A DNA stretch of 64,000 nucleotides from Bacillota bacterium (GTDB taxonomy: Bacteria > Bacillota > Clostridia > Peptostreptococcales > Anaerovoracaceae): NCBI GenBank assembly GCA_016293805.1, contig JAEDDI010000002.1, positions 18,653 to 82,652 on the forward strand, in the 5' to 3' direction. Positions within the stretch are counted from its first letter, which is position 1, and the number at the start of each line of letters is the position of its first letter. The notes beneath the pieces were generated by a model, which worked only from the letters and a program-made list of their open reading frames with translations, was not told the origin of the DNA and searched no databases. The translations under genes were made by a program, and so were the position numbers. Shown piece by piece: positions 1-64,000 of this stretch.

Positions 1-117
1 AAGAGCAGCACCCATTCTGCGGCAGATTCTGCGAAACGGAGAATCTGTTATCCCTGCAAGGGGCGCCAGAAGAAACGGTGAATCAAGCTTGAGCCCCGCT
101 ATTTCACATTTGTGCAT
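1..117 (-). CDS. tRNA-dihydrouridine synthase, N-terminal fragment (continues off the left edge)
   Basis: Own translation from ATG at 117: MHKCEIAGLKLDSPFLLAPLAGITDSPFRRICRRMGAAL. The LAPxAGxTDxPFR segment is typical of Dus N-termini. The start overlaps the coaX stop. Not in the ORF track because it is truncated. Confidence 0.6.
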   Translation of the reverse strand, partial: MHKCEIAGLKLDSPFLLAPLAGITDSPFRRICRRMGAAL

Positions 118-914
118 TTCTTTCTTTTTTCTTTCTTGTTCTTTTCGTATATTATCTCAAGACCTTCGAGTGTGAGCATCTTGTCGACATAGTCAATACA
201 TGCTGCTCCCTTGTCTATCAGTGTAGCAAGACCGCCTGTTGCGACAACTATAGGGTCTCTGCTGCACTCTACAGTCTCTTTAAGTTCTTTCTTCATCTTG
301 TTCACTACAAACTCTACCATTCCCATATGTCCGTACACAAGTCCGGACTGCATTGACTGAATGGTGTTTCTGCATATTGTATGTCCCGGCTCTTCCAGTT
401 CAACCTTAGGCAGTTTCGATGTCTTTTCGAAAAGAGCCTCAGATGAAATCTTAAGTCCGGGTGCTATTGTTCCTCCAAGGTATTCAGCCTTTTCGGATAC
501 AGCACAGAAAGTTGTAGCTGTACCAAAATCAATTATAATCAGCGGGCCTCCGTATTTTGCATATGCCGCAACAGCGTTTACAATTCTGTCTGCCCCGACC
601 TGCTTGGGATTATCGTATTTGATTATCAGACCGGTCTTAACCCCCGCCTCGATTACTATAGCCCGTCTGTTGAAATACTTTGTTGATAAATGCTGGAGTG
701 TGAACAGCATCGAAGGTACTACTGTCGATATTATTACATCCTCGATATCCGACACAGCAAGACCTTCGTAAATAAACAGCTGATTGATTATCATGCCGTA
801 TTCATCGGCACTCTTGGATGTATCGGTCTCAAGTCTCCAGTTGGTAAGGAGCTTGCCTTCATCAAACACACCAAGAACAATATTACTGTTTCCAACGTCA
901 AATGCCAGTAGCAT
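99..914 (-). CDS. coaX: type III pantothenate kinase
   Basis: 271 aa. N-terminus MLLAFDVGNSNIVLGVF plus IIIDFGTATT and ATGG motifs of the CoaX/ASKHA fold. AAGGAGA SD upstream. Confidence 0.9.
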   Translation of the reverse strand: MLLAFDVGNSNIVLGVFDEGKLLTNWRLETDTSKSADEYGMIINQLFIYEGLAVSDIEDVIISTVVPSMLFTLQHLSTKYFNRRAIVIEAGVKTGLIIKYDNPKQVGADRIVNAVAAYAKYGGPLIIIDFGTATTFCAVSEKAEYLGGTIAPGLKISSEALFEKTSKLPKVELEEPGHTICRNTIQSMQSGLVYGHMGMVEFVVNKMKKELKETVECSRDPIVVATGGLATLIDKGAACIDYVDKMLTLEGLEIIYEKNKKEKRKKCTNVK

Positions 915-960
915 GGTTAGTCTCCTTTTGCTCTGATTGAATTTGCATATAGCCTTCTGT

Positions 961-989
961 ATTATACAGTACTTTATAATTCATGTCAA
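961..989 (-). promoter_or_regulatory. sigma-70-type promoter for coaX (TTGACA-N17-TATAAT)
   Basis: Minus strand reads TTGACA (989..984), a 17-nt spacer, then TATAAT (966..961). It lies just downstream of the preceding gene's terminator hairpin. Confidence 0.5.
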
Positions 990-1043
990 AAAAATCAGGA
1001 AGGAACCTTCCGGCCCTTCCTGTAAACTGTGCTGTATTTTAAA

Positions 1044-2345
1044 TTATTCGTAATCAGGGAATACTGATTCTGCAGCGATGTCAGTAAGTTTTTCAGTCCA
1101 TGTAACGCCTTCCTTGATTTCGATATCATATGTGATACCAAGGTCTTCAGCGTACTTAAGGTACTGAGTAACCTGTTCGTCGTTCATTTCGTCTGATGAA
1201 ATCAGTCCCTTCTGTGTAATAAGGTCGTTTACGAAAAGCTTAGTGAACATGAATGCGCCCTGTCCTGTAAGGTACATTTCACCAGTCATCTTTGCAAGTT
1301 CATATGATTCAACAAGTCCAGGTGCTGTAACGTGAAGATCAACCATTACATCCTTTCCGTCCTTCTTACCGTATGCTTCTACTACAAATGCGCCGCCGTC
1401 TGATACAAGACCTTCGTCAATGATTTCCTTGATTACTTCAGGATCCTTTGGAGCTGCAGGAGTATGAGCACGGATTACTTCGTGAGGAATAAATGTATGT
1501 CCGTTTACTGTTTCTTCTTCGTATGAAAGAAGTCCTGCTCTTGCAAGAGGTTCTGCAAATTCGATACCAACTCCGCCGTACTTGAAGTAAGCGTTCTTAC
1601 ATCCCTTGAAGTACTTGTCAGCATGGAATCCTACATATGTAGGCTCATCGTGTGAGTGCTCTACCATTCTAACAGGTTCGCCGTTTGTTTCAGGCCATGC
1701 TCTGTAGATAGGGTTTGAGAATGCAGGTGTTCTAAGGTGCTTTCCATCTTCAAATGCAAGTGCGTCTTCTGACATGTCAGCAAGTGCAACATCTGGTGAC
1801 CACCAGAAAGGAATGAATCTCTTAGCTTCAACGCCTTCGTATACCATCATGTTGATAGTATCGCATTCGTCAAGTTCCTGAACAGCTCTTCTTGCCATTA
1901 CGCACATAACTCCTGGAGCTGAACCTGTACCGATAAGTGCAGTTGCATTCTTCGCTGCAAATTCCTTACCGATAACCTTGTACATATAGTTAACTCCTGC
2001 AATCCAGCTGTGGTATTCATCAACGTCATCAACAAGTCCTTCGCATGCTGAAAGATCCTGATAGCAGATTCCAAGTTCCATAGCTGCCTTTAATACGTTT
2101 GTAAGAAGTTCAAGAGGCATAACACCTACGATAAGTTCACAGCCTTCTGCTGCCTTCTTGATTTCTTCTACCTTAGTGGCATCAACCTGCTTAGGTGTAC
2201 CCTTAGTCATAAGTCTGCATACTGCTTCAGCTGCATCCATACTGTAATCGGCACATATTACTTCTTCAATGTTAGGTTCCTGGTCGAGTTTTCTGCAGAT
2301 TGTAGAACCCTGTGCTCCGCATCCGCATACCATTACTTTCTTCAT
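1044..2345 (-). CDS. saccharopine dehydrogenase family NAD(P)-binding protein
   Basis: 433 aa. N-terminal Rossmann motif VMVCGCGAQGS and overall saccharopine/carboxynorspermidine dehydrogenase-like layout. GGAGGAAG SD. Substrate unknown. Confidence 0.65.
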   Translation of the reverse strand: MKKVMVCGCGAQGSTICRKLDQEPNIEEVICADYSMDAAEAVCRLMTKGTPKQVDATKVEEIKKAAEGCELIVGVMPLELLTNVLKAAMELGICYQDLSACEGLVDDVDEYHSWIAGVNYMYKVIGKEFAAKNATALIGTGSAPGVMCVMARRAVQELDECDTINMMVYEGVEAKRFIPFWWSPDVALADMSEDALAFEDGKHLRTPAFSNPIYRAWPETNGEPVRMVEHSHDEPTYVGFHADKYFKGCKNAYFKYGGVGIEFAEPLARAGLLSYEEETVNGHTFIPHEVIRAHTPAAPKDPEVIKEIIDEGLVSDGGAFVVEAYGKKDGKDVMVDLHVTAPGLVESYELAKMTGEMYLTGQGAFMFTKLFVNDLITQKGLISSDEMNDEQVTQYLKYAEDLGITYDIEIKEGVTWTEKLTDIAAESVFPDYE

Positions 2346-2504
2346 AAACTTCCTCCTAAAAATGATATATTATCAAAATGTTGAACGGTCTCTGTCCGGG
2401 TCAATCCCCGGTTACAGCTGAAGTTTATCCCAAAGAAAACCGGTTTGCCATAGCACTAAGGGTCCAATTTGCATCTGAACACTTACTGATACCTGGTATC
2501 AGAA

Positions 2505-2531
2505 AACAAAAAAGCCCCGAATTCGGGGCTT
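2505..2531 (-). terminator. rho-independent terminator after the biotin-carrier gene
   Basis: Palindrome AGCCCCGAATTCGGGGCT (2513..2530) followed on the minus strand by a T-run. Confidence 0.75.
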
Positions 2532-2543
2532 TAGGGACTGTGT

Positions 2544-2927
2544 CTAGATTATTGTAGCAAGTACATCATCAGTATTTACTGCCGCACCTGCTGATACCGG
2601 AATTGTATCTATAGTTCCCGCATTTGGAGCTACGATTTCATTTTCCATCTTCATTGCCTCTAATATCATGATTACATCTCCGGCGTTAACTGCCTGTCCC
2701 GGTGCAACCTTCACTTCAAGCACAGTACCAGGCATCGGTGCTGTAACCTTTGCAGCTCCTGCTGCAGGTGCAGGTGCTGCCGCTGGTGCAGGCTTTGCTG
2801 CAGGTGCAGGCGCTGCCGCAGGTGCAGGTGCTGCCGCTGGTGCAGGTGCCGCTGCAGGTGCTCCGCCCACTTCTTCAACTTCTACTGCATATGTAGTACC
2901 GTTTACAGTGATGTTATATTTCTTCAT
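2544..2927 (-). CDS. biotin carboxyl carrier subunit of a biotin-dependent (methylmalonyl-CoA/oxaloacetate) decarboxylase or transcarboxylase
   Basis: 127 aa. Biotinyl-lysine motif EAMKMENEI and a long Ala/Pro linker. Confidence 0.85.
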
Positions 2928-2945
2928 TTTCTGTTCTCCTTCTAT

Positions 2946-3350
2946 CTACATTCTTCTGCTTTCTATACATTCACCAAGTCCAGCACTGTTCCATGCGTTT
3001 GTCTGACCTGATACTCTTGTTATCTTTCTTACGATAATGTCCGATACGAATCTGTTTTCGGATGCGGCAATCGCTGCTGCTATCACAGCCACAAGTTCCG
3101 CATCATCTGTGGCATCAATCTGTTCCGCTTCTGCAGGCACTGCTGCAGGTGCAGGTGCATCTGCAGGCTTTTCCTTCTTTGCAGAACCGATTGTAACGCT
3201 CATTATCTTGATTACAGCCCACAGGATAATGAGGATTAAAAATGTAATTCCAAGCCCCATGCACATTGTCACTGTGGCTCCGGCAAGTCTTTCTCCCATT
3301 GTAAGGCTTCCAAATGCGCTCGGATTTGCAAACTGTTCCATTAATGACAT
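2946..3350 (-). CDS. OadG-family small membrane subunit (decarboxylase delta/gamma-like)
   Basis: One N-terminal TM helix (GLGITFLILIILWAVIKIM) followed by an Ala/Pro-rich tail. Located between the carboxyltransferase and the biotin carrier. Start refined to ATG 3350 (MSLMEQ...), preceded by a GGGAGGTG SD. Confidence 0.6.
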   Translation of the reverse strand: MSLMEQFANPSAFGSLTMGERLAGATVTMCMGLGITFLILIILWAVIKIMSVTIGSAKKEKPADAPAPAAVPAEAEQIDATDDAELVAVIAAAIAASENRFVSDIIVRKITRVSGQTNAWNSAGLGECIESRRM

Positions 3351-3364
3351 ATCCGGCACCTCCC

Positions 3365-4906
3365 TTAAAGTGGAATGTTACCGTGCTTCTTAGCAGGTAA
3401 TGATAATCTCTTTGAGCTGAGCATTTCAAAAGCGCTGATTACTCTCTGCCTTGTTGATGCAGGCTCTATTATATCATCTACATAGCCTCTCTCTGCTGCT
3501 CTGTACGGATTATTGAATTTCTCTTCGTATTCTGCAATCTTTTCCTGTCTCTTGGATATAGGGTCGTCTGCGCCTGCAATATCCTTCTTGAATACGATAT
3601 TTGCAGCACCCTCTGCGCCCATTACTGCAATCTGCGCTGTAGGCCATGCGAATACGATATCTGCTCCAAGTTCTCTGTTGCACATTCCGATATACGCGCC
3701 GCCATATGCCTTGCGAAGAACAAGTGTAACCTTTGGAACTGTAGCCTCGCAGTATGCATAAAGCATTTTTGCGCCATGTCTTATAATTCCGCCGAATTCC
3801 TGGCCTGTACCCGGAAGGAAACCGGGAACATCTTCGATTGTAAGAAGCGGAGTATTGAATGCGTCACATCTTCTGATAAATCTTGCAGCCTTGTCTGATG
3901 CGTTGATATCAAGACATCCGGCTCCAACCTTAGGCTGGTTTGCGATTACTCCTACTGTTCTTCCTGCAACTCTGATATAGCATGTGATTATATTCTTCGC
4001 ATAATGAGGCATGATGTCAAAAATCTTCCCGTCATCTGCTATTCCTTCGATAACCTTGTACATATCGTATGCCTTGTTAGGATTGTCAGGAATTATTGTC
4101 TCAAAGTCAGGAATCACCCTGTTCACATCATCTGCCGAGAATACCTCAGGCACAAGTTCCATATTGTTTGATGGCAGGTATGAAAGAAGTTCTCTTACCT
4201 GCATAAGGGCATCTCTGTCGTCCTTTGCGAAAAGATGAGCATTTCCGCTGATCTTGTTGTGTGTCATAGCTCCGCCAAGTTCTTCAGCCGATACTTCTTC
4301 TCCTGTAACAGTCTTGATTACTGCAGGTCCTGTGATGAACATCTGCGATGTCTTGTCGACCATTATGATGAAGTCTGTGATTGCCGGAGAATATACAGCT
4401 CCGCCTGCGCAAGGTCCCATGATTACAGAAATCTGAGGGATAACGCCGGATGATATTGTGTTGTTGTAGAATATTTTGCCGAATCCCGAAAGAGCGTTTA
4501 CACCTTCCTGAATTCTTGCTCCACCGGAGTCGTTAAGACCTACGATAGGACATCCCATCTTAAGTGCCATCTGCTGTACCTTAACGATTTTTTCCGCATG
4601 ATATTCACCGAGCGAACCGCCTAATACTGTGAAATCCTGAGCATATGCGTATACAAGCTTTCCGTCAACTGTACCATAGCCTGTAACAACGCCGTCACCT
4701 GTCGCTTCAACATCTGCCATTCCGAAGTTTGTGCATCTGTGTGAAACAAAAACATCGAGCTCAACAAATGACTTCTCATCAAAAAGGACTTCAAGTCTCT
4801 CTCTTGCTGTCAGTTTGCCGCTGTCGTGCTGCTTGTCGATTTTCTTCTGCCCTCCGCCAAGAGCGATTTCCGCTTTTTTCTGACGAAGTTCTTCAAGCTT
4901 ACTCAT
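3365..4906 (-). CDS. methylmalonyl-CoA carboxyltransferase / acyl-CoA carboxylase beta-type (decarboxylase alpha subunit)
   Basis: 513 aa. Typical carboxyltransferase sequence throughout (GGARIQEG, GPCAGGAVYSPA, AWPTAQIAVMG). Confidence 0.9.
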   Translation of the reverse strand: MSKLEELRQKKAEIALGGGQKKIDKQHDSGKLTARERLEVLFDEKSFVELDVFVSHRCTNFGMADVEATGDGVVTGYGTVDGKLVYAYAQDFTVLGGSLGEYHAEKIVKVQQMALKMGCPIVGLNDSGGARIQEGVNALSGFGKIFYNNTISSGVIPQISVIMGPCAGGAVYSPAITDFIIMVDKTSQMFITGPAVIKTVTGEEVSAEELGGAMTHNKISGNAHLFAKDDRDALMQVRELLSYLPSNNMELVPEVFSADDVNRVIPDFETIIPDNPNKAYDMYKVIEGIADDGKIFDIMPHYAKNIITCYIRVAGRTVGVIANQPKVGAGCLDINASDKAARFIRRCDAFNTPLLTIEDVPGFLPGTGQEFGGIIRHGAKMLYAYCEATVPKVTLVLRKAYGGAYIGMCNRELGADIVFAWPTAQIAVMGAEGAANIVFKKDIAGADDPISKRQEKIAEYEEKFNNPYRAAERGYVDDIIEPASTRQRVISAFEMLSSKRLSLPAKKHGNIPL

Positions 4907-5016
4907 ATATGTGTTCCTCCTTAGTGTATGGATTTGCTGTTGTCAGTTAATTAGTTTGTACAAAATAAATATATATCAAATGCAATAGCGATGCAATAAT
5001 TATATCGCTGTATACA

Positions 5017-6130
5017 TTATTCTTCCGGGCTGTCCGACGCCTTAAGTTTCTCGTTGATAAAGTAGTCGATATCGCCGTCCATAACGCCGTCAACATTGGA
5101 GACTTCCGCTCCTGTTCTGTGATCCTTCACCATTGTATACGGCTGAAAAACGTATGAGCGTATCTGGTTTCCCCATGTTATCTGCCCGAAATCGCCCTTA
5201 AGTTCCTTAAGATTCTCCTGGTGCTCCTTCTCTGCCAGTTCAATGAGTTTACCCTTAAGAATTTTCATAGCAGTTTCGCGGTTCTGAATCTGGCTTCTCT
5301 CGTTCTGGCATGTGACTACAATATTGGTCGGAATATGCGTTATTCTGACCGCGGAATCGGTGGTGTTTACATGCTGTCCGCCGGCACCGCTTGATCTGTA
5401 TGTATCAACTTTAATATCTTCGTCTGCTATAACAATGTTGATATCATCTTCTATTTCCGGCATCACTTCCACAGAGGCAAAGGATGTCTGGCGTTTTCCC
5501 TGTGCATTGAACGGAGATATTCTTACAAGTCTGTGAACACCATTCTCGTTTTTCAGGTATCCGTACGCATTTTCACCTTTAACTGAAATTGTGGCCGATT
5601 TGATTCCTGCTTCGGTATCATCCTGAAGATCAATCATAGATGTTCTGTAGCCCCTCTTGTCGCACCATCTGAGATACATTCTCAGAAGCATAGATGCCCA
5701 GTCCATCGCATCAACGCCGCCCGTTCCGGCATGTATTGTTACAAACGCATCATTGCTGTCATATTTTCCCGACAGAAGCAGTTCAAGTCTGAGCGATTCA
5801 ATATCCTCATCAAGCCGGCTGAACTTCTCAATCACTTCATCTGCCATCTCTTCATCCTCTTCAGATTCGGCAAGCTCAATCATAAGATGAATATCTTCAA
5901 TTCCATCCCTGAGACTGTCATATCCAGCCAGTTTCTTCTCTATTGTTTTCTTCTCACGAAGAAGTTTCTGAGCCCGGTCCTGATCAGACCAGAATTCAGG
6001 CTGCTCCGCCAGAAAGTTCATTTCATCCAGTTTATTCAAAAGACCCTCTGGGTCAAAGAGAACCTCCCGCTTCTGCAAGCTTTGCTTCTATCCTTGGTAA
6101 ATCCTGTTTTATCTGTTCTAGTTTAAGCAT
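5017..6130 (-). CDS. prfB: peptide chain release factor 2, expressed through a programmed +1 frameshift
   Basis: The track ORF 5017..6078 carries the SPF and GGQ (SGAGGQHVN) motifs. The true start is ATG 6130, giving MLKLEQIKQDLPRIEAKLAEAGGSL, then in-frame TGA at 6055..6053. Reading resumes at +1 as DPEGLL..., for about 370 aa. Confidence 0.93.
6052..6070 (-). promoter_or_regulatory. prfB autoregulatory +1 frameshift site (CTT TGA C) with upstream SD-like GGAGG
   Basis: Minus strand reads GCG GGA GGT TCT CTT TGA C. The slippery CUU-UGA-C spans 6058..6052, with an internal SD-like GGGAGG a few nt upstream. Confidence 0.9.
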
Positions 6131-6170
6131 TTCCTTTTCTCCTTTACTCAGTTATAACTTAAATATTATA

Positions 6171-6929
6171 TCATATTTTATCAGGCATTTCATCAAGTAT
6201 GTATACAAATCTGCTATCATTCGAAAGATCTTCCCTGTATCTGTATCCGAATATATTAAATCCCTTAAGCTGCTCAGGGTCCTCGACTGAATGCTCAGCC
6301 ATGTACCTGACCATACTCCCTCTTGCCATCTTGGCATATGTCGCCTTTGTCACAGGTTTCCCTTCATCATCTTCCTGTGCAAACACGCATGTAATGTATC
6401 TTGTTTTCGGCTCAAGGTATCTCTCCACGGTCATTGAATACTCTTTCGATGCAAGATTGATTATGCAGTCATCTTTAACATCCTCATAAATATCTCTTCC
6501 CCAGAATTCGTAGAGATTCGAAAACCCGCTGATTTCCATCTTAGCCTGCATTTCCAGTCTGTATGCTCTCACACCGTCAAGGGGTGCAAGCGATCCGTAA
6601 AATGCAGAAAGAATACGCAGATGATCCTGAACATACTGAAGCTGTTTTGTATCGAACACAGCAGGCCCCATGTATTTAAACGCAATCCCGTCATAGCAAA
6701 GTATCGCAGGAGTAAGATGACTGTACAGGTTCATTTCACTGATTCTGTCATAGTTTATCTGTGCAATCTGGTCGCTGCATTTCCATATTCTCTTAAGCTC
6801 ATCCGGACTTTTCATCCTCATATTTTCGAGAACGGCTTTAGCCCTGTCCATATATACCGGAACTGTAACATTATCGAAAACATCTTCATTTTCCTTCATG
6901 TTCTTTGCCGGCGAGATTATTATTTTCAA
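6171..6929 (-). CDS. yaaA: YaaA-family peroxide stress protein (UPF0246)
   Basis: 252 aa. Characteristic N-terminus MKIIISPAKNM. TTG start with an AAAGGAGAAAG SD. Confidence 0.85.
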   Translation of the reverse strand: MKIIISPAKNMKENEDVFDNVTVPVYMDRAKAVLENMRMKSPDELKRIWKCSDQIAQINYDRISEMNLYSHLTPAILCYDGIAFKYMGPAVFDTKQLQYVQDHLRILSAFYGSLAPLDGVRAYRLEMQAKMEISGFSNLYEFWGRDIYEDVKDDCIINLASKEYSMTVERYLEPKTRYITCVFAQEDDEGKPVTKATYAKMARGSMVRYMAEHSVEDPEQLKGFNIFGYRYREDLSNDSRFVYILDEMPDKI

Positions 6930-7017
6930 TTTTTTCTTTCTCCTTTAACTTGAATCCGGTTCACAATTTAGAATAATTTTAACAAATAAATTATATCAGA
7001 AACAGGAGGCGAATAAA

Positions 7018-8076
7018 ATGGCAGCATACAAGGACAAGGAGAGAAATACATGGTTCTGTAAATTCACATACATTGACAGAATGGGTAACAGAAAACAGAA
7101 AAAGAAGAGGGGGTTCAAGCGAAAAAGAGACGCTCTCCAGTGGGAAAGAGAGTTTCTGACATCATCGGGTTTAGAATGTCCCGAGACATTCAGGGACCTG
7201 GTAAATTACTATATGGATGATATTTCAGTCAGATGCAGGGAGTCAACAATAGAGACTAAAAAATATGTAATAGACACAAAACTGATTCCATTTTTCGGAA
7301 ACAGAAAGGTCGAGGAAATCACACCTGCAATGGTTCGCACATGGCAGGCTGCTATGATACGACTCAATTACAAACCGACTTATCTCAGATTTATGCATAC
7401 CCAGCTCTCATCCATACTCAACTATGCTGTAATATACTACGGACTTAAAGACAATCCGTGTGTCAAAGCAGGTGCAATAGGAAAAGCAAAGCCGAGAGAA
7501 ATGGATTTCTGGACAGAAGACGAATACCGGACATTTATCTCAGCGGTACCCGATGGCAGCAAATACAAATATATATTTGAGATTCTTTACTGGTCGGGAA
7601 TACGTGAGGGCGAACTTCAGGCCCTTACGAAAGAGGACATAGATCTTGACAGAAAAACGATTTCAATAACAAAAACATATGTGAAAATAAGAAACGGTAT
7701 TGAACTTATAAATCCTCCAAAGACTGAGGGCAGCAGAAGAAAAGTGTTCATTCCGGATTTTCTGTGTGCGGAGCTTCGTCCTTTTCTTGACAGCAGGCAG
7801 CCTGGCGAAAGGCTGTTTCAGGCACCCAGAACCAGCATCAGAAACGCACTCATACGGTACAGTGAAAAAGCAGGAACAAAAGCTATACGGGTACACGATC
7901 TCAGACATTCACATGCATCGCTTCTTATAAACATGGGGCTGTCTCCCAAAGTGATTGCCCAGAGACTTGGTCATGAAAACATCCAGACCACTCTTAATAT
8001 CTATTCCCATCTTTACCCTTCCGCACAGGAAGAGGTTGCGGATATGCTTCAGAACCTGTACGAAGCTTCAAAATAG
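7018..8076 (+). CDS. tyrosine-type site-specific integrase (phage/ICE family)
   Basis: 352 aa. Basic arm-binding N-terminus (KDKERNTWFCKF...). Catalytic residues are intact: GIREGEL (Arg), HDLRHSHAS (HxxR), LGHENIQTTLNIYSH (His...Tyr). Confidence 0.85.
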   Translation: MAAYKDKERNTWFCKFTYIDRMGNRKQKKKRGFKRKRDALQWEREFLTSSGLECPETFRDLVNYYMDDISVRCRESTIETKKYVIDTKLIPFFGNRKVEEITPAMVRTWQAAMIRLNYKPTYLRFMHTQLSSILNYAVIYYGLKDNPCVKAGAIGKAKPREMDFWTEDEYRTFISAVPDGSKYKYIFEILYWSGIREGELQALTKEDIDLDRKTISITKTYVKIRNGIELINPPKTEGSRRKVFIPDFLCAELRPFLDSRQPGERLFQAPRTSIRNALIRYSEKAGTKAIRVHDLRHSHASLLINMGLSPKVIAQRLGHENIQTTLNIYSHLYPSAQEEVADMLQNLYEASK

Positions 8077-8083
8077 CATAAGA

Positions 8084-8106
8084 GGGCATCACTGTGATGC
8101 CCTTTT
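8084..8106 (+). terminator. hairpin terminator between the convergent integrase and S8 peptidase genes
   Basis: GGGCATCA (8084..8091), loop CTG, TGATGCCC (8095..8102), then TTTT. Confidence 0.6.
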
Positions 8107-10352
8107 CAATACTTTAAAGATGCAGGTATACATTCTGAAAGGCCTGTCTGCGCAACCAGCGAAGAGCCTGCATATACTTTCACCTTCGCCCTGTAGTAAT
8201 ATCTCTTGCCTTTTGTCAGACTTTTAGTGTTTTTGTACACAGATGATAATGAGGACAGTTTTCTTGCTGCATATCCCGAATTTCTGTATGTGCTCCTGTA
8301 ATATGAATACTTTACAGTGTATCCCAGTCCGACCAGCTCTGAAACATCGCATTTTACCGATGCCTTTATACCGCCTGCTATTCTTGATGCAGTCATTTTT
8401 ACCTTCATTTTCTTTACAGCCGCTTTCGCCTCAACATCACGGTTTTTAACCGTAAACGTATCGTATCCTGCAATATCAAATACAAACAGGTTTCCCTCTG
8501 CTCTTCCGGTATACAGTTTTCCTTCACTGTCCTTCACGCATTTTCTCTTTTGGACAAGTTCAGACGGAATAACTATCCCTGCCTTTACCTGACCGTCCTC
8601 AATCCATGAAGGGTCTATTGCATTTCCGTCACTTCCTGTTACAGCAAGTTCATTATCCCCGCTGATGCGAAATTCTGCATTTCCAGCACCTGCAAGTGAT
8701 ACAAGCCTGCTCAGAGCCTTGACATCCATCGATATCATGCCGTTTGCCCCTTTAACCGTAAGAGGATATGCCGATATACTGTCAAGAAACTCAACCGGAA
8801 GAACAATATCAAGACTGTCCGCCAATATAACTGTCTCGCAGTCTTCTTCAAGACGTGACAGTATGTCCCCGGCAGTTTCTTTTGAAACTGTATATTTTCC
8901 GTCTTCAGTCTCATTTGCATATGCTGTAACAACCGTATCATATATTACAAATTCCTTAGTGATACATCCGCTGTACATGCCGCATCCCGTAACCACAGCT
9001 TTCCCTGTACCTATCTCGGTATTTCCGGTGTAATCCACTGTATAGTCAAGTGAAGGTCTCAGAGTTTTTCCGCCGCATGTCACTGTCACAGCCGGTTTCC
9101 TTGCACTTCCCGAATACGGGATTCTGTCATACTCAATCGTCACATCGCTGTCTTTGAGTACGGTGCAGTTTCCAAGAAGGACATTCACTGCATTCCTGAA
9201 ATTAATTCTTCCGTAACCGTATGTGGTATTTCTTGATGATGTTGTATTGTCGCTTGTCTGTCTCAGGAGCAGTTTGAATCCCGAAATGTCAATATCGCTG
9301 TCAATCGATTTTGCCGCAGCTGCAAGTGATGCGACTTCAGGCGACGCAAACGATGTCCCCTCTTCATTTCTGATATATCCTTTCTTGTACAGCCCTGTCT
9401 GGGCCTCTCCCGGTGCAGTCACATAAATCCAGTTTCCCCTCTGCGAAAAAGATGATATATTCCCTTCATTGTCGGTCGATCCCACGGCTATTACATTTGT
9501 GAATGCTGCAGGATACATTTTTGTCGTATCTCCGTTGTTGCCGGCAGCTGCCACAATTATGCAGCCTTTTGATGCCGCATAGTCACATGCGTCCTTGAAG
9601 CTCTTCGAGTAAGATGTGGTTCCCATGCTCATGTTGATTACATCCGCACCTTTGTCAACTGCGTCGTAAACAGCCTCTATCACCGAATCTCCGTATGCGT
9701 TTCCTCTGCTGTCAAAAACCTTGAGCGGCAGAAGACAAACATCAGGAACAATTCCCGCAATTCCTTTTCCGTTATTCTGATCTGCCATTATTATGCCTGA
9801 TACAAACGTGCCGTGACCGTCTCCGTCTGTGGTTTGAGACTGACCGGGCACATAACTCTTGCCTTTGAGTACATGGGTATAGTCAATATCCTCATGCCCT
9901 GCAGCAAGTCCGCTGTCTATAACTGCAACAGTAACTGACTTATCCCCGAAAACACCCTGCTCCCATGCATACGGCACATTCATGGCGCGAAGATTATCCT
10001 GATAAGTCCCGTAATACTTGTCATCGGGCACGGCGCTGTATGAAAGCATCGAAAGCAAGAACGACTCCTCAGCATACTCAACATCATCCTCCTGAAAAGC
10101 TTCGTAAATATCTTCTTTTGATTCTGCCGAATATGTACTGTTTCCAAGATATCTGATTCCTTCTCTGTCAGAAGGGACCGCACCTTCTTTTACTCTGAAC
10201 AGATATCCGGAAGTCTCCTGCTCTTCTGCTGCATTACATATGTCAATGTCTGCTGCCTTTACAGCTGATTCTTCTTCACATACCGTTCCGAATGCGAAAA
10301 TACCCGCTGTCAGAATCAGAATAAACGGCAGAATGTACTTAAACTTTCTCAT
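8106..10352 (-). CDS. secreted S8 (subtilisin-like) serine peptidase with a long C-terminal beta-rich extension
   Basis: 748 aa. Signal peptide MRKFKYILPFILILTAGIFAFG. Asp/His/Ser triad motifs VAVIDSGL, HGTFVSG and GTSFASPEVAS. Confidence 0.85.
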   Translation of the reverse strand: MRKFKYILPFILILTAGIFAFGTVCEEESAVKAADIDICNAAEEQETSGYLFRVKEGAVPSDREGIRYLGNSTYSAESKEDIYEAFQEDDVEYAEESFLLSMLSYSAVPDDKYYGTYQDNLRAMNVPYAWEQGVFGDKSVTVAVIDSGLAAGHEDIDYTHVLKGKSYVPGQSQTTDGDGHGTFVSGIIMADQNNGKGIAGIVPDVCLLPLKVFDSRGNAYGDSVIEAVYDAVDKGADVINMSMGTTSYSKSFKDACDYAASKGCIIVAAAGNNGDTTKMYPAAFTNVIAVGSTDNEGNISSFSQRGNWIYVTAPGEAQTGLYKKGYIRNEEGTSFASPEVASLAAAAKSIDSDIDISGFKLLLRQTSDNTTSSRNTTYGYGRINFRNAVNVLLGNCTVLKDSDVTIEYDRIPYSGSARKPAVTVTCGGKTLRPSLDYTVDYTGNTEIGTGKAVVTGCGMYSGCITKEFVIYDTVVTAYANETEDGKYTVSKETAGDILSRLEEDCETVILADSLDIVLPVEFLDSISAYPLTVKGANGMISMDVKALSRLVSLAGAGNAEFRISGDNELAVTGSDGNAIDPSWIEDGQVKAGIVIPSELVQKRKCVKDSEGKLYTGRAEGNLFVFDIAGYDTFTVKNRDVEAKAAVKKMKVKMTASRIAGGIKASVKCDVSELVGLGYTVKYSYYRSTYRNSGYAARKLSSLSSVYKNTKSLTKGKRYYYRAKVKVYAGSSLVAQTGLSECIPASLKY

Positions 10353-10423
10353 TTTATCCCCTTATTGATTATTGCTTTTTTTGAATTATACCTCATTTTT
10401 CTCAAAAAATCCTGTTTTACGCG

Positions 10424-10461
10424 CAAAACCTTGCAGCCGGGCAGAGAGCCCGGCTGCAAGG
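10424..10461 (-). terminator. rho-independent terminator after the aminotransferase gene
   Basis: Perfect 13-bp stem CCTTGCAGCCGGG / CCCGGCTGCAAGG (10429..10461), followed by TTTT on the minus strand. Confidence 0.8.
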
Positions 10462-10482
10462 AATATGAATATGCGATAAATG

Positions 10483-11769
10483 CTACTTGTTTCTTCTTTC
10501 ATTAACAAGGTCAGTAACAACCTTTATCACCCTGTCTACTTCAGACATCAGATTGTATGGAGCAAACCCTATTCTTAGAAGGCCTCCCACAGGAACCAGA
10601 TCAAGGACTTCACGTATAGTCCTTATAGCATAGTAGTCGCCGTCCCAGGTGTCTATTCCATATTCACCAAGACGTACAGCGATATCATTGGCATTGATTC
10701 CGTCGATTCGGAAAGATACTGTAGGAGTTCTCGGAGCGCCTTCTCCAGGGCCGTATATCTTAAGTCCCTCTATTTCGGAAAGACCAGCTCTCAGTGCATC
10801 TGCCAGGCTGTCCTCATAGTATTCAATAGCCCGTATGCCGGCAACAATCTCTTTCCGAAGACCTGTAAGACCTTTAACTTCATCTTCAATCTGGTCCATA
10901 TGTCTTGCCCCTATATCCGCTATGAATCTTACAGCTTCTGCAGCGCCCGATACAAGTTCCATTGCAAGAGTTCCTGTCTCCAGTCTGTACGGCATATCTG
11001 CATTATCATACGCCTGAACCCTTGTTGTATTAATCTTTTCTCCTATCTCTTTTCTGCAGTAGGTAATACCCAGATGAGGTCCGAAATATTTATATGCGGA
11101 GCACTGCAGGATATCTGTATCAATATCTCTGACGTCTATAACCTTGTGAGGTGCATAATGTACCGCGTCGACAATAGTGATTGCGCCATACCTGTGCGCC
11201 TCTGCTATGAATTTCTTCACATCGGATACAGTTCCGCATGAGTTTGCCGCCCAGTTAATTGCAAAAATCTTTGTCCTGTCGGAAAGCTTTGATTTAAAGT
11301 CCTCAAAATCAAGCGTTATTGTCTCCTCGTTGATTTTAACCGACTTCACTACCATTCCCAGCTGTTCAAGAAGTCTCCAGGGAGACCTGTTTCCTTCGTG
11401 ATCAATATCAGTTATGAGAATCTCATCCCCGGGCTTGAACATTCTTGCAAATGCAAATGCCAGCTTGAAATTATTCGACGAAGTATTTTCTCCAAAGGAT
11501 ACCTCATCAGGACTGCAGTTGAAAAACTGCGCAAACACTTCTCTGCATTCCTCTATGAGCGCATCGCTTGTCTGTGATGTTCTGTATGCTCCTCCGTGAT
11601 TCGCATTCTGATAGAACATGTACTCGCAGACTTTATCGGCAACCCTCCTTGGAACCTGGGTTCCTCCCGGACCGTCAAGATATGCTTCGGGATATCCGTT
11701 CACGCTCTTTGAAAGAGCCGGAAACTGCGCTCTTACATAATCCACATCAAATACAAAATTTTTACTCAT
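10483..11769 (-). CDS. class V aminotransferase-fold PLP enzyme (cysteine desulfurase-like family)
   Basis: 428 aa. PLP-lysine context QCSAYKYFGPH and DAVHYAPH are typical of the class V fold. Substrate not assignable. Confidence 0.75.
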   Translation of the reverse strand: MSKNFVFDVDYVRAQFPALSKSVNGYPEAYLDGPGGTQVPRRVADKVCEYMFYQNANHGGAYRTSQTSDALIEECREVFAQFFNCSPDEVSFGENTSSNNFKLAFAFARMFKPGDEILITDIDHEGNRSPWRLLEQLGMVVKSVKINEETITLDFEDFKSKLSDRTKIFAINWAANSCGTVSDVKKFIAEAHRYGAITIVDAVHYAPHKVIDVRDIDTDILQCSAYKYFGPHLGITYCRKEIGEKINTTRVQAYDNADMPYRLETGTLAMELVSGAAEAVRFIADIGARHMDQIEDEVKGLTGLRKEIVAGIRAIEYYEDSLADALRAGLSEIEGLKIYGPGEGAPRTPTVSFRIDGINANDIAVRLGEYGIDTWDGDYYAIRTIREVLDLVPVGGLLRIGFAPYNLMSEVDRVIKVVTDLVNERRNK

Positions 11770-11773
11770 ATTA

Positions 11774-13254
11774 TCATTCTCCTGCTTCTGTAATCTGTAT
11801 ATTTTTCTTAAGTCTTACTTCCGGTTCTCTAGGAATTCCGAACTTAGGAATAAATCTGTCCCATCCTGTAACTGTGAGTATAAGGAGCGAGCCTATCGAA
11901 ATCCATGCAAAGAAATTGAATTTTATAAGGTCTGCTGCTCCGAAATTCACAAGCGGATAAAGCGCGGCAGTAAGTCCCACATAGTATATGTTGCATACGT
12001 GCCACGGAATAAGTTCTCCTGCAAGAACACCGATTGCATCTCCGTACATTGCGTTTCTGCAGCGAAGGTCATAAAGTGCCTCCTCGCTTCCCTCAACACT
12101 GTCATCCACAATGTTCTTTATTACAGGTCCCATTGTAGCCATCTGTGCCTGGTCATCGGAAAGAAGCATATTGCCCATAATGCACAGTATCGCATTCCAG
12201 AACATGAGATGCCTTACCTTCTTTGAAAGCCTGATGCACAGCATTGCAAGCGGTTCAAACGCGCCCATCTTGCGCATTACTCCACCGAAGGCGATAATCC
12301 ACATTACCATGATGATTACCCAGCTTCCCGCATCGGCAAATGAACTGTACATAAGATCCATAAACTGAATGAAGATACTGTTCCTATACATGCACCCATG
12401 AGCACCGACGATACTATACCTACTGCAAGGCACACAAGAGTCGGGAATCTGAACATTGCAAGACCAAGGACCAGGAATACCGGAAGCATCATCCAGAACG
12501 GAATACTTCCGCCCTGAACCTGCGACAGAAGTTCAACCGCTGCAGGTCTTTCCTCTTCAAGAACCGCCCATGCACTGTCAGGAATCTGCGCAAGCGCACT
12601 GTTAACATCAACAGCTCCTGTAGGCAGTTTCATCACAACACCGGCAACGTAAAAACATATCGAGGCCAGCGTCACACACGAAATAGACCAGACCAGCTGC
12701 TTATTGAATCTGTCGACAATCTTTACATCCTGAATACCGCATGTCATAACTGTGGTATCAGATATGAGCGCCACATTGTCTCCGAATGCCGCTCCGCCCG
12801 CACATGCACACATTACAAGCACCGCATCTCCGCCGACTATGTGTCCGAGCCAGATAAAGATCGGAATTGTCGCTGCGAAAGTTCCCCATGATGTTCCTGT
12901 TCCCATCGAAAGAATACAGGAAACAAGAAAAGCAACAAGGGCAACACTTCTTCCGCTGACGCCCAGTTTCATCGCAACTATTATAACGCTGGCTCCAACG
13001 CCTGTTGTCATAAAGAAGGTGGCTACACCGTATGCCAGCATAAATATGAAGAACACCAGCATGGCATCCTTGGCGCTTTCAACAGCGCCGTCAATAATAT
13101 CCATCACCTTGCGCCTTGTTGTAATCCAGCACACTATAACAGCATAAAGAAAAGCGATAGGTGCTGATACGAGTGTGTCAAAGCCGTTCATTACGAGTGC
13201 ACACAAAAGCACAATCGGTGAAAGCTTAAAAAGCATAATCAGAATATTTTTCAT
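11774..13254 (-). pseudogene. NhaC-family Na+/H+ antiporter disrupted by a frameshift (two overlapping ORFs)
   Basis: ORFs 12316..13254 (312 aa) and 11774..12433 (219 aa) are the N- and C-halves of one polytopic NhaC-like protein. They align in order with the intact 490-aa paralog at 26997..28469. The frame switches near 12365..12385 (...GACIGTVSSF | IQFMDLMYSSFADAG...). Confidence 0.7.
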
Positions 13255-13266
13255 TTCATCTCCCCG

Positions 13267-14346
13267 CTATATGTATTCAACAGTTACATACTTATCATTA
13301 CTAAGGTACATAAGAGACGGATAGCTCAGCCTGAATGTCACGATATCTCCAACTGCTGTCTCTCTTGCTTCATCCTCCACATCGAGAATCAGATGATCGC
13401 TCGATGACCCGACCACGGCTATTCCCTCATCCACCGGAAATATCTTGTCATTGAGTGCAAAATCAAGTTTCCCTGCAGCTGCTATCGCTCTTCTTCTGAT
13501 GCCTCTGTCCTCATAGACGGGTTTTTGTCCGAATGCATCTATGAATATCTCTCCGACCGGATGTGTCGGCTTGTTCTTCACCTCTATAATCTCAGCTTCG
13601 AGAGTGAAGACATCATTGGCGAGATCATCCATGTCAAGTCCCCATATTTCAGGCAGATCGTATGAACATATTATTCCTTCTCCTATGCGCAGATGATTTA
13701 TTCCGTCAGGCATTTCATCATCCATCACAAGAGGATATGAGCTTGTTGCGCCTCCCGACACTATTTCCGGTCTGCGTCCGATAGCTTTCTCTATCTCATC
13801 TCCGATTGATATGAGACTATTCATCTTGCCTTTATCAGGTCTGATTGAGCCGTAGCATCCCAGATTTGTTCCAATTCCCGAAAAATGAAGGTTCTTCATG
13901 GACTCAACCATAGCTGCGCATTCAACCAGCTCCTGCCTGTCCCAGAAACCTTCTCTCAAATCTCCAAGGTCAGCCATCAGAATCACCTTATGTACCTTTC
14001 CCTGTCTTCCTGCAGCCTCATCAAGTGCCTTAAGAACCTCAACCTCGCTGTTAAGACTCATATCGGCATATCTTACAACATCATCTGCCTCGCTGATCAT
14101 AGGAATACGCAGAAGCAGCGTCTCACATGTGATTCCGCTTTCTCTGAAATCCTTTATCTGGTCAAGTCTTGATGTGCCTATCTGGCTGCAGCCTGCATCT
14201 ATAAACCTGTTCACCGCAGGGCCAAGTCCGTTAAATCCTTTTACAACGCCGCATACATCAATACCCTTTTCGCGGCATTTTCCGGTTACAGTTTCGATAT
14301 TATGAGATAATTTCTCAAGATTTACCTTAAGTTTTGGATATGACAT
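13267..14346 (-). CDS. alanine-racemase-fold PLP enzyme (YhfX / ornithine-racemase-like)
   Basis: PLP-lysine motif CGVVKGFNG. Start refined to ATG 14346 (MSYPKLKVNLEKL...), preceded by an AGAGGTGA SD. The track ORF has a 27-aa upstream extension. Confidence 0.7.
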   Translation of the reverse strand: MSYPKLKVNLEKLSHNIETVTGKCREKGIDVCGVVKGFNGLGPAVNRFIDAGCSQIGTSRLDQIKDFRESGITCETLLLRIPMISEADDVVRYADMSLNSEVEVLKALDEAAGRQGKVHKVILMADLGDLREGFWDRQELVECAAMVESMKNLHFSGIGTNLGCYGSIRPDKGKMNSLISIGDEIEKAIGRRPEIVSGGATSSYPLVMDDEMPDGINHLRIGEGIICSYDLPEIWGLDMDDLANDVFTLEAEIIEVKNKPTHPVGEIFIDAFGQKPVYEDRGIRRRAIAAAGKLDFALNDKIFPVDEGIAVVGSSSDHLILDVEDEARETAVGDIVTFRLSYPSLMYLSNDKYVTVEYI

Positions 14347-14424
14347 AACATCACCTCTTTCACATCTATATCTTAATACATAATATTTCCTCAAACAATT
14401 GTACCGGTAATCAAAATTCGTCCA

Positions 14425-14449
14425 CATGTTTGTAATTTTTACAAATATG
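14425..14449. promoter_or_regulatory. inverted repeat (candidate operator) upstream of the racemase operon
   Basis: CATGTTTGTAA-TTT-TTACAAATATG. The 7-bp core arms are perfect (14429..14435 / 14439..14445) and the 11-bp arms have one mismatch. It lies about 80 to 100 nt upstream of the racemase start. Confidence 0.3.
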
Positions 14450-14508
14450 TTGCTGTTTCAACCGATAATCCCCCGTATTTACGCAATGTATACATTATAC
14501 TTCTTGTT

Positions 14509-14539
14509 AAAACAACAAAGAGGATGACATGCATCCTCT
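14509..14539 (-). terminator. rho-independent terminator after the DMT transporter gene
   Basis: Stem AGAGGATG / CATCCTCT (14519..14539), followed by a T-rich run on the minus strand. Confidence 0.7.
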
Positions 14540-14576
14540 AAATCTGTATTTCTGCTTTTCATCTCTGTATCTTACG

Positions 14577-15470
14577 CTATTTTCTTCCTCCTGAAGGAAG
14601 CTGTGATATCACTATAGCGGCGAGCATCAGAGCACACCCGAAAAGTTCTCTTCCGGTCATAACCTCGTGAAGAAGCAGAAAACCGCATATTGCTCCAAAC
14701 AGTGATTCCGTGCTGAGAATAATTGATGCTGTTGTAGCGTTTGCATGCTTTTGTCCTGCTGCCTGCAGAGTAAAAGCAACACCTGCCGAAAGCACTCCCG
14801 AGTAAAGAAGATTCGGAATCGCAGCTACTATCCCCTCCCAGGTGCTCGTCTCAGTGGCAAGTGCGGCTATAAGTGAGAGTATTCCCGCAACGATGGACTG
14901 CGCAGCTATCAGTTTTGCCGACGTCACCCTGTCTGTAAAATGGTCAATTGTCAGTATGTGGAAAGCCCAGAACAGTGATCCCACAAGGACTATAAAATCT
15001 CCCCTTGCAATCGAAAAACCGTTTTTGATGCAGAGAAAATAAAGCCCTGCCACACCGATTACGGCTCCTATCCAGTTGAGTTTTGTGATTTTGTGTTTTA
15101 GAAATACCCCTATTATCGGCACGAGCAGAATATATAGAGCTGTTATGAATGCTGTCTTTCCCGCATCAACGGACACAAGTCCCACCTGCTGTAGATTGGC
15201 AGCGATAAAATATACAATACCTGCCGCTGTTCCCCCGATTATTACATCTTTTTTGTTGTCAATATTCACCGGATCAGGTGATTTTCTGTTTCTTGCATCC
15301 GTTATCATAATCACAGGAATCAGTGCAATAGCACCAAGAAACATTCTTATACTGCTGAACATAAAAGGCCCCAGGGAGTCCATTCCGTTTCTCTGAACCA
15401 CAAAAGCGCCTCCCCATATTATGGCAGTGCCCAGTAAAGCAGCATTCGCCTTTATCCTGCTGTTATTCAA
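14577..15470 (-). CDS. DMT-superfamily (EamA-like) transporter
   Basis: 297 aa, about 10 TM segments, with a duplicated EamA-type layout (ALLGTAIIWGGAFV...). Confidence 0.85.
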   Translation of the reverse strand: MNNSRIKANAALLGTAIIWGGAFVVQRNGMDSLGPFMFSSIRMFLGAIALIPVIMITDARNRKSPDPVNIDNKKDVIIGGTAAGIVYFIAANLQQVGLVSVDAGKTAFITALYILLVPIIGVFLKHKITKLNWIGAVIGVAGLYFLCIKNGFSIARGDFIVLVGSLFWAFHILTIDHFTDRVTSAKLIAAQSIVAGILSLIAALATETSTWEGIVAAIPNLLYSGVLSAGVAFTLQAAGQKHANATTASIILSTESLFGAICGFLLLHEVMTGRELFGCALMLAAIVISQLPSGGRK

Positions 15471-15471
15471 A

Positions 15472-16605
15472 TTAAATCATCCTTTCGTCTTCTGAATTTT
15501 CGTAAATGCGGTAAAGCTTACCGTATATGGCAAGCTGAGCATATCTGTCTTCATCATCATCGATGCCGAGAATATCAAAAATTCTCGAAATTCTGTATCT
15601 GACAGTATTCTCATGCTGATACAGTGCCCCTGCAGTCTGTGCAATACTGCCTCCTGTCTTAGCATATGTTACAGCTGTGATTACCATGTCCGTTCCATGC
15701 TCTTCATCATATGAACACAGTCTTTCGTGCATACTGTCAAAATACTCCTTCACCCACTGCGAATTTCTTACAGGGTAGATAAGCTTCGTGAGCCCCAGTT
15801 CACTGTAAAGACAGATTTCTGTTTCCTGCATCCTGGCTTCACAGCATGCCGTTTCACTCTCCACGATTGCGGTCTTTAAATCTTTTGTATCGTGCCACCT
15901 GCTTATTCCTGTATAACCTGTACATATCAGTTCCTCTATGGCTTCATCATGCATACCGCCACTTTCATCATCAGCCGTTATCACCGCAAGAACTGCACTT
16001 CTTGTGCGCACAAGAAGCGAACTGTCGCCAAAACGGCTGTCGAACACATCTCTGATACATCCGTACACACTGTCCGCTCCTTCATCCGATGAAATCATAA
16101 CACATATGCACCTTGCTCTGAAAAGCGGATTAATCCTGCTTATAAGCGCGATCTGACGCTGTCTGTTTTCTGTATTTAAAAGCTTGCGGATTTTACCAAG
16201 TGTCACATCCCCCAGATTCTCATTCTGCAGTTCGGACTTGACTGTAAATATTATATCGTCAAAATATGTGTCTGAAAAAAAAAACAGAGGGATGCTGAAA
16301 AGATTTGCATAATCCACAATCTCCTTCGGAATCTCCCGTACATTGACAGCCTTGAAGGCAATTGCCGCAACCTTGAGTTCTATCAGTATTCTTATACATT
16401 CTGTGTACTCGGATCTTCCCTCTTCAATCTTATCGAGTATTGTCAGGACAAACTCGCCCGTATCGAATGTACTGTGGAGAATCTCAGGTGTCTCCCAGTC
16501 AAATATTCCGGTTCCCGAAACCACATTATCAAGTCCGGACTCATCAGATATGAGTCTGAATCCTGAAAACATCGGTTTTGATACCACATCTCTCACTCTG
16601 ATCAT
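15472..16605 (-). CDS. PucR-family transcriptional regulator
   Basis: 377 aa. C-terminal PucR-type HTH (SIAQTAGALYQHENTVRYRISRI) and an N-terminal purine-catabolism-regulator-like domain. Confidence 0.75.
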   Translation of the reverse strand: MIRVRDVVSKPMFSGFRLISDESGLDNVVSGTGIFDWETPEILHSTFDTGEFVLTILDKIEEGRSEYTECIRILIELKVAAIAFKAVNVREIPKEIVDYANLFSIPLFFFSDTYFDDIIFTVKSELQNENLGDVTLGKIRKLLNTENRQRQIALISRINPLFRARCICVMISSDEGADSVYGCIRDVFDSRFGDSSLLVRTRSAVLAVITADDESGGMHDEAIEELICTGYTGISRWHDTKDLKTAIVESETACCEARMQETEICLYSELGLTKLIYPVRNSQWVKEYFDSMHERLCSYDEEHGTDMVITAVTYAKTGGSIAQTAGALYQHENTVRYRISRIFDILGIDDDEDRYAQLAIYGKLYRIYENSEDERMI

Positions 16606-16767
16606 TTTCCATCTCCATCAACCGGTAATCTATCTTTCAAATTTAACACAGGATACATCGTGCAAAAAATATACGAGTGTATTATCTAATTTTTCGAAGG
16701 TCTTGTCAACTGACCCGAAACAGAAAAAGGCATGCCAAAAGACATGCCCGTTCACTGACCTTAAACA

Positions 16768-16953
16768 TTACTTTACCACTTCATCAACAGACTCCGCAAG
16801 AGCTCTGTCGATATTTTCCTGTTTGCGTATCTTAAGCGCTCTGCGCTTTTTTATTCCCATGAATATTACGCATGCGAGTATCGCAGCAGCTATAATGTCA
16901 AGAACGCAGTATCCCATAGATGCATTTCCTAAAAAACCTGTCATTAGTATCAC
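16768..16953 (-). CDS. small single-pass membrane protein (hypothetical)
   Basis: 61-aa ORF with one TM (YCVLDIIAAAILACVIFMGI) and a charged tail. A hairpin plus T-run follows at about 16727..16752. No recognisable family. Confidence 0.35.
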   Translation of the reverse strand: MILMTGFLGNASMGYCVLDIIAAAILACVIFMGIKKRRALKIRKQENIDRALAESVDEVVK

Positions 16954-17034
16954 CTCGTTATATCAGTCATTTTTGCTGTGTTTTCATATCCCACATTATT
17001 AATGAGTGCGCAAACGTACTGAAAGGTTCATCGT

Positions 17035-19161
17035 CTATGCATTGATCATTCTTATATATTCCTCTATTGTGACAGGCTTTGAATAGTAGTAGCCCTGCAC
17101 TTCATCACAGCACTGTTCAATATAAAAATCAAGCTGCTGCTTTGTTTCGATACCTTCAGCCACTACCTTCATGCCGAGTTCCCTAGCAAGTTCTATTGTG
17201 TGGCGGATTATCAGTTCTCCGCCTTTTTCTCCTATGAAGTCTGTCAGACTTTTGTCTATCTTTATTGAATCGAACGGAAGGATATTAAGGCTGGTGAGAG
17301 ATGAATATCCCGAACCGAAATCATCCATGACCAGCGTGAACCCTGCTTCCTTGAGTTTTTTCGTAATCGCTTCAATTGCTCTTGAAAGCAGCGCTGCATT
17401 TTCTGTTATCTCAAGTGGCACAAGGTCCTTTGAAATTCCTGTCTCATCCGCAATCCGGCAGTATGCATCTATTTCCGCCCCATTATAAATGGTGTTCCTT
17501 GAGACATTGATGGAAACAGGGAGCACTTTCTTTCCTTCTTCAATAGATTTTTTCTGCATATGACAAACTGCCCTGAATATGTATTCATCAAGGCGGGAGA
17601 TAAGTCCGTCTCTTTCAAAAAGGTCTATGAATTCATCAGGCGGTATACATTCTCCGCTGCCGGTCTGCCATCTTACAAGTGCCTCTGCGCCGGTAATAAT
17701 TCCGGTGCCGCAGTCGTATTTCGGCTGAAGCATTACACTGAATTCGCCTTTTTCGATAGCGTCCTCAAATCTTGCCTCCATGGTCTCCTCTCTCATCCTC
17801 TTATGCTGAAGAGGCCCGTCAAAATACGCCACATTACGGCTGAAATTGTGCTTTATCGCATTAAGCGTGCTTAACGCCCTGTCACAGATACGGGAAACAG
17901 GGATGTTTCTGTCCACATGAGTATAGACACCAACCTTGAATACAAGTCTTGGAACCGGTGCGTTCTCTTTAAGCATATCAATCCACGCATTAATCTCCTC
18001 AGCATCACTGCATTTTGAGGAAGGCGCCATGCACACAAACTGGTCTCCTCCGTATCTTGCCATAATTGTACTGTTCGATTTGTCGCTGCTTGTGAGTTTT
18101 TCGGAAAGCGTTCTTGCAATATATTTTATAACACTGTCACCTGTACTTTCTCCGTACACGCTGTTTACCAGCTTGAAATTCTCCACATCCAGGATATACA
18201 GATTGAACCTGATATCTTTTCTGTCTCTGAGAAGCTGTTCTGCATAATGGTAGAATGCCTGCCTTGTATATACTCCTGTAAGTTCGTCGTATTCAATCGC
18301 TCTGAGTGTGACATCTGCCTCGCGCAGTTTAATCATGCTCTTGACACGGCTTAGTACCACATCCGGATAGTAAGGTTTTGACAGAAATTCAACGGCACCA
18401 AGTTCAGTGCATCTTTTCTCGGTGCTGTTGTCGTAACCGGCTGTCAGCACTATCACAGGAACGGACGACAGCATTATGTTCTTAGAGACCTTCTCGAGAA
18501 AACCGAAGCCGTCCAGGACAGGCATCATAAGATCAAGCAGGACTGCTGAAATGTCTCTGTAGTTTTCCTGAAGAATCCGATATCCCTCTTCACCGTTTTC
18601 TGCTTCAAGCACGTTGTATTCTGTACTGAGTATCTCTTCCAGTATTTCTCTGTTCAGTTTATTATCCTCAACGACTATAACATTTCTCTTGCCGTTCCCT
18701 GAGTGCAATGTCGGTGCAGGTCCGATATTCTCAGTTCTGACAGTATCTTCTTCTGCAGCAAATGCAATAATTATATTTCTGAATTCGTCATCCCTTGCCA
18801 CCATCATATAATAGTAGCGGGCTCCATCATCTCTGGATATCCTGTACCGGATTCTGAAGCGGTCAACATTCTTCAGCCTTGCCACGAAACTTTCAACAGT
18901 ACAAATATGTCTCATCATATCCCTGTCCTCGGGAAAAACATTGTTTGAAATATATGCCTCGAATCCTCTTGCAAGGGCCTTGCCGGGACTGCTTTCCTCA
19001 AGTGCCTCTGCAACTCCTATCGCAAGCCCGGTGGCTCTTAATGTAGTCACTTCGCCCGTTTCGATATTGTATGCGTAAACATCGTTGTATTCCTTTGTCA
19101 GTATGCCAATAGCATTAATAAGTTCCCGGGTCTTGTCTCCAGTGCTGTTTTTGTTCATCAT
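17035..19161 (-). CDS. response-regulator receiver / degenerate GGDEF (GGDQF) / EAL phosphodiesterase
   Basis: REC segment (VIVVEDN...LLDLMMPVLDG...KP). GGDEF-like domain with RYGGDQF. EAL domain with EALVRW, EITE, DDFGSGYSS, KIDKS, EGIE and QGYYYSKP. Start refined to ATG 19161 (MMNKNST...), preceded by TAGGGGA. The upstream terminator at 19249..19273 argues against the longer track ORF. Confidence 0.85.
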   Translation of the reverse strand: MMNKNSTGDKTRELINAIGILTKEYNDVYAYNIETGEVTTLRATGLAIGVAEALEESSPGKALARGFEAYISNNVFPEDRDMMRHICTVESFVARLKNVDRFRIRYRISRDDGARYYYMMVARDDEFRNIIIAFAAEEDTVRTENIGPAPTLHSGNGKRNVIVVEDNKLNREILEEILSTEYNVLEAENGEEGYRILQENYRDISAVLLDLMMPVLDGFGFLEKVSKNIMLSSVPVIVLTAGYDNSTEKRCTELGAVEFLSKPYYPDVVLSRVKSMIKLREADVTLRAIEYDELTGVYTRQAFYHYAEQLLRDRKDIRFNLYILDVENFKLVNSVYGESTGDSVIKYIARTLSEKLTSSDKSNSTIMARYGGDQFVCMAPSSKCSDAEEINAWIDMLKENAPVPRLVFKVGVYTHVDRNIPVSRICDRALSTLNAIKHNFSRNVAYFDGPLQHKRMREETMEARFEDAIEKGEFSVMLQPKYDCGTGIITGAEALVRWQTGSGECIPPDEFIDLFERDGLISRLDEYIFRAVCHMQKKSIEEGKKVLPVSINVSRNTIYNGAEIDAYCRIADETGISKDLVPLEITENAALLSRAIEAITKKLKEAGFTLVMDDFGSGYSSLTSLNILPFDSIKIDKSLTDFIGEKGGELIIRHTIELARELGMKVVAEGIETKQQLDFYIEQCCDEVQGYYYSKPVTIEEYIRMINA

Positions 19162-19248
19162 ATATGGTCCCCTAATATTGTTCATCTTTAAGAAACAGTA
19201 TATCACAAGCAGGTACGTTCTCAATATGTACCTGCTGCTCAGACACAC

Positions 19249-19273
19249 AAAAAGAACTGCCCTGTGACAGTTC
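19249..19273 (-). terminator. rho-independent terminator after the 84-aa ORF
   Basis: Stem GAACTG / CAGTTC (19254..19273), followed by TTTTT on the minus strand. Confidence 0.55.
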
Positions 19274-19286
19274 CTCTCAGTTTCAA

Positions 19287-19541
19287 TTAATAGTGATCGC
19301 CGTAAGCATCGACTATAAGGAGTTCAAATCTTGATTCATCCACTCCTGCACGTTTGAAGATGAGGCGAATCATGTCCATACCGCATTCCTCCTGCTCGCA
19401 CAGATGACGAATAAGTGCATATAATCTGTCCTTGTCTGAAGCTTCAGGATCGTCCTTGAATTCTCCCGGCAGGTTGTCTATTCCTTTATAAAAGCCAACT
19501 AATCCGTCGAAAATCTCTTTGTGTGACATTACCATGATCAA
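19287..19541 (-). CDS. hypothetical acidic 84-aa protein
   Basis: The only long ORF in this interval and it has its own terminator. No motif I recognise. Confidence 0.4.
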   Translation of the reverse strand: MIMVMSHKEIFDGLVGFYKGIDNLPGEFKDDPEASDKDRLYALIRHLCEQEECGMDMIRLIFKRAGVDESRFELLIVDAYGDHY

Positions 19542-19660
19542 CTATCCTCCCGCTTTCTAAAAATTGCTATACACTTATTATACTCATTAAATCAGCAGTG
19601 TACAATAATTCTTTTTCCTTCTGCAACACATAATCTTCAAATTGAAGTTATATAATACCT

Positions 19661-21034
19661 GTGATAATCAAGGAAAGAAGGAATAATTTGAACAAGGATT
19701 TAACAGTCGGCAACCCGGCTAAGGTGCTCTGGAAATTCTGCCTGCCTCTTTTTGCAAGCATTGTTTTTCAGCAGCTTTATAATATTGCGGACAGTCTTGT
19801 TGCAGGCAAGTTTATAGGTGAAAATGCTCTGGCTGCAGTGGGTAACAGTTATGAGATAACCCTTGTATTTCTGGCATTCGCTTTCGGATGCAATATGGGC
19901 TGCAATGTGGTTTCAGCCCGGCTTTTCGGAGCCGGAGATTACAGAAATCTCAAGACTGCCGTATCAACTTCATGTATTTTCACAGCATTTGTCTGCATTG
20001 CACTTATGCTGGCGGGCCTGCTTCTGTGTGAAGCTCTCCTGACTCTCATACATACTCCATCTGAACTTATGAGTGATTCAGAACTTTATCTCAGGATTTA
20101 CATATGGGGACTTCCATTTGTTTTCTTTTACAACCTGTCTACAGGAATATTCTCAGCGCTGGGTGATTCGAAAACTCCGTTTTACTTCCTGGCAGCCTCA
20201 TCGAGTGCAAATATACTGTGTGATATTGTATTTGTCACCGTTTTTGATATGGGTATTGCAGGGGTTGCATGGGCAACTTTCATCTGTCAGGGCGTAAGCT
20301 GTATTCTTGCGGTGTTTGTAGTATCAAAGAGAATAAAATCCATAGAGGCAGGGATTAAAGCTCCGTATTTTAACAGAAATCTTCTGATTCAGATAATACA
20401 TATTGCAGTACCAAGCACTCTGCAGCAGAGTTTCATTTCAGTCGGAAACATAATTATACAGGGACAGATAAACAGCTTCGGCGCATCAGTCATGGCAGGA
20501 TATTCAGCAGGTGTAAAGCTCAACAATCTGCTCATAACCGCACTTACCACACTGGCAAACGGAATATCAAGTTTTGCAGCTCAGAATATGGGTGCAAAAA
20601 AGCCTGAAAGAATTAAAGAAGGAATCAGAGCCGGGATAAAAATGGTCTGGATTCTGAGCATTCCTGTTGCTCTTCTGTATTTCTTCGGAGGAAAATTCGT
20701 TCTTCTTCTTTTCCTCAACACAACATCAGAGGAGGCTATTGATACAGGGCTTACATATCTCAGAATACTTTCTCCGTTCTACATATTCGTATCCGCTAAG
20801 CTTGTTGCTGACGGAATACTCAGAGGCATGGAAAGAATGAAGCAGTTCATGGCATCAACCTTTACCGACCTTCTTCTGAGAGTAATCCTTGCATCTGTTC
20901 TTTCAAAAACAGTTCTGGGAGCGACAGGGATTTGGTGTGCGTGGCCGGTCGGATGGCTCATCGCAACCTGCATTTCATTCTTCTTCCTGAAAAGAATCAG
21001 TCTTAACGGCAAAACTAAAACAGACCTTAACTAA
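19661..21034 (+). CDS. MATE-family efflux transporter
   Basis: 457 aa, 12 TM, with the typical MATE N-terminus (NKDLTVGNPAKVLWKFCLP). The real start may be the in-frame TTG at 19688, preceded by GAAGGA. Confidence 0.9.
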   Translation: MIIKERRNNLNKDLTVGNPAKVLWKFCLPLFASIVFQQLYNIADSLVAGKFIGENALAAVGNSYEITLVFLAFAFGCNMGCNVVSARLFGAGDYRNLKTAVSTSCIFTAFVCIALMLAGLLLCEALLTLIHTPSELMSDSELYLRIYIWGLPFVFFYNLSTGIFSALGDSKTPFYFLAASSSANILCDIVFVTVFDMGIAGVAWATFICQGVSCILAVFVVSKRIKSIEAGIKAPYFNRNLLIQIIHIAVPSTLQQSFISVGNIIIQGQINSFGASVMAGYSAGVKLNNLLITALTTLANGISSFAAQNMGAKKPERIKEGIRAGIKMVWILSIPVALLYFFGGKFVLLLFLNTTSEEAIDTGLTYLRILSPFYIFVSAKLVADGILRGMERMKQFMASTFTDLLLRVILASVLSKTVLGATGIWCAWPVGWLIATCISFFFLKRISLNGKTKTDLN

Positions 21035-21609
21035 ACGGTCTGTTTTCTTGTTACTGCCAGTATTTCAGGTGCACCATCGCTCTGATTCACCATCTTTATA
21101 TGCGCGGCATGGTATATACTCTTATCGAGACTGCATGCCCATGATAATACCGCGTCTCTTTCTTTTTTTCCCTCTTCATGGCCCGGATACATTGTCACGG
21201 CAATTATCCCGTCTTTTTTTATCATTCCGGCTGCAAGCTCAAGTGCTTTAAGCGTGGTTTTTGTCATTGTCGTCACCGTTTTATCTTCACCGCCCGGAAG
21301 ATACCCCAGGTTGAATACAACAGCCGACACTTTCTCATCGACAAATCTGTCCATGAGCTCATGCCCATGATATATCAGCTCTATCTCAGCAGGAGCATTT
21401 TCTCTCTCAAGCATGCTCATAGCTCCCATAACGGCAAGCGGCTGAATCTCAAATCCGTAAACTTTGCCTGTTTCTCCAACCATACGGGCAAGAGCAAGGG
21501 TATCGTATCCATTCCCGCACGTGGCATCTATGACATGATCTCCTTCTTTAACATATTCACTTACAATATGCATGGTAAACCCTGCCGTATTCTGTATCAG
21601 ATTCATCAT
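21031..21609 (-). CDS. class I SAM-dependent methyltransferase (YtqB/MnmM-like)
   Basis: 192 aa. SAM motif VIDATCGNGYDT and the FNLGYLPGGD motif characteristic of the YtqB-type family. Confidence 0.7.
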   Translation of the reverse strand: MMNLIQNTAGFTMHIVSEYVKEGDHVIDATCGNGYDTLALARMVGETGKVYGFEIQPLAVMGAMSMLERENAPAEIELIYHGHELMDRFVDEKVSAVVFNLGYLPGGEDKTVTTMTKTTLKALELAAGMIKKDGIIAVTMYPGHEEGKKERDAVLSWACSLDKSIYHAAHIKMVNQSDGAPEILAVTRKQTV

Positions 21610-22253
21610 TTATCACCGAACCTGTCCCTGAAGTATCCGTTAGCTCCGTAAATTGCTGCACACGGATTATTGCCTGTCACTCTGTCCTTTGCAACAAGTG
21701 TAGTGCAGAATGCATCGGAATATCTTGAGAAATACTTGTAAAACAGTGAGTCATGTCCGACACATAATCCTATTACTACTGCAAATTCAACGCCGCATGA
21801 TGCAAGAAATGCCGCCTGTCCTATAGGATTGCATGCAGGCTCAAATCCTTTTTCAATCTTGTCTTCCTCATCGATTCCAAATTCACATTTGTCATTTCCT
21901 CCGGCCTTGCACTTCACAGACACAACTTCAAAGCCTCTTTCACGAAACAGTCTCATCACTGTATTCGCCTCGTGGAGAAGTCCTGCACAGAATGCTATAC
22001 CTATTCTCCTGTACCCCATTCTTCTGCAGAGTTCTATCGTCTCTCTCACTCTGTTCCAGTTTCCGTATCCTTCGCTTTCGACTTTTGCCGCATTTATGAA
22101 AAACTCTCTGTTTTCGTCTTCTGAATATTCATCTTTGATCTTTAACGAAAGTCCGGTATCATTCATGGGACAGATATCCGGATTGTCTTTTCCCTGATTC
22201 TCGCATGCAAATGCCCCGCATGAAGCACAGCTGTATATCCTGTTCGTATCCAT
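21606..22253 (-). CDS. Cys-rich metal-binding protein (DUF1847-like)
   Basis: 215 aa. N-terminal CASCGAFAC...CP cluster plus further conserved Cys. A 4-nt overlap couples it to the downstream methyltransferase. Family assignment is from memory. Confidence 0.5.
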   Translation of the reverse strand: MDTNRIYSCASCGAFACENQGKDNPDICPMNDTGLSLKIKDEYSEDENREFFINAAKVESEGYGNWNRVRETIELCRRMGYRRIGIAFCAGLLHEANTVMRLFRERGFEVVSVKCKAGGNDKCEFGIDEEDKIEKGFEPACNPIGQAAFLASCGVEFAVVIGLCVGHDSLFYKYFSRYSDAFCTTLVAKDRVTGNNPCAAIYGANGYFRDRFGDK

Positions 22254-22263
22254 TTATGTCACC

Positions 22264-22680
22264 TCATATCTGATTCATAATAAAGCCTGCCGCAAGAAGA
22301 ATAAATCCGCCAAGCATCATTACAGAATAGTACTTCTTGGGGTCCTTCCCCTCTACAGATGCCTCAACAACGTCTTTCATGTTGTCGGGATTGCACTTGA
22401 GCATAATCTCATCACCTTTCCTGTAGACCTCAACAGTATATCTTGCAGTGCTGTAAGGCTTTCCGTCTATTTCGTATGTAAAGTATGTGAGGTGGTTGAT
22501 TCCCTCCCGGACATTGCCCTCTTCATCCTGCATAACTATGGGCTTTTCGATACTTCCTGTAACGGTGCCCTTTACTTCAACAGTATGTCTGTATTCATAG
22601 TCTCTCTTCATAAAATACAGCACCATTCCTGCGAATGCTGTAAGAAGACCTGCCGCCATAAGTATTAAATCTGCTGTCAT
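22264..22680 (-). CDS. two-TM membrane protein (DUF3592-like)
   Basis: 138 aa arranged as TM, beta-rich middle, TM. Confidence 0.4.
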   Translation of the reverse strand: MTADLILMAAGLLTAFAGMVLYFMKRDYEYRHTVEVKGTVTGSIEKPIVMQDEEGNVREGINHLTYFTYEIDGKPYSTARYTVEVYRKGDEIMLKCNPDNMKDVVEASVEGKDPKKYYSVMMLGGFILLAAGFIMNQI

Positions 22681-22690
22681 ATGCCGCCCT

Positions 22691-23281
22691 CTATATTTCT
22701 ATGCTGATCTGCTGAAACTTCGGTTCATCCTTCGGTTCCTCTGAAGAAAGAGCTTCTTCTATATCCTCAATTTCAGGCAGTTCTCTGATACTTGAAAGAC
22801 CGAAGTACCTGAGAAACTCATCGGTAGTTCCGTAAAGAATCGGTCTTCCGATGGCATTCGATCTTCCTCTGTCCTCCACAAGACCTTTTGCTATAAGGCC
22901 CTCCATAACCCTGTCACATCTGATTCCTCTGATTGACTCTATTTCAACCTTGGTTACTGGCTGTCTGTATGCGATTATGGCCAGGACTTCAAGGGCAGAC
23001 TGACTGAGTCTTTTTACCTTGACAGGTGTACACAGCCTCGCGATATAGTCGGAGTTGTCAATGTCTGTTACAAACTGAAAACTTCCGTTTATCTCTCTTA
23101 TCCTTATTCCCCTCTGCTCCTGTTCATATTCTTCCTGAAGCTTTCTGAATGCAGCCAGGACATCTTCCTTTGAAGCACATACAGCTTCAGCGGCAATTTT
23201 TGCATCAAGCGGCTCTCCCCATGTGAACATGAGAGATTCCAGTGCAGACTTTATAGTTTTTTCAGTTGTCATATTTCTCAA
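22691..23281 (-). CDS. scpB: segregation and condensation protein B
   Basis: 196 aa. ALESLMFTWGEPL and EVLAIIAYRQPVTKVEIESIRG motifs. Located downstream of scpA. The start may be the ATG at 23272. Confidence 0.9.
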   Translation of the reverse strand: MRNMTTEKTIKSALESLMFTWGEPLDAKIAAEAVCASKEDVLAAFRKLQEEYEQEQRGIRIREINGSFQFVTDIDNSDYIARLCTPVKVKRLSQSALEVLAIIAYRQPVTKVEIESIRGIRCDRVMEGLIAKGLVEDRGRSNAIGRPILYGTTDEFLRYFGLSSIRELPEIEDIEEALSSEEPKDEPKFQQISIEI

Positions 23282-24014
23282 AATCCTCCATTGCCTTTAC
23301 TGTAATATCACCGTATGTAACCTTCTGTGCCGCATCAAGCTGCCTTGCTTTCATCATCTCAAGAACGGATGTAAAGGAAAGAACCACGTCATACTTGTCC
23401 TTCGCATTCACCACAAGATCCGAAAACGGCACCCTGCGCGTCTTCTTCATTCGGAAAACACTGCGGATATATACCATTCTGTTCTCTGAAGACTCTCTAT
23501 CTCTTTTTACTCTTACATATCTTTTTTTAACTTCTTCAACCTTCTGTTTTCTGTGAAGAAACCCCTTAAATGCCCTGATGAACTGTTCGATATCAAGATT
23601 AAGATATTCGTCCGGCTGATTCTGGTATTCGGAAATGTCCTCCTGAGGTTTTTCGAACACACGAACAGCTTCGCTTTCTCTCTCTTCAAGTATCCTTGCG
23701 ACCTCCTTGAATTTTCTGTATTCCAGAATCTTTTCGACCAGAACTGCCCTTGGATCTTCTTCAACTATGCCTTCTCCGATATCTGTATTTCTCGGAAGCA
23801 GCATCCGTGTCTTTATCTCTATCAGCTGGGCAGCCAGAACCATAAACTCGCTTCCCACGACAACATCCATTTTCTTCATTTCCTCAAGATATGCAATATA
23901 CTGGCCTGTTATCTCGCTTATCTTAATATCATAGATGTCCATTCTGGCATTCTCTATAAGATACACCAGAAGGTCAAACGGACCTTCAAAAGTCCCGAGT
24001 TTTATCTTATACAT
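23262..24014 (-). CDS. scpA: segregation and condensation protein A
   Basis: 250 aa. FEGPFDLLVYLI N-terminal signature. Confidence 0.9.
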   Translation of the reverse strand: MYKIKLGTFEGPFDLLVYLIENARMDIYDIKISEITGQYIAYLEEMKKMDVVVGSEFMVLAAQLIEIKTRMLLPRNTDIGEGIVEEDPRAVLVEKILEYRKFKEVARILEERESEAVRVFEKPQEDISEYQNQPDEYLNLDIEQFIRAFKGFLHRKQKVEEVKKRYVRVKRDRESSENRMVYIRSVFRMKKTRRVPFSDLVVNAKDKYDVVLSFTSVLEMMKARQLDAAQKVTYGDITVKAMEDFEKYDN

Positions 24015-25048
24015 CAGTTTTCCTCTTCAAACAGTTTCTTAAGGTTTACATCATAAGGCGGATAAACAATGCCTTTCTCTGTTACAACCGCCGTTATATA
24101 TTTATGGTCTGTCACATCAAATGCCGGGTTATATGTCTTGACGCCTTCCGGCACCATGGGTTTTTCGTACCACATAGACCGTATCTCCTCCGGATCCCTT
24201 TCTTCTATAACTATAGAATCTCCATCCGGCGTATCAAGATCAATTGTTGATGTGGGAACAAAGAAGTATACTGGAATTCCGTATTCCCTGGCAATAATTG
24301 CAACTCCCGATGTTCCTATCTTGTTCGCACCGTCACCGTTTGCGGCCATTCTGTCACAGCCTACAACAACAGCATCTATTTTGCCCTGCTTCATAACAAT
24401 GGAAGCCATGTTGTCACAGATGGCTGTCACATCCACTCCATCCTGCGCCAGTTCCCAGCATGTCATTCGTGCACCCTGAAGAAGCGGCCTTGTTTCATCC
24501 GAATACACTCTGAATCCGTATCCTCTCTCCTGTCCCAGGTGTACCGGCGCAAGACATGTTCCGTATTTTGTTGCGGCAAGCGCTCCCGCATTGCAGTGGG
24601 TAAGAATTCCCATGCCCGGTTTAAGAAGTTCAAGTCCATATTCTCCCATTGCTCTGCATGCAGCCGCATCTTCATCATATATCCTGTCGGCCTCTCTTAA
24701 AAGCTCTTTTCTTATCTCGCAGAGAGGAAGATTCTTCACCTCTTCGTATCTTCTTTCCATCCTGTCAAGCGCCCAGAACAGATTGACTGCTGTAGGTCTT
24801 GCTGAAGCAAGGTATTCTCTGGTTTCTCTGAACACTCTGTCGAAATCCTCTTCAACATTACGTGTCGAAACATAAAGACCGTATGCTGCACATACACCGA
24901 TTGCCGGAGCTCCTCTTACCTTCAGTTTTTTGATTGCATCAAAGACATCCTCCCTGGTCTCAAGAGTCAGATAGACTTCCTCTGCAGGAAGTTTCTGACA
25001 GTCCAGAATACTGAGTTTGTCATCTATATATTCAACAGTGTAAAACAT
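24014..25048 (-). CDS. mtnA: S-methyl-5-thioribose-1-phosphate isomerase
   Basis: 344 aa. eIF-2B/MtnA family motifs (VRGAPAIG, THCNAG, VVGCDRMAANGD). Confidence 0.85.
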   Translation of the reverse strand: MFYTVEYIDDKLSILDCQKLPAEEVYLTLETREDVFDAIKKLKVRGAPAIGVCAAYGLYVSTRNVEEDFDRVFRETREYLASARPTAVNLFWALDRMERRYEEVKNLPLCEIRKELLREADRIYDEDAAACRAMGEYGLELLKPGMGILTHCNAGALAATKYGTCLAPVHLGQERGYGFRVYSDETRPLLQGARMTCWELAQDGVDVTAICDNMASIVMKQGKIDAVVVGCDRMAANGDGANKIGTSGVAIIAREYGIPVYFFVPTSTIDLDTPDGDSIVIEERDPEEIRSMWYEKPMVPEGVKTYNPAFDVTDHKYITAVVTEKGIVYPPYDVNLKKLFEEEN

Positions 25049-25091
25049 AATGCCTCCTTAACCCTTTCAGTATATCACAACAGGATATATC

Positions 25092-26027
25092 TCAAAAGGC
25101 AGTAATACAGAAATATGCAAGATAAACAATCATCATGACAATTCCTCCCATACGCCTCAGCTGTCTTTCTCTGTTGAGCACAAAAATACACAGCAGTATT
25201 GCAGACCCGATGCAGAATATGCTGTCAACCAGAAATACGCTGCTGTATTCTAAAGGAGTAATTACGGATGTTGCTCCAATCACAAACAGAATGTTGAAAA
25301 TATTGCTTCCCACAATGTTCCCCATGGCCATATCTGTATTGTCTGCAGCGGCTGCGGCAATACATGTGGCAAGTTCCGGAAGAGATGTGCCAAGAGCTAT
25401 GACTGTAAGTCCGATAACCCGGCTGCTTACACCGAATTCCAATGCAATTCCTGCTGCCGCGTCAACTGCAGCGCAGCTTCCGAAAACAGTCATGGAAAGT
25501 CCGAGAACCAGAAAAACTATCAGTCCCGGAACTGATTTTTCTTCATATGAGCTATATGATTTCTCCTGTTCATATTCTCTTTTGTTTACTGATACAAGAT
25601 ATACAAGATATATGAGAAATAATGCAAGAAGAATCGCACCGTCTCCCCGGCCAAGCATACTGTCTCCAAGTCCGAGTAATACCATAATACCAGAAACTGC
25701 TGCCATCAGCGGCATTTCGACTCTTGCCGTCGATTTCTGAATATCCAGAGGCACCAGCATGGCGGTTATTCCAAGAATAAAGAGAACATTCAGTATGTTG
25801 CTGCCGATTACGGTGCCGACTGCAAGCCCGGCATCCCCCTTGACTGCAGAAGATATGCTTACTGCAGCCTCCGGAATACTGGTACCTATTGCAACAATTG
25901 TAAGACCTGTAACAAGCTGTGAGATTCCTGCCTTTGATGCGATGGCTGACGCGCTGCCTGTGAACCAGTCCGCCCCCTTTATTAACAGGGCAAACCCAAT
26001 GACGAGTAATAGACCATGTAATATCAT
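25092..26027 (-). CDS. Ca2+/Na+ antiporter (CaCA/YrbG family)
   Basis: 311 aa. Duplicated alpha-repeats GTSIPE and GTSLPE, with GSNIxN. Confidence 0.85.
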   Translation of the reverse strand: MILHGLLLVIGFALLIKGADWFTGSASAIASKAGISQLVTGLTIVAIGTSIPEAAVSISSAVKGDAGLAVGTVIGSNILNVLFILGITAMLVPLDIQKSTARVEMPLMAAVSGIMVLLGLGDSMLGRGDGAILLALFLIYLVYLVSVNKREYEQEKSYSSYEEKSVPGLIVFLVLGLSMTVFGSCAAVDAAAGIALEFGVSSRVIGLTVIALGTSLPELATCIAAAAADNTDMAMGNIVGSNIFNILFVIGATSVITPLEYSSVFLVDSIFCIGSAILLCIFVLNRERQLRRMGGIVMMIVYLAYFCITAF

Positions 26028-26133
26028 TCAGACCCCTTTCCCCATTACATATTTATATTATACACCAGTTTTCACATTAATATCCAGCACGAAGTCAGAA
26101 AACAGTATATTCCGCAAGACCCTAATATTATAC

Positions 26134-26163
26134 TTGATAATCCTGCAGCAGCCGTGATATACT
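26134..26163 (+). promoter_or_regulatory. candidate promoter for the riboswitch-controlled gene (TTGATA-N18-TATACT)
   Basis: TTGATA at 26134..26139 and TATACT at 26158..26163, just upstream of the riboswitch. Confidence 0.45.
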
Positions 26164-26175
26164 TTCTTCGGAATG

Positions 26176-26320
26176 AAGAATACGGGAGAGAGCACACCGT
26201 GCCGCCGAAGGAATAACACTCTCAGGCAAAAGTACCGTATTCCGACCAACTCTGGAGAGCATAGCACCGACGAATTAATTATTTCAGGTACCAGGACAGA
26301 GCTTCGTCTCTGTTTTTTTG
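26176..26320 (+). promoter_or_regulatory. tandem glycine riboswitch with intrinsic terminator
   Basis: Aptamer 1: GAAUACGG-GAGAG...GCCGCCGAAGGAAUAA...CUCUCAGGCAAAAGUACCGUAUUC, with P1 at 26178..26185 / 26235..26242. Aptamer 2: CUCUGGAGAG (26250..)...CACCGACGAA...UUUCAGGUACCAGGACAGAG (..26301). Terminator: ACAGAG-CUUCGU-CUCUGU plus U7 (26296..26319), which shares the P1 3' strand. Confidence 0.85.
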
Positions 26321-26342
26321 TTTTTTGTATGGAGGTACACTG

Positions 26343-26978
26343 ATGACAATGACTGCATTCATATTCGTGCTGGAACTCATCGGCGCATGTGCATTCGCCA
26401 TATCCGGCGCTTTCGTAGGAATCCGAAAGAATCTCGATATATTCGGAGTATGTATTATGGGGCTTTCAACAGCCGTTGGGGGAGGTATACTCCGTGATAT
26501 TATTCTCGGAACAACTCCTCCTGTGATGTTCACAAACCCGATTTACGCCATCGTCGCACTTCTTACATGTGTAATCGTATTCAGCTCCAGGGTCAGAAGA
26601 TTCATAGACAAACGTTATGTACTTCTGATGTTTTTCGATGCAATAGGCCTTGGCATATTCACTGTGTCAGGAGCTATGAGAGCGTATGAGGTAACAGCCA
26701 GCTCCAACATATTCCTTGCCGTATTTGTCGGCGTTATAACAGGGGCGGGCGGAGGACTTCTTAGAGACATGATGGCAAACGAAACCCCTTACATATTCAC
26801 AAAACACATATACGCCACGGCATCCATCGCAGGAGGCATACTATTCTGTATCCTCTTCCCTCTAACCGGCAGATATACTGCAATGATGGCAGGTGCATTC
26901 TTCATAGTCATTCTGAGAATGCTCGCTATGCACTATCGATGGAGCCTTCCTAAACTCGAAAAAAATACGGCAGACTGA
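26343..26978 (+). CDS. UPF0126/YadS-type (TRIC-like, 'glycine transporter' domain) membrane protein
   Basis: Duplicated UPF0126 repeats (GGGxLRD twice: GGGILRDIILG and GGGLLRDMMAN). Start refined to ATG 26343, preceded by GGAGGT. Confidence 0.8.
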   Translation: MTMTAFIFVLELIGACAFAISGAFVGIRKNLDIFGVCIMGLSTAVGGGILRDIILGTTPPVMFTNPIYAIVALLTCVIVFSSRVRRFIDKRYVLLMFFDAIGLGIFTVSGAMRAYEVTASSNIFLAVFVGVITGAGGGLLRDMMANETPYIFTKHIYATASIAGGILFCILFPLTGRYTAMMAGAFFIVILRMLAMHYRWSLPKLEKNTAD

Positions 26979-26996
26979 TCTGCCGTATTTCTTTAT

Positions 26997-28469
26997 CTAT
27001 CTTTCTTCAGTTGTTTCCGGAATCTGTTTTCTGACTTTTCCTTTTCTTCCCAGTCTCTTTCCGTCAGCCCCTGCAACTGTTAATCCTGCACATGCAAGTG
27101 CGAAAGTTATAACAGGCATGAGCCAGTTGAAAAATGCGAACGGCAGATACGATACTGTCGAAATTCCAAGAGTTGCAAAGATGAACACACCGCATGTATT
27201 CCACGGAATAAGTGCCGATGTCACTGTGCCTGAACTTTCCAGAGCATTAGATAATGTCTTGGGATGAAGACCCTGTTCTCTGTATGCCTCAGCATACATC
27301 CTGCCCGGCACAACTATCGAAATATACTGTTCAGGCATGGTCGCATTTGAAAGAACACATGTAAGCTCTGTGGTGCCGACAAGCGCAGCAGGTGATTTTG
27401 CCAGAGCTATTATTCTGTTTACAACAACCTCCAGCTGTCCTGTCTTCTCCATTATTCCGCCGAACATCATTGCAATAAGGGTAAGTGAAACCGAACTCAG
27501 CATATTCTCTATGCCTCCTGTAGTAAGAAGCGAGTCGATTGCTTCTATTCCTGTATCACTTACATATCCGCTCATTCCGGCCTCAAGAAGTACTCCAAGT
27601 CCGCAGTCAGCGCCCTGAAAAACAGGTCCCAGAAGTGCCCCGGCTATAATGCCGAGTGTTATTCCCGGAATTGCCGGAATCTTGAATGCAACAGCAAGTA
27701 TTACGATAAGAGGCGGAAGCAAAAGTACAGGGCTTAAGCAAAATTCCGATGCAAGAGCGCTGCTCATGTCTGAAACAGCTGACATATCAGCAGCATTTCC
27801 GCTGTGAACATATATACCGCCTAAAATTCCGAATATTATAAGTGTGAGACCGTATGCTATTCCTGTAGGAAGAAGCATAAACTTCACGTGTGTCATTACA
27901 TCTGTTCCTGCCATGGCCGGTGCCAGATTTGTAGTATCTGAAAGCGGTGACATCTTGTCTCCGAAATATGCACCGGATATAATCGCACCTGCAGCCATAG
28001 GTGCAGGGATATCAAGCCCGACAGCTATGCCCATAAGGGCAAGACCCATTGTTCCCATTGTTCCCCAGCTTGTTCCTGTTGCAAGAGAAGTAACTGAACA
28101 TATAAGTACAGCCGCTACAAGGAATATTGATGGTGACAAAAGTTTGAGTCCGTAGTAGATCATTGCGGGAACAACTCCCGATACAATCCAGACACCGATA
28201 AGAACTCCAACTATCATCAGGATGATTGCCGCCTGAAGAGCATTGTATATACCATCCATCATAGCTTTCTCAATCGTCTCCCATTTGAATCCGAGCCAAA
28301 GCGCCATTAGTGCCGCCGCTATAACTCCGCAGAACATCGGCACGTGTACATTTGATCCGTATACTATAATTCCAACTGACATTATTGCTATCAGCACACC
28401 AAATACAATAAGTGCATGATACACTTTTGGCTGACGTGGCTGCCTATCCGGCTTCTTTTCTTTAACCAT
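26997..28469 (-). CDS. nhaC: NhaC-family Na+/H+ antiporter (intact)
   Basis: 490 aa, polytopic, with NhaC-type sequence throughout. Confidence 0.85.
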   Translation of the reverse strand: MVKEKKPDRQPRQPKVYHALIVFGVLIAIMSVGIIVYGSNVHVPMFCGVIAAALMALWLGFKWETIEKAMMDGIYNALQAAIILMIVGVLIGVWIVSGVVPAMIYYGLKLLSPSIFLVAAVLICSVTSLATGTSWGTMGTMGLALMGIAVGLDIPAPMAAGAIISGAYFGDKMSPLSDTTNLAPAMAGTDVMTHVKFMLLPTGIAYGLTLIIFGILGGIYVHSGNAADMSAVSDMSSALASEFCLSPVLLLPPLIVILAVAFKIPAIPGITLGIIAGALLGPVFQGADCGLGVLLEAGMSGYVSDTGIEAIDSLLTTGGIENMLSSVSLTLIAMMFGGIMEKTGQLEVVVNRIIALAKSPAALVGTTELTCVLSNATMPEQYISIVVPGRMYAEAYREQGLHPKTLSNALESSGTVTSALIPWNTCGVFIFATLGISTVSYLPFAFFNWLMPVITFALACAGLTVAGADGKRLGRKGKVRKQIPETTEER

Positions 28470-28500
28470 TAATCTGTCTCCTATAATATAAATCCTGTCC

Positions 28501-28529
28501 AGTATACCTCACTCTGCATAAAAAGTCAA
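28501..28529 (-). promoter_or_regulatory. candidate nhaC promoter (TTGACT-N17-TATACT)
   Basis: Minus strand: TTGACT (28529..28524), a 17-nt spacer, TATACT (28506..28501). Confidence 0.4.
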
Positions 28530-28603
28530 GAAGTTTGCATATTTATTCACATTGTGAATATAAAATAAAGCAGCACCGCCATTTTCAGCGGAACTGCTTC
28601 AAT

Positions 28604-29326
28604 TTACTTTATTCCGTTTCTAACCGTCTCCTCTACCTGCTCAGGGAGTCTGTTCTGCTGCTCTCTGTCGAGGTTCGCAGTCTGAATTGCAGGATGAATC
28701 ACTACTTTTACTTTTGTCCCGGTTATTTTTCCTGTAGCCTCAAACACCCTGTATGTGCCGTTAATCGATACAGGAATCACAGGAACCTTCGGCTTCAAAG
28801 CAAGCTTGAAACTTCCCTTGTGGAATTCCCCCATCTCCTCTGATCTGCTTCTTGTTCCCTCAGGAAATATGCACAGTGAAAATCCCTTTTTTATAAGATC
28901 TATTCCTTCGAATATTGATCTTACAGATGCCTTGGTATCATCTCTGTTCATAAGAACGCTTCTGATATCCAGTATCGCCTTGCCGTAAAGAGGTATGCGT
29001 CTCAGTTCCTCCTTGGCAACAAATCCGAACTGGAATCTGTCCAGCACGGCACACATTACAGGAATATCCGCATATCCCTGATGATTTGCTATGAACACTG
29101 CAGGTCCGCTGTCAGGAAGATTTTCCCTTCCTTCCACATCAATTTCTATTCCAAGTTCCCTGCACAGATTCTTGCCCCAGTCACTTGTGGATTTAAGAAT
29201 GTATTTTCTTTCTGTTTCATAATCTTCTTTTTCTCTTGCGTCAAATATCTCTTTTTTGTTTTTCTGAAACCATTTAAGTGCTGCTAAAATCTTGATTCCC
29301 GGCACTGCATTACCTAGTATTCTCAT
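28604..29326 (-). CDS. plsC: 1-acyl-sn-glycerol-3-phosphate acyltransferase
   Basis: 240 aa. HxxxxD box (ANHQGYADI) and FPEGTRS motif. Confidence 0.85.
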   Translation of the reverse strand: MRILGNAVPGIKILAALKWFQKNKKEIFDAREKEDYETERKYILKSTSDWGKNLCRELGIEIDVEGRENLPDSGPAVFIANHQGYADIPVMCAVLDRFQFGFVAKEELRRIPLYGKAILDIRSVLMNRDDTKASVRSIFEGIDLIKKGFSLCIFPEGTRSRSEEMGEFHKGSFKLALKPKVPVIPVSINGTYRVFEATGKITGTKVKVVIHPAIQTANLDREQQNRLPEQVEETVRNGIK

Positions 29327-29400
29327 GTTGACCTCTCCTTTATTATTCAGATTATACCATGATTATGCTATAATGAAAACATATCAGAAAGGCATAAAAT

Positions 29401-29946
29401 ATGGAATATATCAAACTTACTGTTTCAGCAGACATCAGCACAGATGAATACATCAGGGATTATGTTAATATTGAGGAGTTTCTTGGTTTCTGCAGGCAGT
29501 GTCCAAACTACGGCAAAGTCTGGTCCTGCCCTCCATATGACTTTGACCCTATGGAAATATGGAGAAGATATGACCTGCTTCACATCGAGGGAACAGTTAT
29601 AAAGTTGCCGGAGGAAGAAGTCTGTATCAAAAGAACCCCGGAAGAAATACGGAGAATTGAAGATGAGATTCTGATGGCCGAAAAGTCACTTCTGTCTGAA
29701 AGGCTTTACATAATGGAGGATGAAAATTCACTCAGTCTGTCAGCCGGATGCTGCACGCTCTGCACCGGATGCACAAGACCTTCAGGAAAAGAATGCAGAC
29801 ATGCGGATAAAATGCGCTACTCTCTCGAATCTCTCGGTGCGAATGTCGGGCTGACATGTTCAAAACTTCTTGGAGTTACTCTTGAATGGGTTGCTGAGAA
29901 TCATCTTCCGCATCAGATATGCCTTATATCAGGACTGCTGAAATAG
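29401..29946 (+). CDS. DUF2284-type Cys-rich metal-binding protein
   Basis: 181 aa. CRQCPNYGKVWSCPP and CxxCxxC motifs. Confidence 0.6.
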   Translation: MEYIKLTVSADISTDEYIRDYVNIEEFLGFCRQCPNYGKVWSCPPYDFDPMEIWRRYDLLHIEGTVIKLPEEEVCIKRTPEEIRRIEDEILMAEKSLLSERLYIMEDENSLSLSAGCCTLCTGCTRPSGKECRHADKMRYSLESLGANVGLTCSKLLGVTLEWVAENHLPHQICLISGLLK

Positions 29947-29976
29947 CTGCCGTATCCGGCAGCTATTCTTAGTATT

Positions 29977-31959
29977 CTATTCTGTTGTCGAAAGAATTGT
30001 ATCATATTTTTCAATCTGGCTCACCTTCAGTTCACCTGCTGCATTCGGATCAACTTTCTGTTCAAGTGCCAGCAGCGTAGGACTCAGGAAAGTGGTATCA
30101 AGTTTTTCCCCGTCTAAGGTAACATAGCTGTACTGGGTGAAATTCTGCCCCTTGATATAGTATCTGCTTCCAATCTTTACTATTTTGTCAATCCTGATAT
30201 CACGAAGCCCCATCTTCAAATCCGAAGCCTTCCATTCAGTTTCCCCGTATACATAACGCTTTCCGTAAAGCATATCATACCCTAGTGCTTTCAGATTCTT
30301 CTTGTAATCATCATCGTTATAGTAGTTCTGGTTGTATGAGACCAGCGTTCCGCTGTGTATTCCCAGTCTGTCCAGTACATAGGATCCTATCTGGTATGCA
30401 TATACATCGTGGTCTTCCTTCTCCATCTCAAAGTTCGACCAGATTACATACTGCGTCGCATAAAGCGAACCGCTCTTCATATCTTCCGCCTTCATATCGA
30501 GCGCAGGAAGATGGTCTCCGTACATGACAAGAACAACATCCTCGTCAAACTTCTCAAGCTCGGCAGTAAGGTTCTTTACAAAGTTATCCATGCTGTGAAC
30601 CATATTCACATAGTATTCATACTGCCACTTCTGCTCCTGGCTCGGCGCCTCTGTAACCTCTATCTCAGGATTCTGAATAAGCTGCTCTGTCGGATATTTT
30701 CCATGTCCCTCTACAGAAATTGTATATACGTAATCCTTTGTATCTGTAGATGTGAGCGCTTCCATTATCTCACCGATGAGCACATTGTCCTTCGCCCAGT
30801 TTTTAGGAGTTTTCTCTACATTATTCATGTATTCAAGAGCATCAAAATCATCAAATCCAAGATTTGCAAACACTTCATTCCGGTTATAGAATACTGCCCT
30901 GTGATTGTGAATGGCATGTGTTGAATATCCGAGTCTTTTAAGGTCAAAAGGAATACTCTCCATAGTCGTATCCCGAAGTACAGACTTGTACGGATACTCT
31001 CCGGGACCGAAGAATTTGGCGCTCATGCCTGTAATTGCCTCAAACTCCGTATTTGCAGTACCTGCGCCAACTGCAGGTACAATGAAGTACCCCGATGAAC
31101 ATTTATCAACAAGGCTCTTGAAATACGGCGCTGCGGTCTTAGAGGTTTCTATGCATCCGATAAGGTCCGGATCCACAAATGACTCAAGCTGAACAAAAAC
31201 AATATTAGGATGATCCTCTCTGCTTTCCTTCTCAGCAAGTTTATCCATGTTTTCAAGTTCACCGTTTCTGAATATGGACAGTATACTCTCCTCACTGTAA
31301 TCTTTCGGTTTTGAGATTCCTGTATTGAACCAAGTTGTAATGAAACTGTATACCACTCCGTTGTCAGCATATCCCTGTGCCAGGTTGCCAAAAAACGAGT
31401 CAACTATTCCTGCTCTGATACCGCCTGCCCACGAACCAGCTGTTACGGCAGCGATTATGATAAATACTGTGAGATTTCTCTTTATTCTGACTTTCGTCTT
31501 CTTTTTCGGTCCCTTAATGAAAAGGATTACAAATAATGCGGCGACAAGAACAATCCCTGCAGCCAGCATTACAATCTGAACCGTTGTAAGGTAATTGGTC
31601 AGAATTGAAACTCCGTCCTCAAGCATTGCAAGGTCGTTGATTGTGAACGGTGTCATTCTCTTGAGAAGAATAACTCCGTTAACCAGCCCGAGCGCTATCC
31701 AGATGACAGCGAATATTGAGAACACGAACACTCTTCTCCGAAAGAGGCTCGCTATTGAAAGCGTAAGAAATATAACCAGTGTATTTATTATAAATACAAG
31801 CGGACTTGTGAACATGAACACAACAGCCTGTATAAGGGAATGCCTGGCAAACGTCTCTATAAACAGTTCAAGTATCACGGCTGCCGCTGCAGTTACCGAA
31901 AGGCTGTTCACCCACGGTTTCTCTGCCAGTTTATTTATTGTCTCTTTAATCTTACCCAT
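29977..31959 (-). CDS. LTA synthase family protein (membrane-anchored sulfatase-fold)
   Basis: N-terminal TM bundle followed by an extracellular sulfatase-like domain (VQLESF, GTANTEFE, YGDHLP). Start refined to ATG 31959, which overlaps the rsmA stop (ATGGGTAA). Confidence 0.85.
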   Translation of the reverse strand: MGKIKETINKLAEKPWVNSLSVTAAAAVILELFIETFARHSLIQAVVFMFTSPLVFIINTLVIFLTLSIASLFRRRVFVFSIFAVIWIALGLVNGVILLKRMTPFTINDLAMLEDGVSILTNYLTTVQIVMLAAGIVLVAALFVILFIKGPKKKTKVRIKRNLTVFIIIAAVTAGSWAGGIRAGIVDSFFGNLAQGYADNGVVYSFITTWFNTGISKPKDYSEESILSIFRNGELENMDKLAEKESREDHPNIVFVQLESFVDPDLIGCIETSKTAAPYFKSLVDKCSSGYFIVPAVGAGTANTEFEAITGMSAKFFGPGEYPYKSVLRDTTMESIPFDLKRLGYSTHAIHNHRAVFYNRNEVFANLGFDDFDALEYMNNVEKTPKNWAKDNVLIGEIMEALTSTDTKDYVYTISVEGHGKYPTEQLIQNPEIEVTEAPSQEQKWQYEYYVNMVHSMDNFVKNLTAELEKFDEDVVLVMYGDHLPALDMKAEDMKSGSLYATQYVIWSNFEMEKEDHDVYAYQIGSYVLDRLGIHSGTLVSYNQNYYNDDDYKKNLKALGYDMLYGKRYVYGETEWKASDLKMGLRDIRIDKIVKIGSRYYIKGQNFTQYSYVTLDGEKLDTTFLSPTLLALEQKVDPNAAGELKVSQIEKYDTILSTTE

Positions 31960-32821
31960 TAAATCCTCCCTCTGAGATTGCTGAAGAAATGGCAGCAAAC
32001 TCTTCGAGACTGAGTGTCTCTGCTCTGCGAGAACCCTCTATGCCTGTCTCTTCCAAAACCTTCTTTATATCTTCCTTCGCAGTCCCTCCTGCCCCCACAA
32101 GAGAATTGGAGATTGTTTTTCTTCTCTGTCCAAATCCTTTTCTGATGCAGTCAAACAGAACTTTCGTATCTGGAACCTCCACACGCGGTTTTTCAAGTAC
32201 ATCAAACCTCAGCACTGCAGAATCAACCTTTGGACTTGGCACAAAAGCCTCCTTCGGCGCTCTTGCAATCTGTGTCACATCACAGTAATACTGCACCGCA
32301 AGAGATATAGCTCCTGCGTTCTTTGATCCTGCAGGCGCCTTGATTCTGTCTGCAACTTCCTTCTGCATCATACACGTTACAGATGCAGCCGGCACCCTGT
32401 CTTCCAGTATCTTCATTATTATCGGTGTAGTAATGTAATACGGCAGATTGCCGATAATCCTTATATTCGCATAGTCCTTATTTGCCTCAGCAATACCATT
32501 GAGATCAGTTTTCATAATATCCTGATTTATTACATTGAATTTATCATATCCCGAGAGCGTCTCCTGCAGAATCGGAATAAGTCTGGAATCTATCTCAACA
32601 GCTGTCACCGTCGCACCTATGTCAAGAATCTCCTTTGTGAGCACCCCTATGCCCGGACCGATTTCTATGACAAAGTCGTCAGGTCCTATTCCTGAGCCTT
32701 CCACAATTTTTTCAATAATATTTCTGTCCGTAAGAAAATTCTGTCCAAGCGACTTTGCAAACCTGAAATCATGCCTCGTCTTGATATCATTTATTGTCTG
32801 TGATGAATACAGTTTCATCAT
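31952..32821 (-). CDS. rsmA: 16S rRNA (adenine1518/1519-N6)-dimethyltransferase
   Basis: KSLGQNFL and EIGPGIGVLT motifs. Start placed at ATG 32821 (MMKLYSSQTINDIKTRHDFRFAKSLGQNFL). The 17-aa TTG-initiated extension in the track is probably not translated. Confidence 0.9.
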   Translation of the reverse strand: MMKLYSSQTINDIKTRHDFRFAKSLGQNFLTDRNIIEKIVEGSGIGPDDFVIEIGPGIGVLTKEILDIGATVTAVEIDSRLIPILQETLSGYDKFNVINQDIMKTDLNGIAEANKDYANIRIIGNLPYYITTPIIMKILEDRVPAASVTCMMQKEVADRIKAPAGSKNAGAISLAVQYYCDVTQIARAPKEAFVPSPKVDSAVLRFDVLEKPRVEVPDTKVLFDCIRKGFGQRRKTISNSLVGAGGTAKEDIKKVLEETGIEGSRRAETLSLEEFAAISSAISEGGFNG

Positions 32822-32886
32822 ATAGAACGGTCGGAGACCCGTGACTTTAGTCATGGGAGGAGACCGTAGCAATAGAATATTCTAAG

Positions 32887-34137
32887 CTAAGTCCCTTGTG
32901 CGACCTCTCTCCTTTCTGTTAAATATGTTTTTCTCTTCTCCAGTAGCTTAAGCTTTTTATGGCTTACTCCTGCTGAAAGCTTTGTTCCGTCAAGCGTTCT
33001 GATATCAAAGTAACCGTTACTTCTTCTGCCAAAAACGAAACACTCTTTACCTTTATACAACACCTTGTCAAAAAGCTGATATCCAGACACATACCTTGCC
33101 GCCTGGTTATTTTTCCTGTAGCCGCCCTTACTGATGGTCAGCTTATGTATCTGCCTGTTATGGCAGCGTACTTTCTTCTGGTAATAGTACTCCTTTGGAG
33201 GCTCTGCATTTGGATTTCCGCTGATGCATCTTGCGTCTGTGCGATGCGACTTCTCAAGTCCTGCACTGATTCTTGCATGTTTTGTGAGATATCCGTATGT
33301 CATTTTAACTTCAGGATATATTTCTTTAAGCGCCTCATACAGAGCCCATCGCATGACTCCCATAAAGGCGGCATCCCTAAATGACATGCCTCTTTTTATG
33401 GTCTTCGGCAGTTTTACAGTCCCTTGATGATACCCCGTATGGCATGTCTCACATAATGTGATCAGATTGTTTGGTGCATTGCCTCCGGTCCTTCTTGACT
33501 CTATGTGATGCACATTCAGCACTGAATCTTTGCTCTTTCCCATGCAGCACTGGCATGTGTGGCCATCGCGATACAGCACGTATTCCCTCACGTTCCAAAA
33601 GCCAAGCTGCTCGCCCTGCTGGTATTCTTCCCCGGCAATCTCCGGATTCTTAATCTTCAGAATATCAAACTGCGCTGTTTCAACTGTGATTTTGCTTACC
33701 GGAAGAATCTCATGCACATTCTCTATGACTCGAAGGTGTGTCTTTATCTTCTGCTGTACCGACGGGGCAAGCCATCCCTCAGGTCTTCTTCTGTTATCAA
33801 ACCTTGCCTTGCGATACCGGGTCTTTCGGTTTCGACGTGCCCGGCGCAGTTCTCTCCGCCCTGAAAGAAGCTTTACAATATCGTTTCTTAGCTCAACCTC
33901 GGCCTCATAAAGTACCTTATCTTCCGTCGCAGCAGATACTCCTATTACCTTGGAGCCTGCGTCAATCCCAAATGATACCGGCTGAACCTTCTCCTCAGCG
34001 TGATAGTTAAGCTTAATGGTAAACGGACAGCGATTTACTACTTTGGCTTTGCCGCTGCTTAGCATTCGCCTTACCTTGCCGAAACGCTGCGTCGGCATAA
34101 GTGGCTTTCCGTTATCGTTGATTACATATACCGGCAT
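32887..34137 (-). CDS. iscB: IscB-type RNA-guided endonuclease (RuvC + HNH, PLMP N-terminus)
   Basis: 416 aa from ATG 34137 (SD AAGGAGGAG 7 nt upstream). GKPLMPT; GIDAGSKVIGVS (Asp59); RRELRRARRNRKTRYRKARFDNRRRP; ITVETAQFD (Glu153); CQCC...NVHHIESRRTGGNAPNNLITLCETCH; SHRTDA (His298/Asp301); beta-rich C-terminal domain. Confidence 0.9.
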   Translation of the reverse strand: MPVYVINDNGKPLMPTQRFGKVRRMLSSGKAKVVNRCPFTIKLNYHAEEKVQPVSFGIDAGSKVIGVSAATEDKVLYEAEVELRNDIVKLLSGRRELRRARRNRKTRYRKARFDNRRRPEGWLAPSVQQKIKTHLRVIENVHEILPVSKITVETAQFDILKIKNPEIAGEEYQQGEQLGFWNVREYVLYRDGHTCQCCMGKSKDSVLNVHHIESRRTGGNAPNNLITLCETCHTGYHQGTVKLPKTIKRGMSFRDAAFMGVMRWALYEALKEIYPEVKMTYGYLTKHARISAGLEKSHRTDARCISGNPNAEPPKEYYYQKKVRCHNRQIHKLTISKGGYRKNNQAARYVSGYQLFDKVLYKGKECFVFGRRSNGYFDIRTLDGTKLSAGVSHKKLKLLEKRKTYLTERREVAQGT

Positions 34138-34426
34138 AACGTTTCTCCTCCTTAAGTGATTTTTTCTCTTTTGCTGCATTAATGCTGTAAGCCGGATGCA
34201 GCATCCGTAAGTTAGCCTTCGCCAATGTTATTGCAGGGTTTGACGAATGCAACACTGTTCCTACCCTTCAGAACTGTTTAATCACATTCCGTAGAGCACG
34301 GGACTAGGCTATAACATCCCGTGGTACCTATTTCCTGCATAACGTAGTGCTCTTGGCACTTAGGCTAGTCAACTAGGGCTGATAGAGTTTAATGCGCAGC
34401 ATTATTCTTCATACAAGCCCGCGACT
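34138..34426 (-). ncRNA. candidate omega-RNA (guide + scaffold) of IscB. Boundaries are unknown.
   Basis: 289 nt with no ORF of 60 aa or more on either strand, directly 5' of iscB, which is the canonical omega-RNA position. Hand-found helices: GCUGCGCAUUAA (34400..34389) with UUAAUGCAGC (34182..34173); AGAGCAC (34353..34347) with GUGCUCU (34299..34293); CGGAUGC/GCAUCCG around 34192..34206; AGGGU/ACCCU. Confidence 0.6.
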
Positions 34427-34969
34427 TCAGTCGTGGGTAATTGACTTTCCAGCTGCCTCTTCAAATTTTTCTCTTGTGATTCCGTAGCTGTTCAGTTTTC
34501 TCAGGAAAGCCTGAGCATTGCCGTATCCTATTCCAAGATATGACCCTGCTGCCTGACGTTTTTCCCTGGAACCCGGGCCGGTCAGTCCTGTACGTACCAG
34601 ATCATTCATGGTAAATTCATCTTCCTGCACTGCAACCCTTGTACATACTTTCGAAAGAGCCTCGACTATAGCCGCAGGCTCCGCATTTTCAATGCCTATA
34701 TCTCCGTCTTTTATGGCCCTGTCCCTTGTGAGAAAAGCCTCCTTCGCATCCGGATATCTTTTCAGAACCCTTTTTCTTATCTCAAGACCGGCTCTGTCCG
34801 GATCTGTGAATATGATAATACCTTTTGACCTGTAGGCCATATCCATTAAATCCCATGTCTCTTTTCTGATACCGTAGCCGTGAGTTTCGATAGTCTCTGC
34901 TTCACAGGCTCTTTTTACTGCCGCTGTATCATCTCTTCCCTCGACTACAATCACTTCTTTAATTATCAT
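34427..34969 (-). CDS. rnmV: ribonuclease M5 (Toprim domain)
   Basis: IKEVIVVEGRDDTAAVKRA Toprim motif and DPDRAG. Start refined to ATG 34969 (MIIKEV...). Confidence 0.85.
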   Translation of the reverse strand: MIIKEVIVVEGRDDTAAVKRACEAETIETHGYGIRKETWDLMDMAYRSKGIIIFTDPDRAGLEIRKRVLKRYPDAKEAFLTRDRAIKDGDIGIENAEPAAIVEALSKVCTRVAVQEDEFTMNDLVRTGLTGPGSREKRQAAGSYLGIGYGNAQAFLRKLNSYGITREKFEEAAGKSITHD

Positions 34970-35399
34970 CTGAACGTTTTTCCTCATCAGGTGACATATA
35001 AAGAATCTCATCAGGATATACCATGTTGAGTTTCTCTCTCACCTGTTTTTCTATATACTCGGGATCGTTAACATTCTCCAGTTCCTTCTGCTTGCTGCTC
35101 AGAGTCTCCTTCAGTTCCTCCTGCTGCTTTACGAGTTCGTGCTTCTGCTTTTCAAGTCTGACAATATTTACAGACGATAAAGCTATCGCACCTGCAACAA
35201 GGAGAATAATGAGAGCGATAATCACGCGCTTTCTGCTCCTGTTTTTCTGATATCTGCGTTCAGGAGCCTGCTCCATTATCTCTACTGTCTTCTCGGCTGC
35301 CCTGCGGCGCTTCTCCCTGCGCTGCTGACGCGCCTTGTCGAAATCCACAACATTGCTGTTCCTGTTAAATTCCCTGCTTCTGCTTCTTGGTTTTGACAT
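34959..35399 (-). CDS. septum formation initiator (FtsB/DivIC-like) protein
   Basis: 146 aa. Basic N-terminus, one TM (VIIALIILLVAGAIAL), then a coiled coil (LEKQKHELVKQQEELKETL). Confidence 0.6.
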   Translation of the reverse strand: MSKPRSRSREFNRNSNVVDFDKARQQRREKRRRAAEKTVEIMEQAPERRYQKNRSRKRVIIALIILLVAGAIALSSVNIVRLEKQKHELVKQQEELKETLSSKQKELENVNDPEYIEKQVREKLNMVYPDEILYMSPDEEKRSDDN

Positions 35400-35457
35400 A
35401 ATTTTTACCTGACTTATAAATTATGAACCTGTAATGTGACTGATTTATGAAGATTCC

Positions 35458-37260
35458 CTATAAATAGTTTGCAGGATTCTGCAGTACACCGTTCACTTCT
35501 ACTTCGAAATGGCAGTGTGCCCCTGTGGAATTTCCGGTATTTCCTACCCTTGCAATGAGTTCTCCCTGTCCGACTCTGTCTCCTGCAGAAACAAGAAGTG
35601 CGCTGCAGTGGGCATAGGTTGTAACCATTCCGTTCTGATGGTTAATTTTAATGTAGTTGCCGTAGCTGTAGTTATATGTGGCAACAACCACGATACCTCC
35701 ATCCGCAGCATATATTGGGTTGCCGGCTGCACATGCCATGTCTATTCCTCTGTGAAGCCTTCCCCATCTCATGCCGAATCCCGATGACCAGTATCCTGCC
35801 GGACACGGATTTATCAGATGGCCTGAACCAACATATGACGGTCTCTTCTTGGTTCCAACATAAATGATCTTCGTTACAGGTTCCCTGACTGTCTCCTCGG
35901 ATATAACGTTTCTTGATTTCTCAATTCCGTTTTCGCATTCAACGACAGCAGTCACTTTAACCTTACCCTTTACACCCTTCTGATGAACCTTTGTGTCTCC
36001 TTCATACAAAGAATCTGTTTTGACTCTCTTAACCTTATAATCCTTCTTTTCAGTGTAGACTTTTGTCTCTTTTGTAACAACAGTTACAAGCGGATCGTTT
36101 TCAGACACAAGCACGGTTCCGTCTTCTTTAAGTTTTTCCGAAAGGTTCGGATTGAGCGCTTTAAGATATGAAGAGCTCATATTGTATCTGTCTCCGATTG
36201 TCGACGCTGTGTCAGATAATCTGACATCATATTCCAGAGGAATGCCGCCTGCAAGAATCGTATTTTCTGCAGCCTCTTCATTCATCAGTTTACCAATGGT
36301 AGTGGTAACATCTCTTGTCGTAACATTCTCCCTGAACCCGATATAGTCGTACTCTGTATCAGAGTCTGTATATCTTGAAAGAATATCCGAAAGGATTTCC
36401 TCCGCTGTTTCTTTTGTGTCTACAGTCGCAATGCGCCTGTCCCCTGCATATATTCCACATGCGGAAGCCTTAGTATCCTGCATGTATGTAAGCTTTGCAA
36501 GAACCTCGTCGGCGTCATCTGCATGTCTGTTGAGAATAACAACCTTCCTGAAACTGAAGTCCCTGTTTATATCAACCTGTACATCAACACCGTATTCTTT
36601 TGTCAGTCCCTTTCCTGCAACCTCAACCACCCTGGATACGGTTTCCTGGTTCTTGACAAGACCAAGAACCCTTCCGTTATATGAATACTCATATCCTGTA
36701 GCATAGTTAAATACCGATATCATACAGATTGCAACGATGGCTGCGCCTGCCCCGTACCTGACTATGGTCATACGGTTTTCCCAGAGCATTCCGATGCCAA
36801 AGACTGCACGTTTTCTTATACGGTAATAAAGGAATGACAGGTTATCGTATATTATTCCCTGAAGAAAGTCGTGACTTGAAACAAGCTTTGCAGCAAGCAT
36901 TCCAAGTCCGCCCGGTGTTTCGGCAGATAAAAACGAAGAAACCGCTCTCCATGCTTTTTTTGCTGCAACTCTGATGAATCTCCTGTCCTTTTCAAGCTGC
37001 TCAAAAGTGATATCAATCCAGTAGTCGCATACATCCTGCATCCATGCTGCCATGCCGGCAAACTTTCCCATCCTGTCTATTGATAGCGCTTCGGCTGCTT
37101 TTCCTGCGGCTTTTTTTGCCCTGCGGCCTGCAGAGTATATCGCATTTTCAATAAAGCCCGCAGCCTTTACGAACGCATCATCAACACAGTCCTGAAGCTT
37201 CTGATTTGCTTTGCGTATCCTGTTTATTCTGTTTTTCTTTACTTCCGGTGTTTTAGCCAT
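35458..37260 (-). CDS. M23 family peptidoglycan metalloendopeptidase with LysM-like and G5-like domains
   Basis: C-terminal M23 motifs HRGIDMA and GNTGNSTGAHCHFEV. G5-like segment (YEGDTKVHQKGVKGKVKVT). One TM. Start refined to ATG 37260 (MAKTPEV...). Confidence 0.85.
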   Translation of the reverse strand: MAKTPEVKKNRINRIRKANQKLQDCVDDAFVKAAGFIENAIYSAGRRAKKAAGKAAEALSIDRMGKFAGMAAWMQDVCDYWIDITFEQLEKDRRFIRVAAKKAWRAVSSFLSAETPGGLGMLAAKLVSSHDFLQGIIYDNLSFLYYRIRKRAVFGIGMLWENRMTIVRYGAGAAIVAICMISVFNYATGYEYSYNGRVLGLVKNQETVSRVVEVAGKGLTKEYGVDVQVDINRDFSFRKVVILNRHADDADEVLAKLTYMQDTKASACGIYAGDRRIATVDTKETAEEILSDILSRYTDSDTEYDYIGFRENVTTRDVTTTIGKLMNEEAAENTILAGGIPLEYDVRLSDTASTIGDRYNMSSSYLKALNPNLSEKLKEDGTVLVSENDPLVTVVTKETKVYTEKKDYKVKRVKTDSLYEGDTKVHQKGVKGKVKVTAVVECENGIEKSRNVISEETVREPVTKIIYVGTKKRPSYVGSGHLINPCPAGYWSSGFGMRWGRLHRGIDMACAAGNPIYAADGGIVVVATYNYSYGNYIKINHQNGMVTTYAHCSALLVSAGDRVGQGELIARVGNTGNSTGAHCHFEVEVNGVLQNPANYL

Positions 37261-38465
37261 TGGGCAGCTTCTCCCATTCTCCGGCTGAAGCATTCACATC
37301 TCTGGCCGGATTCATCATCAATGCCTGTATCAAGGCATTTGTCACATTTATATTTCACATCCATATAGTCGGCCGAAAAATTGTTTTCTGTAAGGAGAAA
37401 CGCTTTTTCAGCCTTCAGTGATTCAATTTCATTTTTCAGTTTTTCTCTTGCTCCCTCTCCTCCTCTGAACATGGATTTTGAGAGTCCTATTCCTGCATTT
37501 CTGAGCCTGTCTTCAATGTCCTTAAGCGCAGGAACACGCATGAACACTTCCTGCCTTCGCGCTTCAGCCTCACTTTCAGCATTCTCACGAATATGTTCGT
37601 AATATGCGAGAACATTCTTCATGGAAATCTTCTTTCCGACTCCCTCAGCAGATGTTCCGTCAGATTTACGCGACTCTTCATGCCAGTTTTCAAGCACCTT
37701 GTTAACATAATTTATATTCGGACTGGATATTCCGCTCGTTTTACCGCATGCCTCCAGAATTCTGTCCAGGCTGAAATGATAGATGTCAATCCATCTGTCC
37801 ATCATTTCCTCTTCATTCTCTGTCCAGTTTCTGTTGAATCCGAGAGCTTTGAATATACGCCTGTATATCTGTTTTCTCTCATCCTCCTTTTCGAGGAAGG
37901 CATTAACTTCATCTGCATTTGACAGTCCTTCTTTTATCCAGTTGTTCAGCACTTTTCCTACATATCTGTAAGATGTTTTTCCTGCCTTGGCACAGTGGCT
38001 GTAGGCACAAAGTATCACTTCAGGGTCCGCATTCAGATCAGTAATCCATTCTTCGACAGCCTTGACTTCTGTCCCGCTCATCGGATGGGCTGATATCAGT
38101 TCAATCTGTGATATAAGCCATTTGAGTTCATCATCTCCAAGAGGCCCCATCTGTTCTTCCTTATGAGGAACGTCCGATGATTCTCCCTTGACCGACAGAA
38201 ACTCTATATCATTTCCGAATGCCCGTATGACGCCGGCTTTTTCCCAGTACTCAAAGGCTTTTTCGGCAGTCTCCTCATCAATACCAAGATCGTCTGCAAT
38301 CTGTCTCACAGACATGTCTATCGAAAGCTGGGCGTGCATAAGCGAATAAATATAAACCTTGACGTAATCCCCCGGAGCATTAACCATATACTCTGATATA
38401 AATATATTCTCAATATATGTATCATGAAGATACCAGTTGTCCTTTTTTGATGTTACAAGGCCCAT
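37239..38465 (-). CDS. DnaD-domain replication initiation/helicase-loading accessory protein with a C-terminal Cys4 knuckle
   Basis: 408 aa. Two DnaD/DnaB_2-like repeats (YVGKVLNNWIKEGL, NYVNKVLENWHEE). C-terminal CDKC...CEC. Immediately downstream of dnaB. Confidence 0.65.
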   Translation of the reverse strand: MGLVTSKKDNWYLHDTYIENIFISEYMVNAPGDYVKVYIYSLMHAQLSIDMSVRQIADDLGIDEETAEKAFEYWEKAGVIRAFGNDIEFLSVKGESSDVPHKEEQMGPLGDDELKWLISQIELISAHPMSGTEVKAVEEWITDLNADPEVILCAYSHCAKAGKTSYRYVGKVLNNWIKEGLSNADEVNAFLEKEDERKQIYRRIFKALGFNRNWTENEEEMMDRWIDIYHFSLDRILEACGKTSGISSPNINYVNKVLENWHEESRKSDGTSAEGVGKKISMKNVLAYYEHIRENAESEAEARRQEVFMRVPALKDIEDRLRNAGIGLSKSMFRGGEGAREKLKNEIESLKAEKAFLLTENNFSADYMDVKYKCDKCLDTGIDDESGQRCECFSRRMGEAAQWLKHRK

Positions 38466-39793
38466 TAAATTCTCCCGCTCTGTGCTTTATTCGTAAACTT
38501 TGTGAACTGAGGCTGCCATGTCAGTTCGCAGGTTCCAGTCGATCCGTTACGGTGCTTGGCAATTATGACTTCACATGTATTCGGATTCTCTGTATCTGAA
38601 TTGTAGTAATCGTCACGATACAGCAGCATTACCACATCAGCATCCTGTTCTATTGATCCCGATTCTCTCAGGTCTGACATCATCGGTCTCTTGTCTCCGC
38701 GCTGCTCAACTGCTCTTGAAAGCTGTGAAAGCACGATTACCGGGCAGTCCATCTCCCTTGCAAGAGCCTTGATGCCTCTTGAAATCGATGATATTTCCTG
38801 CTGACGGTTGTCTTCATTACCTGAGCTTTCCATAAGCTGAAGATAGTCAATCATCACAAGATCCAGCCCTTTTTCAGCCTTGACTCTTCTGCATTTGTTC
38901 TTCATTTCCATAAGCGATATGCCTGGAGTATCATCGATTATAATGTCAGTATTTGAAATTGTATCAATTGCGATTGCGATTCTGTCCCAGTCCTTTGTTT
39001 CGAGCAAACCGGATTTTATCTTAGACAGATCAGTTCTCGATTCAACGGCAATCATTCTTTCCCCCAGCTGCTCCTTAGCCATTTCAAGGCTGAACACAAG
39101 CACCGATGCACCGCCTTTAACCGCAGCGTTCTGTGCAATATTCAGCGCCAGAGCAGTCTTTCCCATTGAAGGTCTTGCCGCAATTATTATCATATCGGAT
39201 TTCTGAAGACCATTGAGAATTCTGTCAATATCGATGAATCCTGTGGTCACGCCTGTGAGAGCTCCTGCATTTTCAGAAAGCATGCTCATTCTTTCGACAT
39301 TGGCTGAAAGAATGTCTTCAATAGGAGTAAAATCCCTCACCTGTCTTTCCTGCCCTATTTCAAGAACCTTCTTCTCTGCAAAGTCCAGTATTCTGTCGAC
39401 ATCTATGCTGTCCTCGAAACTCTTTTCAGTAATATTCATAGAAACCTCTATCAGACTCCTGAGGGCTGATTTTTCGGATATTATCCGGGCATATTCGCCC
39501 GCATTTGCCACTGATACTGCTTCACCGCAGAGTTTTGTGACATAACCTCTTCCGCCTACCATATCAAGAGAATTTCTCCTGTGCAGTTCCTCTGAAACCG
39601 TTATCGAGTCAACAGGCTGACCTTTTTTGTAAAGTGAAATTATCACTTCAAAAATCTCTCTGTTCACCCTGCTGTAAAAGTTCTCCGGAATCAGTGTTTC
39701 AGCTATGTTCAGCATGGCATCATTCGATGTCATAGCCGCGCCCAGTACAGAGCGTTCTGCATCCTCATTATGAGGAGGGATTCTTTGTGCCAT
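38465..39793 (-). CDS. dnaB: replicative DNA helicase
   Basis: 442 aa. PPHNEDAERSVLGA N-terminus. Walker A ARPSMGKT, Walker B VMIDYLQLM, and LSQLSR. Confidence 0.95.
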   Translation of the reverse strand: MAQRIPPHNEDAERSVLGAAMTSNDAMLNIAETLIPENFYSRVNREIFEVIISLYKKGQPVDSITVSEELHRRNSLDMVGGRGYVTKLCGEAVSVANAGEYARIISEKSALRSLIEVSMNITEKSFEDSIDVDRILDFAEKKVLEIGQERQVRDFTPIEDILSANVERMSMLSENAGALTGVTTGFIDIDRILNGLQKSDMIIIAARPSMGKTALALNIAQNAAVKGGASVLVFSLEMAKEQLGERMIAVESRTDLSKIKSGLLETKDWDRIAIAIDTISNTDIIIDDTPGISLMEMKNKCRRVKAEKGLDLVMIDYLQLMESSGNEDNRQQEISSISRGIKALAREMDCPVIVLSQLSRAVEQRGDKRPMMSDLRESGSIEQDADVVMLLYRDDYYNSDTENPNTCEVIIAKHRNGSTGTCELTWQPQFTKFTNKAQSGRI

Positions 39794-39806
39794 ATAAATC
39801 CTCTCT

Positions 39807-40253
39807 TTATTCTATCTCAACCTTAACCTTCAGCTGTGCAGTCACTTCATGGAAAAGCTTTACTGCAACATCAAACTCTCCCGCAGCTTTGATAGGATTT
39901 CCTAAAGCTATTTTCTTTCTGTCAATATCTGCTCCGAATGTATCTCTCACGGCATCTGCTATGTCTGCCGATGTAATCGAGCCAAACAGTTTTCCGCTTT
40001 CGCCGCCCTTTGTCTTTATTACAACAGGTCCTGCCTCTATTGTCTTTCTGACTTCCTCGGCTGCATTCCTGTTCTGTTCATAAAGTGCCGCCTCTTCGGC
40101 TTTCTGCCTTTCGAGAGCCTTCATATTCCTGTCGTTTGCCTCTACTGCAAGATTTCTCTTGAAAAGCATATTTCTCGCATATCCGTCACTAACCTTGACT
40201 ACTTCACCTGCTTTTCCTGTTCCTTTAACATCCTGTAAAAGTATAACTTTCAT
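39807..40253 (-). CDS. rplI: 50S ribosomal protein L9
   Basis: 148 aa. [28 protein letters not shown]. Confidence 0.95.
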
Positions 40254-40267
40254 ATTCTATGTCTCCT

Positions 40268-42016
40268 TTATCTTAATTCTTCGAGTATTCCCATTATCCT
40301 GTCTATCGCTTCCTCCGGCGCCAGGTCTGTCTGCGCACCCGCTGTTGTGAGATGACCGCCTCCGCCCATCGTTTCCATTATGCACTGGACGTTTACCTCT
40401 CCGAGGGAACGCGCTGAAATTACAGTCCTTCCTGTATTGTCAATTCCCGCAACAAAACTTGCCTTGACTCCCTTGACTGTAAGAAGTTCATCAGCTACCT
40501 GTGAATCTATTATAGCCGCATCAATATGAGGTATGTTCTGCACAGCTGTAGCTATGCCGTAATCGTCTATTACTGCATTGGCAAGCGCAATAGCTCTCAG
40601 CCTGAATGTATCCGTGTCTATTCTGAAAAACCTCTTTACCGCTGTCGTATCGGCTCCGGCTCTCTTCAGCCACGCTGCCGCCTCGAAGGTGCGCACACCT
40701 GTCTGCATTGCAAATCTGTTGGTATCTACAGTTATACCTCCAAGAAGAGCCTCTGCCTCAAGCTTTGAAATTGTCTTCTTGGCATTTGCAAACTGTAGCA
40801 TTTCTGTAACAAGTTCACATGTTGATGATGCATAAGGCTCCATGTATGAAAGCGTCGCCTCAATGGCATCCGCCGCCATTCTGTGGTGGTCTATCAGTAC
40901 CAGATTATTTGCCTTCTCAATTATTTCCGGTGCTTCGACGAGCATCATTCTGTGAGTGTCCAGTAAAACCACAAGAGTATCCTCGTCCATCACGCTCAGG
41001 GCCCGTTCAGTATTGACAATCATATATTCTTCAGAATTTATGGCCTGTTCGTATACTTCCGAAAGAGTATCGTTATATTCATTTACTACTATATATATTT
41101 CCTTTGCAAATTCCCTCGCAAGTCTGTGCATGCCAAGCGATGCGCCGAATGCATCCATATCCGGATAACTGTGCCCCATGATTATGACATTTGATGCCGC
41201 CTCAACCAGCTGTTTGAATCCGTACCATATTATTCTTGATTTTCCCTTATTGCTCTTTTCGACAGCCTTGGTTCTGCCTCCATAGTATTCAATCTTCTGA
41301 CCGTGCTTGACTACAGCCTGGTCTCCGCCACGTCCGAGAGCGAGGTTAAGTCCGTCCTGCGCCCACTTGTCATTTATATGAAACGACTTTCCCTGAAGCC
41401 CTATTCCCATGCTGAGAGTCACCGGAAAATCCGCTTCTGTCTCTATTTCTCTAACCATATCGAGAACAGAAAACTTATCGGTCTTGAGCCATTCGTAAAA
41501 CTGGTGTTCAAATACAAGGAAATACATGTCGTCACTGTATCTTGTAACCGATGCCTGAATTTTGGAAGCCCACTGTCTGATGCATCTGTCTATATCCGTA
41601 TCAAGCTTCATCTTATTCTCATCGGCTGTAACATTTTCAAGTTCATCGTAGTTGTCCACATGAACTATCGCCATACATACCCTCTGGTCATTGAATGTCT
41701 TCTTGAGTTTTTCGTAGTTTGTTCTCTCGTGGAAATACACGGCAAGCTCAGGACCGCCTTCAATTTTTTCCACATCCAGCCTGAAAACCTTATCGTTTGT
41801 TCTGAAATACGAAAGTTTGGCTTCGCCCTCAGCGGCCTGCAGATATTTCGCGTAGCTTATTGATGTGATTGCATAGATATTGATTCCTTCAAGCTTGCTG
41901 TAGACAAACACTTCATCAATATTGCTGCTTGAATTCAGAACATTTCCCGCCTCATCCACTACGCACACCGGCACACCGGCATATCTGCATATCGCATCAA
42001 TGGTTTCTTTTTTCAT
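40268..42016 (-). CDS. DHH/DHHA1 phosphoesterase, GdpP-like (putative c-di-AMP phosphodiesterase) lacking N-terminal TM helices
   Basis: 582 aa. DHH motifs (GHSYPDMDAFGAS, LIDHH) and DHHA1 GGGH at the C-terminus. Conserved yybS-gdpP-rplI-dnaB synteny. Confidence 0.8.
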   Translation of the reverse strand: MKKETIDAICRYAGVPVCVVDEAGNVLNSSSNIDEVFVYSKLEGINIYAITSISYAKYLQAAEGEAKLSYFRTNDKVFRLDVEKIEGGPELAVYFHERTNYEKLKKTFNDQRVCMAIVHVDNYDELENVTADENKMKLDTDIDRCIRQWASKIQASVTRYSDDMYFLVFEHQFYEWLKTDKFSVLDMVREIETEADFPVTLSMGIGLQGKSFHINDKWAQDGLNLALGRGGDQAVVKHGQKIEYYGGRTKAVEKSNKGKSRIIWYGFKQLVEAASNVIIMGHSYPDMDAFGASLGMHRLAREFAKEIYIVVNEYNDTLSEVYEQAINSEEYMIVNTERALSVMDEDTLVVLLDTHRMMLVEAPEIIEKANNLVLIDHHRMAADAIEATLSYMEPYASSTCELVTEMLQFANAKKTISKLEAEALLGGITVDTNRFAMQTGVRTFEAAAWLKRAGADTTAVKRFFRIDTDTFRLRAIALANAVIDDYGIATAVQNIPHIDAAIIDSQVADELLTVKGVKASFVAGIDNTGRTVISARSLGEVNVQCIMETMGGGGHLTTAGAQTDLAPEEAIDRIMGILEELR

Positions 42017-42795
42017 ACTCTGACTCCGATTTTTCCTTTAAGATTAACGAGTGCATCAACTATTCCGGATACATAAAGCACTGTACTTCCTATATTGCTG
42101 ACCATAAGGATAACAGTGAGTATAACCCAGAGGGGTCTGGGCCATCCTCTCATATGGAAGATATATGCTATAAGGCTTATTCCCTGAAAAGCAAATACAG
42201 CTCTGAAAAGAACATAAACATTTGCATTGACCGCTTCTGAAAAACTGAACACTTCAGCATAGTTAAGCACCCATGCAAGCATTGATACTGCAACCCATCC
42301 TATCAGCCCTGATCTTGTGAGTGAAAACTCACGGACAGGTTTCATTTTCCTGAAGCCGGAATCCTTTTTTCTGAGGATTCTGTGCGCTGCTGCACATTCG
42401 GCATATGCTGCAACCGCACTCCAGATGATAAACACAGAAGGAAGAAGCAGTGCCATTGTCTGATAAAGTTTCCTGTAAAACTCGGTCATCTCGGCAGTAC
42501 TCATATTATCAAGTCCGAAGAGTTTAGCATATTCAGCATTTTCGGCCAGCATACTGCTCATAATATCTATATTCTGATTTATCTGGCTGCTGAAACCCTC
42601 CCCGAAAAGGCTGCTTATGGCGATTATTACAAGACAGCCAAACGAACCGTAAAGCGTCCCTATGCCAATCACCTTATATGTTTCAACTCCAAGTCCTGTT
42701 CCTCTCGAAACAACACCTGCAGAAAAAACTATAGCTGCTGCAAATACCAGTAGTGTGTACATTAATCTCTTTTCTCCAATCAATATATAGTCCAT
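42013..42795 (-). CDS. YybS-like polytopic membrane protein (DUF2232)
   Basis: 260 aa, multi-TM, with a 4-nt overlap with the gdpP-like gene. The position matches Bacillus yybS. Confidence 0.6.
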   Translation of the reverse strand: MDYILIGEKRLMYTLLVFAAAIVFSAGVVSRGTGLGVETYKVIGIGTLYGSFGCLVIIAISSLFGEGFSSQINQNIDIMSSMLAENAEYAKLFGLDNMSTAEMTEFYRKLYQTMALLLPSVFIIWSAVAAYAECAAAHRILRKKDSGFRKMKPVREFSLTRSGLIGWVAVSMLAWVLNYAEVFSFSEAVNANVYVLFRAVFAFQGISLIAYIFHMRGWPRPLWVILTVILMVSNIGSTVLYVSGIVDALVNLKGKIGVRV

Positions 42796-42871
42796 TATAT
42801 TATATCACACAAGACCACCAATGCAAATATCAGCATATCCACAAATATGCCGTACTTTTTGAAAATAACTG

Positions 42872-42900
42872 TTGACATATTCTGCAATCGGATATATCAT
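42872..42900 (+). promoter_or_regulatory. promoter of the GntR-ABC operon (TTGACA-N17-TATCAT)
   Basis: TTGACA at 42872..42877 and TATCAT at 42895..42900. Confidence 0.5.
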
Positions 42901-42931
42901 GATATTGTCTTAAGTGCTTAAGACAATATCA
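42900..42931. promoter_or_regulatory. perfect 32-bp palindromic operator (15-bp arms, 2-bp centre)
   Basis: TGATATTGTCTTAAG-TG-CTTAAGACAATATCA. It abuts the -10 box and lies upstream of the GntR gene's SD, the expected position for YtrA-type autorepression. Confidence 0.6.
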
Positions 42932-42949
42932 GAAAGGGGATTGACATAA

Positions 42950-43312
42950 ATGTGGAAACTTGATGACAGCAGACCGATATATCCTCAGCTGAAAGAAATA
43001 CTGCTGAGAGACATCATCACCGGGAAGTACAGCAGGGGAAGTGCTTTTCCGACAGTGAGAGATCTAGCTGAAACTGCAGGTGTGAACAGAAACACAATGC
43101 AGAGAGCCCTGTCAGAGCTCGAGTCAGAAGGTCTCATCATCACAAACAGAACAGCCGGACGCACCGTTACAGAAGATGGGGAACTGATTAATAGAATACG
43201 TGCAGATCTGGCAGATCGTATTGCTGACAGATTCATCGATGAAATGATGAGCATCAGCGTGGATATCAGCGAAGCAATTGCAATTCTTAACACGAAAGGG
43301 GAAAGGAAATGA
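42950..43312 (+). CDS. GntR-family transcriptional regulator, YtrA subfamily (short effector domain)
   Basis: 120 aa. Winged-HTH FPTVRDLAETAGVNRNTMQRALSELESEGLI. Confidence 0.85.
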   Translation: MWKLDDSRPIYPQLKEILLRDIITGKYSRGSAFPTVRDLAETAGVNRNTMQRALSELESEGLIITNRTAGRTVTEDGELINRIRADLADRIADRFIDEMMSISVDISEAIAILNTKGERK

Positions 43313-44043
43313 CAGACAAAATCTTAGAATGCCGCGGTATTTCAAAGAGATTCAGTTCAAAACTGGCGCTTGACTGTGTCAGCCTTGAAATCGGCAGCGG
43401 CAAAATCATCGGTCTTCTCGGACCGAACGGCAGCGGCAAAACAACACTTATTAAACTTGCCAACGGACTCATTCAGCCTACTGCAGGTGAAATACTTATA
43501 GGAGGAATGAAACCGTCTCCTTCAACAAAGAGCCTTGTGTCCTATCTTCCGGACAGAACGTATTTTGCAGACTGGATGAAAGTCAGAGATGTTTTCGATA
43601 TGTTCGAAGGGTTCTATTCCGATTTTAACAGAGCCAAGGCGGATTCAATGGCGCATTCCATGGGAATAATGCAGGATGACAAAATAAAGACCATGTCCAA
43701 GGGCACCAAGGAGAAGGTTCAGCTTATACTTACAATGAGCAGAAATGCCATGCTTTATCTTCTCGATGAACCTATCGCAGGTGTTGACCCTGCTGCAAGA
43801 GATTTCATTCTTACAACTATTATCAACAACTACAATCCTGACGGAACAGTTATCATCTCAACTCACCTGATCTCTGATATTGAAAGGATTCTCGATGAGG
43901 TGGTATTTATCAGGGACGGTCAGGTTATCCTTCACGACAGTGTGGACTCCATCAAAGAGAAGGAAGGCAAATCAATAGACGAAGTGTTCAGAGATTCCTT
44001 CAGAATGTATCCTTCTATGGGAGGTGAATACAATGTTCGGTAA
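43309..44043 (+). CDS. ABC transporter ATP-binding protein
   Basis: Walker A GPNGSGKTT, signature MSKGTKEKV (LSGG-like), Walker B MLYLLDEP. Confidence 0.9.
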   Translation: MTDKILECRGISKRFSSKLALDCVSLEIGSGKIIGLLGPNGSGKTTLIKLANGLIQPTAGEILIGGMKPSPSTKSLVSYLPDRTYFADWMKVRDVFDMFEGFYSDFNRAKADSMAHSMGIMQDDKIKTMSKGTKEKVQLILTMSRNAMLYLLDEPIAGVDPAARDFILTTIINNYNPDGTVIISTHLISDIERILDEVVFIRDGQVILHDSVDSIKEKEGKSIDEVFRDSFRMYPSMGGEYNVR

Positions 44044-44854
44044 GCTTATAGGTTTTGAATTCAGATCCAGCATCAGAATGCTCGCGATAGTGTGGGCCGG
44101 CCTTGTGGCATCTTCGATTCTCTTCGGACTTTCGCTTAGAATTGCATCTTCAAGCGATTCCTTCAGTCTGTTCAGCGGGATAATCACTACAGTTTCGACA
44201 GTTCTTTTCATGGCGCTTTTCATAACTATGATTGTAATCACCGTCATGATTATAGTCCAGAGATTCTACAAGGGTCTTCTGGGTGAGGAAGGATATCTGA
44301 TGCACACGCTTCCGGTAAAGGAATGGCAGCTCATAACCTCCAAGGGTATCTGTGCCACTGTATATATTGTTGCAGGATGCCTTGTGGGAATCCTTGCAAT
44401 CCTGATTGTAACAGCAGTCACTGCGGGAACAACAGAATTCATCTCATTCAGTGACATACGCTTTGTGTTCAGTGAGTATCCGTCAACAGCACTGGTAACA
44501 TTTGAGTCGATAGTCATTCTGATTCTGGCAGCTGTTGCATTTGTATATCAGGTATACACAAGCCTTGCAGTCGGACAGCTTGTAAACAAGCACAGAATAC
44601 TGCTTGCAGTCGGTGCTTTCATAGGAATCAATGTTATAAAATCAGTTATTGAATCAATTACAGTTCTTACCCTTGGCAATTCAGATGCATTCGGGAGAAA
44701 GATGGAAATACTCTTCTCATCAGATACACCTGATGCGCTTCTAATCGGAGGACAGCCGTATATACTGTTCATAATAGCAGTAATCATAATTCAGATAGCT
44801 GTATTCCATATCGTGACAGAGAGACTTCTTTCACTAAAACTCAATCTTCAGTAA
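44024..44854 (+). CDS. polytopic membrane protein, presumed permease partner of the ABC ATPase
   Basis: 276 aa, about 6 TM, overlapping the ATPase gene. No family motif recognised. Confidence 0.5.
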   Translation: MNTMFGKLIGFEFRSSIRMLAIVWAGLVASSILFGLSLRIASSSDSFSLFSGIITTVSTVLFMALFITMIVITVMIIVQRFYKGLLGEEGYLMHTLPVKEWQLITSKGICATVYIVAGCLVGILAILIVTAVTAGTTEFISFSDIRFVFSEYPSTALVTFESIVILILAAVAFVYQVYTSLAVGQLVNKHRILLAVGAFIGINVIKSVIESITVLTLGNSDAFGRKMEILFSSDTPDALLIGGQPYILFIIAVIIIQIAVFHIVTERLLSLKLNLQ

Positions 44855-44858
44855 CATA

Positions 44859-44889
44859 AAATCCTCCGTATCAGTTTTACGGAGGATTT
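44859..44889. terminator. bidirectional terminator between the ABC operon and secA
   Basis: 12-bp stem AAATCCTCCGTA / TACGGAGGATTT, T-rich on both sides. Confidence 0.75.
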
Positions 44890-44898
44890 ATTATTCTA

Positions 44899-47658
44899 TC
44901 AGTTATTTTCCTGGTCCTTCAGCATACAGCAGTTCTTGTATTTCTTTCCCGATCCGCACGGACACATTTCATTTCTTCCTATCTTGACTTCAGTTCTTCT
45001 GTATGTCTCAGGTTTTCTGTTCTGGTTTCTGTCAGGAACCTTCGCCCCTGCAGGAGGAGCTGAAACACCGCCCATTGACGCAGCTTCCGCTTTCTTCTCA
45101 CTGCCTGTACCGATGACATTTCTTCTCTCGGATCTTGTCTGCACGGTTACGTTGTAGCAGAACTTGACTGTCTCTTCCTTAATCTCACCGATTAAATCTT
45201 CGAACATGTCAAATCCTTCATGAGCATATGCAGCGGCAGGATCCTGTTGTCCAAGTCCCCGAAGCCCTATGCCTTCCTTGAGCTGGTCCATTGCATCTAT
45301 ATGATCCATCCACAGATTATCGACTACTCTCAGAAGAATCATTCGTTCCACGTCACGCATTCTTTCTTCACCTATTTCGGCTTCTTTTTCTGCATACATG
45401 GCATCGAATTTCTCCATCACATCATCCATTAGTCTTTCCTGGGTCAGTGCCGGTTTTTCTTCTGCAGAATACTCAAGTCCTTCAAATCTGTCACAGATTC
45501 TTCTAAGCCCCTTGTTTATATCCTCTATGTTCCATTCACTGGCATGTTTTGATGATACTACAGTCTGCTCAACAATGCTTCCGCAGAGTTCTTCAGTCAT
45601 ATTGCGGATATACTCTCTGAGGTTCTCCCCTGTCAGAACCTTCTGGCGTTCTCCGTAGATTATTTCTCTCTGCTTGTTCATTACATTATCATACTGCAGA
45701 ACGTATTTACGTATTCCGAAGTTCTTTCCTTCGACCTTCTTCTGCGCATTCTCGATTGACTTAGTCAGCATTCCCGATTCAATCGCCTCGTCATCTCCAA
45801 CGCCCATCCTGTCTACAATTCCCTTCGCTCTTTCTCCTCCGAACAGTCTCATAAGGTCGTCTTCAAGCGAAATGAAGAACTGTGTGCATCCCGGGTCTCC
45901 CTGTCTTCCCGATCGGCCTCTCAGCTGGTTGTCGATACGTCTTGATTCGTGTCTTTCGGTACCTATTATGCAAAGTCCGCCAAGTTCTCTGACTTTAGCC
46001 TGTTCGTCTTTTCTCTCTTCCCTGAATTTTGCAAGAAGTTCTGCATAGTGTTTTCTTGCAGCAAGGAGTTCTTTATCATCGGATTCCACGAAACTTGTTG
46101 CAAATGCAATAGCCTCGCTGTCATAGCCCTCCTTCGACATCTCTCTTCTGGCCTCGAAATCCGGATTTCCTCCAAGTATTATGTCTGTACCACGGCCGGC
46201 CATATTAGTCGCAATTGTGACCATGTTGAACCTGCCTGCCTCAGCAACTATTTCTGCTTCCTTTTCGTGCTGCTTTGCGTTCAGGACATTATGCTTAATC
46301 CCCCTCTTCTTAAGTTTCGAGGAAATGTATTCTGATTTTTCAATCGATATTGTACCTACAAGAACAGGCTGCCCTGTCGCATGCACCTGTGCAATTCTGT
46401 CCACAATAGCATCAAACTTGCCTTTCTCTGTGGCATATATGGCATCCTGAAGATCCTGTCTTACAACCGGTTTGTTTGTAGGAATTTCCACAACATCCAT
46501 GTTGTAGATTTCTCTGAATTCTTCTTCTTCAGTCTTTGCAGTACCTGTCATTCCTGCAAGTTTCTGATACATTCTGAAATAGTTCTGGATAGTAACTGTC
46601 GCCAGAGTCTTGGACTCCGAACGTACAAGAAGGCCTTCCTTTGCTTCGATGGCCTGATGAAGTCCGTTGGAGTATCTTCTTCCGAACATAAGTCTTCCTG
46701 TGAATTCATCGACGATTACAATTTCACCATCTTTAATGATATAGTCTATATCCTTGTGCATAAGGGCTCTTGCACGCAGCGCAGCCATCACATGGTGATT
46801 GATTTCCATATGCTCAGGATCCGAGAAGTTGTCAAGACCGAATGCCTTTTCACACTTGGTCACACCTGCATCTGTGAGTGCGACTGTCTTGTCCTTCTCG
46901 TCTGTTGTGAAGTCATCGTCTGCTCTGAGTGTCTTTACAAAGTCATCTGCCTGCCTGTAAAGATCTGTCGATTTATCCCCCTGTCCGGATATGATGAGCG
47001 GAGTTCTCGCCTCATCTATAAGGATAGAGTCGACTTCGTCTATGATTGCATAATTCAAAGGTCTCTGCATCATATTCTCTTCGTATGAAACCATATTGTC
47101 GCGAAGATAGTCGAAACCGAACTCGTTGTTTGTTCCGTATGTTATATCAGCCTGATAAGCGGCTTTTCTGTCCTTTGTTGAAACACCGTGAACAACGCAT
47201 CCTACTGTCAGCCCCAGGAATGTATACAGTTTCCCCATCCATTCCATGTCTCGCTTTGCAAGATAGTCATTGACTGTTACAACATGAACGCCCTTCCCCT
47301 CAAGCGCATTCAGATAAACCGGCAGTGTTGCAACAAGTGTCTTACCTTCACCGGTCTTCATTTCAGCTATTCTGCCTTCATGAAGAACGATTCCGCCAAT
47401 GAGCTGAACTCTGAAGTGCTTCATACCCAGGCTTCGAACAGCGCCTTCACGGCAGACTGCAAATGCCTCCACAAGAATATCATCGAGTGTCTCTCCATTT
47501 TTGAGACGTTCTCTGAATTCCTGCGTCTTTGCACGAAGTTCTTCATTGCTCAGAGCCTGCATCTTTTCATCAAGCTCCTCAATCTTATCTACGGTCCTGC
47601 CTATCTTTTTGATTTCTTTGGCATTCAGATCACCGAAGATTTTCTCCATAAATCCCAT
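44899..47658 (-). CDS. secA: preprotein translocase ATPase SecA
   Basis: 919 aa. MKTGEGKTL Walker [20 protein letters not shown], and the C-terminal zinc finger [13 protein letters not shown]. Confidence 0.96.
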
Positions 47659-47670
47659 AACTTTTTCCTC

Positions 47671-48987
47671 CTATTCATCTGTTTCAGGCAGTGTCTCTAC
47701 AGTCAGATTGATTTCAAGTGCTTTCCTTTCGTCTGCCTTTGTAACCTTTGCCCTGAACAGTTTATTATCGCATTCATATTCAAAACTGTCACCTGCGTCA
47801 GGGAGCTTGTTCAGCTCTCTAACAACCCATCCGTTTACAGTATTTGCATCTGTCTTGTCCTCAACATCAAAGAAATCGAACAGCTTGTCGATGTCTGTAT
47901 TTGCCTTGACTCTGTAGCTGCCGTCATAAAGCGGCATTATCTCCTGAGATATTACAGTATCATGTTCATCATAGATTTCACCGACGAGTTCTTCTATAAT
48001 ATCCTCCATTGTGACTATTCCTGCCATCCCGCCGTACTCATCGATTATAACCGCCATGTGTGTCTTCTCGGTCTGGAGTTTTTTCAGCAGCACAGGAATC
48101 TTCATTGTCTCAGGTGCAAAAACAACAGGCGCTACATATTCACTTATCTCTGCGTGTCTTCCGTAAACATAATTATGGAAGTCTTTCTGGTTGAGAACGC
48201 CAAGTATGTTGTCTATTTCATCATCATAGACAGGAAGCCTTGAAAATCCGCTGTCTCTGAAAGTCTTGAGTATATCGTCCTTATTCTCATGAACATCTAT
48301 TGCCATCACGTCAACTCTGGGCGTGAGAACATCCCATGCTTCAAGATCGTTGAATTCAATCGCATTCTGGATGAGTTCCGAGCGTTCCTCGTCGAATTCA
48401 CCTTCTGTTTCAGCCTCCTCAACCATTGTGAGAAGTTCCTCCTCTGTAACGCCCTTGTCCTTGTCGATTTTAAAAATGAGACTGACCAGTCTCTTCCATG
48501 CCGAAAACAATATATTCAGCGGCTTGAATACGACCATCAGAATCTTTATTACCGGAGCCGATACCATTGAAAATGACTCCGGAGCCTCCTTAGCAAGACT
48601 CTTAGGGGTTATTTCTCCGAAAATTAGAACGGCAACTGTTGTCACGACTGTGGCCACAGTTGGACCCAGACTTCCAAAAATCTCCACAAACAGAAGAGTC
48701 GCTATTACTGTTGTAAGTATATTGACTATGTTATTCCCGATTAGAATTGTCGTCAGTAGTGTATCATAGTTATCGCTCAGTTCCAGAACGCGCCGCGCGC
48801 GTCTGCTTCCATCCGATGCCATGTTCTTGATTCTGATTCTGTTAAGCGATGTAAACGCTGTCTCTGTTGCGGAAAAATACCCCGACAGGAATATGAGAAC
48901 AGCAATCGCCACTATATATCCTATTATTCTGCTTGTCAAATTTTCCTCCGAACATACGTAATTCAGATTAATTATACCAAATGACAC
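47671..48987 (-). CDS. CNNM/CorC-type hemolysin-family protein (DUF21, CBS pair, CorC_HlyC)
   Basis: 438 aa. N-terminal TM DUF21, CBS region, and a C-terminal CorC/HlyC-type domain. Confidence 0.85.
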   Translation of the reverse strand: MSFGIINLNYVCSEENLTSRIIGYIVAIAVLIFLSGYFSATETAFTSLNRIRIKNMASDGSRRARRVLELSDNYDTLLTTILIGNNIVNILTTVIATLLFVEIFGSLGPTVATVVTTVAVLIFGEITPKSLAKEAPESFSMVSAPVIKILMVVFKPLNILFSAWKRLVSLIFKIDKDKGVTEEELLTMVEEAETEGEFDEERSELIQNAIEFNDLEAWDVLTPRVDVMAIDVHENKDDILKTFRDSGFSRLPVYDDEIDNILGVLNQKDFHNYVYGRHAEISEYVAPVVFAPETMKIPVLLKKLQTEKTHMAVIIDEYGGMAGIVTMEDIIEELVGEIYDEHDTVISQEIMPLYDGSYRVKANTDIDKLFDFFDVEDKTDANTVNGWVVRELNKLPDAGDSFEYECDNKLFRAKVTKADERKALEINLTVETLPETDE

Positions 48988-49055
48988 ACCTATTTCAAGA
49001 AAAAGGAGTGCAAAATAACTGCCTAAAGGCAGCTATTTCAACAAAATACCATAAT

Positions 49056-49712
49056 TCATTTAACGACATGAGCTCTTATCCTCTGATATATGCGCTCAAA
49101 TACCTTGATGATACATCCCACAGCAACTGCTGCGAATATACTTCCCTCTCTTACACCTTCAAGCCTTCCCAGACCTGCAAGACATATTACTGCAGCCGCG
49201 GCTATCATAATGACATCTGCAGCTATCTTAATATTCGCATATTTCTTTCCTGTAACAGTGGCTATGGCTCTGTTCAGAGCCTCTCCCGGAAGCATGGCAA
49301 CTCCGCCTCTGAACTGAAGCCAGATGCCGAATCCGAGAACCACGCAGGAGATGAGCATGTACAATACCTGGTCAAGGTATGTGTCGACAGAAAGATTCCT
49401 TATGACATACACCCACATGTCAGTAAGGTATCCGTAGGCAAAAGCAAGGACAGTCTGTATTCCAATTTCAAGTTTGCTGCACTTTCCGCGAAGAATAATC
49501 ACCTGGGCCGTAATCTGCATAATGCTCAGCACATTCAGCCATGTTCCAAACGACAGACACGTCAAAAGGAGCGAAACAGAATACGGAACAGAAGCAACCG
49601 GTGTTGTCCCAAGACCTGCCTTTGTTGAGAAGGCAACACCCAGAGCAGCTATGGCAAGACCGGTCAGGAATACAAGATATCTTCGAATCAGATTGTCTTT
49701 TCTTTCTTCCAT
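49056..49712 (-). CDS. YczE/YitT-like membrane protein
   Basis: Polytopic. GVAFSTKAGLGTTPV motif. Start refined to ATG 49712 (MEERKD...). Confidence 0.5.
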   Translation of the reverse strand: MEERKDNLIRRYLVFLTGLAIAALGVAFSTKAGLGTTPVASVPYSVSLLLTCLSFGTWLNVLSIMQITAQVIILRGKCSKLEIGIQTVLAFAYGYLTDMWVYVIRNLSVDTYLDQVLYMLISCVVLGFGIWLQFRGGVAMLPGEALNRAIATVTGKKYANIKIAADVIMIAAAAVICLAGLGRLEGVREGSIFAAVAVGCIIKVFERIYQRIRAHVVK

Positions 49713-49730
49713 ATATCCTTCCGGAAACAA

Positions 49731-50657
49731 TTAAAACACCGGTGTAATACTGTTTATTTCATAAGGTGTGCTCTGGTACACGATGTAGTTGAGCCAGTTC
49801 TGGTATATCAGGTTCGCATGAGACCTCCATGTAACCACCGGTTCTTTTGTGTCATCATCATCCGGGAAATAGTTTTTCGGAACCTTTATATCCAGCCCGA
49901 GAGCCTTGTCTCTGAAGTATTCATTGGCAAGTGTCTCTCCGTCATACTCGGAGTGTCCCATCACGAACACCTGTCTTCCTCTATCTGTCATGCATACATA
50001 AACCCCCGCTTCTTCAGATGAGGCAAGTATTTTGAGTTTTTTGCAGTTCTCTATATCTTTTCTGTCAACAGTGGTGTTTCTCGAGTGGGGAACCATAAAT
50101 CTGTCATCAAATCCTCTCATGAGTATTGATTTCTTCCTGTCGCACTTATGCTCAAAAACTCCGAACATCTTTTCAGGAAGCGTCACCTTGGGAATTCCAA
50201 AATGGTAGTATAGGCCTGCCTGTGCGCCCCAGCAGATATGAAAAGTGCTGTACACATGGGTTCTTGACCACTCCATTATTGCACACAATTCCTTCCAGTA
50301 TTCAACTTCCTCAAATTCGAGAAGTTCAACAGGAGCCCCCGTTATTATCATACCGTCAAAGAATCTGTCTTTTACGTCATCAAAAGTCGAATAGAATTTA
50401 AGCATGTGATCCCTTGAAACATTCTTCGCCTCATGGGTTTTCATCTGCATGAGTTCTAGTTCCACCTGAAGCGGAGTATTGCCCAGAACTCTTGCAAGCT
50501 GAGTTTCTGTTGCAATTTTTGTCGGCATCAGATTGAGCACAAGAATCTCAAGCGGACGGATTTCCTGTGAACCCGCTCTGCTGTTATCCATTACAAAAAT
50601 ATTCTCTTCTGTCAGCGTTTTGGTTGCCGGCAGTTTATCCGGAATAATTATCGGCAT
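49731..50657 (-). CDS. metA: homoserine O-acyltransferase (MetA family)
   Basis: 308 aa. [12 protein letters not shown]-terminus, LNLMP, and [10 protein letters not shown] with the active-site Cys. Confidence 0.9.
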
Positions 50658-50682
50658 ATACTTTCATCCCTTCCTAAATAGT

Positions 50683-51957
50683 TTATTCCAATGCCTGTGC
50701 GATATCTGCAATCAGGTCTTCAGCGTCCTCAAGACCGCATGAAAGTCGTACAAGATCAGGGCCGACTCCCGCAGCCACAAGCTCTTCATCATTCATCTGA
50801 CGATGTGTTGAGCTTGCAGGATGAAGGCAGCATGTTCTCGCATCGGCAACATGTGTCTCAATTGCAGCAATTCTTAGTTTGGCCATGAATTCTTCAGCTG
50901 CCGCTCTTCCTCCCTTTACTCCAAAACTTACTACTCCGCATGAACCTTCCGGAAGATACTTCTGTGCAAGCTCATAGTTTTCATCCCCTTCAAGACCGCA
51001 GTATTTGACCCATGCAATGCGGTCATGTCCTTCAAGGAATCTTGCAACAGCAAGACCATTGTCCGCATGTCTCCTCATTCTTACATGAAGGCTTTCAAGT
51101 CCCAGATTAAGCAGATATGCGTTCTGAGGGGACTGGATTGAACCGAAATCTCTCATCAGCTGTACTGTCGCCTTGGTAATATATGCTCCTTCTTTTCCGA
51201 ATCTTTCTGCATATGTTACTCCATGATAACTATCATCAGGTTCACACAGCCCCGGATACTTGTCAGCATGACTTAGCCAGTCGAATCTTCCTGAATCAAC
51301 TATGCATCCGCCGACTCCCGCGCCGTGTCCGTCCATGTACTTTGTTGTAGAGTGAGTAACGATATCCGCACCCCATTCAAACGGTCTGCAGTGAACAGGT
51401 GTTGCAAATGTATTATCGATTATAAGGGGGACTCCGTGTCTGTGGGCAGCATCAGCAAACCTTTCGATATCAAGCACTGTAAGTGCAGGGTTTGCAATCG
51501 TCTCACCAAAGACTGCCTTTGTGTTCGGTCTGAATGCAGCATCAAGCTCCTCATCTGTGGCATGTGGAGAAACAAATGTGAATTCAATTCCCATTTTCTT
51601 CATTGTTACAGCGAAAAGATTGTATGTTCCGCCGTAGATTGTTGATGATGAGATGATGTGATCCCCGCATGAAGCGATATTGAACACAGCATAAAAATTC
51701 GCAGCCTGACCTGAAGATGTCAGCATTGCAGCCGTACCTCCTTCAAGCGATGCAATCTTGGCTGCCACATAATCGTTTGTTGGGTTCTGAAGCCTTGTAT
51801 AGAAATACCCTGATGCTTCAAGATCAAACAGTTTACCCATCTCCTGGCTTGTACTGTATTTAAAAGTAGTGCTCTGTATAATCGGAATCTGTCTTGGTTC
51901 TCCGTTGCCCGGAGTATACCCGTCCTGAACACATTTTGTTCCTATTCCTTTATTCAT
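50683..51957 (-). CDS. metY: O-acetylhomoserine aminocarboxypropyltransferase (sulfhydrylase)
   Basis: 424 aa. Cys/Met-metabolism PLP enzyme with the HSTTKYMDGHG lysine motif. Confidence 0.9.
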   Translation of the reverse strand: MNKGIGTKCVQDGYTPGNGEPRQIPIIQSTTFKYSTSQEMGKLFDLEASGYFYTRLQNPTNDYVAAKIASLEGGTAAMLTSSGQAANFYAVFNIASCGDHIISSSTIYGGTYNLFAVTMKKMGIEFTFVSPHATDEELDAAFRPNTKAVFGETIANPALTVLDIERFADAAHRHGVPLIIDNTFATPVHCRPFEWGADIVTHSTTKYMDGHGAGVGGCIVDSGRFDWLSHADKYPGLCEPDDSYHGVTYAERFGKEGAYITKATVQLMRDFGSIQSPQNAYLLNLGLESLHVRMRRHADNGLAVARFLEGHDRIAWVKYCGLEGDENYELAQKYLPEGSCGVVSFGVKGGRAAAEEFMAKLRIAAIETHVADARTCCLHPASSTHRQMNDEELVAAGVGPDLVRLSCGLEDAEDLIADIAQALE

Positions 51958-51971
51958 ATATATTTCCTCCT

Positions 51972-52011
51972 AAAAAAATTAAGGCGACCTGGTCACGCCA
52001 AAATCGCCTTT
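51972..52011 (-). terminator. leader (attenuator) terminator immediately upstream of the metY SD
   Basis: Minus strand: AAGGCGA (52010..52004), loop, UCGCCUU (51987..51981), then AAUUUUUUU, followed directly by the AGGAGG SD of metY. Confidence 0.7.
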
Positions 52012-52032
52012 AGTAATCTTAACAGTTTAAGA

Positions 52033-52098
52033 TTAAACCAAAGGCGTGCTGCACATCATCATAGTCATATTAAATTTTCCAAATGATGAAAAACGCAT
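52033..52098 (-). CDS. 21-aa Met-run leader peptide MRFSSFGKFNMTMMMCSTPLV (candidate attenuation sensor)
   Basis: ATG 52098, preceded by GGAGGA at 6-nt spacing. Four ATG codons fall within codons 11 to 15, followed by TGC. The 3' end and stop codon are embedded in the 5' arm of the antiterminator helix. Confidence 0.5.
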   Translation of the reverse strand: MRFSSFGKFNMTMMMCSTPLV

Positions 52099-52136
52099 GT
52101 CCTTCCTCCAGTATTCACATAGCTATATCAAGATTA

Positions 52137-52165
52137 ATTGTATTCTTCCTACATATTTTTGTCAA
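52137..52165 (-). promoter_or_regulatory. near-consensus promoter of the metY-metA leader (TTGACA-N17-TACAAT)
   Basis: Minus strand: TTGACA at 52165..52160 and TACAAT at 52142..52137. Confidence 0.6.
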
Positions 52166-52174
52166 CAAAAACAT

Positions 52175-52217
52175 CAAAAACAACAAAAGGAGACGGAAAA
52201 TGGTAAATTCCGCCTCC
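52175..52217 (-). terminator. rho-independent terminator of the giant surface-protein gene
   Basis: GGAGGCGG / CCGTCTCC stem (52217..52189, one mismatch), followed by a long T-rich run on the minus strand. Confidence 0.75.
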
Positions 52218-52223
52218 AGAATG

Positions 52224-55200
52224 TCAGTCTTCTTTTCTCATTTCAGCAACAGCAATGAATATGAGCAGAATCATCATAAGAGCAAACAGTGCCGGCCATT
52301 TGAAAACAGATATATCTATTCCTGTCTTCACATGTGCTGATACTCCCTGGGGCACAGCTCCCTTAACAGATATGCTCTGTTTCTCATCATTGATATCATG
52401 ATGCGCTGCAACCTTGTATCTGTTATCTATATACAGTGTTTCAAACACAACAAACTCTCTGCCTCTCATTCTGTCTTCATCGAACGGAAACTCAACCGTC
52501 ACCTCACCGTCTGACTCTTCCGGTATGAAGAAACAATATCCCTTCACCTTCTGCCCATCTATAAGAAACGGTTTTCCCGAAGCCTTGTCCATCAGAGTTC
52601 CCCATACACAGTATTCTCTTCCCGGTATAAGATTAGTGTAGCTTACTCTGTCTGTTATCTTTCCTCTCTCAAAGCCGGCACTTGTCTTTATCATCGGAAG
52701 TCTCACTGTCTGCTCGGCACACGAAATGTCCTCATGCGATGCAATAAGAACGCCATCACAGTAAATTCTTTCAAATACTGCTACACTTCTGCCCTCTAAA
52801 CCTTCTGCATCCATATCAAAGGTTATTTCAATGCTGCCTGATGATTCTTCAGCAGTAAATGTCTTCTCCGACCAGGTTCCATAGATTTCTTTTCCTGTTT
52901 TGCAGTCATGAAGTTCTCCCTTCACTGTGTACTCTCTTCCCTTTTCAAGTCCGCTGTACAACACATTGTCACGAACTGTGAGCCTGCCGGCGAATGCTAT
53001 CTTCTCCCCTGTAAGCGCATCCGATGCAGATGTACCTATTTCAGGAAAGGATACAGTCTGCATTGCGTCACCACTGTCAGTATGTGACGCTATAAGTCTG
53101 CCGTCCAGATAGATTCTCTCAAAGATAACAGCTTCTCTGCCCTTCATATCTTCCGCGTCGAATGTATATTCAATTTCAACGCTGCCCGATGCATCTGCAG
53201 TAAATGCTTTTTTCGCAGAGGCAAGAACCCTGCCGCAGTCTTTATCAATAACCTCTCCTTCTGCAGTATACGTTCTGCCCGCATCAAACCCCGAATAGGT
53301 GATAACATCCGTTACCGTAACACTTCCTGATGCATACGCTGTTCTGTTGCCCGGATGAATATAGTATGCGGAAGTTCTGATCTCAGGCGCAGTTGACGGT
53401 GTAACAGGTATATCTTTTCGTCTGTTGACAACAGGTTTCACATCAGGACCGTCGCCTGCATTAATAAGTACCGGGACTGCATCAGATCCTGTGCTCTGTC
53501 TTTCCAGCACCTGGGTTTTGCTGCTCCTTACTTCGCATTCTGCTCCTCCTGCTTCACCTTTCGGACTTACATATTCATCCAGTGTATAATACGATGACAT
53601 TTCAAGAATTCCATCTTCTGAAAAATCAAAAACTGTATATGCTCCGTCCTGCAATGTGATTTTTTCTCCGCCTTTTATCTTCCTGCCGGCTGTTTCAAGG
53701 AAGTAACTGTCTTCTTCTCTTGATATGACTGCTGTAATCGTCCTTTCCTCAGAAAGTTCCAGTTTCACTTCAGTCATTTTATCATCCCCGGCAGATGCTT
53801 TAAGTGAAGCACTGCAGTAATATCCTGAAGATTTAGGCGCATATGAAATTCTTCTGCCGTCAAACTGACCCTCAAATCCATAGTCTGAAACAGAAACATT
53901 CAGAGTTTTCCCTCCCGGCATTGTGATTTTTCTGTTTCCTTCTATTACAGTTGTCACAACTGCAGCATCAGCATATCGTTTCACGGTAATTTCCTCATCT
54001 GCAAACTCACGGTCAAGATCTGTACCCTCAAATGAAGGCATCGGATATCTGTCTGACACTCTGAATGTCAGTACAGCCTTTCCCTTCTCCTTCATGTATA
54101 GACTGCCATCTATTCCGTCTTTTTCAGAATATATTCTGACAGCTCCTTCAGGCCTGTCTTCTTCTCCTGCCCTGAACCAGAACTTTTCATCAGAAAGTTC
54201 ATATCCTGTGCCTGCTGTTATCTCAGAAACATAGTATATTCCTTCAGGAAGTCTGTATTTTTCAGATGTATTTCCGTTCTTGTCAAATGAAATCACACCG
54301 ACAAGACTTCCTTCCTTCGCATTCTTCAGTTTTTCTCCCGTATATATACCAAACACAGCACTGCTTCCCGGCATGAAACTGCCGCTGTTTTCGAACACTT
54401 TTTTCATATCTATCTGAACATCGCAGTACCTGTTTCTGAATACCGCATTCTTCCATACAAGAGGTGTATGCATATTCACATATGACAGCGTAATTTCCTG
54501 TGACTTTTCCTCCGGTACGTATCCGGCAGGACTTTCCAGTTCCCTTACAATATATGTTCCAAGCGGCAGAGGTTCCGATACAGCTCTTCCGTCATCTCCG
54601 GAGGTTATAACTGATACCAGATCAGATACGGCATACCTCTGGGTTCTGTAAATATTTGAAACTTCAATCACTCCAGAATTCACGCCTTCATCTGTCGTTA
54701 TCTGATAGATATCCGCTCTGTACCCATCTCCGTATACCACACTGCACGGTGCATCACTCCCGTTTTTTGTCAGTATCTCTATTGTGTAATATACGTCCTT
54801 GTCTGCTTCTCCTCTGTGCTGATATGACCTTACGATGAGGTTATCACTTTCATACGCTGTATGTTTTCTTCTGTCAGATGACAGTTTTGAATACCAGTCG
54901 AGTATATGCTCTTCTATATTCCCCTCTCCATCTATCCTCGATGCTCTTATCTGGGGTGTTACAATATCATAATCGGCAGAAACAGCGTCAAGAGGTACAG
55001 TAACCAGCGCTTTTGTCCATTCTCCCATTGTTGATATTTCTGTTTTCACACCGTCTTCACCCTTAAGGTATACAGGCACTTCCCTTTCTTCGGATATGAA
55101 AACATCTTTTCCGTCTTTCCTTTCATGAACATAGCCTGCACCTGTCACAATTTCAGGTCTTGTTTCGCTCTGTCCTGAGATTTCTGTCACTGCCTTTTGC

Positions 55201-58200
55201 CCATCAGCGGCAGATAATATATCAAATCCGTCGAACGACATCGAAAATCCGTAGTCATTATCACTTCTCTGCGTATACCTTATATCAAATATCTCGACTT
55301 TCGCGTTTTCAAAATCCCCTTCACCTGTACATTCGTTCCATATGAAAGAATCTCCGTCGGTGCATAAAACTATGTATTCACCGCCCTTTTCCATCAGAAC
55401 ATACGGCGTGCTGTCCCATGCCTCCTGTGTCCATCCTTCTGACTGTTTCATTGCGACATACCTGTCCGAAGGAGAAACAGCATTTCCAAAGGAATCACTG
55501 TCAACCCACTGAGGGTTTTCTTCATATGACAGTTTCTCTCCGTTTCTTGTGCATGATACTGTAAGAACTCTGTACCCTCCGCCGGACTGTATCAGCGCAA
55601 AGTCTCCTGCAGCAGCATCTTCCGCAAGGACTGCACCGTACTTCCATTCGAAAGATGTTTTTGTCACACCGTCTCTTGTCTCCCTCTCAAAATCCGCTTC
55701 TTTCAGAACATAGTTTTCAAAGTATGACGGCAGATATCTTTTCTCTGACAGAGAACTAAAATCTCTTACGTTTCCGTCCCAGTCCTCTTCTTCCGCACCA
55801 TCGGCATGAAAAACATATGCTCTGTATCCGTAGTCCAGTTCGTTTCCCTTTGATACAGCATTGCCTCCTTCAAGTTCTCTGCCCGACGTGTAAGATGAAA
55901 GAGGATTCCCCGAATCTCCTCCCATCGTATACGGAGTCGAATCATCAACTGTAACTTCAGGAGTTCCCCCTCTTATCGTTGCCGACGCTTTTCTGCCTGT
56001 TACAGTCTTAATTATCCTTACAGATGTAAGGTTGACTCCTCCCGGTGTGTACGACATTGTACACACTACATCGTATCTGTATCTGTATAGGCTGTCTTCT
56101 GTCTCATATGTGTAATTCAGCTTCGAAGGACCTGCACAAGGTGTCACATACATGCTCATGTTCCGGTTTTCTTCAGATACCTTCCTTTCAAGCAGTCTCC
56201 ACAATCTGCCTCCCGATTCAGTTTCAGCACTTCCCGTCTCGTATACGCTGCCGGTAAATTCTCTCCCCAGTATATCTTTAATTGCCTCATCTTCACTTGA
56301 AGAATGTGTCCTTGCCGATATCGGAATATCAATCTTCTCATCAGTTTCGCTGCTGTAAAACATAGGCCCCTGCGAACCGTCATTGAGGAGAATATCTTCC
56401 CCTGCAAATATTCCGAATACGGCGCCGGCAAGATTCGCCGCTTTTTCAAATACTGCCTTAAGATAACTTATACCCGTCTTATCGTCGACAGCCTCTTCAA
56501 ATCCTGTAAATTCCTCGCCCTGCTTCAGTATCTCAATACGTCCCCTTACCTGACTGTTTGTAAGCTTCACCGTATGATACACCTTTGAATACGGATAGTC
56601 TTCTTCACTGTACGAAGGATCCGCCGGACTCCTGTTTCCATCGCAGTCTATCATCTGTCCAAAGTTTCCGTTTTCATGGACAGGTTCATTCCCGACTTCA
56701 AACGTATAAATATTCAGAACTTCATCAACTTCCCTGAATCCCTGAAAAGTATTTGAATCAATAGAGTAATATGGTACCAGGTCCTCATATTCCGAACCCG
56801 GTATTCCTCCGTAGACTGCATTGTTCTCGCTCTCCTCGGAATCATATCTTTTATCTGAGGGATTGCCGTTCTCATCATATGTTCCGAGGAAGTATCCTTC
56901 AGGAACACAGAATTCCTCCACCTGATATATTCCATAAGGCAGATCATACCTGATTACAAACTCTCCCGCATCGTTTAATACAAATTCATCAGAACCGTCA
57001 TGTGATGTAATAGAACTGCCGTTTGGCAGAAGTCTGCCGTATCCTGCGGCACTTTCAGGATTATCAAGAGAAGGATCTCCCATGTACCTTACACGTACCC
57101 TGGTACCCTTCATAGGAACTTTTTTTCCGGTCTCACTGTTCACCTTCTCAAGTTTGATCCTGTTCTCCTGAAGTTTATCGTAAACACCATAGACATATAT
57201 ATCATCATACTTTCCTTCTCCACTGTATCCATATTTCTCATAAGTGCTGCATTCAGACACTGTGCATGTGAATTTCTCAAGAACATAATTATCATCGTCG
57301 GCTATGACCTCTTCTATCATGTATTCTCCATAAGGCACACCTTTTACAAGAAGTTTGCCGTTCTTTCCCACCTTCATCGGAGTGTCTTCACACGAGACTC
57401 CTCCTCCGGTCTTTGACACTCTGTAAACAGCAGTCATATCGTCAAGCACTCCATCATATACATATCTTAATGCTGCATGTCCTTCGTGTCCTCCGGATTT
57501 AAGATATACCTTCCACTGTGACTTTTCTGAAAGCAGAGTGCCTGATGACTGCTTGTCCCTGAAGACAGAAGTATTTTCGTTCTCCTTAAGTATCTCAATT
57601 TTTCCGGTATGAATATCGTTTCTGAAAACTTCTCCCCGGCCTGCACCTGAATAGCTGAAAGTGCCTCCTGAAAACGAGAAAAAGGATCCTTCCTCATCAG
57701 CAAATTCATCATTTTCCCCCTTAAGCTGCGCAGTCCCGGAAGGTGTATCAACTTTCATTGTGATCTTAGTGTCACTCCATGATACATCACTTAATGCACA
57801 TTCTCTGACATCCTCTGCATGGGCTTCATATGATACAGTAAATTTCCTCACTGTGTTTCCTTCCGGTTCCATGTACATTCCTCCTGGAACCGATGTTTCT
57901 CTTATCTCATAATCGACAGAAAATGACCACTTCGCATCTGTCGGCATAACTGTACATTCATGTATCACCTGACCGTCAGCATCTGTCTCTGTGTGAATCC
58001 TCTGACCGTATTCACACCCCTGTTCAAGAAATGCGCTTCCATCATCGAAAGGTCTGTCCTCAAGAGAGGCTGTGCTTCCCGATTCATCAAGTGTAACAGA
58101 ATCCACTGCCTCCCCGTTCCTGTACAGGGTATATCCTGCAGCCAGACTGCCGTCCCCTCTTGCTGTCCCGGTATCGTTATCAAATCCTCCGTACAGGTCC

Positions 58201-59486
58201 TCCTTGGAAACATCAAATGAAAACTCCGGAACTGCCGGCATTACTCTCTCTCCTTCATTATCCTGCTGTCCGCTCCTGCCGTTTGTTACAGTGATAAAGT
58301 ATGTGGCTCTTGACTGATATGATGAGCCTGATATCAGCGACTGGTCGTGAATGTTTCCGGCCTTTGTGTCCCTGAACCACAGCTGCATGCCCTGAACCCT
58401 GCTTACTCCCTCTATTGAGTTTTGTATCTCATAGCATCTGCTTCCATCTGCTGTAGCCTGAGATGGTGTCATATCCGGGGAATCTGAAGGTGCCTCCCAT
58501 TTTACAGTAAATTTTCTGCCGGTTTTGGTAACAGTCAGTTTTCCCTTTATTCCTTCAGGATTCTTCACAGTTACATTTCCGTAGATGTCTCTCTTTCCGG
58601 CCTCATACATTCTTACTGTATCAGGATTTCCCGCAACCTCTGCCTGCCAGGTCCCATCTTCCTGCTGCGACAAAACAACAGGCGATGCCTTTGCCGAAGT
58701 TTCCTTTTCAAATGACTTCTTCACCGGCCTTGAATCACGGTTTCTTATCATGCTGATCATGAATCTGTAGATATCTTCTGCCGGTTTTCCCTTAATTATG
58801 TTATAGCAGTGATGAATATCTATATTTCTGCCGTTCCCATATTTCAGAACCGGATGTTTAGATGACCCCGCATAATTCAGATTGTCGCTTCCTGAAGCAG
58901 ACAGTCTGTACTCCTGTGTAATTTCCCAGATTAGTATCTGAGTAGCCATATACCAGTCATCCCTGTTATATGACCCTCTGTCTCTCTTCGCATATATCGA
59001 GTCGAAGAAACCTATGGTACTCAGTGTTTTATCTGGAGCATCTGACTCATAACCATAAAGTACCGTATACCTGAGATTCTGCTGCTCACTCTTTTTCATT
59101 CCTGCAAAAGCGGGATGAGATGAAGCTGATTTAGAATAGTAGGTTGGTCCGTTGTCCGATAGTCCCAGCCCGTGTTCAAAACAGTATACCCGGTATTTTT
59201 CTCCCCCCTGTTTGAGAAGATATGCGTGCTTACTGCCTTCTACCTCATAGGAATACACTATATGTTTCTTCCCGTCATCTCCAAAGTAGTAAATCTGCAT
59301 CAGTCCTCCCCCTGTCGGTCCAAGCGATGCTGTATCGGAAGAAAAGTATCGGCATCCGTTTCCTCCCGTAAGCACCGAGCCTTCTGAGTATGTTGCGCTG
59401 CCTCTGACAAGGCCTGCAAATGCCTCTGCAGGTATCACAGCCGTCAGCATGACTATACACAGTATCAGTGATATTTTCTTTTTCAT
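52224..59486 (-). CDS. giant cell-surface adhesin: signal peptide, thioester domain, multiple Cna-B/SpaA-like Ig folds, three Thr-Gln ester-bond (VaFE) repeats, C-terminal TM anchor
   Basis: Start refined to ATG 59486 (MKKKISLILCIVMLTAVIPAEAFA), about 2,420 aa. TED signature YRVYCFEHG (Cys codon 59183..59181) and ATQILIWE (Gln codon 58940..58938). Repeated GxIEILK-type Cna-B starts. C-terminal repeats with VxFE and HxDxxDxxQ. Hydrophobic tail followed by EMRKED. Confidence 0.85.
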   Translation of the reverse strand: MKKKISLILCIVMLTAVIPAEAFAGLVRGSATYSEGSVLTGGNGCRYFSSDTASLGPTGGGLMQIYYFGDDGKKHIVYSYEVEGSKHAYLLKQGGEKYRVYCFEHGLGLSDNGPTYYSKSASSHPAFAGMKKSEQQNLRYTVLYGYESDAPDKTLSTIGFFDSIYAKRDRGSYNRDDWYMATQILIWEITQEYRLSASGSDNLNYAGSSKHPVLKYGNGRNIDIHHCYNIIKGKPAEDIYRFMISMIRNRDSRPVKKSFEKETSAKASPVVLSQQEDGTWQAEVAGNPDTVRMYEAGKRDIYGNVTVKNPEGIKGKLTVTKTGRKFTVKWEAPSDSPDMTPSQATADGSRCYEIQNSIEGVSRVQGMQLWFRDTKAGNIHDQSLISGSSYQSRATYFITVTNGRSGQQDNEGERVMPAVPEFSFDVSKEDLYGGFDNDTGTARGDGSLAAGYTLYRNGEAVDSVTLDESGSTASLEDRPFDDGSAFLEQGCEYGQRIHTETDADGQVIHECTVMPTDAKWSFSVDYEIRETSVPGGMYMEPEGNTVRKFTVSYEAHAEDVRECALSDVSWSDTKITMKVDTPSGTAQLKGENDEFADEEGSFFSFSGGTFSYSGAGRGEVFRNDIHTGKIEILKENENTSVFRDKQSSGTLLSEKSQWKVYLKSGGHEGHAALRYVYDGVLDDMTAVYRVSKTGGGVSCEDTPMKVGKNGKLLVKGVPYGEYMIEEVIADDDNYVLEKFTCTVSECSTYEKYGYSGEGKYDDIYVYGVYDKLQENRIKLEKVNSETGKKVPMKGTRVRVRYMGDPSLDNPESAAGYGRLLPNGSSITSHDGSDEFVLNDAGEFVIRYDLPYGIYQVEEFCVPEGYFLGTYDENGNPSDKRYDSEESENNAVYGGIPGSEYEDLVPYYSIDSNTFQGFREVDEVLNIYTFEVGNEPVHENGNFGQMIDCDGNRSPADPSYSEEDYPYSKVYHTVKLTNSQVRGRIEILKQGEEFTGFEEAVDDKTGISYLKAVFEKAANLAGAVFGIFAGEDILLNDGSQGPMFYSSETDEKIDIPISARTHSSSEDEAIKDILGREFTGSVYETGSAETESGGRLWRLLERKVSEENRNMSMYVTPCAGPSKLNYTYETEDSLYRYRYDVVCTMSYTPGGVNLTSVRIIKTVTGRKASATIRGGTPEVTVDDSTPYTMGGDSGNPLSSYTSGRELEGGNAVSKGNELDYGYRAYVFHADGAEEEDWDGNVRDFSSLSEKRYLPSYFENYVLKEADFERETRDGVTKTSFEWKYGAVLAEDAAAGDFALIQSGGGYRVLTVSCTRNGEKLSYEENPQWVDSDSFGNAVSPSDRYVAMKQSEGWTQEAWDSTPYVLMEKGGEYIVLCTDGDSFIWNECTGEGDFENAKVEIFDIRYTQRSDNDYGFSMSFDGFDILSAADGQKAVTEISGQSETRPEIVTGAGYVHERKDGKDVFISEEREVPVYLKGEDGVKTEISTMGEWTKALVTVPLDAVSADYDIVTPQIRASRIDGEGNIEEHILDWYSKLSSDRRKHTAYESDNLIVRSYQHRGEADKDVYYTIEILTKNGSDAPCSVVYGDGYRADIYQITTDEGVNSGVIEVSNIYRTQRYAVSDLVSVITSGDDGRAVSEPLPLGTYIVRELESPAGYVPEEKSQEITLSYVNMHTPLVWKNAVFRNRYCDVQIDMKKVFENSGSFMPGSSAVFGIYTGEKLKNAKEGSLVGVISFDKNGNTSEKYRLPEGIYYVSEITAGTGYELSDEKFWFRAGEEDRPEGAVRIYSEKDGIDGSLYMKEKGKAVLTFRVSDRYPMPSFEGTDLDREFADEEITVKRYADAAVVTTVIEGNRKITMPGGKTLNVSVSDYGFEGQFDGRRISYAPKSSGYYCSASLKASAGDDKMTEVKLELSEERTITAVISREEDSYFLETAGRKIKGGEKITLQDGAYTVFDFSEDGILEMSSYYTLDEYVSPKGEAGGAECEVRSSKTQVLERQSTGSDAVPVLINAGDGPDVKPVVNRRKDIPVTPSTAPEIRTSAYYIHPGNRTAYASGSVTVTDVITYSGFDAGRTYTAEGEVIDKDCGRVLASAKKAFTADASGSVEIEYTFDAEDMKGREAVIFERIYLDGRLIASHTDSGDAMQTVSFPEIGTSASDALTGEKIAFAGRLTVRDNVLYSGLEKGREYTVKGELHDCKTGKEIYGTWSEKTFTAEESSGSIEITFDMDAEGLEGRSVAVFERIYCDGVLIASHEDISCAEQTVRLPMIKTSAGFERGKITDRVSYTNLIPGREYCVWGTLMDKASGKPFLIDGQKVKGYCFFIPEESDGEVTVEFPFDEDRMRGREFVVFETLYIDNRYKVAAHHDINDEKQSISVKGAVPQGVSAHVKTGIDISVFKWPALFALMMILLIFIAVAEMRKED
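52365..53390 (-). repeat. three tandem ~114-aa ester-bond domain repeats within the adhesin gene
   Basis: Units at 53390..53049, 53048..52701 and 52700..52365. Each starts with (E/M)I(R/G/K)TSA and ends AVIFERIY...SHTDSGDAMQTVS, VAVFERIY...SHEDISCAEQTVR or FVVFETLY...AHHDINDEKQSISV. Confidence 0.65.
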
Positions 59487-59685
59487 TTCTATCTGTTTAC
59501 CCCTTTCATCAGAAATGCGTATCCCCCGAACCGCAATTCCATTTTTTACCATATTCTACTTTACATCCACTGTACTGTCAACCATTATTTTCCATTTATT
59601 CCTTATTGCATCTATGTAAATGCATAAATAATATTGAATCGTTTACATCTTTTTTCCCCGCAGCTCCTCGCGATTACGCAAAAGC

Positions 59686-59714
59686 ACAAAAAAATGCGGA
59701 GCTTTCGCTCCGCA
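59686..59714 (-). terminator. rho-independent terminator after ilvD
   Basis: TGCGGAGC-GAAA-GCTCCGCA, followed by T7 on the minus strand. Confidence 0.85.
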
Positions 59715-59726
59715 GATTTCATTATT

Positions 59727-61391
59727 CTATTTCATTACCGCACCGGTATTTGACGAAGATACAAGTCTTGAATATCTTTCAAGCCAGCCGCCCTTCACCT
59801 TTGGTTCAGGCTTAACATAATTCTTTCTTCTTTCGGCAAGTTCCTCATCTGAAACTCTGACACCGATCGAATAGTTCGGAATGTCTATATCTATAATATC
59901 GCCTTCTTTAACAAGACCGATCACTCCGCCATCTGCCGCCTCCGGACTTACATGTCCAATCGAAGCCCCTCTGCTTGCACCTGAGAATCTTCCGTCAGTA
60001 ATAAGAGCAACAGTTTTGTCAAGCTTCATTCCTGCAAGAGCACTTGTAGGATTGAGCATTTCTCTCATTCCCGGTCCTCCCTTAGGACCTTCGTAACGGA
60101 TTACAACAACTTCACCGTCTTTTATATCTCCTGCGTATATGGCTTCAATCGCCTCCTCTTCAGAATCAAATACTCTTGCCGGACCTGAATGCTTCAGCAT
60201 TTCAGGAGCAACAGCGCTTCTCTTAACAACACATCCGTCTTCAGCAAGATTTCCAAACAGGATAGCAAGTCCTCCGGTTGGCGTATACGGATTATCAGCA
60301 GGTCTTATTGCCTCTTCATCTGTTATACGTGCCCCTTCGATGTTCTCGCCTACAGTTCTGCCTGTTACAGTTATAAGGGATGTATCAAGAAGTCCCTTTG
60401 AGGCGAGCTGAGCCATAACAGCAGGTACGCCGCCCGCATTGTTAAGGTCATGCATATGTGTACCGCCTGCAGGGGCAAGATGGCATAAATTCGGTGTCAC
60501 TTCACTTATTTCATTAAATGTGTGAAGATCAACATCAACTCCTGCCTCATTTGCAATCGCAAGAAGGTGAAGCACGCTGTTTGATGAACATCCAAGAGCC
60601 ATATCTGTTGTTATTGCATTTCTGATGCTCTTCTCGTTGATTATATCTCTTGCCCTGATATCTCTGTCGATCATCTCCATGATTGCCTGCCCTGCATGCT
60701 TTGCAAGCATGATTCTTCTGCTTGATACAGCAGGTATGCTTCCGTTACCCGGAAGCGCTATTCCTATGGCTTCGCAAAGACAGTTCATACTGTTTGCAGT
60801 GTACATTCCTGAGCACGATCCGCATCCCGGGCAGACATTCTGCTCATATTCAAGAAGACCATCATCATCGATGATTCCGGCCTTGTGCGCTCCAACAGCC
60901 TCAAACATCTTTGAAAGGCTTGTCTCAACACCGCCTACAAGTCCTGACATCATCGGACCGCCTGAACATACTACTGCCGGTATATTCATTCTTACTGCAG
61001 CCATTACCATGCCCGGAACAATCTTGTCACAGTTCGGAACAAGAACAGCCCCGTCAAATGCATGTGCTCTGATCATAGTTTCAACGCTGTCAGCGATAAG
61101 CTCACGGCTTGCAAGGGAATATTTCATTCCGATATGTCCCATAGCTATGCCGTCACATACGCCAATGGCAGGCACCATTACCGGTGTTCCGCCTGCCATT
61201 CTTACCCCGGCCTTAACCGCCTCTGTAATCTTGTCGAGGTGGATATGTCCGGGAACTATTTCACTGTGCGCTGACACTACGGCAATCAGAGGTCGCTCGA
61301 GTTCTTCCTTAGTATATCCCATTGCGTAGAACAGACTTCTTGCCGGCGCTTTCTCTGCACCGTCCATTACCTGATTGCGTTTTAATGTCAT
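59727..61391 (-). CDS. ilvD: dihydroxy-acid dehydratase
   Basis: 554 aa. [23 protein letters not shown] and TDGRFSG motifs. Confidence 0.96.
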
Positions 61392-61404
61392 TGTATCTCT
61401 CCTG

Positions 61405-62400
61405 TTATTTCTTTAACCAGCTCATCATCTTTCTTAATTCCTCACCAACCTTGCAAAGAAGATGTTCTGCTTCTCTTCTTCTTGTTGCAAGGAACTTAGC
61501 CTTTCCGCCTGCCTTGAATTCCTGAATAAATTCGCTTGCAAATGTTCCGTCCTGAATTTCAGTAAGAACCTGCTTCATTTCTTTTCTTGTTTCTTCTGTA
61601 ATCAGTCTTCTGCCTGTTCTGTAGTCACCGTATTCAGCTGTGTTTGAAATTGAATATCTCATCTTGTCGAAACCGCCTTCATTGATAAGGTCAACGATAA
61701 GTTTCATTTCATGGATACATTCGAAGTATGCCATTTCAGGAGCATATCCTGCTTCTACAAGAGTATCAAAACCTGCCTTCATAAGTTCAGTTACGCCGCC
61801 GCAAAGAACTGCCTGTTCACCGAATAAGTCAGTTTCTGTTTCTTCTCTGAATGTTGTCTCAAGGATACCTGCTCTTCCTGCTCCGATTCCGCTTGCATAA
61901 GCAAGAGCATAGTCCTTAGCTTTTCCTGAAGCATCCTGGTATACTGCGATAAGTGAAGGAACTCCTTTTCCCTCAACGTACTGGCTTCTTACTGTATGTC
62001 CCGGACCTTTAGGAGCAATCATTATTACATCATTTGAAGCCTTTGGCTGAATCTGGTTGAAGTGAATATTGAAACCGTGAGCAAATGCAAGGATATCTCC
62101 ATCCTTCATATGCTTTTCAACCTGATTCTTGTAGATGTCTGCAGCAAGTTCATCCGGAACAAGCATCATTACAAGATCTCCTGCTTCTGCTGCTTCCTCA
62201 ATTCCAAGAACCTTGATTCCTGCTGCCTCTGCCTTTGCAATGTGAGCTGAACCCGGTCTTAATCCTACTACTACATCAACGCCGCTTTCCTGAAGGTTCA
62301 TTGCATGTGCGTGTCCCTGTGAACCAAATCCGATAATTGCAACGGTTTTACCGTCTAACATTCCTAAATTACAGTCTGTGTCATAATACTTGTTGATCAT
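61405..62400 (-). CDS. ilvC: ketol-acid reductoisomerase
   Basis: 331 aa. [15 protein letters not shown] Rossmann motif and [11 protein letters not shown]. Confidence 0.96.
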
Positions 62401-62442
62401 TTTCTTTTCTCCTTTTCTGATAATCTTTAAATCCTTTATTAT

Positions 62443-62922
62443 TTATTTTTCAATACCTGTGATTCCGGTTCTGCAGATATCAATTATATCATAACATTCC
62501 AGCAAATCAAGAAACGCATCCAGTTTATCCGGGCTTCCTGTAAGTTCAAGAACCATGTCCGATCTGGTAAGGTTGATAATTTTCGCCCTGTATATATCAA
62601 CTATTTCCTTGATTGCCGAGCGCTGAGTCTTGTCAGCATTGAGTTTAACCATCAGAAGTTCTCTGAAGAAACTCTTGTTCATATCGAGCGCCTTGACGCT
62701 CTTTACTACCTCCAGCTTCTCAATCTGAGCTATGAGTTGCTGAAGAGTAAGTGTTTCACCTTCAAATACTATTGTTATTCTGGATAACATCGGATCGTTT
62801 GTAGCCGATACTGTAAGCGAGTCGATATTGAATCCTCTTCTTCCGATAAGGCTTACAACTCTTGTCAGTACATTGGCAGTATTCTCAACATATACGGATA
62901 CTACTTCTTTCTTAAGTGCCAT
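62443..62922 (-). CDS. ilvN: acetolactate synthase small (regulatory, ACT-domain) subunit
   Basis: ACT-domain N-terminus VSVYVENTANVLTRVVSLIGRRGFNIDSLTV. Start refined to ATG 62922, preceded by a GGAGG SD. Confidence 0.9.
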   Translation of the reverse strand: MALKKEVVSVYVENTANVLTRVVSLIGRRGFNIDSLTVSATNDPMLSRITIVFEGETLTLQQLIAQIEKLEVVKSVKALDMNKSFFRELLMVKLNADKTQRSAIKEIVDIYRAKIINLTRSDMVLELTGSPDKLDAFLDLLECYDIIDICRTGITGIEK

Positions 62923-62935
62923 ATTCCCTACCTCC

Positions 62936-64000
62936 TTATTCAAATATCATCTCATCAACTGTAAGTCCGTTAGGAATCATTGGAAGAACCTTTTCCTCCA
63001 TAACGATTTCACAGTCAATCCATACAGGACCTTCACACTTCAGAGCCTTTTCAAATGCCTCTTCGAACTCCTCCAGAGTGTCTGCTCTGAAGCCTGTACC
63101 GCCAAAGCCTTCTATTATCTTAACGAAGTCAGTCTTTCTTTCAGGTACTGTCTGAGAATGTCTGCCCTCAAAGAACTGGGACTGCCACTGATATACCATT
63201 CCGAGAACTCTGTTGTTCATTATAATGGTGATAACAGGAGTGTTTTCCGAAACCGCTGTACATGCCTCATTGAGATTCATGTGGAATGACCCGTCCCCTG
63301 TGAAATGAATAACTCTCTTGTCAGGATTACCGATCTGCGCACCGATTGCAGCTCCGTAGCCGTATCCCATTGTTCCAAGACCTCCGCTTGAAAGGAATCT
63401 TCTAGGAGCCTTGTGATTGATAAACTGTGCAGCCCACATCTGATGCTGCCCTACATCTGTAACGTAAATTGTATCATTGTCCGTATGTTCACATACATAC
63501 TCTATAATCTGCTGAGGATTCATTATATCCGAATATCCCCTGATATGCATCGGTCTTTCCTTCTGCCATTTCTTCAGCTGCCTGATCCAGTCCTTGTGAT
63601 CCTTCTCGTCTACGTGTTCAAGAACAGCGTCCAGAACCTCTCTGCAGTCTCCGTTTATACTGTAGTCAACGTAAACATTCTTGTTAATTTCACTTCTGTC
63701 TATGTCTATCTGTATAATCTTTGCCTTGGCTGCAAACTTCTTGGGATTAAGTGCAACTCTGTCACTGAATCTTGTTCCTATAGCTATAACAAGGTCTGCT
63801 TCTGCAATCGCCTTGTTTGCAGCGAATGAACCGTGCATACCGAGAAGTCCGAATGATCTTTCGTTATCTGAAGGAACTGCGCCGGACGCCATCATTGTAT
63901 TAACAGCAGGAATGTCAGCCTTCTCAAGAAGAGCAAGAACCTCACTGTCAGCTTCCGATGCTATGATTCCGCCGCCTGCATATACTACAGGTCTCTCTGC
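62936..64000 (-). CDS. ilvB: acetolactate synthase large subunit, C-terminal part (gene continues off the right edge)
   Basis: ThDP-binding region GLGTMGYGYGAAIGAQ...GDGSFHMN. The reading frame stays open to the window end. Confidence 0.92.
   Translation of the reverse strand, partial: AERPVVYAGGGIIASEADSEVLALLEKADIPAVNTMMASGAVPSDNERSFGLLGMHGSFAANKAIAEADLVIAIGTRFSDRVALNPKKFAAKAKIIQIDIDRSEINKNVYVDYSINGDCREVLDAVLEHVDEKDHKDWIRQLKKWQKERPMHIRGYSDIMNPQQIIEYVCEHTDNDTIYVTDVGQHQMWAAQFINHKAPRRFLSSGGLGTMGYGYGAAIGAQIGNPDKRVIHFTGDGSFHMNLNEACTAVSENTPVITIIMNNRVLGMVYQWQSQFFEGRHSQTVPERKTDFVKIIEGFGGTGFRADTLEEFEEAFEKALKCEGPVWIDCEIVMEEKVLPMIPNGLTVDEMIFE

Follow-up and report, generated by a model that had tools for sequence, protein, structure and literature searches.

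A non-autonomous IscB/omegaRNA element is inserted, co-oriented with the host genes, in the otherwise contiguous junction between rnmV and rsmA, a conclusion supported by conspecific contigs in which the same site is empty. The element is an ordinary member of a known transposon family and is predicted to be still active. For the locus as a whole, we consider it highly probable that a non-autonomous ISC-type element was placed by a TnpA acting in trans, is transcribed from the host operon and homes through its IscB–omegaRNA complex.

Extent and insertion site of the element

Positions below are those of the window, the whole 64,000-nucleotide stretch that was analysed. The genes concerned are as follows.

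35399-34959, minus strand: ftsB (Pfam DivIC)
34427..35011, minus strand: rnmV (RNase M5), with its start at 35011 or 34969 (Pfam Toprim+DUF4093)
32819..34445, minus strand: whole ISC-type (IS200/IS605 superfamily) IscB–omegaRNA element, from empty-site comparison
32887..34137, minus strand: iscB, 416 aa (Pfam RRXRR, 224.3 bits, and HNH, 32.2 bits)
31952..32818, minus strand: rsmA (KsgA), 288 aa, intact (Pfam RrnaAD)
After rsmA, minus strand: ltaS, an LtaS-like sulfatase (Pfam Sulfatase)

The earlier note had described a co-oriented insertion inside the rnmV–rsmA junction, spanning 32822-34430. Gene order (on the minus strand ftsB, rnmV, HEARO/omegaRNA, iscB, rsmA, ltaS) is as it described and the conspecific empty site is exact; the inserted element of ~1.6 kb stands, and its boundaries are corrected by the empty-site contigs to 32819-34445 (1627 bp). 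Six such contigs (L066–L071) read GCAGCTGGAAA followed directly by ATGAAAC, and their flanks, ~2.9 kb on each side, are 98.6–99.7% identical to the occupied locus. Comparison of occupied and empty alleles reveals a clean insertion, with no target-site duplication, no duplicated bases and no terminal inverted repeats. The insertion point lies directly 5′ of ATGAA, within the ATGA that the rnmV stop and the rsmA start had shared; in the empty-site loci, rnmV (3001-3570) and rsmA (3567-4433) overlap by 4 nt. The premise that the two genes are usually adjacent also holds among 40 relatives, in which they abut wherever the fetched locus held both, with no IscB gene at the junction. Nor was an IscB gene found in the 24 other same-family genomes searched.

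A repeat misjoined into the operon of a metagenome-assembled genome (MAG) could mimic such a locus. Hybrid short contigs (L087, L101, L103 and L102) do join the flanks of this site (site 1) and of the third site described below (site 3) through the element, so assemblers switch paths inside the repeat. However, more than 20 independent contigs of up to 104 kb, from various samples and assemblers, carry the same rnmV–element–rsmA junctions, and this genome holds a single copy of the element, which leaves an assembly artefact with a next-to-negligible probability.

The cargo consists of iscB and the omegaRNA and nothing else. A strong Shine–Dalgarno sequence, AAGGAGGAG, lies 7 nt upstream of iscB, and the protein has the features of its class: an N-terminal PLMP domain, an RRXRR/bridge helix and a RuvC split by an HNH insertion. 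It aligns to the OgeuIscB structures with E = 4.5e-51, including the motifs PLMPT, GIDAG, the RuvC-II Glu (TVETAQF), HNH VHHIE and RuvC-III HRTDARC (H..D). Domain order, catalytic residues and a HEARO-class omegaRNA are thus like those of OgeuIscB–omegaRNA (PDB 7XHT, 7UTN, 8CSZ), whereas the protein here has 416 aa against 496 aa in OgeuIscB, identity is moderate and the match is split into two stretches. Among Bacillus homologs, the nearest one found shares 61% identity. The reading frame is intact and under purifying selection, with internal stops in none of 31 full-length iscB copies and a pN/pS of ~0.28.

Ends, omegaRNA and guide

Five further features define how the element is bounded and what it would target.

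32814..32818, plus strand: target/transposon-adjacent motif (TAM) TTCAT (gene strand ATGAA), holding the ancestral rsmA start codon; outside the boundary at 3 sites
32819..32867, plus strand: transposase-defined left end, a 19-nt spacer and then an imperfect hairpin (sequence and single-stranded DNA fold)
34418..34445, plus strand: transposase-defined right end, the hairpin CCCGCGAC-TTCA-GTCGTGGG (34418-34437), then TAA and the transposon-encoded motif (TEM) (sequence and single-stranded DNA fold)
34138..34445, minus strand: omegaRNA scaffold, the HEARO match at 34445-34207 plus 3′ hairpins up to the iscB ribosome-binding site
34446..34461, minus strand: guide segment, 16 nt, AAGAGGCAGCTGGAAA, 5′-adjacent to HEARO position 1

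OgeuIscB has a TAM different from the one here. The 65-nt gap between the iscB stop (32889-32887) and ATG 32821 was already described, as was a palindrome within it; both are present, and the palindrome is the subterminal hairpin of a transposon end. Its inner stem, CCCGTGAC/GTCATGGG (32838-32845/32850-32857), closes a TTTA loop inside an outer stem of ACGGTC (32827-32832) and GACCGT (32862-32867), and the end folds as single-stranded DNA at -10.8 kcal/mol (z = -3.6). In IscB relatives a related hairpin precedes a TYTCC motif. By the transposase definition, the end that lies upstream of iscB is the right one and not the left (Meers et al. 2023, bioRxiv 10.1101/2023.03.14.532601). It too folds as single-stranded DNA (z = -3.9), with the rnmV stop codon (34429-34427) falling in the hairpin loop. 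A G-T wobble occupies stem position 4 in each of the two end hairpins (32838-32857 and 34418-34437), which show one compensatory pair difference. The TEM, TTGAC at 34441-34445, matches the TAM except in positions 3 and 5, a difference described for ISGst elements (Meers et al. 2023), and all three insertion sites of the element read ATGAAA directly outside its boundary. TTCAT is the TAM of GstIscB/ISGst5 (Meers et al. 2023), and a target between N and ATGA together with a GTCA terminus is known for ISC transposons (Kapitonov, Makarova and Koonin 2016, PMC4810608).

Rfam RF02033 (HEARO) matches once in the genome, on the strand of iscB, scoring 147.7 bits where the gathering score is 83 (E = 4.5e-32), over model positions 1-211 of 211, and ends 69 nt before the iscB ATG. 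The omegaRNA scaffold starts with GUCAA at the element boundary, so that the adjoining host DNA, at the 3′ end of rnmV, supplies the 16-nt guide, which contains the ancestral rsmA Shine–Dalgarno (GAGG). In the empty allele an exact guide match is followed by ATGAAA, making a perfect protospacer with the correct TAM. The occupied allele, which holds the only perfect guide match in this genome, reads GTCAAT after the protospacer and thus has no TAM. No other genomic site pairs a guide match of 3 or fewer mismatches with a following ATGAA, and the genome contains no TAM-bearing self-target. The arrangement is the one expected for RNA-guided homing as in Meers et al. 2023: the guide matches the vacant site, the other flank provides the TAM and the occupied site, being without it, would be immune.

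Copies, alleles and spread

Copies at least 99.0% identical, of 1627-1629 bp and with the same ends, occur at two more start codons, those of a prophage gene and a MiaB-like gene; the latter, third site is empty in genome G000. The element has settled at a start codon at 3/3 sites, where ~4% would be expected by a crude start-codon call, and its three insertion sites imply past mobility. This genome contains it only once, and a search for further copies, which the earlier note had proposed, and for solo ends returned none here, except that contig C7 opens with one related hairpin. The 27-nt left-end sequence had no exact match in IMG/VR or the JGI metagenomes, and the element had no megablast match among annotated phages and plasmids.

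Consistent with the earlier report of no TnpA/Y1 transposase in the window, none was found in the whole 1.77-Mb assembly (95.6% complete), with neither a Y1_Tnp nor a TnpB-type domain (Pfam PF07282) detected in it; at that completeness, and because MAGs are often without repeats, a tnpA could be missed. A Y1 transposase is present in 6 of 7 congeneric species, and an IS200-type tnpA lies beside the site-3 copy (L107), its IS200 hairpins differing from those of the element. About 1.5% of iscB genes are near tnpA (Meers et al. 2023). A Y1 TnpA acting in trans would have placed the element.

Occupied and empty alleles are both common in the same species. Nested tracts of donor-type flank adjoin the element in occupied alleles only, a pattern compatible with what homing or introgression would be expected to leave. 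A search for the divergent 'B' rsmA haplotype at an empty site found no record of its 288-aa product (from L086). In the homing model, the IscB–omegaRNA complex would cut empty alleles, and repair from the occupied copy would re-install the element ('cut-and-copy' homing) while converting the adjacent flank too.

The same tracts would also arise if the element were now a passive passenger, its IscB and omegaRNA unexpressed or non-cutting, that entered by one introgression from a ~10%-divergent lineage and spread by ordinary homologous recombination. Nested tracts anchored on an insertion are the linkage decay expected around any introgressed marker, a single introgression with ordinary recombination yields them without a nuclease, and promoter-like matches are no commoner than chance. 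We nevertheless regard passive carriage as unlikely: the element, at least 99% identical, sits at three different start codons, all 31 of 31 ORFs are intact at the low pN/pS given above, the omegaRNA is full length and high-scoring, and the guide perfectly matches a common empty allele with the correct TAM.

Far less probable still is domestication, in which the host would regulate rsmA and ltaS through the element or through IscB binding at its own locus. The site lies inside a conserved operon, exactly at the translational coupling point, and many public assemblies carry the occupied allele. But the insertion is polymorphic within the species, identical copies sit in front of an unrelated gene and within a prophage, the guide is mere flank as in every IscB element, and no IscB gene turned up in the 24 other same-family genomes searched. 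A mobile element predicted to home remains our preferred reading.

Consequences for the operon and relation to known systems

Right-end-derived scaffolds, guides outside the boundary and a bias to co-orientation are described features of IscB elements, and their guides need outside transcription (Meers et al. 2023). Because of this need, and because no terminator-like site was found inside the element on the minus strand, the earlier proposal that the element is transcribed by read-through, on which rsmA and ltaS would then depend, fits the data. With the guide outside the element, the host ftsB–rnmV operon would transcribe guide, scaffold and iscB together.

The element covers 18 nt of the annotated rnmV ORF, providing its last six sense codons and stop (34445-34427). 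The Lys encoded by the first of the six is ancestral, so that RnmV exceeds the empty-site product by five residues (SITHD): it ends in EEAAGKSITHD in the occupied allele (P0001) and in EEAAGK in the empty allele (P0007).

At the other boundary, the ATG at 32821 that had been assigned as the rsmA start is formed by the element's last three bases (32821-32819), and the ancestral start is the next ATG, 32818-32816. The insertion places 1627 bp between rsmA and both its own Shine–Dalgarno and the ATGA in which its start overlapped the rnmV stop. The earlier observation that rsmA has no recognisable Shine–Dalgarno is borne out, with no GGAGG-like motif within 20 nt of the in-frame starts TTG 32872 and ATG 32854, 32821 and 32818; the sole strong Shine–Dalgarno-like run, GGAGAGAGG at 32912-32904, is at least 31 nt from any in-frame rsmA start. 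Two candidate remedies within the element end were rejected. Gene callers lengthen rsmA to 300 aa, starting at ATG 32854 in the element end, and the 36-nt open extension that this creates is not conserved in related elements, where the hairpin loop contains the iscB stop in a different frame. A replacement ribosome-binding site or folding bridge fares no better, as GGAGAGAGG is still ~26 nt away when the predicted hairpins are discounted. rsmA is open in 14/14 occupied loci and full-length in 10. rsmA is probably affected more in its translation, the Shine–Dalgarno and ATGA coupling having been parted from the start codon, and translation would then be weak or dependent on re-initiation after iscB.

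A broader reading, which we offer tentatively and think somewhat doubtful, joins these observations. The nested tracts would be a natural-population footprint of IscB homing with co-conversion, and ISC elements with an ATGAA target would systematically settle between the Shine–Dalgarno and start codon of co-oriented genes, a position in which their external guide is transcribed at no cost to them and the downstream gene is still translated, independently of a Shine–Dalgarno, for example by re-initiation after iscB.

The closest parallel is ISGst5/GstIscB of Geobacillus stearothermophilus. Both are non-autonomous IS200/IS605-type elements carrying only iscB and omegaRNA; both have a right-end-derived scaffold, a guide outside the boundary, the TAM TTCAT, a TEM differing at positions 3 and 5 and subterminal hairpins at both ends; and both are co-oriented with the upstream gene and predicted to cut the empty (donor-joint) site. 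They differ in that the host here is an uncultured Clostridiales MAG and in that G. stearothermophilus has many copies and a TnpA, whereas this genome has one copy and no TnpA was found in it. With the ISC transposons that insert between N and ATGA (ISC1-1_MA, ISC2-1_MS and others; PMC4810608), the element shares a 5′-GTCA terminus, insertion directly 5′ of ATGA, absence of target duplication, subterminal hairpins and IscB as sole gene; unlike the element here, those families come from Cyanobacteria and Proteobacteria. Start codons go unmentioned in Kapitonov et al. 2016 (PMC4810608), whereas here 3/3 sites are start codons.

Co-orientation, dependence on outside transcription and absence of tnpA are already published for IscB elements generally, and the finding leaves their known working unchanged. 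What it adds is a natural case clean enough for the ends, TAM, TEM, guide, empty site and host cost all to be read directly, with both alleles and two further insertion sites held in public metagenomes. The locus supplies a ready native guide/target/TAM triple for a compact 416-aa IscB, and a testable case of an rsmA whose Shine–Dalgarno and translational coupling are parted from its start codon by 1.6 kb.

Boundaries and ends of the IscB element

In the window, iscB and its leader lie between rnmV and rsmA in a gene order, ftsB-rnmV-rsmA-ltaS, that is conserved across the genus and much of the family.

Features of the locus, in order along the minus strand, and motifs at the element ends
DivIC/FtsB-like protein gene, minus strand
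rnmV, minus strand, Toprim and DUF4093 domains
Leader between rnmV and iscB, 289 nt, minus strand, without ORF
iscB, minus strand, 416 aa, Pfam RRXRR (224 bits) and HNH
rsmA/ksgA, minus strand
LtaS-like protein gene, minus strand, sulfatase domain
32814-32818, transposase strand (opposite to the iscB strand), TTCAT before the left end
34441-34445, transposase strand, TTGAC finishing the right end

An earlier note, made from the sequence alone, proposed a co-oriented IscB element inserted in the rnmV-rsmA operon, and gene order, a HEARO RNA (the ωRNA class of IscB) and empty-site contigs all confirm this. The HEARO is full length at 34445-34207 (Rfam, 147.7 bits, gathering score 83; model positions 1-211 of 211). 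IscB aligns with the solved OgeuIscB structures (E = 4.5e-51) and keeps PLMP, the GIDxG aspartate, the RuvC-II glutamate, the HNH His-His and the RuvC-III H..D. At residue 269 (window region 33333), outside the catalytic motifs, the window copy has a private alanine (ALYEALKE), whereas glutamate (ALYEELKE) is found in all 30 other full-length copies examined. As the note had stated, rnmV and rsmA are neighbours: they abut or overlap in 40 related genomes wherever both are on the fetched locus, and the comparison with relatives that it proposed found no IscB gene at this junction in any of the 40.

The HEARO match starts 18 nt inside the rnmV ORF as annotated, and the boundary drawn there by the note, which had the element span 32822-34430, therefore cannot be right. 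The protein collection searched includes RnmV alleles identical to that of the window but ending ...EEAAGK rather than ...EEAAGKSITHD, and six contigs with the shorter allele carry the empty site, ...AAATTTGAAGAGGCAGCTGGAAA / ATGAAACT..., at which the rnmV TGA overlaps the rsmA ATG (4 nt). For about 2.9 kb to either side of the site, these contigs match the window at 98.6-99.7% identity. This comparison therefore places the element at 32819-34445 (1,627 bp, without target duplication), a position fixed to the base, as the element cannot slide even one base. The reading as an inserted IscB element stands, with boundaries and end names corrected. On the iscB strand the element starts GTCAA and ends ...CTATATG, with ATGAA outside. 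The subterminal hairpins that the note expected of IS200/IS605 ends are present as an imperfect hairpin at each end (single-stranded DNA folds, z = -3.6 and -3.9), and its 65-nt iscB-rsmA gap and palindrome coordinates were exact.

Other copies and the missing transposase

Across its whole 1,627 bp, the element recurs with at least 99.0% identity and occupies three sites in all.

Insertion sites
Site 1, rnmV / rsmA, in many contigs and many samples
Site 2, prophage early operon, ...AAGGGGAAGGAACAAACA / element / ATGAAAAAG, downstream gene encoding a 3D-domain protein with signal peptide
Site 3, ...AACGAGGTAAGA / element / ATGAAAGCG, before a MiaB-like methylthiotransferase gene

The genome that contains the window has site 3 unoccupied. 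All three insertions separate the Shine-Dalgarno of a co-oriented gene from its ATG, a layout also found in about half of the remoter IscB relatives inspected; by a crude count, ATGAA occurs at 8,833 sites in this genome, about 343 (4%) of them likely start codons. Selection against insertions within genes surely contributes to this pattern. None of 31 full-length iscB copies has an internal stop, and the 21 distinct sequences vary by 12 synonymous and 12 non-synonymous changes (pN/pS ~0.28). Three short metagenome contigs (L087, L101 and L103) join the rnmV left flank of site 1, through the element, to the MiaB-like right flank of site 3, and L102 is the reciprocal hybrid. These are probably assembler path switches in two-copy strains, but may be real recombination between element copies.

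The assembly containing the window (95.6% complete) holds no Y1_Tnp, TnpB-type domain, second IscB or second HEARO, which bears out the lack of a transposase noted earlier and leaves the search for further copies empty. IscB was found in 0 of 24 other same-family genomes searched; Y1 transposases occur in six of seven congeneric species. Contig L107 has, 200 bp upstream of its site-3 IscB copy, an IS200-type element (160-900) that encodes a 160-aa Y1 TnpA. Its hairpins, CCACGCG-TCAAA-CGCGTGG at both ends, are unlike those of the IscB element, and given this difference its tnpA is not clearly the cognate transposase. Elsewhere in the same assembly, the 6.7-kb contig C7 opens (1-240) with a hairpin of the same type as ISC ends, CACGCGACTTTAGTCGTGTG; a promoter-like region and a gene resembling a plasmid Rep gene come next. 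This hairpin may be one end of a further IS200/IS605-type element at which the assembly broke.

Guide, target and flanking haplotypes

The guide, 16 nt 5' of the scaffold (AAGAGGCAGCTGGAAA, 34461-34446), is the rnmV 3' end and includes GAGG, the former rsmA Shine-Dalgarno; congeners have AGAGGA 7 nt ahead of the rsmA ATG. In the empty allele the guide-matching protospacer is followed by ATGAAA. The sole perfect match in the occupied genome is followed by GTCAAT, and no match there with up to three mismatches is followed by ATGAA. Because of this difference, the RNP is predicted to be programmed against the vacant site and unable to cut its own locus. Such targeting, as predicted from sequence, is what the published homing model rests on. 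Some occupied alleles (contigs L077, L080, L084 and L085) carry a T-to-C change in the guide (window 34451, GCAGCCGGAAA), six nt from the TAM-proximal end; against the common empty allele, their guides would be mismatched at one position. About 200 nt upstream of the guide, inside rnmV, lies a promoter-like TTGAAA-16-TATAGT (34665-34692, minus strand; 10 of 12 matches). It could drive ωRNA and iscB independently of the operon promoter; matches of this kind are no commoner than in shuffled sequence.

A haplotype 'B', with about 10% nucleotide divergence in rsmA-ltaS, adjoins the element in occupied alleles. Its tract lengths are nested, covering 0, 1, 4 (the window), 22, 30, about 64 or all of 247 informative sites, and no B tract lies beside the junction in any of the six empty alleles. 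On the rnmV side, a distinct tract of at most 70 nt is common to five occupied alleles and never occurs in empty ones. Nested tracts would be the expected trace of repeated homing with co-conversion; the same pattern would result from one introgression and subsequent recombination. The haplotype forms the right flanks of L086, L078 and L088 (window 29977-32818), whose RsmA differs at 11 of 288 residues and whose rnmV side is ~99.7% identical to the window. It is found only beside the element, with no empty-site version on record.

Host genes and published IscB elements

The RnmV C-terminus is five residues longer, with the rnmV stop codon placed in the right-end hairpin loop, and rsmA is separated from its Shine-Dalgarno and no longer has the ATGA that coupled it to rnmV.

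In-frame candidate starts of rsmA
32872, minus strand, TTG, 14 nt after the iscB stop
32854, minus strand, ATG, 32 nt after the iscB stop, the gene callers' choice (300 aa)
32821, minus strand, ATG, 65 nt after the iscB stop, the element's last three bases
32818, minus strand, ATG, 68 nt after the iscB stop, the ancestral start

As the note had found for rsmA, no Shine-Dalgarno-like motif precedes any of the four. A replacement ribosome-binding site or folding bridge was checked and rejected for the window element. Our best guess is that rsmA is translated by re-initiation after a well-translated iscB. The rsmA ORF is intact in 14 of 14 occupied loci (10 full-length), which says little about selection because the insertion is young. 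The LtaS-like gene retains its own GAGGGAGGA. Within the element we found no terminator-like site on the minus strand, which fits read-through into rsmA and ltaS.

According to Meers et al. (bioRxiv 10.1101/2023.03.14.532601), the right end of the transposon is the source of IscB scaffolds, and transcription has to begin beyond the element because the guide is encoded there; iscB is strongly biased towards the orientation of the upstream gene, and tnpA is nearby for only ~1.5% of iscB genes. In the same work, the TAM of GstIscB (ISGst5) is TTCAT, and the transposon-encoded motif (TEM) departs from it at positions 3 and 5. ISC transposons that start 5'-GTCA and have N/ATGA as target are described by Kapitonov et al. 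(PMC4810608). The window element has each of these features. Co-orientation, read-through and the lack of a transposase, the points that the note singled out, are the usual state of the IscB family, and the window element belongs to a well-described kind. Its landing on start codons is worth noting, as are the nested flank tracts, though for the latter an ordinary alternative exists.

Follow-up and report, generated by a model that had tools for sequence, protein, structure and literature searches.

A non-autonomous IS200/IS605-type element carrying iscB and its omega-RNA at the rnmV-rsmA junction of a Clostridiales genome

The rnmV-rsmA locus

In the window, i.e., the whole 64-kb stretch of DNA that was analysed, a gene for an IscB protein lies between two housekeeping genes of the same orientation: rnmV, encoding ribonuclease M5, and rsmA (ksgA), encoding the 16S rRNA dimethyladenosine transferase. 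The gene and its RNA scaffold form the cargo of a transposable element inserted between the two host genes. The features of the locus are as follows:

31952-32818, minus strand: rsmA/ksgA, 16S rRNA dimethyladenosine transferase (Pfam RrnaAD)
32813-32818, minus strand: predicted TAM ATGAA(A), which is the TnpA target TTCAT on the plus strand, directly outside LE; its ATG is the rsmA start codon
32819-34445, minus strand: complete non-autonomous IS200/IS605-type element (1,627 bp) with omega-RNA and iscB as its cargo, delimited by blastn against empty sites
32838-32857, minus strand: LE subterminal imperfect hairpin CCCATGACTAAAGTCACGGG, 19 nt from LE
32887-34137, minus strand: iscB coding sequence, 416 aa plus stop, supported by translation, profile matches, alignments and fold matches
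34147-34153, minus strand: Shine-Dalgarno (SD) sequence AAGGAGG of iscB, 9 nt before the ATG, read from the sequence
34173-34202, minus strand: additional 3' hairpin of the omega-RNA (GCUGCAU...AUGCAGC), outside the Rfam model, between the HEARO match and the SD sequence
34207-34445, minus strand: omega-RNA scaffold, Rfam HEARO RF02033 (147.7 bits, E=6e-31, model positions 1-211 of 211)
34418-34437, minus strand: RE subterminal imperfect hairpin CCCACGACTGAAGTCGCGGG, 8 nt from RE, which doubles as a 5' stem-loop of the omega-RNA scaffold
34427-35011, minus strand: rnmV, ribonuclease M5 (Pfam Toprim and DUF4093), co-oriented with iscB
34446-34461, minus strand: predicted native guide AAGAGGCAGCUGGAAA, the flank just outside RE, consisting of the last rnmV codons and positioned according to the published architecture

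The element is inserted exactly where the rnmV stop and the rsmA start overlap (ATGA). In a locus that is free of the element, rnmV (4001-4570) and rsmA (4567-5433) overlap by 4 nt with nothing between them. In the occupied allele, the last five rnmV codons and the stop (SITHD*) come from the element, and RnmV comprises 194 aa (...AAGKSITHD) as compared with 189 aa (...AAGK) for the empty allele. On the other side, the element parts the rsmA start codon from an SD-like AGAGG and from the overlap, and hence the translational coupling, with rnmV; gene callers start RsmA of the occupied allele at an in-frame ATG inside the LE hairpin (300 vs. 288 aa). The source names in the protein clusters are those of Anaerovoracaceae, Clostridiales or Bacillota MAGs, and at least one sample with a related copy is labelled as a gut metagenome.

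The IscB protein

An initial annotation of this DNA had proposed an IscB-type nuclease of 416 aa, and the translation of 32887-34137 on the minus strand is indeed as it was quoted. The mechanically called open reading frame is longer, starting at an upstream ATG at 34179 and yielding 430 aa; the start was placed at 34137 because the SD sequence, rightly described as strong, lies 9 nt upstream of it and because residues 1-3 are where both the match to the IscB model and the homologous proteins set in. The motifs were all found where they had been reported except for the PLMP motif (GKPLMPT), which occupies residues 10-16 and not 11-17. RuvC-I contains GIDAG with D59 and is accompanied by the arginine-rich bridge-helix stretch RRELRRARRNRKTRYRKARFDNRRRP; RuvC-II consists of ITVETAQFD with E153, and RuvC-III of SHRTDA with H298 and D301. 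The HNH module comprises C195/C197/C198, H210/H211, N223/N224 and C229/C232/H233. The order of PLMP, RuvC-I, bridge helix, RuvC-II, HNH, RuvC-III and C-terminal domain is that of IscB, the last domain being recognised by a weak fold match.

Profile searches agree with this assignment. The Pfam families RRXRR (residues 3-175, 224 bits, E=1e-66) and HNH (residues 195-238) were both matched, as was the NCBIfam equivalog NF040563, 'RNA-guided endonuclease IscB', over residues 3-305 (381 bits against a cutoff of 175 bits, E=4e-114). Among PDB sequences, phmmer retrieved OgeuIscB (E=4.5e-51), and in this alignment, with which a profile search agrees, D59, E153, H211, H298 and D301 correspond to OgeuIscB D61, E193, H247, H340 and D343; the four residues that had been assigned to the RuvC active site therefore fall at it. 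Across an alignment of 52 homologues, no variation occurs at D59, E153, C195, C197, C198, H210, H211, N224, C229, C232, H233 or D301, and conservation of H298 and N223 is at least 90%. Judged from these matches, the protein is a genuine, intact IscB that has kept the RuvC (D-E-H-D) and HNH catalytic residues, as the initial annotation had claimed. No CRISPR-like arrays were found in the window, in which the neighbours are housekeeping genes; an association with Cas9 or CRISPR was rejected on these grounds.

The AlphaFold2 model of the protein (pLDDT 72.7, pTM 0.75), in which the HNH region is poorly resolved (pLDDT <50), points the same way: its ten best PDB matches in Foldseek are all cryo-EM structures of IscB or IsrB, the best being 8csz (E=4e-28), with Cas9d next. 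In the profile search against the PDB, the match ends before the C-terminal domain, and the last 75 aa could not be aligned to the TAM-interacting domain of OgeuIscB. When residues 306-416 were modelled alone, they formed a beta-rich domain (pLDDT 77.5), in keeping with the earlier description, whose best PDB matches are HfmIscB and DtIsrB (E approx. 2-3e-3), ahead of generic SH3/Tudor barrels. It is plausible, with weak support from the fold match, that this domain is the TAM-interacting domain.

The protein had also been regarded as clearly shorter than the IscBs characterised so far. This view has to be abandoned, since approx. 416 aa is the mode of the family: the 120 closest homologues comprise 406-445 aa, full-length representatives at 50% clustering (among 6,393 matches) mostly 400-445 aa, and enzymes of like size, such as the 429-aa MG35-1, have already been characterised. 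Accordingly, IscB has been described as a protein of approx. 400 aa (Xiao et al., PMC11666462). Unusual compactness was thus rejected; the window IscB is short only relative to the subgroup of OgeuIscB and OrufIscB. Nor does the expectation that a pipeline may label the protein only as an HNH endonuclease agree with the databases, as NCBI names the 99%-identical proteins MDD6389407.1 and MCI5884827.1 'RNA-guided endonuclease IscB'.

The omega-RNA, guide and TAM

Upstream of iscB, the omega-RNA anticipated by the initial annotation was found as a full-length match to HEARO, well above the RF02033 gathering score of 83 bits. Since single-sequence folding of the region is uninformative (z = -1.5), the call rests on the covariance-model match. 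HEARO also precedes iscB in 17 of 20 genome relatives and in 37 of 40 viral relatives that were scanned. The additional hairpin downstream of the Rfam match has a conserved stem in the alignment of relatives, with compensatory changes in one of them (GATATGC/GCATATC in L038), and agrees with the comment by Meers et al. (2023, bioRxiv 10.1101/2023.03.14.532601) that elements further downstream are missing from RF02033. Promoter and terminator scans gave nothing above the chance level, and expression of the omega-RNA is therefore assumed to occur by read-through. It had been suggested that IscB be assayed together with the 289-nt upstream region; this region, however, contains neither the guide (34446-34461) nor the initial 19 nt of the scaffold (34427-34445, within the extended rnmV reading frame).

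The guide was taken to be 16 nt long, which is an assumption, and it has no other perfect match within the window. At the opposite end, ATGAA lies 17-23 nt past the LE hairpin in most relatives and 18-19 nt past it in the window and in two of the more distant copies (L034 and L037). The predicted TAM is identical to the experimentally determined TAM of GstIscB (TTCAT, read on the other strand), and ATGAAA fits the NWRRNA of OgeuIscB. In strains with an empty site, the guide sequence is identical to that of the window, and guide and ATGAAA together are intact.

Ends of the element and empty sites

According to the TnpA convention, the top strand corresponds to the plus strand of the window, with LE at 32819 and RE at 34445. 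The hairpins at the two ends share their strand and agree at 17 of 20 positions, and both have a G-T mismatch at the same position of the stem. The 20-nt hairpin CCCAYGACTRAAGTCRCGGG occurs in exactly two copies in the window, both on the iscB strand, with a chance expectation of 0.02. Terminal inverted repeats of the element were not found.

The RE boundary was fixed by breaks of similarity that coincide in independent comparisons: in a 99%-identical copy (L001) the shared sequence begins exactly at 34446/34445, and in more distant copies (L034-L038) the similarity is lost immediately upstream of GTCAA. From the boundaries, an empty site was predicted in which GCTGGAAA is joined to ATGAAACT and the rnmV stop overlaps the rsmA start. 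Neither the window IscB nor RsmA from its native ATG gave a match when looked up by exact sequence, a degenerate DNA pattern of the empty site had no match in JGI metagenomes, and the best match in a scan of genome contigs was 68% identical. The empty site was reached via the RnmV protein cluster, and the prediction was confirmed in this ribonuclease M5 cluster and its contigs. In particular, blastn with one empty-site locus (L049) matched its positions 1-4566 to the window up to 34446 and those from 4567 onward to the window from 32818; the joining of 34446 straight to 32818 defines the element as 32819-34445. Around the junction, this type of empty site reads GCAGCTGGAAA followed by ATGAAACT, given also as GAAGAGGCAGCTGGAAA followed by ATGAAACTT. 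The six contigs with empty sites (L049-L054) have flanks 99.1-99.7% identical to those of the window, and in all of them the junction is scarless, with no target duplication. The insertion lies 3' of TTCAT on the plus strand.

The subterminal hairpins, motif-specific insertion, absence of a target duplication and scarless empty site are the defining features of IS200/IS605 elements. No tnpA is present within the element, and none was found in the 64-kb window by a weak tblastn search with an IS608 TnpA query. Approx. 98.5% of iscB genes have no tnpA nearby (Meers et al. 2023).

The occupied allele is indexed in 89 blocks of the collection and the empty allele in 42. Relative to the window, the flanks of both kinds of contig, occupied and empty, show 99.0-99.7% identity; the exception is the downstream flank of one occupied contig (97.4%). 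By flank similarity, the two alleles are intermixed and do not form two lineages. Between strains, the IS copies diverge by 0.1-1.0%, much as their flanks do. In this species, the element resides at essentially one chromosomal site, rnmV-rsmA; no other insertion site of the same element was found except in L001, whose different upstream flank may reflect a rearrangement or chimeric assembly. The occupied/empty polymorphism could also have arisen from recombination between strains instead of recent transposition.

Proposed function and alternative explanations

In the published model of IscB, the scaffold is derived from RE, the guide is the 5'-adjacent flank, a co-oriented gene lies upstream, and the TAM is the target of the transposase (Meers et al. 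2023). The layout of the locus matches this model on all four points, the co-oriented upstream gene being rnmV. Taken as a whole, the locus is very probably best explained as a single-copy, non-autonomous IS200/IS605 insertion sequence of the ISC/IscB type, whose only cargo is an omega-RNA and an intact IscB that would serve the retention or homing of the element.

Transcription, RNP formation, cleavage and homing can be outlined by analogy with the published mechanism. Transcription of the rnmV operon, the likely source of read-through for the guide, would cross RE and yield an omega-RNA with a 5' guide of approx. 16 nt from the rnmV flank. IscB and the omega-RNA would then recognise DNA in which a match to the guide precedes the TAM ATGAA(A), a combination expected to exist only at a vacated site; the occupied site would be protected because the guide match there precedes GTCAAT and not the TAM. 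HNH (H211) would cut the target strand and RuvC (D59/E153/H298/D301) the other strand, and repair of the break from an occupied copy would retain the element or allow it to home. Excision and insertion would need a Y1 TnpA supplied in trans. Because the arrangement of guide and TAM fits the published model and empty sites exist, the most likely function of IscB is guide-directed cleavage of the vacated site, which would force restoration of the element by recombination.

The element might instead be an immobile relic, in which IscB and the omega-RNA are non-functional or decaying at a fixed site. The single site in the species and the lack of a TnpA hit in the window (with the weak search described above) are what such a relic would show, and the flank-like divergence of the IS copies suggests long residence. 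However, every IscB copy sampled has the full length of 416 aa, and purifying selection on IscB is evident from a dN/dS of 0.175 against an 88%-identical copy and of 0.096 against a 75%-identical one. Such values (0.1-0.18 against diverged relatives), together with the intact catalytic and zinc-binding residues, an omega-RNA well above the Rfam threshold, the preservation of both end hairpins and the TAM, and the intermixing of occupied and empty alleles, make decay quite improbable.

Host co-option, in which the insertion would, for example, tune the expression of rnmV and rsmA and the nuclease activity would be incidental, draws on the position of the element in a housekeeping operon, exactly between the SD sequence and the start codon of rsmA, on the five altered residues at the RnmV C-terminus and on the similar placement of related elements far above chance (see below). 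The same placement is also explained by a TAM that contains ATG in combination with selection against gene disruption, the nuclease residues are conserved and the empty allele is common (42 blocks), which indicates that the host does not need the insertion; we therefore give co-option very little credence. Finally, a protein-guided HNH homing endonuclease of the phage or group II intron type, to which the Pfam HNH match and the many relatives in viral contigs might point, is effectively refuted by the best profile, sequence and structure matches, all of which are to IscB, IsrB or Cas9d, by the split RuvC fold with conserved D59/E153/H298/D301 and by the tight linkage of HEARO to the gene.

Placement between SD and start codon

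The flank just outside LE starts with ATG, both for the window element and for its relatives. In 18 independent related elements, in which the LE boundary was anchored on the hairpin, the sites were reconstructed without the element, and the ATG was scored when it opened a co-oriented reading frame of 50 aa or more that was preceded by no more than 20 open codons. This was the case in 13 of the 18 elements, as compared with 158 of 1,761 control ATGR sites (9%; p=2e-10); with a looser definition of the boundary, the figures are 19 of 36 and 10.6%. Moreover, an SD 4-mer is present in the last 17 nt of the RE flank, i.e., the guide, in 11 of the 18 elements as compared with 12% of controls (p=1e-6). 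From both enrichments it follows that related elements usually sit between the SD sequence and the start codon of a gene.

This placement may simply result from a TAM that contains ATG, together with selection that disfavours the disruption of genes and favours read-through transcription. A bolder reading, which we regard as rather doubtful, is that the clade consists of 'start-codon dockers', for which the start codon of a co-oriented gene, of host or phage, would typically serve as the TAM (ATGAA/ATGRN) and the ribosome-binding region of that gene as the guide. If docking were a real strategy and not survivorship, it would add something new to OMEGA biology; it would guarantee read-through for the guide and perhaps permit translational re-initiation from iscB into the host gene. 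No description of the placement was found in the literature examined, so the observation may be new and might merit a systematic survey.

In other respects, the locus is an ordinary, already annotated member of a very large and well-understood family. IscB, the omega-RNA, the transposon context and the role in homing or retention have all been published, and the discovery value is small, near-identical relatives being correctly named in NCBI. With guide, TAM, both ends and matching wild empty sites defined, the locus offers a ready-made test case for donor-joint targeting, and its short-form (416-aa) IscB, for which an ATGAA TAM is predicted, is one more candidate for tool screening.

Comparison with known systems

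The element shares its mode of insertion with IS608 and ISDra2, IS200/IS605 elements that encode TnpA and TnpB. In both cases, subterminal imperfect hairpins lie on one strand, insertion takes place 3' of a specific short motif and duplicates no target sequence, and excision leaves no scar. The hairpin-to-end spacing of IS608 is 19 and 10 nt, which the spacing of 19 nt (LE) and 8 nt (RE) in the window element resembles. The window element differs in that it has no tnpA and in its cargo: its iscB lies on the opposite strand and has the omega-RNA on its 5' side, whereas IS608 and ISDra2 carry TnpB with a 3' reRNA.

Domain order and catalytic residues of the window IscB are those of OgeuIscB (PDB 7XHT, 7UTN, 8CSZ) and OrufIscB (9NVU), which are longer (496 and 492 aa, respectively, vs. 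416 aa). The C-terminus of both is approx. 30 aa longer, and both have an insert of approx. 30 aa past the bridge helix (residues 117-144 in OgeuIscB) that is absent from the window protein. Judging by its position, this insert probably corresponds to the 'beta-hairpin REC linker' of Kannan et al. (PMC13180657).

Closer in size is the HEARO nuclease MG35-1 (429 aa), which is active in vitro and in E. coli and of which a D59A nickase variant has been made (Goltsman et al. 2022, PMC9755519). Like the window IscB, MG35-1 has its RuvC-I aspartate at D59 and uses a HEARO RNA guide; TAM and RNA details may differ between the two systems.

GstIscB of the element ISGst5 from Geobacillus stearothermophilus (Meers et al. 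2023) also corresponds closely to the system described here. ISGst5 is likewise a non-autonomous IS605-type element, with the omega-RNA scaffold at RE, the guide just outside the element, TTCAT as TAM and target, and the empty 'donor joint' as the natural target. In contrast to ISGst5, the window element is present as a single copy at one operon site, its cognate TnpA was not found in the window, and its host belongs to an Anaerovoracaceae/Clostridiales lineage of gut MAGs. Compared by the published numbering, the catalytic residues of GstIscB (D58/H209/H210) and of the window IscB (D59/H210/H211) are numbered nearly identically, which implies that the two proteins have the same short architecture.

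Placement of the element between ribosome-binding site and start codon

Related IscB/HEARO elements (loci L002-L094) are usually inserted into a co-oriented gene exactly between its Shine-Dalgarno (SD) site and its ATG; the start codon of that gene then doubles as the TAM, and its ribosome-binding region as the guide. The corresponding sites in the window are:

32813-32818, TAM, adjoining the left end of the element
34446-34465, guide region, outside the right end

Among 18 independent relatives whose left boundary could be anchored on the hairpin, the flanking ATG opens an ORF in 13, compared with 9% of control ATGR sites (p=2e-10), and an SD 4-mer lies within the guide region in 11 of the 18, compared with 12% of controls. 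Survivorship bias may be the source of this placement pattern.

Effect on the flanking reading frames

The element supplies sequence to the reading frames of both co-oriented neighbors, the upstream rnmV and the downstream rsmA:

34427-34444, final five codons and stop of rnmV (SITHD*)
32852-32854, ATG in frame with rsmA and 12 codons ahead of it, inside the left-end hairpin

Because the element donates this upstream ATG, gene callers predict an RsmA of 300 aa in strains that carry the element vs. 288 aa in those that lack it.

One contig, L001, carries an element 99.4% identical to the window copy with the same rsmA flank; its upstream flank (positions 1-1972) is completely different from the window sequence from 34446 onward. 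It contains two small ORFs and part of an acetate-kinase gene, and an SD-like GAGGT lies 5 nt from the boundary. The different flank could stem from a rearrangement, from insertion in a second context, or from chimeric assembly.

Sequence details of the ends and the omega-RNA

On the iscB-sense strand, many relatives carry an anti-SD-like CCTCC motif that either abuts the left-end hairpin on its 5' side or overlaps it. The omega-RNA scaffold of the window copy has an insertion of approx. 25 nt, TATGAAGAATAATGCTGCGCATTAAACTCTATCA, in its 5' stem-loop region; the insertion is missing from L034-L038.

32858-32864, CCTCC motif, also found in the left-end regions of L006, L009, L010, L012, L018, L034, and L037
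34372-34407, 5' stem-loop region of the scaffold

Other features of the window

26173-26247, forward strand, glycine riboswitch aptamer (RF00504, 55.3 bits)
2737-2862, GC-rich tandem repeat, period 18/36/54 nt, TGCAGGTGCTGCCGCAGG, approx. six copies

The aptamer lies approx. 750 nt from the start of a Na+/H+ antiporter-family ORF on the opposite strand. The tandem repeat is probably a coding Ala/Gly-rich repeat.

IscB relatives in viral contigs

Relatives of IscB abound in IMG/VR contigs, with at least 526 matches; some viral contigs harbor two copies, e.g., UViG_3300045988_179818 (loci L059 and L070). Among the viral loci L055-L134, L075 has two HEARO matches in tandem, HEARO at L068 is closely preceded by a ROOL RNA and a tRNA, and RAGATH-30 RNAs are present at L088.

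Follow-up and report, generated by a model that had tools for sequence, protein, structure and literature searches.

Gene order and the ORF-free gap

The window, a stretch of 64,000 nucleotides from a Bacillota bacterium contig (GCA_016293805.1 JAEDDI010000002.1:18653-82652), carries on its minus strand a DivIC-like gene (35399..34959) followed by rnmV, a gap, iscB and ksgA/rsmA. The product of rnmV is RNase M5, with Toprim and DUF4093 domains, and its annotated stop is the TGA at 34429..34427. As a preliminary description of this DNA had reported, neither strand has an ORF of 60 aa or more between the rnmV stop (34427) and the iscB ATG (34137); the ORFs listed in the gap are two of 47 aa only. 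An in-frame upstream ATG at 34179 would lengthen the iscB product to 430 aa; the N-termini of the homologues and an AGGAGG at 34152..34147 favour the start at 34137, and a block reading GAAAGGAG is conserved in the homologues at the position of this Shine-Dalgarno sequence. The complementary motifs with which the preliminary description had folded the gap are all present, displaced by 1-2 nt at most.

32887..34137, minus strand: iscB, 416 aa, with PLMP, RuvC-I/II/III, bridge helix and HNH regions (Pfam and PDB matches)
34147..34152, minus strand: Shine-Dalgarno AGGAGG of iscB, 9 nt before the ATG (read from the sequence)
34400..34389 and 34182..34173, minus strand: motifs GCUGCGCAUUAA and UUAAUGCAGC, previously proposed as a long-range closing helix
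34353..34347 and 34299..34293, minus strand: motifs AGAGCAC and GUGCUCU
34207..34193, minus strand: palindrome CGGAUGC-U-GCAUCCG
34311..34306 and 34367..34362, minus strand: two copies of UAGCCU, with AGGCUA at 34218..34213
34267..34263 and 34239..34235, minus strand: motifs AGGGU and ACCCU

A promoter/terminator scan of the region gave 4 hits against 4.0 expected, with no excess over shuffled sequences, and its sole "terminator" is a transposon-end hairpin (see below) read from the opposite strand; the scan is thus uninformative on the transcription of an omega-RNA.

The IscB protein

The iscB product matches the Pfam domains RRXRR (1.1e-66) and HNH (1.1e-07) as well as the OgeuIscB chains 7XHT and 7UTN (4.5e-51), and belongs to a family with at least 8,000 matches below 1e-30. 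Its residues D59, E153, H211, H298 and D301 align with D61, E193, H247, H340 and D343, the catalytic residues of OgeuIscB named by Kato et al. (PMC9640706); D59, E153, H298 and D301 are the RuvC residues and H211 is that of the HNH domain. The PLMP motif is at residues 12-15, and an RRXRR-rich segment spans residues 94-118. The protein is 80 aa shorter than OgeuIscB (416 vs 496 aa), and its alignment to the PDB IscB chains ends near residue 345 of 416, the C-terminal motif-reading domain being aligned in part. As judged from its sequence, IscB is intact and all of its catalytic residues are present.

The region upstream of iscB matches the HEARO family

The preliminary description had proposed a covariance-model search, and this search returned a match of Rfam RF02033 (HEARO) at 34445..34207 on the minus strand, covering model positions 1-211 of 211 at 147.7 bits, well above the gathering score of 83 (E-value 1.8e-32 in the local scan and 5.7e-31 for the window). 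Rfam has long included HEARO RNAs that adjoin iscB, and their function was established in 2021-2023; the HEARO or IscB omega-RNA was reportedly first described by Weinberg et al. and Altae-Tran et al. The identity of HEARO as the guide RNA (omega-RNA) of IscB is a link made by Meers et al. (bioRxiv 10.1101/2023.03.14.532601), according to whom RF02033 lacks downstream structural elements. The model under-calls the 3' end of the RNA by approximately 35 nt in the clade of the window.

34207..34445, minus strand: omega-RNA scaffold core (RF02033 match, model positions 1-211)

The whole scaffold (34445..34172) lies directly upstream of the iscB ATG (34137) and on the same strand. The RNA had been thought to be confined to 34138..34426; its start is about 35 nt further upstream, within the rnmV ORF. 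On the evidence of its sequence the region falls within the known HEARO/omega-RNA family as a typical representative, with nothing new in kind. The end hairpin also gave a weak match to the Rfam family Acido-Lenti-1 (21.7 bits, threshold 37, E-value 0.041), which was attributed to chance.

The 5' edge of the scaffold was located in 80 related loci from reference genomes (IscB 57-71% identical), 67 of which were aligned with the window to give an alignment of 68 sequences (A2). Conservation starts abruptly at GTCAA (34445) in the 68 loci, the sequences 5' of this point being unrelated between loci; one subfamily begins with CTCACTA in place of GTCAA, and nhmmer matches likewise begin at 34450..34442 of the window. 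The alignment of homologous loci, another check that had been suggested beforehand, thus places the guide/scaffold junction at 34446|34445, where it coincides with the flank of the empty site described below.

Covariation of the scaffold fold

The following elements compose the consensus fold.

34438..34445, minus strand: P1 5' arm GUCAAUUA, pairing with UAGUUGAC (34375..34368) and closing the guide-adaptor region (Rfam alignment, MFE, covariation)
34376..34420, minus strand: second guide-adaptor hairpin, GGGCU...AGCCC, with an extension that is an insertion relative to the Rfam model
34361..34365, minus strand: nexus stem 5' arm GCCUA, pairing with UUGGC (34225..34221) with one U-U mismatch (Rfam alignment)
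34346..34360, minus strand: small stem-loop AGUGC-CAAGA-GCACU (Rfam alignment; covariation, e.g. CG:28, GC:19, UA:12)
34227..34343, minus strand: central stem, GUUAU.GCAGG (34343..34334) with CCUGCAAUAAC (34237..34227), enclosing hairpins A and B
34291..34327, minus strand: hairpin A, the nexus-pseudoknot hairpin, whose loop (34315..34305) bears UAGCCU (34311..34306)
34245..34289, minus strand: hairpin B, a long bulged stem-loop (97.2% and 81.9% paired)
34213..34218, minus strand: nexus pseudoknot 3' arm AGGCUA, just 3' of the nexus stem, pairing with UAGCCU at 34311..34306 (covariation)

Pairing in the Rfam consensus helices amounts to 86.7% across the 68 loci of A2 and falls to 33-41% if their 3' partners are slid by 1-3 columns; 49 of the 64 consensus pairs change on both sides, and none of 500 shuffles reaches the observed value. 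The z-score of the single-sequence MFE is -2.49. The region is structured well beyond chance, and the covariation that the preliminary description had wished to see across homologues is strong in the consensus helices and in the nexus pseudoknot.

The first pair of P1 covaries (GC:36, CG:18, UA:5) and the helix is reproduced by the single-sequence MFE; its 5' arm contains the reverse complement of TTGAC, the end motif encoded by the transposon. The second guide-adaptor hairpin carries an extension of about 30 nt that is missing or variable in length in most of the related loci, and within this extension a local hairpin, UAAUGC-UGC-GCAUUA (34404..34390), appears in both the MFE and the centroid folds. 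The nexus stem changes in concert (GC:58/CG:10; CG:61 with AU, UA or GC), the central stem is 88.5% paired with 8 of 10 pairs changing on both sides, and hairpin A is 94-99% paired with 9 of its 10 pairs covarying. Hairpin B has conserved wobbles (UG:57, GU:50, UG:63, UG:60) on the iscB-sense strand only. Such conserved G-U pairs fit the iscB-sense strand alone, which points to selection on a transcript of that strand and not on double-stranded DNA.

The fold put forward in the preliminary description fared unevenly, two of its five helices being backed by the homologues. The UAGCCU/AGGCUA helix is the nexus pseudoknot, 98.2% paired with five of six pairs covarying (pair types UA:35, AU:15, GC:13; AU:34, GC:17, UA:10, CG:5; UA:37, AU:28), a stem known from the OgeuIscB structure (PMC9640706). 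AGAGCAC/GUGCUCU, which reuses the 3' arm of the small stem-loop, is 41.5% paired and AGGGU/ACCCU 64.8%, neither differing from shuffles. The long-range closing helix also failed, its two arms pairing better locally, and the outer four pairs of the palindrome were retained, in a different context (see below). AGGCUA was also paired with the other UAGCCU copy (34367..34362); this combination is 64% paired with zero covariation and was discarded.

A covarying pseudoknot beyond the Rfam model

Downstream of the RF02033 match the RNA of the window and its clade continues into an H-type pseudoknot.

34172..34207, minus strand: 3' extension, H-type pseudoknot (fixed-offset complementarity in 24 loci)
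34207..34204 with 34196..34193, minus strand: pseudoknot stem 1, CGGA with UCCG
34203..34197 with 34178..34172, minus strand: pseudoknot stem 2, loop (U)GCUGCA with UGCAGC(A)
34192..34179, minus strand: conserved 14-nt linker GCUUACAGCAUUAA

In 19 of the 24 loci that share this layout the last 6 nt of the loop are fully complementary to the hexamer 14 nt past stem 1. Of the 144 positions of stem 2, 124 are paired, compared with 33-71 at other offsets, and the hexamers themselves vary widely between loci. Stem 1 covaries as well (CGGA/UCCG, CGGC/GCCG, CGGU/ACCG, CAGU/ACUG). On the MAFFT alignment A2 the 3' hairpin and the pseudoknot appear to be 59% and 45% paired, respectively, with mostly gaps; these poor counts arise because the loop lengths differ, and the anchored count at a fixed offset resolves them. 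The pseudoknot explains both the palindrome CGGAUGC/GCAUCCG, the outer four pairs of which are stem 1 while the rest of it is engaged in other pairing, and the 3' arm of the formerly proposed closing helix. The CTCACTA-type sister subfamily has two tandem hairpins where the clade of the window has the pseudoknot. The pseudoknot might stabilise the 3' end of the RNA or tune the translation of iscB.

Ends of the element and the empty allele

An exact-sequence look-up of the 178-aa RnmV matched only a 2.3-kb contig with the same gene arrangement, and an empty site was reached by homology search with RnmV and its cluster members. In the contigs encoding the RnmV allele P0246 (L082-L087) rnmV and ksgA overlap by ATGA, no iscB is present, and the flanks share 99% identity with the window. 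Agreement with the window ends at 34446 on the left side of the empty allele and begins again at 32818 on the right; the element therefore occupies 34445..32819, that is 1,627 bp, and it lies, to the base, where the stop of rnmV and the start of ksgA overlap as ATGA. The sequence of the empty site is AAGAGGCAGCTGGAAA|ATGAAACT, with the junction GGAAA|ATGAAA, and that of the occupied site GGAAA[element]ATGAAA; comparison of the two alleles reveals no target-site duplication.

32819..34445, minus strand: whole IscB element, IS200/IS605-type, 1,627 bp, comprising the omega-RNA gene, iscB and the left end (empty-site comparison)
34427..34444, minus strand: RnmV tail encoded by the element, S-I-T-H-D codons and stop (occupied vs empty RnmV alleles)
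34418..34437, minus strand: right (omega-side) subterminal hairpin CCCACGAC-UGAA-GUCGCGGG, holding the rnmV stop in use (motif copy, covariation)
32819..32886, minus strand: left transposon end, with the subterminal hairpin CCCAUGAC-UAAA-GUCACGGG at 32857..32838 (hairpin copy and empty site)

The C-terminus of RnmV reads AAGKSITHD in the occupied allele (P0121) and AAGK in the empty alleles P0246 and P0247, which belong to the same 90% cluster; the nearest orthologue, P0122 (81% identical), also ends with AAGK. The element supplies the last five codons of rnmV together with its stop; the insertion itself thus created the stop at 34427.

The two end hairpins, CCCACGACUGAAGUCGCGGG (34437..34418) and CCCAUGACUAAAGUCACGGG (32857..32838), have the same orientation and are the sole two matches in the window; the stem pairs of the right-end hairpin covary in A2. 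The left ends were compared in hairpin-anchored listings, the MAFFT alignment downstream of iscB being too gappy, and in the related loci a hairpin homologous to that of the left end precedes a conserved foot of TTTCC, TATCC or TCTCC. IS200/IS605 elements characteristically lack terminal inverted repeats, have an imperfect subterminal hairpin at each end and insert beside a short motif with no target duplication, as is the case here. No tnpA was detected among the ORFs and Pfam domains of the 1,627-bp element, which is therefore non-autonomous; tnpA is found near only ~1.5% of iscB genes and ~98% of them are non-autonomous (Meers et al., bioRxiv 10.1101/2023.03.14.532601). Going by its ends and coding content, the element is a member of the IS200/IS605 family that carries the omega-RNA gene and iscB only.

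Both alleles are common, the occupied one being represented by 89 and the empty one by 42 index blocks of the collection. The occupied copies L088, L089 and L091 differ from the window at 2 bases across the element and at 0 in the omega region.

Predicted guide and target-adjacent motif

34446..34461, minus strand: predicted 16-nt guide AAGAGGCAGCUGGAAA, host DNA, namely the final 16 nt that precede the stop of native rnmV (conservation edge, empty site)
32813..32818, minus strand: predicted target-adjacent motif ATGAAA (TTCAT on the opposite strand), also the start codon and Lys2 of ksgA (right flank of the empty site)

The length of 16 nt is inferred from OgeuIscB (PMC9640706). The guide had previously been sought in host DNA at the 3' end of rnmV, between about 34400 and 34440; its derivation from host DNA stands, but its predicted place is 34461..34446, and the segment ~34400..34440 is scaffold, made up of the guide-adaptor region and the transposon-end hairpin. 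Two further occupied copies (L090 and L092) have, on direct alignment, a synonymous host SNP at 34451, inside the guide, which implies that the guide tracks the host sequence. In the scaffold the same copies have a SNP at 34301, by which a G-C pair becomes G-U and pairing is kept.

The target-adjacent motif is predicted to be ATGAA, from the flanks and from the relatives, which have ATGAA or ATGAC at the corresponding left-end position. It equals the GstIscB motif TTCAT (bioRxiv 10.1101/2023.03.14.532601), and ATGAAA also fits the OgeuIscB motif NWRRNA. In the empty allele of the same species an intact 16-nt guide match (AAGAGGCAGCTGGAAA) is followed by ATGAAA. In the occupied allele GTCAAT comes directly after the guide match, and the end motif (TTGAC) and TTCAT disagree at 2 positions. 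A two-position difference of this kind in the end motif avoids self-targeting (Meers et al., bioRxiv 10.1101/2023.03.14.532601), and the occupied sites would be safe because GTCAAT differs from the motif at 2 of its 5 core positions.

In the related loci the left end stops just before ATGAA or ATGAC, and in 22 of 45 of them this ATG opens an ORF of at least 100 codons, compared with 14% of the ATGAN sites elsewhere in the flanks (binomial p ~4e-8). A Shine-Dalgarno core is present in the 20 nt 5' of the scaffold in 25 of 62 loci and in the preceding 20 nt in 8 of 62 (Fisher p ~0.001). The enrichment of both start codons and Shine-Dalgarno sequences suggests that the site of insertion in this clade is often the interval separating the ribosome-binding site of a host gene from its start codon, a preference that would follow from the target-adjacent motif being ATGAA or ATGAC.

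Proposed function and alternatives

The full-length HEARO match, the intact IscB, the abrupt start of conservation and the allele with an empty site together uphold the original proposal of an omega-RNA encoded 5' of iscB. In our view the region very probably encodes the omega-RNA (HEARO) of a non-autonomous IscB element, 1,627 bp in length, that resides at the rnmV/ksgA ATGA overlap. By analogy with OgeuIscB and GstIscB, transcription running on from the co-oriented divIC-rnmV operon would generate the omega-RNA, and the transcript would be trimmed to a guide of ~16 nt and a scaffold of ~275 nt that binds IscB; the guide length and the 3' end of the RNA are assumed from the same systems. A TnpA transposase of the Y1 (HUH) type, supplied in trans, would excise the element, leaving a rejoined donor joint made of the guide match and the ATGAA motif. 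The IscB-RNA complex would then recognise this joint, the HNH and RuvC domains would cut both strands, and repair from the occupied sister copy would restore the element by recombination.

The conservation of the region could alternatively reflect end signals that TnpA recognises at the DNA level, or the element could be an immobile relic with an inactive RNA and nuclease. The duplication of the first hairpin at the other end is what TnpA recognition sites would lead one to expect, the element is without tnpA, and all of the occupied contigs inspected share one fixed insertion site. However, TnpA end recognition requires the subterminal hairpin only, and over ~230 nt past this hairpin the covariation is that of RNA helices, with conserved G-U pairs and a pair of pseudoknots. 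A relic is further at odds with the retention of all IscB catalytic residues, with the wide distribution of 99%-identical copies, and with the fact that occupied and empty alleles are both common on flanks that are 99% identical. We therefore hold both versions of this alternative to be improbable.

Even less probable is a region that acts solely in cis, as a 5' leader regulating the translation of iscB or attenuating it, and that has no trans-acting guide. Such a role would suit the position of the 3' pseudoknot and of the A-rich linker just upstream of the iscB Shine-Dalgarno sequence, and there is a parallel in IsrB, the terminal hairpin of which contains the Shine-Dalgarno sequence, with a regulatory role having been suggested (PMC9581776). 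A leader alone, though, would need neither a sharp edge nor a match to a target; the 5' edge of the RNA is the transposon end to the base, and the adjacent 16 nt match an intact target with its motif in the empty alleles, which counts against this explanation, as does the full-length membership of the RNA in a family experimentally shown to guide IscB. The 3' end may have a regulatory role on the side.

The fold of the preliminary description (a closing helix of ~205 nt span, 34400..34389 with 34182..34173, plus AGAGCAC/GUGCUCU and AGGGU/ACCCU) is hardly credible, for although its complementary stretches are present in this one sequence, the 5' arm of the closing helix lies in the extension that is missing from 57-64 of the 68 homologues and forms the hairpin 34404..34390 of its own, the 3' arm pairs with the loop of the adjacent hairpin, covarying in 19 of 24 loci, and the other two helices, no better than shuffles, clash with covarying consensus helices.

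Implications for the host genes and for annotation

The omega-RNA reading makes the locus a clean natural instance of the published model, with occupied and empty alleles in one species, the empty allele having an exact guide match plus motif and the occupied one presumably being protected by a two-base difference. The insertion in the window lengthens RNase M5 by five residues and disrupts the translational coupling of rnmV and ksgA through ATGA, and the 3' end of what is annotated as rnmV is mobile-element DNA. If the clade does lodge preferentially at start codons, the guide would be the host ribosome-binding region and the motif the start codon; guide RNAs would then be supplied by host transcription, and expression of the downstream host gene could change. 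Neither the 3' pseudoknot nor the start-codon lodging was found in a non-exhaustive search of the literature, and there is some chance, which we rate as rather low, that these two clade features (the pseudoknot replacing tandem hairpins and the Shine-Dalgarno/ATG lodging) are undescribed. The kind of element being already known, the value of the locus is modest and resides in the coexistence of an occupied and an empty allele in nature, in the pseudoknot at the 3' end of the RNA and in the bias towards start codons.

Comparison with known systems

The RNA of the window resembles the OgeuIscB omega-RNA (PDB 7XHT, 7UTN; Kato et al. 2022, PMC9640706) in being encoded 5' of iscB on the same strand with a flank-derived guide at its 5' end, and the two have in common the nexus stem, the central stem, the nexus-pseudoknot hairpin and a structured 3' region before the iscB start. 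Three elements differ. The guide-adaptor is here a P1-closed junction with two hairpins, whereas that of OgeuIscB is a single 14-bp hairpin; the small stem-loop precedes the central stem here and follows it in OgeuIscB; and the 3' region is here a covarying H-type pseudoknot in place of the two tandem terminal hairpins of OgeuIscB.

The element as a whole is closest in its arrangement to the ISGst5 IscB element of Geobacillus stearothermophilus (Meers et al. 2023, bioRxiv 10.1101/2023.03.14.532601). In both, TTCAT lies beside the left end, the omega side is the right end of the transposon, the omega-side end motif differs from the target motif at two positions (TTGAC vs TTCAT here), the guide matches the donor joint, and iscB is oriented as the upstream host gene. 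The host is different, probably an Anaerovoracaceae gut bacterium to judge from the source names of the RnmV cluster, and the present element, unlike ISGst5, is known from sequence alone.

Similarly to the TnpB omega-RNAs or reRNAs (ISDra2, ISGst2), the RNA arises at a transposon end with a guide taken from flanking DNA and would direct the nuclease to the empty donor joint, a joint that in both systems adjoins the transposase's own target motif. The TnpB RNA, however, overlaps the 3' end of tnpB and has its guide at the 3' end, and TnpB, unlike IscB, is a RuvC-only, Cas12-related enzyme with a motif 5' of the target. With Cas9 and its tracrRNA:crRNA the system shares a nexus-like element, the RuvC/HNH/bridge-helix core and the placing of the motif on the non-target strand, 3' of the target. 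It differs from Cas9 in having no CRISPR array or adaptation, in the single large RNA that stands in place of the REC lobe, and in a guide that is fixed by the insertion site.

An insertion polymorphism between rnmV and ksgA

Compared at sequence level, the empty-site alleles L082-L087 and the occupied alleles (the window, L001 and L088-L092), whose flanks are 99% identical, show that the IscB insertion is polymorphic inside one species. Judging by the source names, the species is probably a gut bacterium of the Anaerovoracaceae. In the collection, 89 indexed blocks contain the occupied allele and 42 the empty one.

Through the insertion, RNase M5, the product of rnmV, has gained a tail of five residues, SITHD, encoded together with the stop codon at window 34427..34444. 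In the occupied allele it sets rnmV and ksgA 1.6 kb apart, and the ATGA stop/start overlap of the two genes (3564..3570 in the empty-site allele L082; 32816..32821 on the window side) is thereby destroyed. No Shine-Dalgarno-like sequence was found 5' of ksgA in the occupied allele, and the gene callers give ksgA a length of 300 aa in occupied contigs vs 288 aa in empty contigs.

Insertion sites in the IscB clade

The element flanks of the related loci L002-L081 were compared together with window positions 32813..32818 and 34446..34461. In 22/45 loci the ATGAA/ATGAC motif is the start of an ORF 100 or more codons long (background 14%), and Shine-Dalgarno cores are enriched in the guide-side 20 nt (25/62 vs 8/62). 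Elements of the clade thus tend to lie between the Shine-Dalgarno sequence of a host gene and the start codon of that gene.

Further omega-RNA-like matches

L037, a related locus on a Butyrivibrio sp. contig, has nhmmer omega-RNA-like matches at 1396..1564, 1813..1978, 2298..2465 and 4197..4432, three of them in tandem 5' of iscB at a spacing of ~420-480 nt and one 3' of it; a match is likewise present in L026, at 2631..2813. These extra matches may represent standalone or arrayed omega-RNA copies. The IscB of another relative, L014 (JAFWIE010000072.1, an Atopobiaceae MAG), is 67% identical to that of the window.

A 3' pseudoknot in the omega-RNA

Structured RNA features of the window
34172..34207, minus strand, covarying H-type pseudoknot, 3' of the Rfam HEARO model and shortly upstream of the iscB ribosome-binding site
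26173..26247, plus strand, aptamer of a glycine riboswitch (Rfam RF00504; bit score 55.3, gathering score 32), bearing no relation to the omega-RNA finding

The pseudoknot occurs at the equivalent position in L003, L005, L011, L013, L014, L022, L030, L031, L034, L040, L043, L047, L048, L053, L057, L059, L062 and L070. Its 3' arm contains an alternative in-frame ATG (34179..34177, minus strand), 42 nt 5' of the iscB start, from which a 430-aa ORF would result. Both the N-termini of homologues and an AGGAGG motif (34152..34147) argue for a start of iscB at 34137.

A non-exhaustive search of the IscB omega-RNA literature found no mention of this 3' pseudoknot. The structurally characterised OgeuIscB has two tandem terminal hairpins where the clade of the window has the H-type pseudoknot, and the sister subfamily with a scaffold starting CTCACTA resembles OgeuIscB in this respect, its two terminal hairpins likewise standing in tandem in place of the pseudoknot.

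Follow-up and report, generated by a model that had tools for sequence, protein, structure and literature searches.

A candidate methionine-specific, ribosome-mediated transcription attenuator in the metY-metA leader of gut Clostridia

The leader of the metY-metA operon is likely a ribosome-mediated transcription attenuator that is specific for methionine and senses the supply of Met-tRNA. It is apparently a previously undescribed methionine version of the tryptophan-operon type of attenuator. Neither Rfam 15 nor the searchable literature yielded a Met leader-peptide attenuator, and the first-pass annotation of this DNA also knew of no such class. We infer that the leader open reading frame (ORF) is translated, that ribosomes stall at its AUG codons under methionine limitation, and that termination is thereby changed. 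The metY-metA operon leads from homoserine to homocysteine by direct sulfhydrylation. Its leader is located on the minus strand of the 64,000-nucleotide stretch of DNA that was analysed, called here the window. As expected of an attenuator, it contains a promoter, followed by an ORF led by a Shine-Dalgarno (SD) sequence, followed by a terminator ahead of the first structural gene. The minus-strand coordinates that the first-pass annotation gave for the promoter, ORF, Met codons, antiterminator, terminator with U7, and metY SD were all verified on the sequence:

52165..52137, minus strand: sigma-70-type promoter TTGACA-17-TACAAT, matching the consensus at 11 of 12 positions
52109..52104, minus strand: SD sequence GGAGGA of the leader ORF, with an anti-SD duplex of -9.3 kcal/mol and a spacing of 5 nt
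52098..52033, minus strand: leader ORF of 21 codons and a stop codon, translated from the sequence as MRFSSFGKFNMTMMMCSTPLV
52068..52054, minus strand: regulatory Met codons AUG ACU AUG AUG AUG (ATGACTATGATGATG), with Met at codons 11, 13, 14, and 15
52053..52048, minus strand: UGC AGC, the two-codon spacer that separates the Met run from the antiterminator 5' arm, of a length kept in homologs
52046..52005, minus strand: antiterminator hairpin, -19.9 kcal/mol, z = -8.0, with 0 of 200 shuffles as good
Within this hairpin, minus strand: outer stem CGCCUUUGGU / ACUAAAGGCG, inner stem AAUCUUAA / UUAAGAUU, loop ACUG
52010..51981, minus strand: intrinsic terminator AAGGCGAUUU.GG / CCAGGUCGCCUU, -14.5 kcal/mol
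51978..51972, minus strand: U7 tract of the terminator, preceded by AA after the stem, read from the sequence
51970..51966, minus strand: metY SD GGAGG, read from the sequence
51957..50683, minus strand: metY, O-acetylhomoserine sulfhydrylase (TIGR01326, 562.9 bits, cutoff 495)
50657..49731, minus strand: metA, homoserine O-acetyltransferase (NF047918, 495.5 bits, cutoff 460.5)

Methionine occupies four of codons 11-15 of the window leader ORF, and three of the AUG codons are consecutive. The ATGACTATGATGATG pattern of Met codons occurs once in the window, compared with 0.02 occurrences expected from shuffles. The 5' arm of the antiterminator is formed by leader codons 18-21 and the stop codon, and the sequence AAGGCG (52010..52005) is common to the antiterminator 3' arm and the terminator 5' arm. 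The first-pass annotation placed the ATG 6 nt after GGAGGA, which is correct when counted from the GGAGG core; the distance from GGAGGA itself is 5 nt.

Conservation of the leader ORF and of the two hairpins

Homologous leaders precede metY in nine further loci from about six further MetY lineages, with leader ORFs of 19-24 codons and the same architecture. The MetY proteins of the lineages with the leader are just 83-91% identical; the architecture remains whole, and the surrounding non-coding sequence has diverged. An alignment of ten leader sequences that includes the window (A1) contains AUGAUGAUG as an invariant element in all ten. The cores of the hairpin arms, CG.CUUU.G, AAGGCG, and CG.CUU, are also invariant, and the remaining peptide is variable. 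Each of the nine homologs with enough upstream sequence has a promoter of the form TTGACA-17/18-TAnnnT that lies 28-38 nt upstream of the leader ATG. The SD is located 5-7 nt ahead of the ATG in ten of ten homologs, and a suitably spaced SD and ATG with an open frame occur in ten of ten leaders; the sequence from the promoter to the run is otherwise poorly conserved. The conservation of the mini-ORF, SD, start codon, and AUG run, proposed as a check by the first-pass annotation, was thus found in every homologous leader.

The start codon is separated from the Met run by a fixed distance of 10 codons in the seven window-type leaders, and most leaders contain one or two extra AUG codons upstream of the run. 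The spacer before the antiterminator 5' arm is two codons long in all homologs, with varying identity (CS, RY, RN, PN). In every leader, the stop codon is located inside the antiterminator 5' arm or up to 16 nt past it. Codons outside the Met run drift among leaders, and the changes between close relatives are synonymous and in third positions. The ORFs of the window and of locus L100 differ in this manner at four of four positions, and their N-terminal peptide is fully conserved. In L103 and L108, a 1-nt insertion after the run produces the C-terminus CSYAFGQIL, compared with CSTPLV, and leaves ACGCCUUUGG unaltered. Therefore, ACGCCUUUGG appears to be constrained as RNA and the Met run as codons. 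The C-terminal residues are different again in the subfamily of L110, L114, and L116 (L110/L114/L116). GAUUUUGG is a conserved element of the leader. A joint sensor of Met and Cys was considered and rejected, because conservation of the run does not extend to the Cys codon that follows it, and other lineages contain RY, RN, or PN in this place.

The antiterminator and terminator are kept in each lineage, which answers the question of the first-pass annotation about the conservation of the alternative helices. Bases of both outer stems are paired in 97% of the alignment cells, compared with 26-61% in slid controls (10 homologs), and RNAalifold recovers the antiterminator and terminator stems. 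The terminator stem contains compensatory changes of A-U to G-C and of U-A to A-U across the homologs. The antiterminator outer stem has one-sided (wobble) changes only and no double compensatory changes, and the inner helix differs in sequence by lineage and always keeps its pairing. Judged from the alignment, the support for the predicted outer antiterminator stem is conservation together with inner-helix turnover, not classical covariation. The energies range from -15.7 to -26.9 kcal/mol for the antiterminators and from -14.5 to -24.7 kcal/mol for the terminators, and the two rise and fall together across the lineages. Every lineage has hairpins that exclude each other and are of matched stability. 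The U tract is poor in L029 only (UUUUCAAUUAUU).

In the window, the strongest pairing of the arm with an upstream segment, as needed for a segment 1:2 anti-antiterminator or pause hairpin, reaches -6.7 kcal/mol, and 33% of shuffles are as good. Segment 1:2 pairing with the leader SD in the window was rejected as not above chance. Such pairing was found in the L110/L114/L116 subfamily only, with energies from -11.3 to -12.8 kcal/mol, and the segment-1 copy overlaps the leader SD there. A segment 1:2 hairpin is not universal among attenuators. The sequence UCAUCAU (codons 4-6) can pair with the Met run in the minimum-free-energy (MFE) and centroid folds of the window. The UCAUCAU:AUGAUGA hairpin was rejected as a functional element, since it is conserved in the closest relatives of the window only.

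Proposed mechanism of attenuation

The anatomy of the leader suggests how the switch could operate. Transcription would begin at the promoter at 52165..52137, and a ribosome would load onto the 21-codon leader ORF. With an ample supply of charged elongator Met-tRNA, the ribosome would pass the AUG-x-AUG-AUG-AUG run and reach the stop codon, which sits just past the outer antiterminator 5' arm. A ribosome at the stop codon would cover the arm, so that AAGGCG would pair downstream. The terminator with its U7 tract would form, and RNA polymerase would halt ahead of metY. When Met-tRNA is scarce, the ribosome would stall at the AUG run, and the antiterminator arm would stay free because exactly two codons separate it from the run. 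Being transcribed earlier than the terminator and no less stable, the antiterminator would then form and sequester the terminator 5' arm, enabling the polymerase to read through into metY-metA.

Folding of the leaders with the ribosome-covered nucleotides occluded reproduces most of these events, which the first-pass annotation had proposed. A ribosome placed at the stop codon leads to the terminator in ten of ten leaders. When it is placed at the first AUG of the run instead, all seven window-type leaders form the antiterminator; in the L110/L114/L116 subfamily, the MFE fold keeps the terminator despite the ribosome at the run. Therefore, a kinetic, co-transcriptional argument is needed for this subfamily. 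The switch geometry holds for a stall at the first or second AUG and is marginal at the third. With a block of 12 nt and the third AUG of the window leader in the ribosomal A site, the thermodynamic model flips to the terminator. For the switch to work in this model, the stall thus has to occur at the first or second regulatory codon. The MFE fold of the free RNA is non-terminating in 7 of the 10 leaders. Within the limits of sequence comparison and modelled folds, the attenuation interpretation of the first-pass annotation is supported.

In Firmicutes such as B. subtilis, transcription is runaway, and the polymerase outpaces the ribosomes (PMC13323073). The attenuator would probably require the polymerase to pause, and no such pause was found. 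Methionine starvation also limits the initiator tRNA, and translation of the leader itself may drop.

We speculate, tentatively and with more doubt than confidence, that the leader is the founding example of a family of Met-specific attenuators with wiring suited to methionine as both initiator and elongator. The window-type leader has three segments only, and therefore an untranslated leader would form the antiterminator by default. If this were the case, the operon would be turned on both when leader initiation is lost for want of fMet-tRNA and when the ribosome stalls at the AUG run for want of Met-tRNA, and the "superattenuation" trap of the four-segment trp design would be avoided. The L110/L114/L116 subfamily, with its segment-1 copy, would then represent a natural experiment on this design choice.

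Alternative explanations and known regulators

The window leader does not match any family of Rfam 15 at the gathering threshold, and the matches at E<=10 are just meaningless snoRNA and lncRNA noise. No covariance model of SAM riboswitches (SAM-I/S-box, II-VI, SAM/SAH, SMK) matches the window leader (E<=10) or eight homologous leaders, and neither does the T-box model RF00230, including the T-box sequence and the Stem I specifier loop. The Rfam models of the Trp, His, Leu, and Thr leaders and of the leu/phe leader do not match the window leader at E<=10, and no riboswitch, T-box, or leader model scores in the eight homologous leaders. As positive controls, the same scan detected T-boxes upstream of orthologous metY in L013 (116 bits) and L023 (110 bits). 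The absence of a riboswitch, T-box, or known leader from the window leader at E<=10 agrees with the first-pass annotation, which had seen no S-box or T-box by eye.

A translation-independent switch, in the form of an undescribed riboswitch or an element binding a protein or tRNA, would make AUGAUGAUG an RNA recognition motif and the ORF incidental. Since AUGAUGAUG has no synonymous alternatives, its invariance alone cannot distinguish coding from RNA constraint. Furthermore, the Met run is paired with UCAUCAU in the window MFE and centroid folds, and S-boxes and T-boxes are the norm for these genes in Firmicutes, as exemplified by the T-boxes in L013 and L023. However, the UCAUCAU partner is missing from L029, L103, L108, and the L110/L114/L116 subfamily, and Rfam models fail to score, even with the threshold relaxed to E<=10. 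A conserved structured aptamer is absent; the region from the promoter to the run is poorly conserved outside the SD, ATG spacing, and open frame (10/10). The third-position, synonymous substitutions between close relatives and the stop codon that is always in or just after the antiterminator 5' arm also argue against an incidental ORF, and we consider such an RNA switch unlikely.

It is more improbable still that the leader functions by nascent-peptide arrest of the TnaC or SpeFL type, in which an MMM-containing peptide, while in the ribosome tunnel, would respond to free Met or SAM by arresting the ribosome. The identity of the N-terminal peptides of the window and L100 despite four nucleotide changes, and the constant 10 codons between start and run in the seven window-type leaders, are compatible with this explanation. 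Nevertheless, beyond the closest relatives only the Met run is conserved, with the C-terminus frameshifted in L103 and L108 and different in L110/L114/L116, whereas known arrest peptides rely on specific conserved residues near the peptidyl-transferase centre (TnaC, PMC8429421). Arrest at the run induced by Met or SAM would also free the antiterminator and induce biosynthesis at product excess, which is the wrong sign. Equally hard to credit is a constitutive leader, in which a partial terminator and a chance upstream ORF have no regulatory role, or in which the small peptide acts in its own right. Short ORFs are common, with 128 ORFs of at least 20 residues in 9 kb, but the ATGNNNATGATGATG pattern is expected 0.02 times per window. 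The architecture is kept across MetY lineages that are 83-91% identical while the adjacent non-coding sequence has diverged, and every lineage has kept an energy-matched pair of mutually exclusive hairpins. A peptide with its own function is at odds with a sequence that is not conserved in a protein-like manner.

Considered as a methionine attenuator, the leader can be compared with known systems. The trpL, hisL, leuL, thrL, pheL, and ilvL leaders of Proteobacteria contain SD-led short ORFs rich in codons for the end product, the terminator of these classical attenuators precedes the first gene, the antiterminator shares a strand with it, and the position of the ribosome picks the hairpin (PMC1183508, PMC3082878). 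The SD-led codon-enriched ORF, the intrinsic terminator, and the strand-sharing antiterminator are common to the trpL-type leaders and the metY-metA leader, for which the role of the ribosome is proposed here. In contrast to the trpL type, the metY-metA leader has AUG as its regulatory codon, shares no sequence similarity with that type, and comes from a Clostridia-class Firmicute. The window version has three segments, and the segment 1:2 hairpin of trp is not supported in it. Methionine doubles as the initiator, so starvation would also affect the loading of ribosomes onto the leader. In Firmicutes, Leu/Ile-rich attenuator peptides of ilv-leu are present in S. aureus and Listeria (PMC5794164, PMC5864092), and a His leader precedes hisS/hisZ in bacilli (PMC2965389). 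These attenuators are ribosome-mediated, occur in Gram-positives, where T-boxes or riboswitches are usual, and replace the T-box of orthologous genes elsewhere; their amino acid, genes, and sequence family all differ from those of the metY-metA leader. In the cys operons of mycobacteria, sulfur amino-acid biosynthesis is controlled by polycysteine leader ORFs (bioRxiv 10.1101/834739; PMC1262725), which are likewise short upstream ORFs with a run of sulfur-amino-acid codons. However, they are leaderless, use Cys codons, and have no intrinsic terminator-antiterminator pair, and the mechanisms proposed for them involve Rho or translation; the metY-metA leader contains a single Cys codon after the run, and this codon is not conserved. 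The Met-specific T-box of S. aureus metICFE-mdh (PMC3771891) shares with the mechanism proposed here the input, Met-tRNA charging, and the output, a terminator or antiterminator before met genes. T-boxes and S-boxes (SAM-I) bind tRNA or SAM directly, whereas the metY-metA leader contains no such aptamer, and sensing would go via the translating ribosome.

In Gram-positives, methionine biosynthesis is a textbook case of RNA control by SAM riboswitches and T-boxes; Proteobacteria use protein repressors for it. The amino acids with known leader-peptide attenuation are Trp, His, Leu, Thr, Phe, and Ile/Val, and a different form is known for Cys. With a conserved attenuator based on Met codons, the methionine gap in this series would be closed. 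It would also add a rare case of ribosome-mediated attenuation in Firmicutes, which bears on exploitable transcription-translation coupling. The signature of AUGAUGAUG, a two-codon spacer, and ACGCCUUUGG...AAGGCG...CGCCUU could be used in annotation and would aid in spotting unannotated regulatory mini-ORFs in gut metagenomes.

Distribution of the leader and T-box control of orthologous metY

The leader was found upstream of metY in loci L029, L100, L101, L102, L103-L106, L108, L110/L111, L114/L115, and L116. All carriers are uncultured metagenome-assembled genomes (MAGs) or metagenome contigs, and the family is so far limited to uncultured gut Clostridia, which belong to Anaerovoracaceae where named. 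A MetY search of GTDB genomes identified the leader in L029 only among the 80 loci listed. No leader of any kind is present in the closest MetY relatives among the matches listed (L001-L009 and L107, from Lentihominibacter and its relatives), and their metY follows the upstream gene, with a TAGTGTATAAT promoter. The metY loci L112 and L117 are also without the leader. A search of JGI metagenomes with the structure-only pattern CGCCTTTRG..CTAAAGGCGA..TCGCC returned nine matches, all of them unrelated chance or repeat sequences; the pattern is overly strict, and L100, L102, L103, and the L110/L114/L116 subfamily would escape it. The scan of viral contigs with the family pattern gave 0 matches.

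Elsewhere, orthologous metY genes are preceded by a T-box or have no leader. Among related gut Clostridia, the distribution would show a switch of metY between T-box control, leader-peptide control, and a leaderless state. The metY genes of L013 and L023 have an RF00230 T-box, so that the same gene is under another control. Therefore, a tRNA-charging signal is an established input for metY in related Clostridia. Inspection of the L013 and L023 T-boxes by eye indicates that their specifier is likely the AUG within the common CCUAUGGCU.

The metY-metA leader and its surroundings

The met leader comprises a promoter, a short ORF with its own SD, and two overlapping hairpins. The first-pass annotation had read the promoter, GGAGGA, the ORF, its Met codons, and both hairpins from the minus strand; this observation is confirmed, with all elements present at the positions listed here.

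Features of the met leader and the surrounding window (position, strand, description)
52165..52137, minus: promoter TTGACA-17-TACAAT, matching 11 of 12 consensus positions; top site in the 3 kb scanned
52109..52104, minus: SD GGAGGA of the leader ORF, read from sequence
52098..52033, minus: leader ORF, 21 codons, peptide MRFSSFGKFNMTMMMCSTPLV
52068..52054, minus: Met cluster ATGACTATGATGATG
52046..52005, minus: antiterminator hairpin, 5' strand formed by codons 18-21 and the stop codon
52010..51981, minus: terminator hairpin (-14.5 kcal/mol), followed by AA and U7
52217..52176, minus: hairpin GGAGGCGGAA/UUCCGUCUCC and U run of the giant gene, read from sequence
52224..59552, minus: giant ORF, 2442 aa, immediately upstream of the met leader
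49056..49730, minus: gene of a DUF6198-family membrane protein, near-zero gap after metA
34207..34445, minus: HEARO RNA (RF02033), a strong match at 147.7 bits (gathering score 83)
26173..26247, plus: single glycine riboswitch aptamer (RF00504), 55.3 bits

The AUG run ATGACTATGATGATG occurs once in the window, compared to 0.02 occurrences expected from dinucleotide-preserving shuffles. The antiterminator hairpin has a folding energy of -19.9 kcal/mol (z = -8.0), which was equalled by none of 200 shuffles. The terminator uses the strand AAGGCG, which is also part of the 3' strand of the antiterminator; therefore, the two hairpins are mutually exclusive. The U tract directly adjoins the SD of metY. 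The first gene downstream is firmly assigned as O-acetylhomoserine sulfhydrylase (TIGR01326, 563 bits), and the second encodes MetA of the acetyl type (NF047918, 495 bits).

A search of the whole window against Rfam 15 identified only the HEARO RNA and the glycine riboswitch, both away from the leader. A permissive scan of 51900..52300 (E ≤ 10) returned four snoRNA/lncRNA matches, which are meaningless and far under thresholds. The lack of an S-box or T-box, previously noted by eye, thus extends in Rfam 15 at E ≤ 10 to SAM-I to SAM-VI, T-boxes, and known amino-acid leaders. HEARO RNAs accompany HNH/IscB-type endonuclease ORFs, and the match in the window points to the presence of an IscB-like mobile element in the genome.

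The giant gene ends at 52224 with its own hairpin and U run; therefore, the met leader is a separate transcription unit, and the hairpin and U run are predicted to insulate the met promoter. In other samples the giant product matches domains of the TED (thioester), SpaA, and TQ types, which gives it the appearance of a very large surface adhesin. The DUF6198 gene may be the third gene of the putatively attenuated operon, possibly encoding a transporter. It is likewise next to metA in L100 and L101, and another neighbour is found in L102 and L103. In L095 and L104, two metagenome contigs encoding identical MetY, metA downstream of metY is uncalled or called as a 61-aa fragment only, which may reflect faulty assembly or, in some strains, a pseudogene.

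Distribution and conservation of the leader

Scanning of GTDB species representatives with MetY provided at least 80 loci. Among the matches listed, a short Met-run ORF precedes metY in one of 80 loci, L029 from an Anaerovoracaceae MAG, whose leader can be aligned with that of the window and shares an identical 23-nt block, ATGATGATGTGCAGCACGCCTTT. Further leaders were sought on contigs encoding MetY homologues (P-numbers), and were found upstream of metY for P0014 (L100, L101), P0015 (L102), P0105 (L103-L106), P0131 (L108), P0125 (L110, L111), P0136 (L114, L115), and P0154 (L116). No leader precedes metY of P0046, P0032, or P0122; P0099 was left out of the presence/absence comparison, since just 30 nt precede metY on its contig L113. 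An nhmmer profile of the core recovers exactly the leader loci (E = 1e-18 to 1e-24; one copy in the window), with no other match among all loci collected. The leader is nearly invariant within the window's own species, represented by the Anaerovoracaceae MAG GCA_016292905.1 from pig and poultry gut. The only changes in the ORF and hairpin region are those of L098, a synonymous AGC>AGT and one loop change, and the few other indels and substitutions all lie outside this region.

Leader peptides of the aligned loci
Window and L100: MRFSSFGKFNMTMMMCSTPLV
L101: MRFSSFGKINMTMMMCSTPLV
L102: MRYSSIRQINMTMMMRYTPLV
L029: MRNKAYVKLNMVMMMCSTPLA
L103: MYSRNTGKMNMVMMMCSYAFGQIL
L108: MYSYNTGKFNMVMMMCSDAFGQIL
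L110: MKVLRMRFVMMMPNTVFGHFQNR
L114: MNKMFTSCGMMMRNTVFGSF
L116: MKKMNLRGMMMRNTVFGLF

Homologous leaders were compared in alignment A1, a small sample of ten sequences from roughly six or seven lineages, reached partly via MetY similarity; the Met run was never a criterion for choosing loci. The SD, the Met run, and the alternative hairpins are conserved. The promoter, TTGACA-17/18-TAnnnT, lies 28-38 nt upstream of the leader ATG in all nine testable leaders, and the SD 5-7 nt upstream of it in 10/10. Equally invariant are a reading frame open for 19-24 codons, AUGAUGAUG, the sequence AC(C)G(Y)CUUURG as antiterminator 5' arm, with a stop codon 2-16 nt past its end, the shared strand AAGGCG(R), and CG(Y)CUU as terminator 3' arm, with a U run after it. 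The spacer after the Met run is exactly two codons in all leaders, and the identity of these codons varies. The Cys codon after the run is not conserved among the leaders.

The ORFs of the window and L100 differ at four positions, all of them third-position and synonymous, and the untranslated stretch between promoter and SD is heavily diverged. Residues other than Met vary freely between more distant leaders, as is expected where the peptide product is irrelevant. L103 and L108 have one nucleotide inserted after the run and before the arm, which leaves the frame of the Met run intact; the peptide beyond the insertion is wholly different, and the nucleotides ACGCCUUUGG are unchanged. This pattern indicates that the Met run is under constraint to remain in frame with the start codon, and that the next block is constrained as RNA. 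The synonymous changes, the drift of residues, and the insertion argue that the putative ORF is read as codons.

Alternative hairpins and ribosome position

In alignment A1, 97.1% of cells of the outer antiterminator stem are paired, compared to 32-61% with the partner strand slid, and 97.0% of those of the terminator stem, compared to 26-58%. Both stems are recovered independently by RNAalifold. The outer stem contains one-sided G-U and A-U changes only; in the terminator stem, compensatory changes occur at two pairs (A-U>G-C and U-A>A-U). The core is nearly invariant, which is to be expected when one strand has to serve two pairings and, on one side, the reading frame; classical covariation support for the outer stem is therefore thin. 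An inner antiterminator helix is located at the same place in every lineage despite differences in sequence: AAUCUUAA/UUAAGAUU in the window, AAUCUUU/AAAGAUU in L100, AAUCA/UGAUU in L102, GA-CUUU/AAAG-UC in L029, an unrelated AUUCUC.../...GAGUUU in L103 and L108, and UUCUGAAG/CUUCAGAA in L114, with related helices in L110 and L116. The apparent turnover of this helix compensates for the thin covariation. The predicted antiterminator/terminator stabilities (kcal/mol) are -19.9/-14.5 in the window, -19.8/-18.3 in L103, -26.5/-23.9 in L110, -26.9/-24.7 in L114, -23.5/-24.7 in L116, and -16.2/-18.9 in L029. They track each other within lineages, as would be expected of a balanced switch.

Leaders were folded up to the terminator 3' arm, with the ribosome taken to cover as much as 12 nt beyond the codon in the A site and all covered nucleotides kept unpaired. 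A ribosome at the stop codon gives the terminator in 10/10 leaders. The seven window-type leaders all form the antiterminator when the run's first AUG occupies the A site. When it is the third AUG instead, the ribosome covers the first nucleotides of the arm and the MFE structure of the window switches to the terminator; the two-codon spacer therefore sets the run closest to the arm while leaving it unoccluded for stalls at the first and second AUG. The untranslated leader folds into the antiterminator in seven of ten cases, including the window. In the sister subfamily (L110, L114, L116) the high stability of the terminator keeps it in the MFE structure in every case, so that the argument there must be kinetic: the antiterminator is transcribed first.

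Sister-subfamily leaders with a fourth segment (peptides ...GMMMRNTVFG...)
L110: 31..184
L114: 971..1122
L116: 1014..1167

The SD region of these three leaders, AAAGGCGGU, nearly duplicates the shared strand (5' arm of the terminator) and can form a helix of -11.3 to -12.8 kcal/mol with the 5' arm of the antiterminator. Their predicted layout is the trp-like 1:2/2:3/3:4, and the window version is without it: pairing of a trp-like segment 1 with the antiterminator 5' arm reaches -6.7 kcal/mol in the window, which is equalled by 33% of shuffles.

All available computational tests, among them conservation, hairpin pairing, and ribosome-position folding, support the attenuation reading of the first-pass annotation. 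We infer from the sequences of these uncultured hosts that ribosome-mediated Met attenuation is, with good probability, the mechanism. Leader translation, a ribosome stall, and the resulting effect on termination would read the supply of charged elongator Met-tRNA in the classical manner. Given that transcription in Firmicutes is of the runaway type (PMC13323073), the switch would probably require a pause of the polymerase.

Known attenuators and other control of metY

The window leader shares its logic with the trp, his, leu, thr, phe, and ilv leaders, and its nearest precedents in Firmicutes are the Leu/Ile-rich attenuator peptides of ilv-leu in S. aureus and Listeria (PMC5794164, PMC5864092) and, in bacilli, the hisS/hisZ His leader (PMC2965389). 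The known sulfur amino-acid leader ORFs are the mycobacterial polycysteine ORFs, which, unlike the metY leader, are without a terminator/antiterminator pair (PMC1262725; bioRxiv 10.1101/834739). For methionine operons of Actinobacteria, the absence of an RNA element is explicitly reported (PMC1262725), and the 'met leader' of S. aureus is a T-box (PMC3771891). No Met leader-peptide class was found in the searchable literature or in Rfam 15, in keeping with the first-pass suggestion that this regulatory solution may be unreported; the absence does not prove that the element was never noted. We rate the putative Met specificity, the sequence family, and the Clostridia host as new, and the regulator type itself as already known.

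The closest MetYs among the matches listed (84-90% identical; Lentihominibacter and relatives, L001-L009 and L107) are encoded without the leader. There, metY directly follows the upstream gene, and a conserved AAATAGTGTATAAT overlaps the stop codon of that gene. The leader was therefore gained or lost recently within Anaerovoracaceae. Leader-peptide systems are rare in Firmicutes and often stand in place of T-boxes (PMC2965389); the metY family shows the same replacement, since the Rfam scan places orthologous metY of L013 and L023 under RF00230 T-boxes. The metY leaders of L067 and L078 look T-box-like by eye (AAUUUGAGUGGUACCGCGG; common CCUAUGGCU, likely with an AUG specifier), and in the scan that found the T-boxes of L013 and L023 they stayed below the Rfam gathering score. 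Hairpin-rich, promoter-proximal leaders ending in U runs, with neither a Met-run ORF nor an Rfam match at the gathering threshold, are located ~150-250 nt upstream of metY in further Clostridia (L019, L027, L060, and L080), and may be further unclassified metY regulators.
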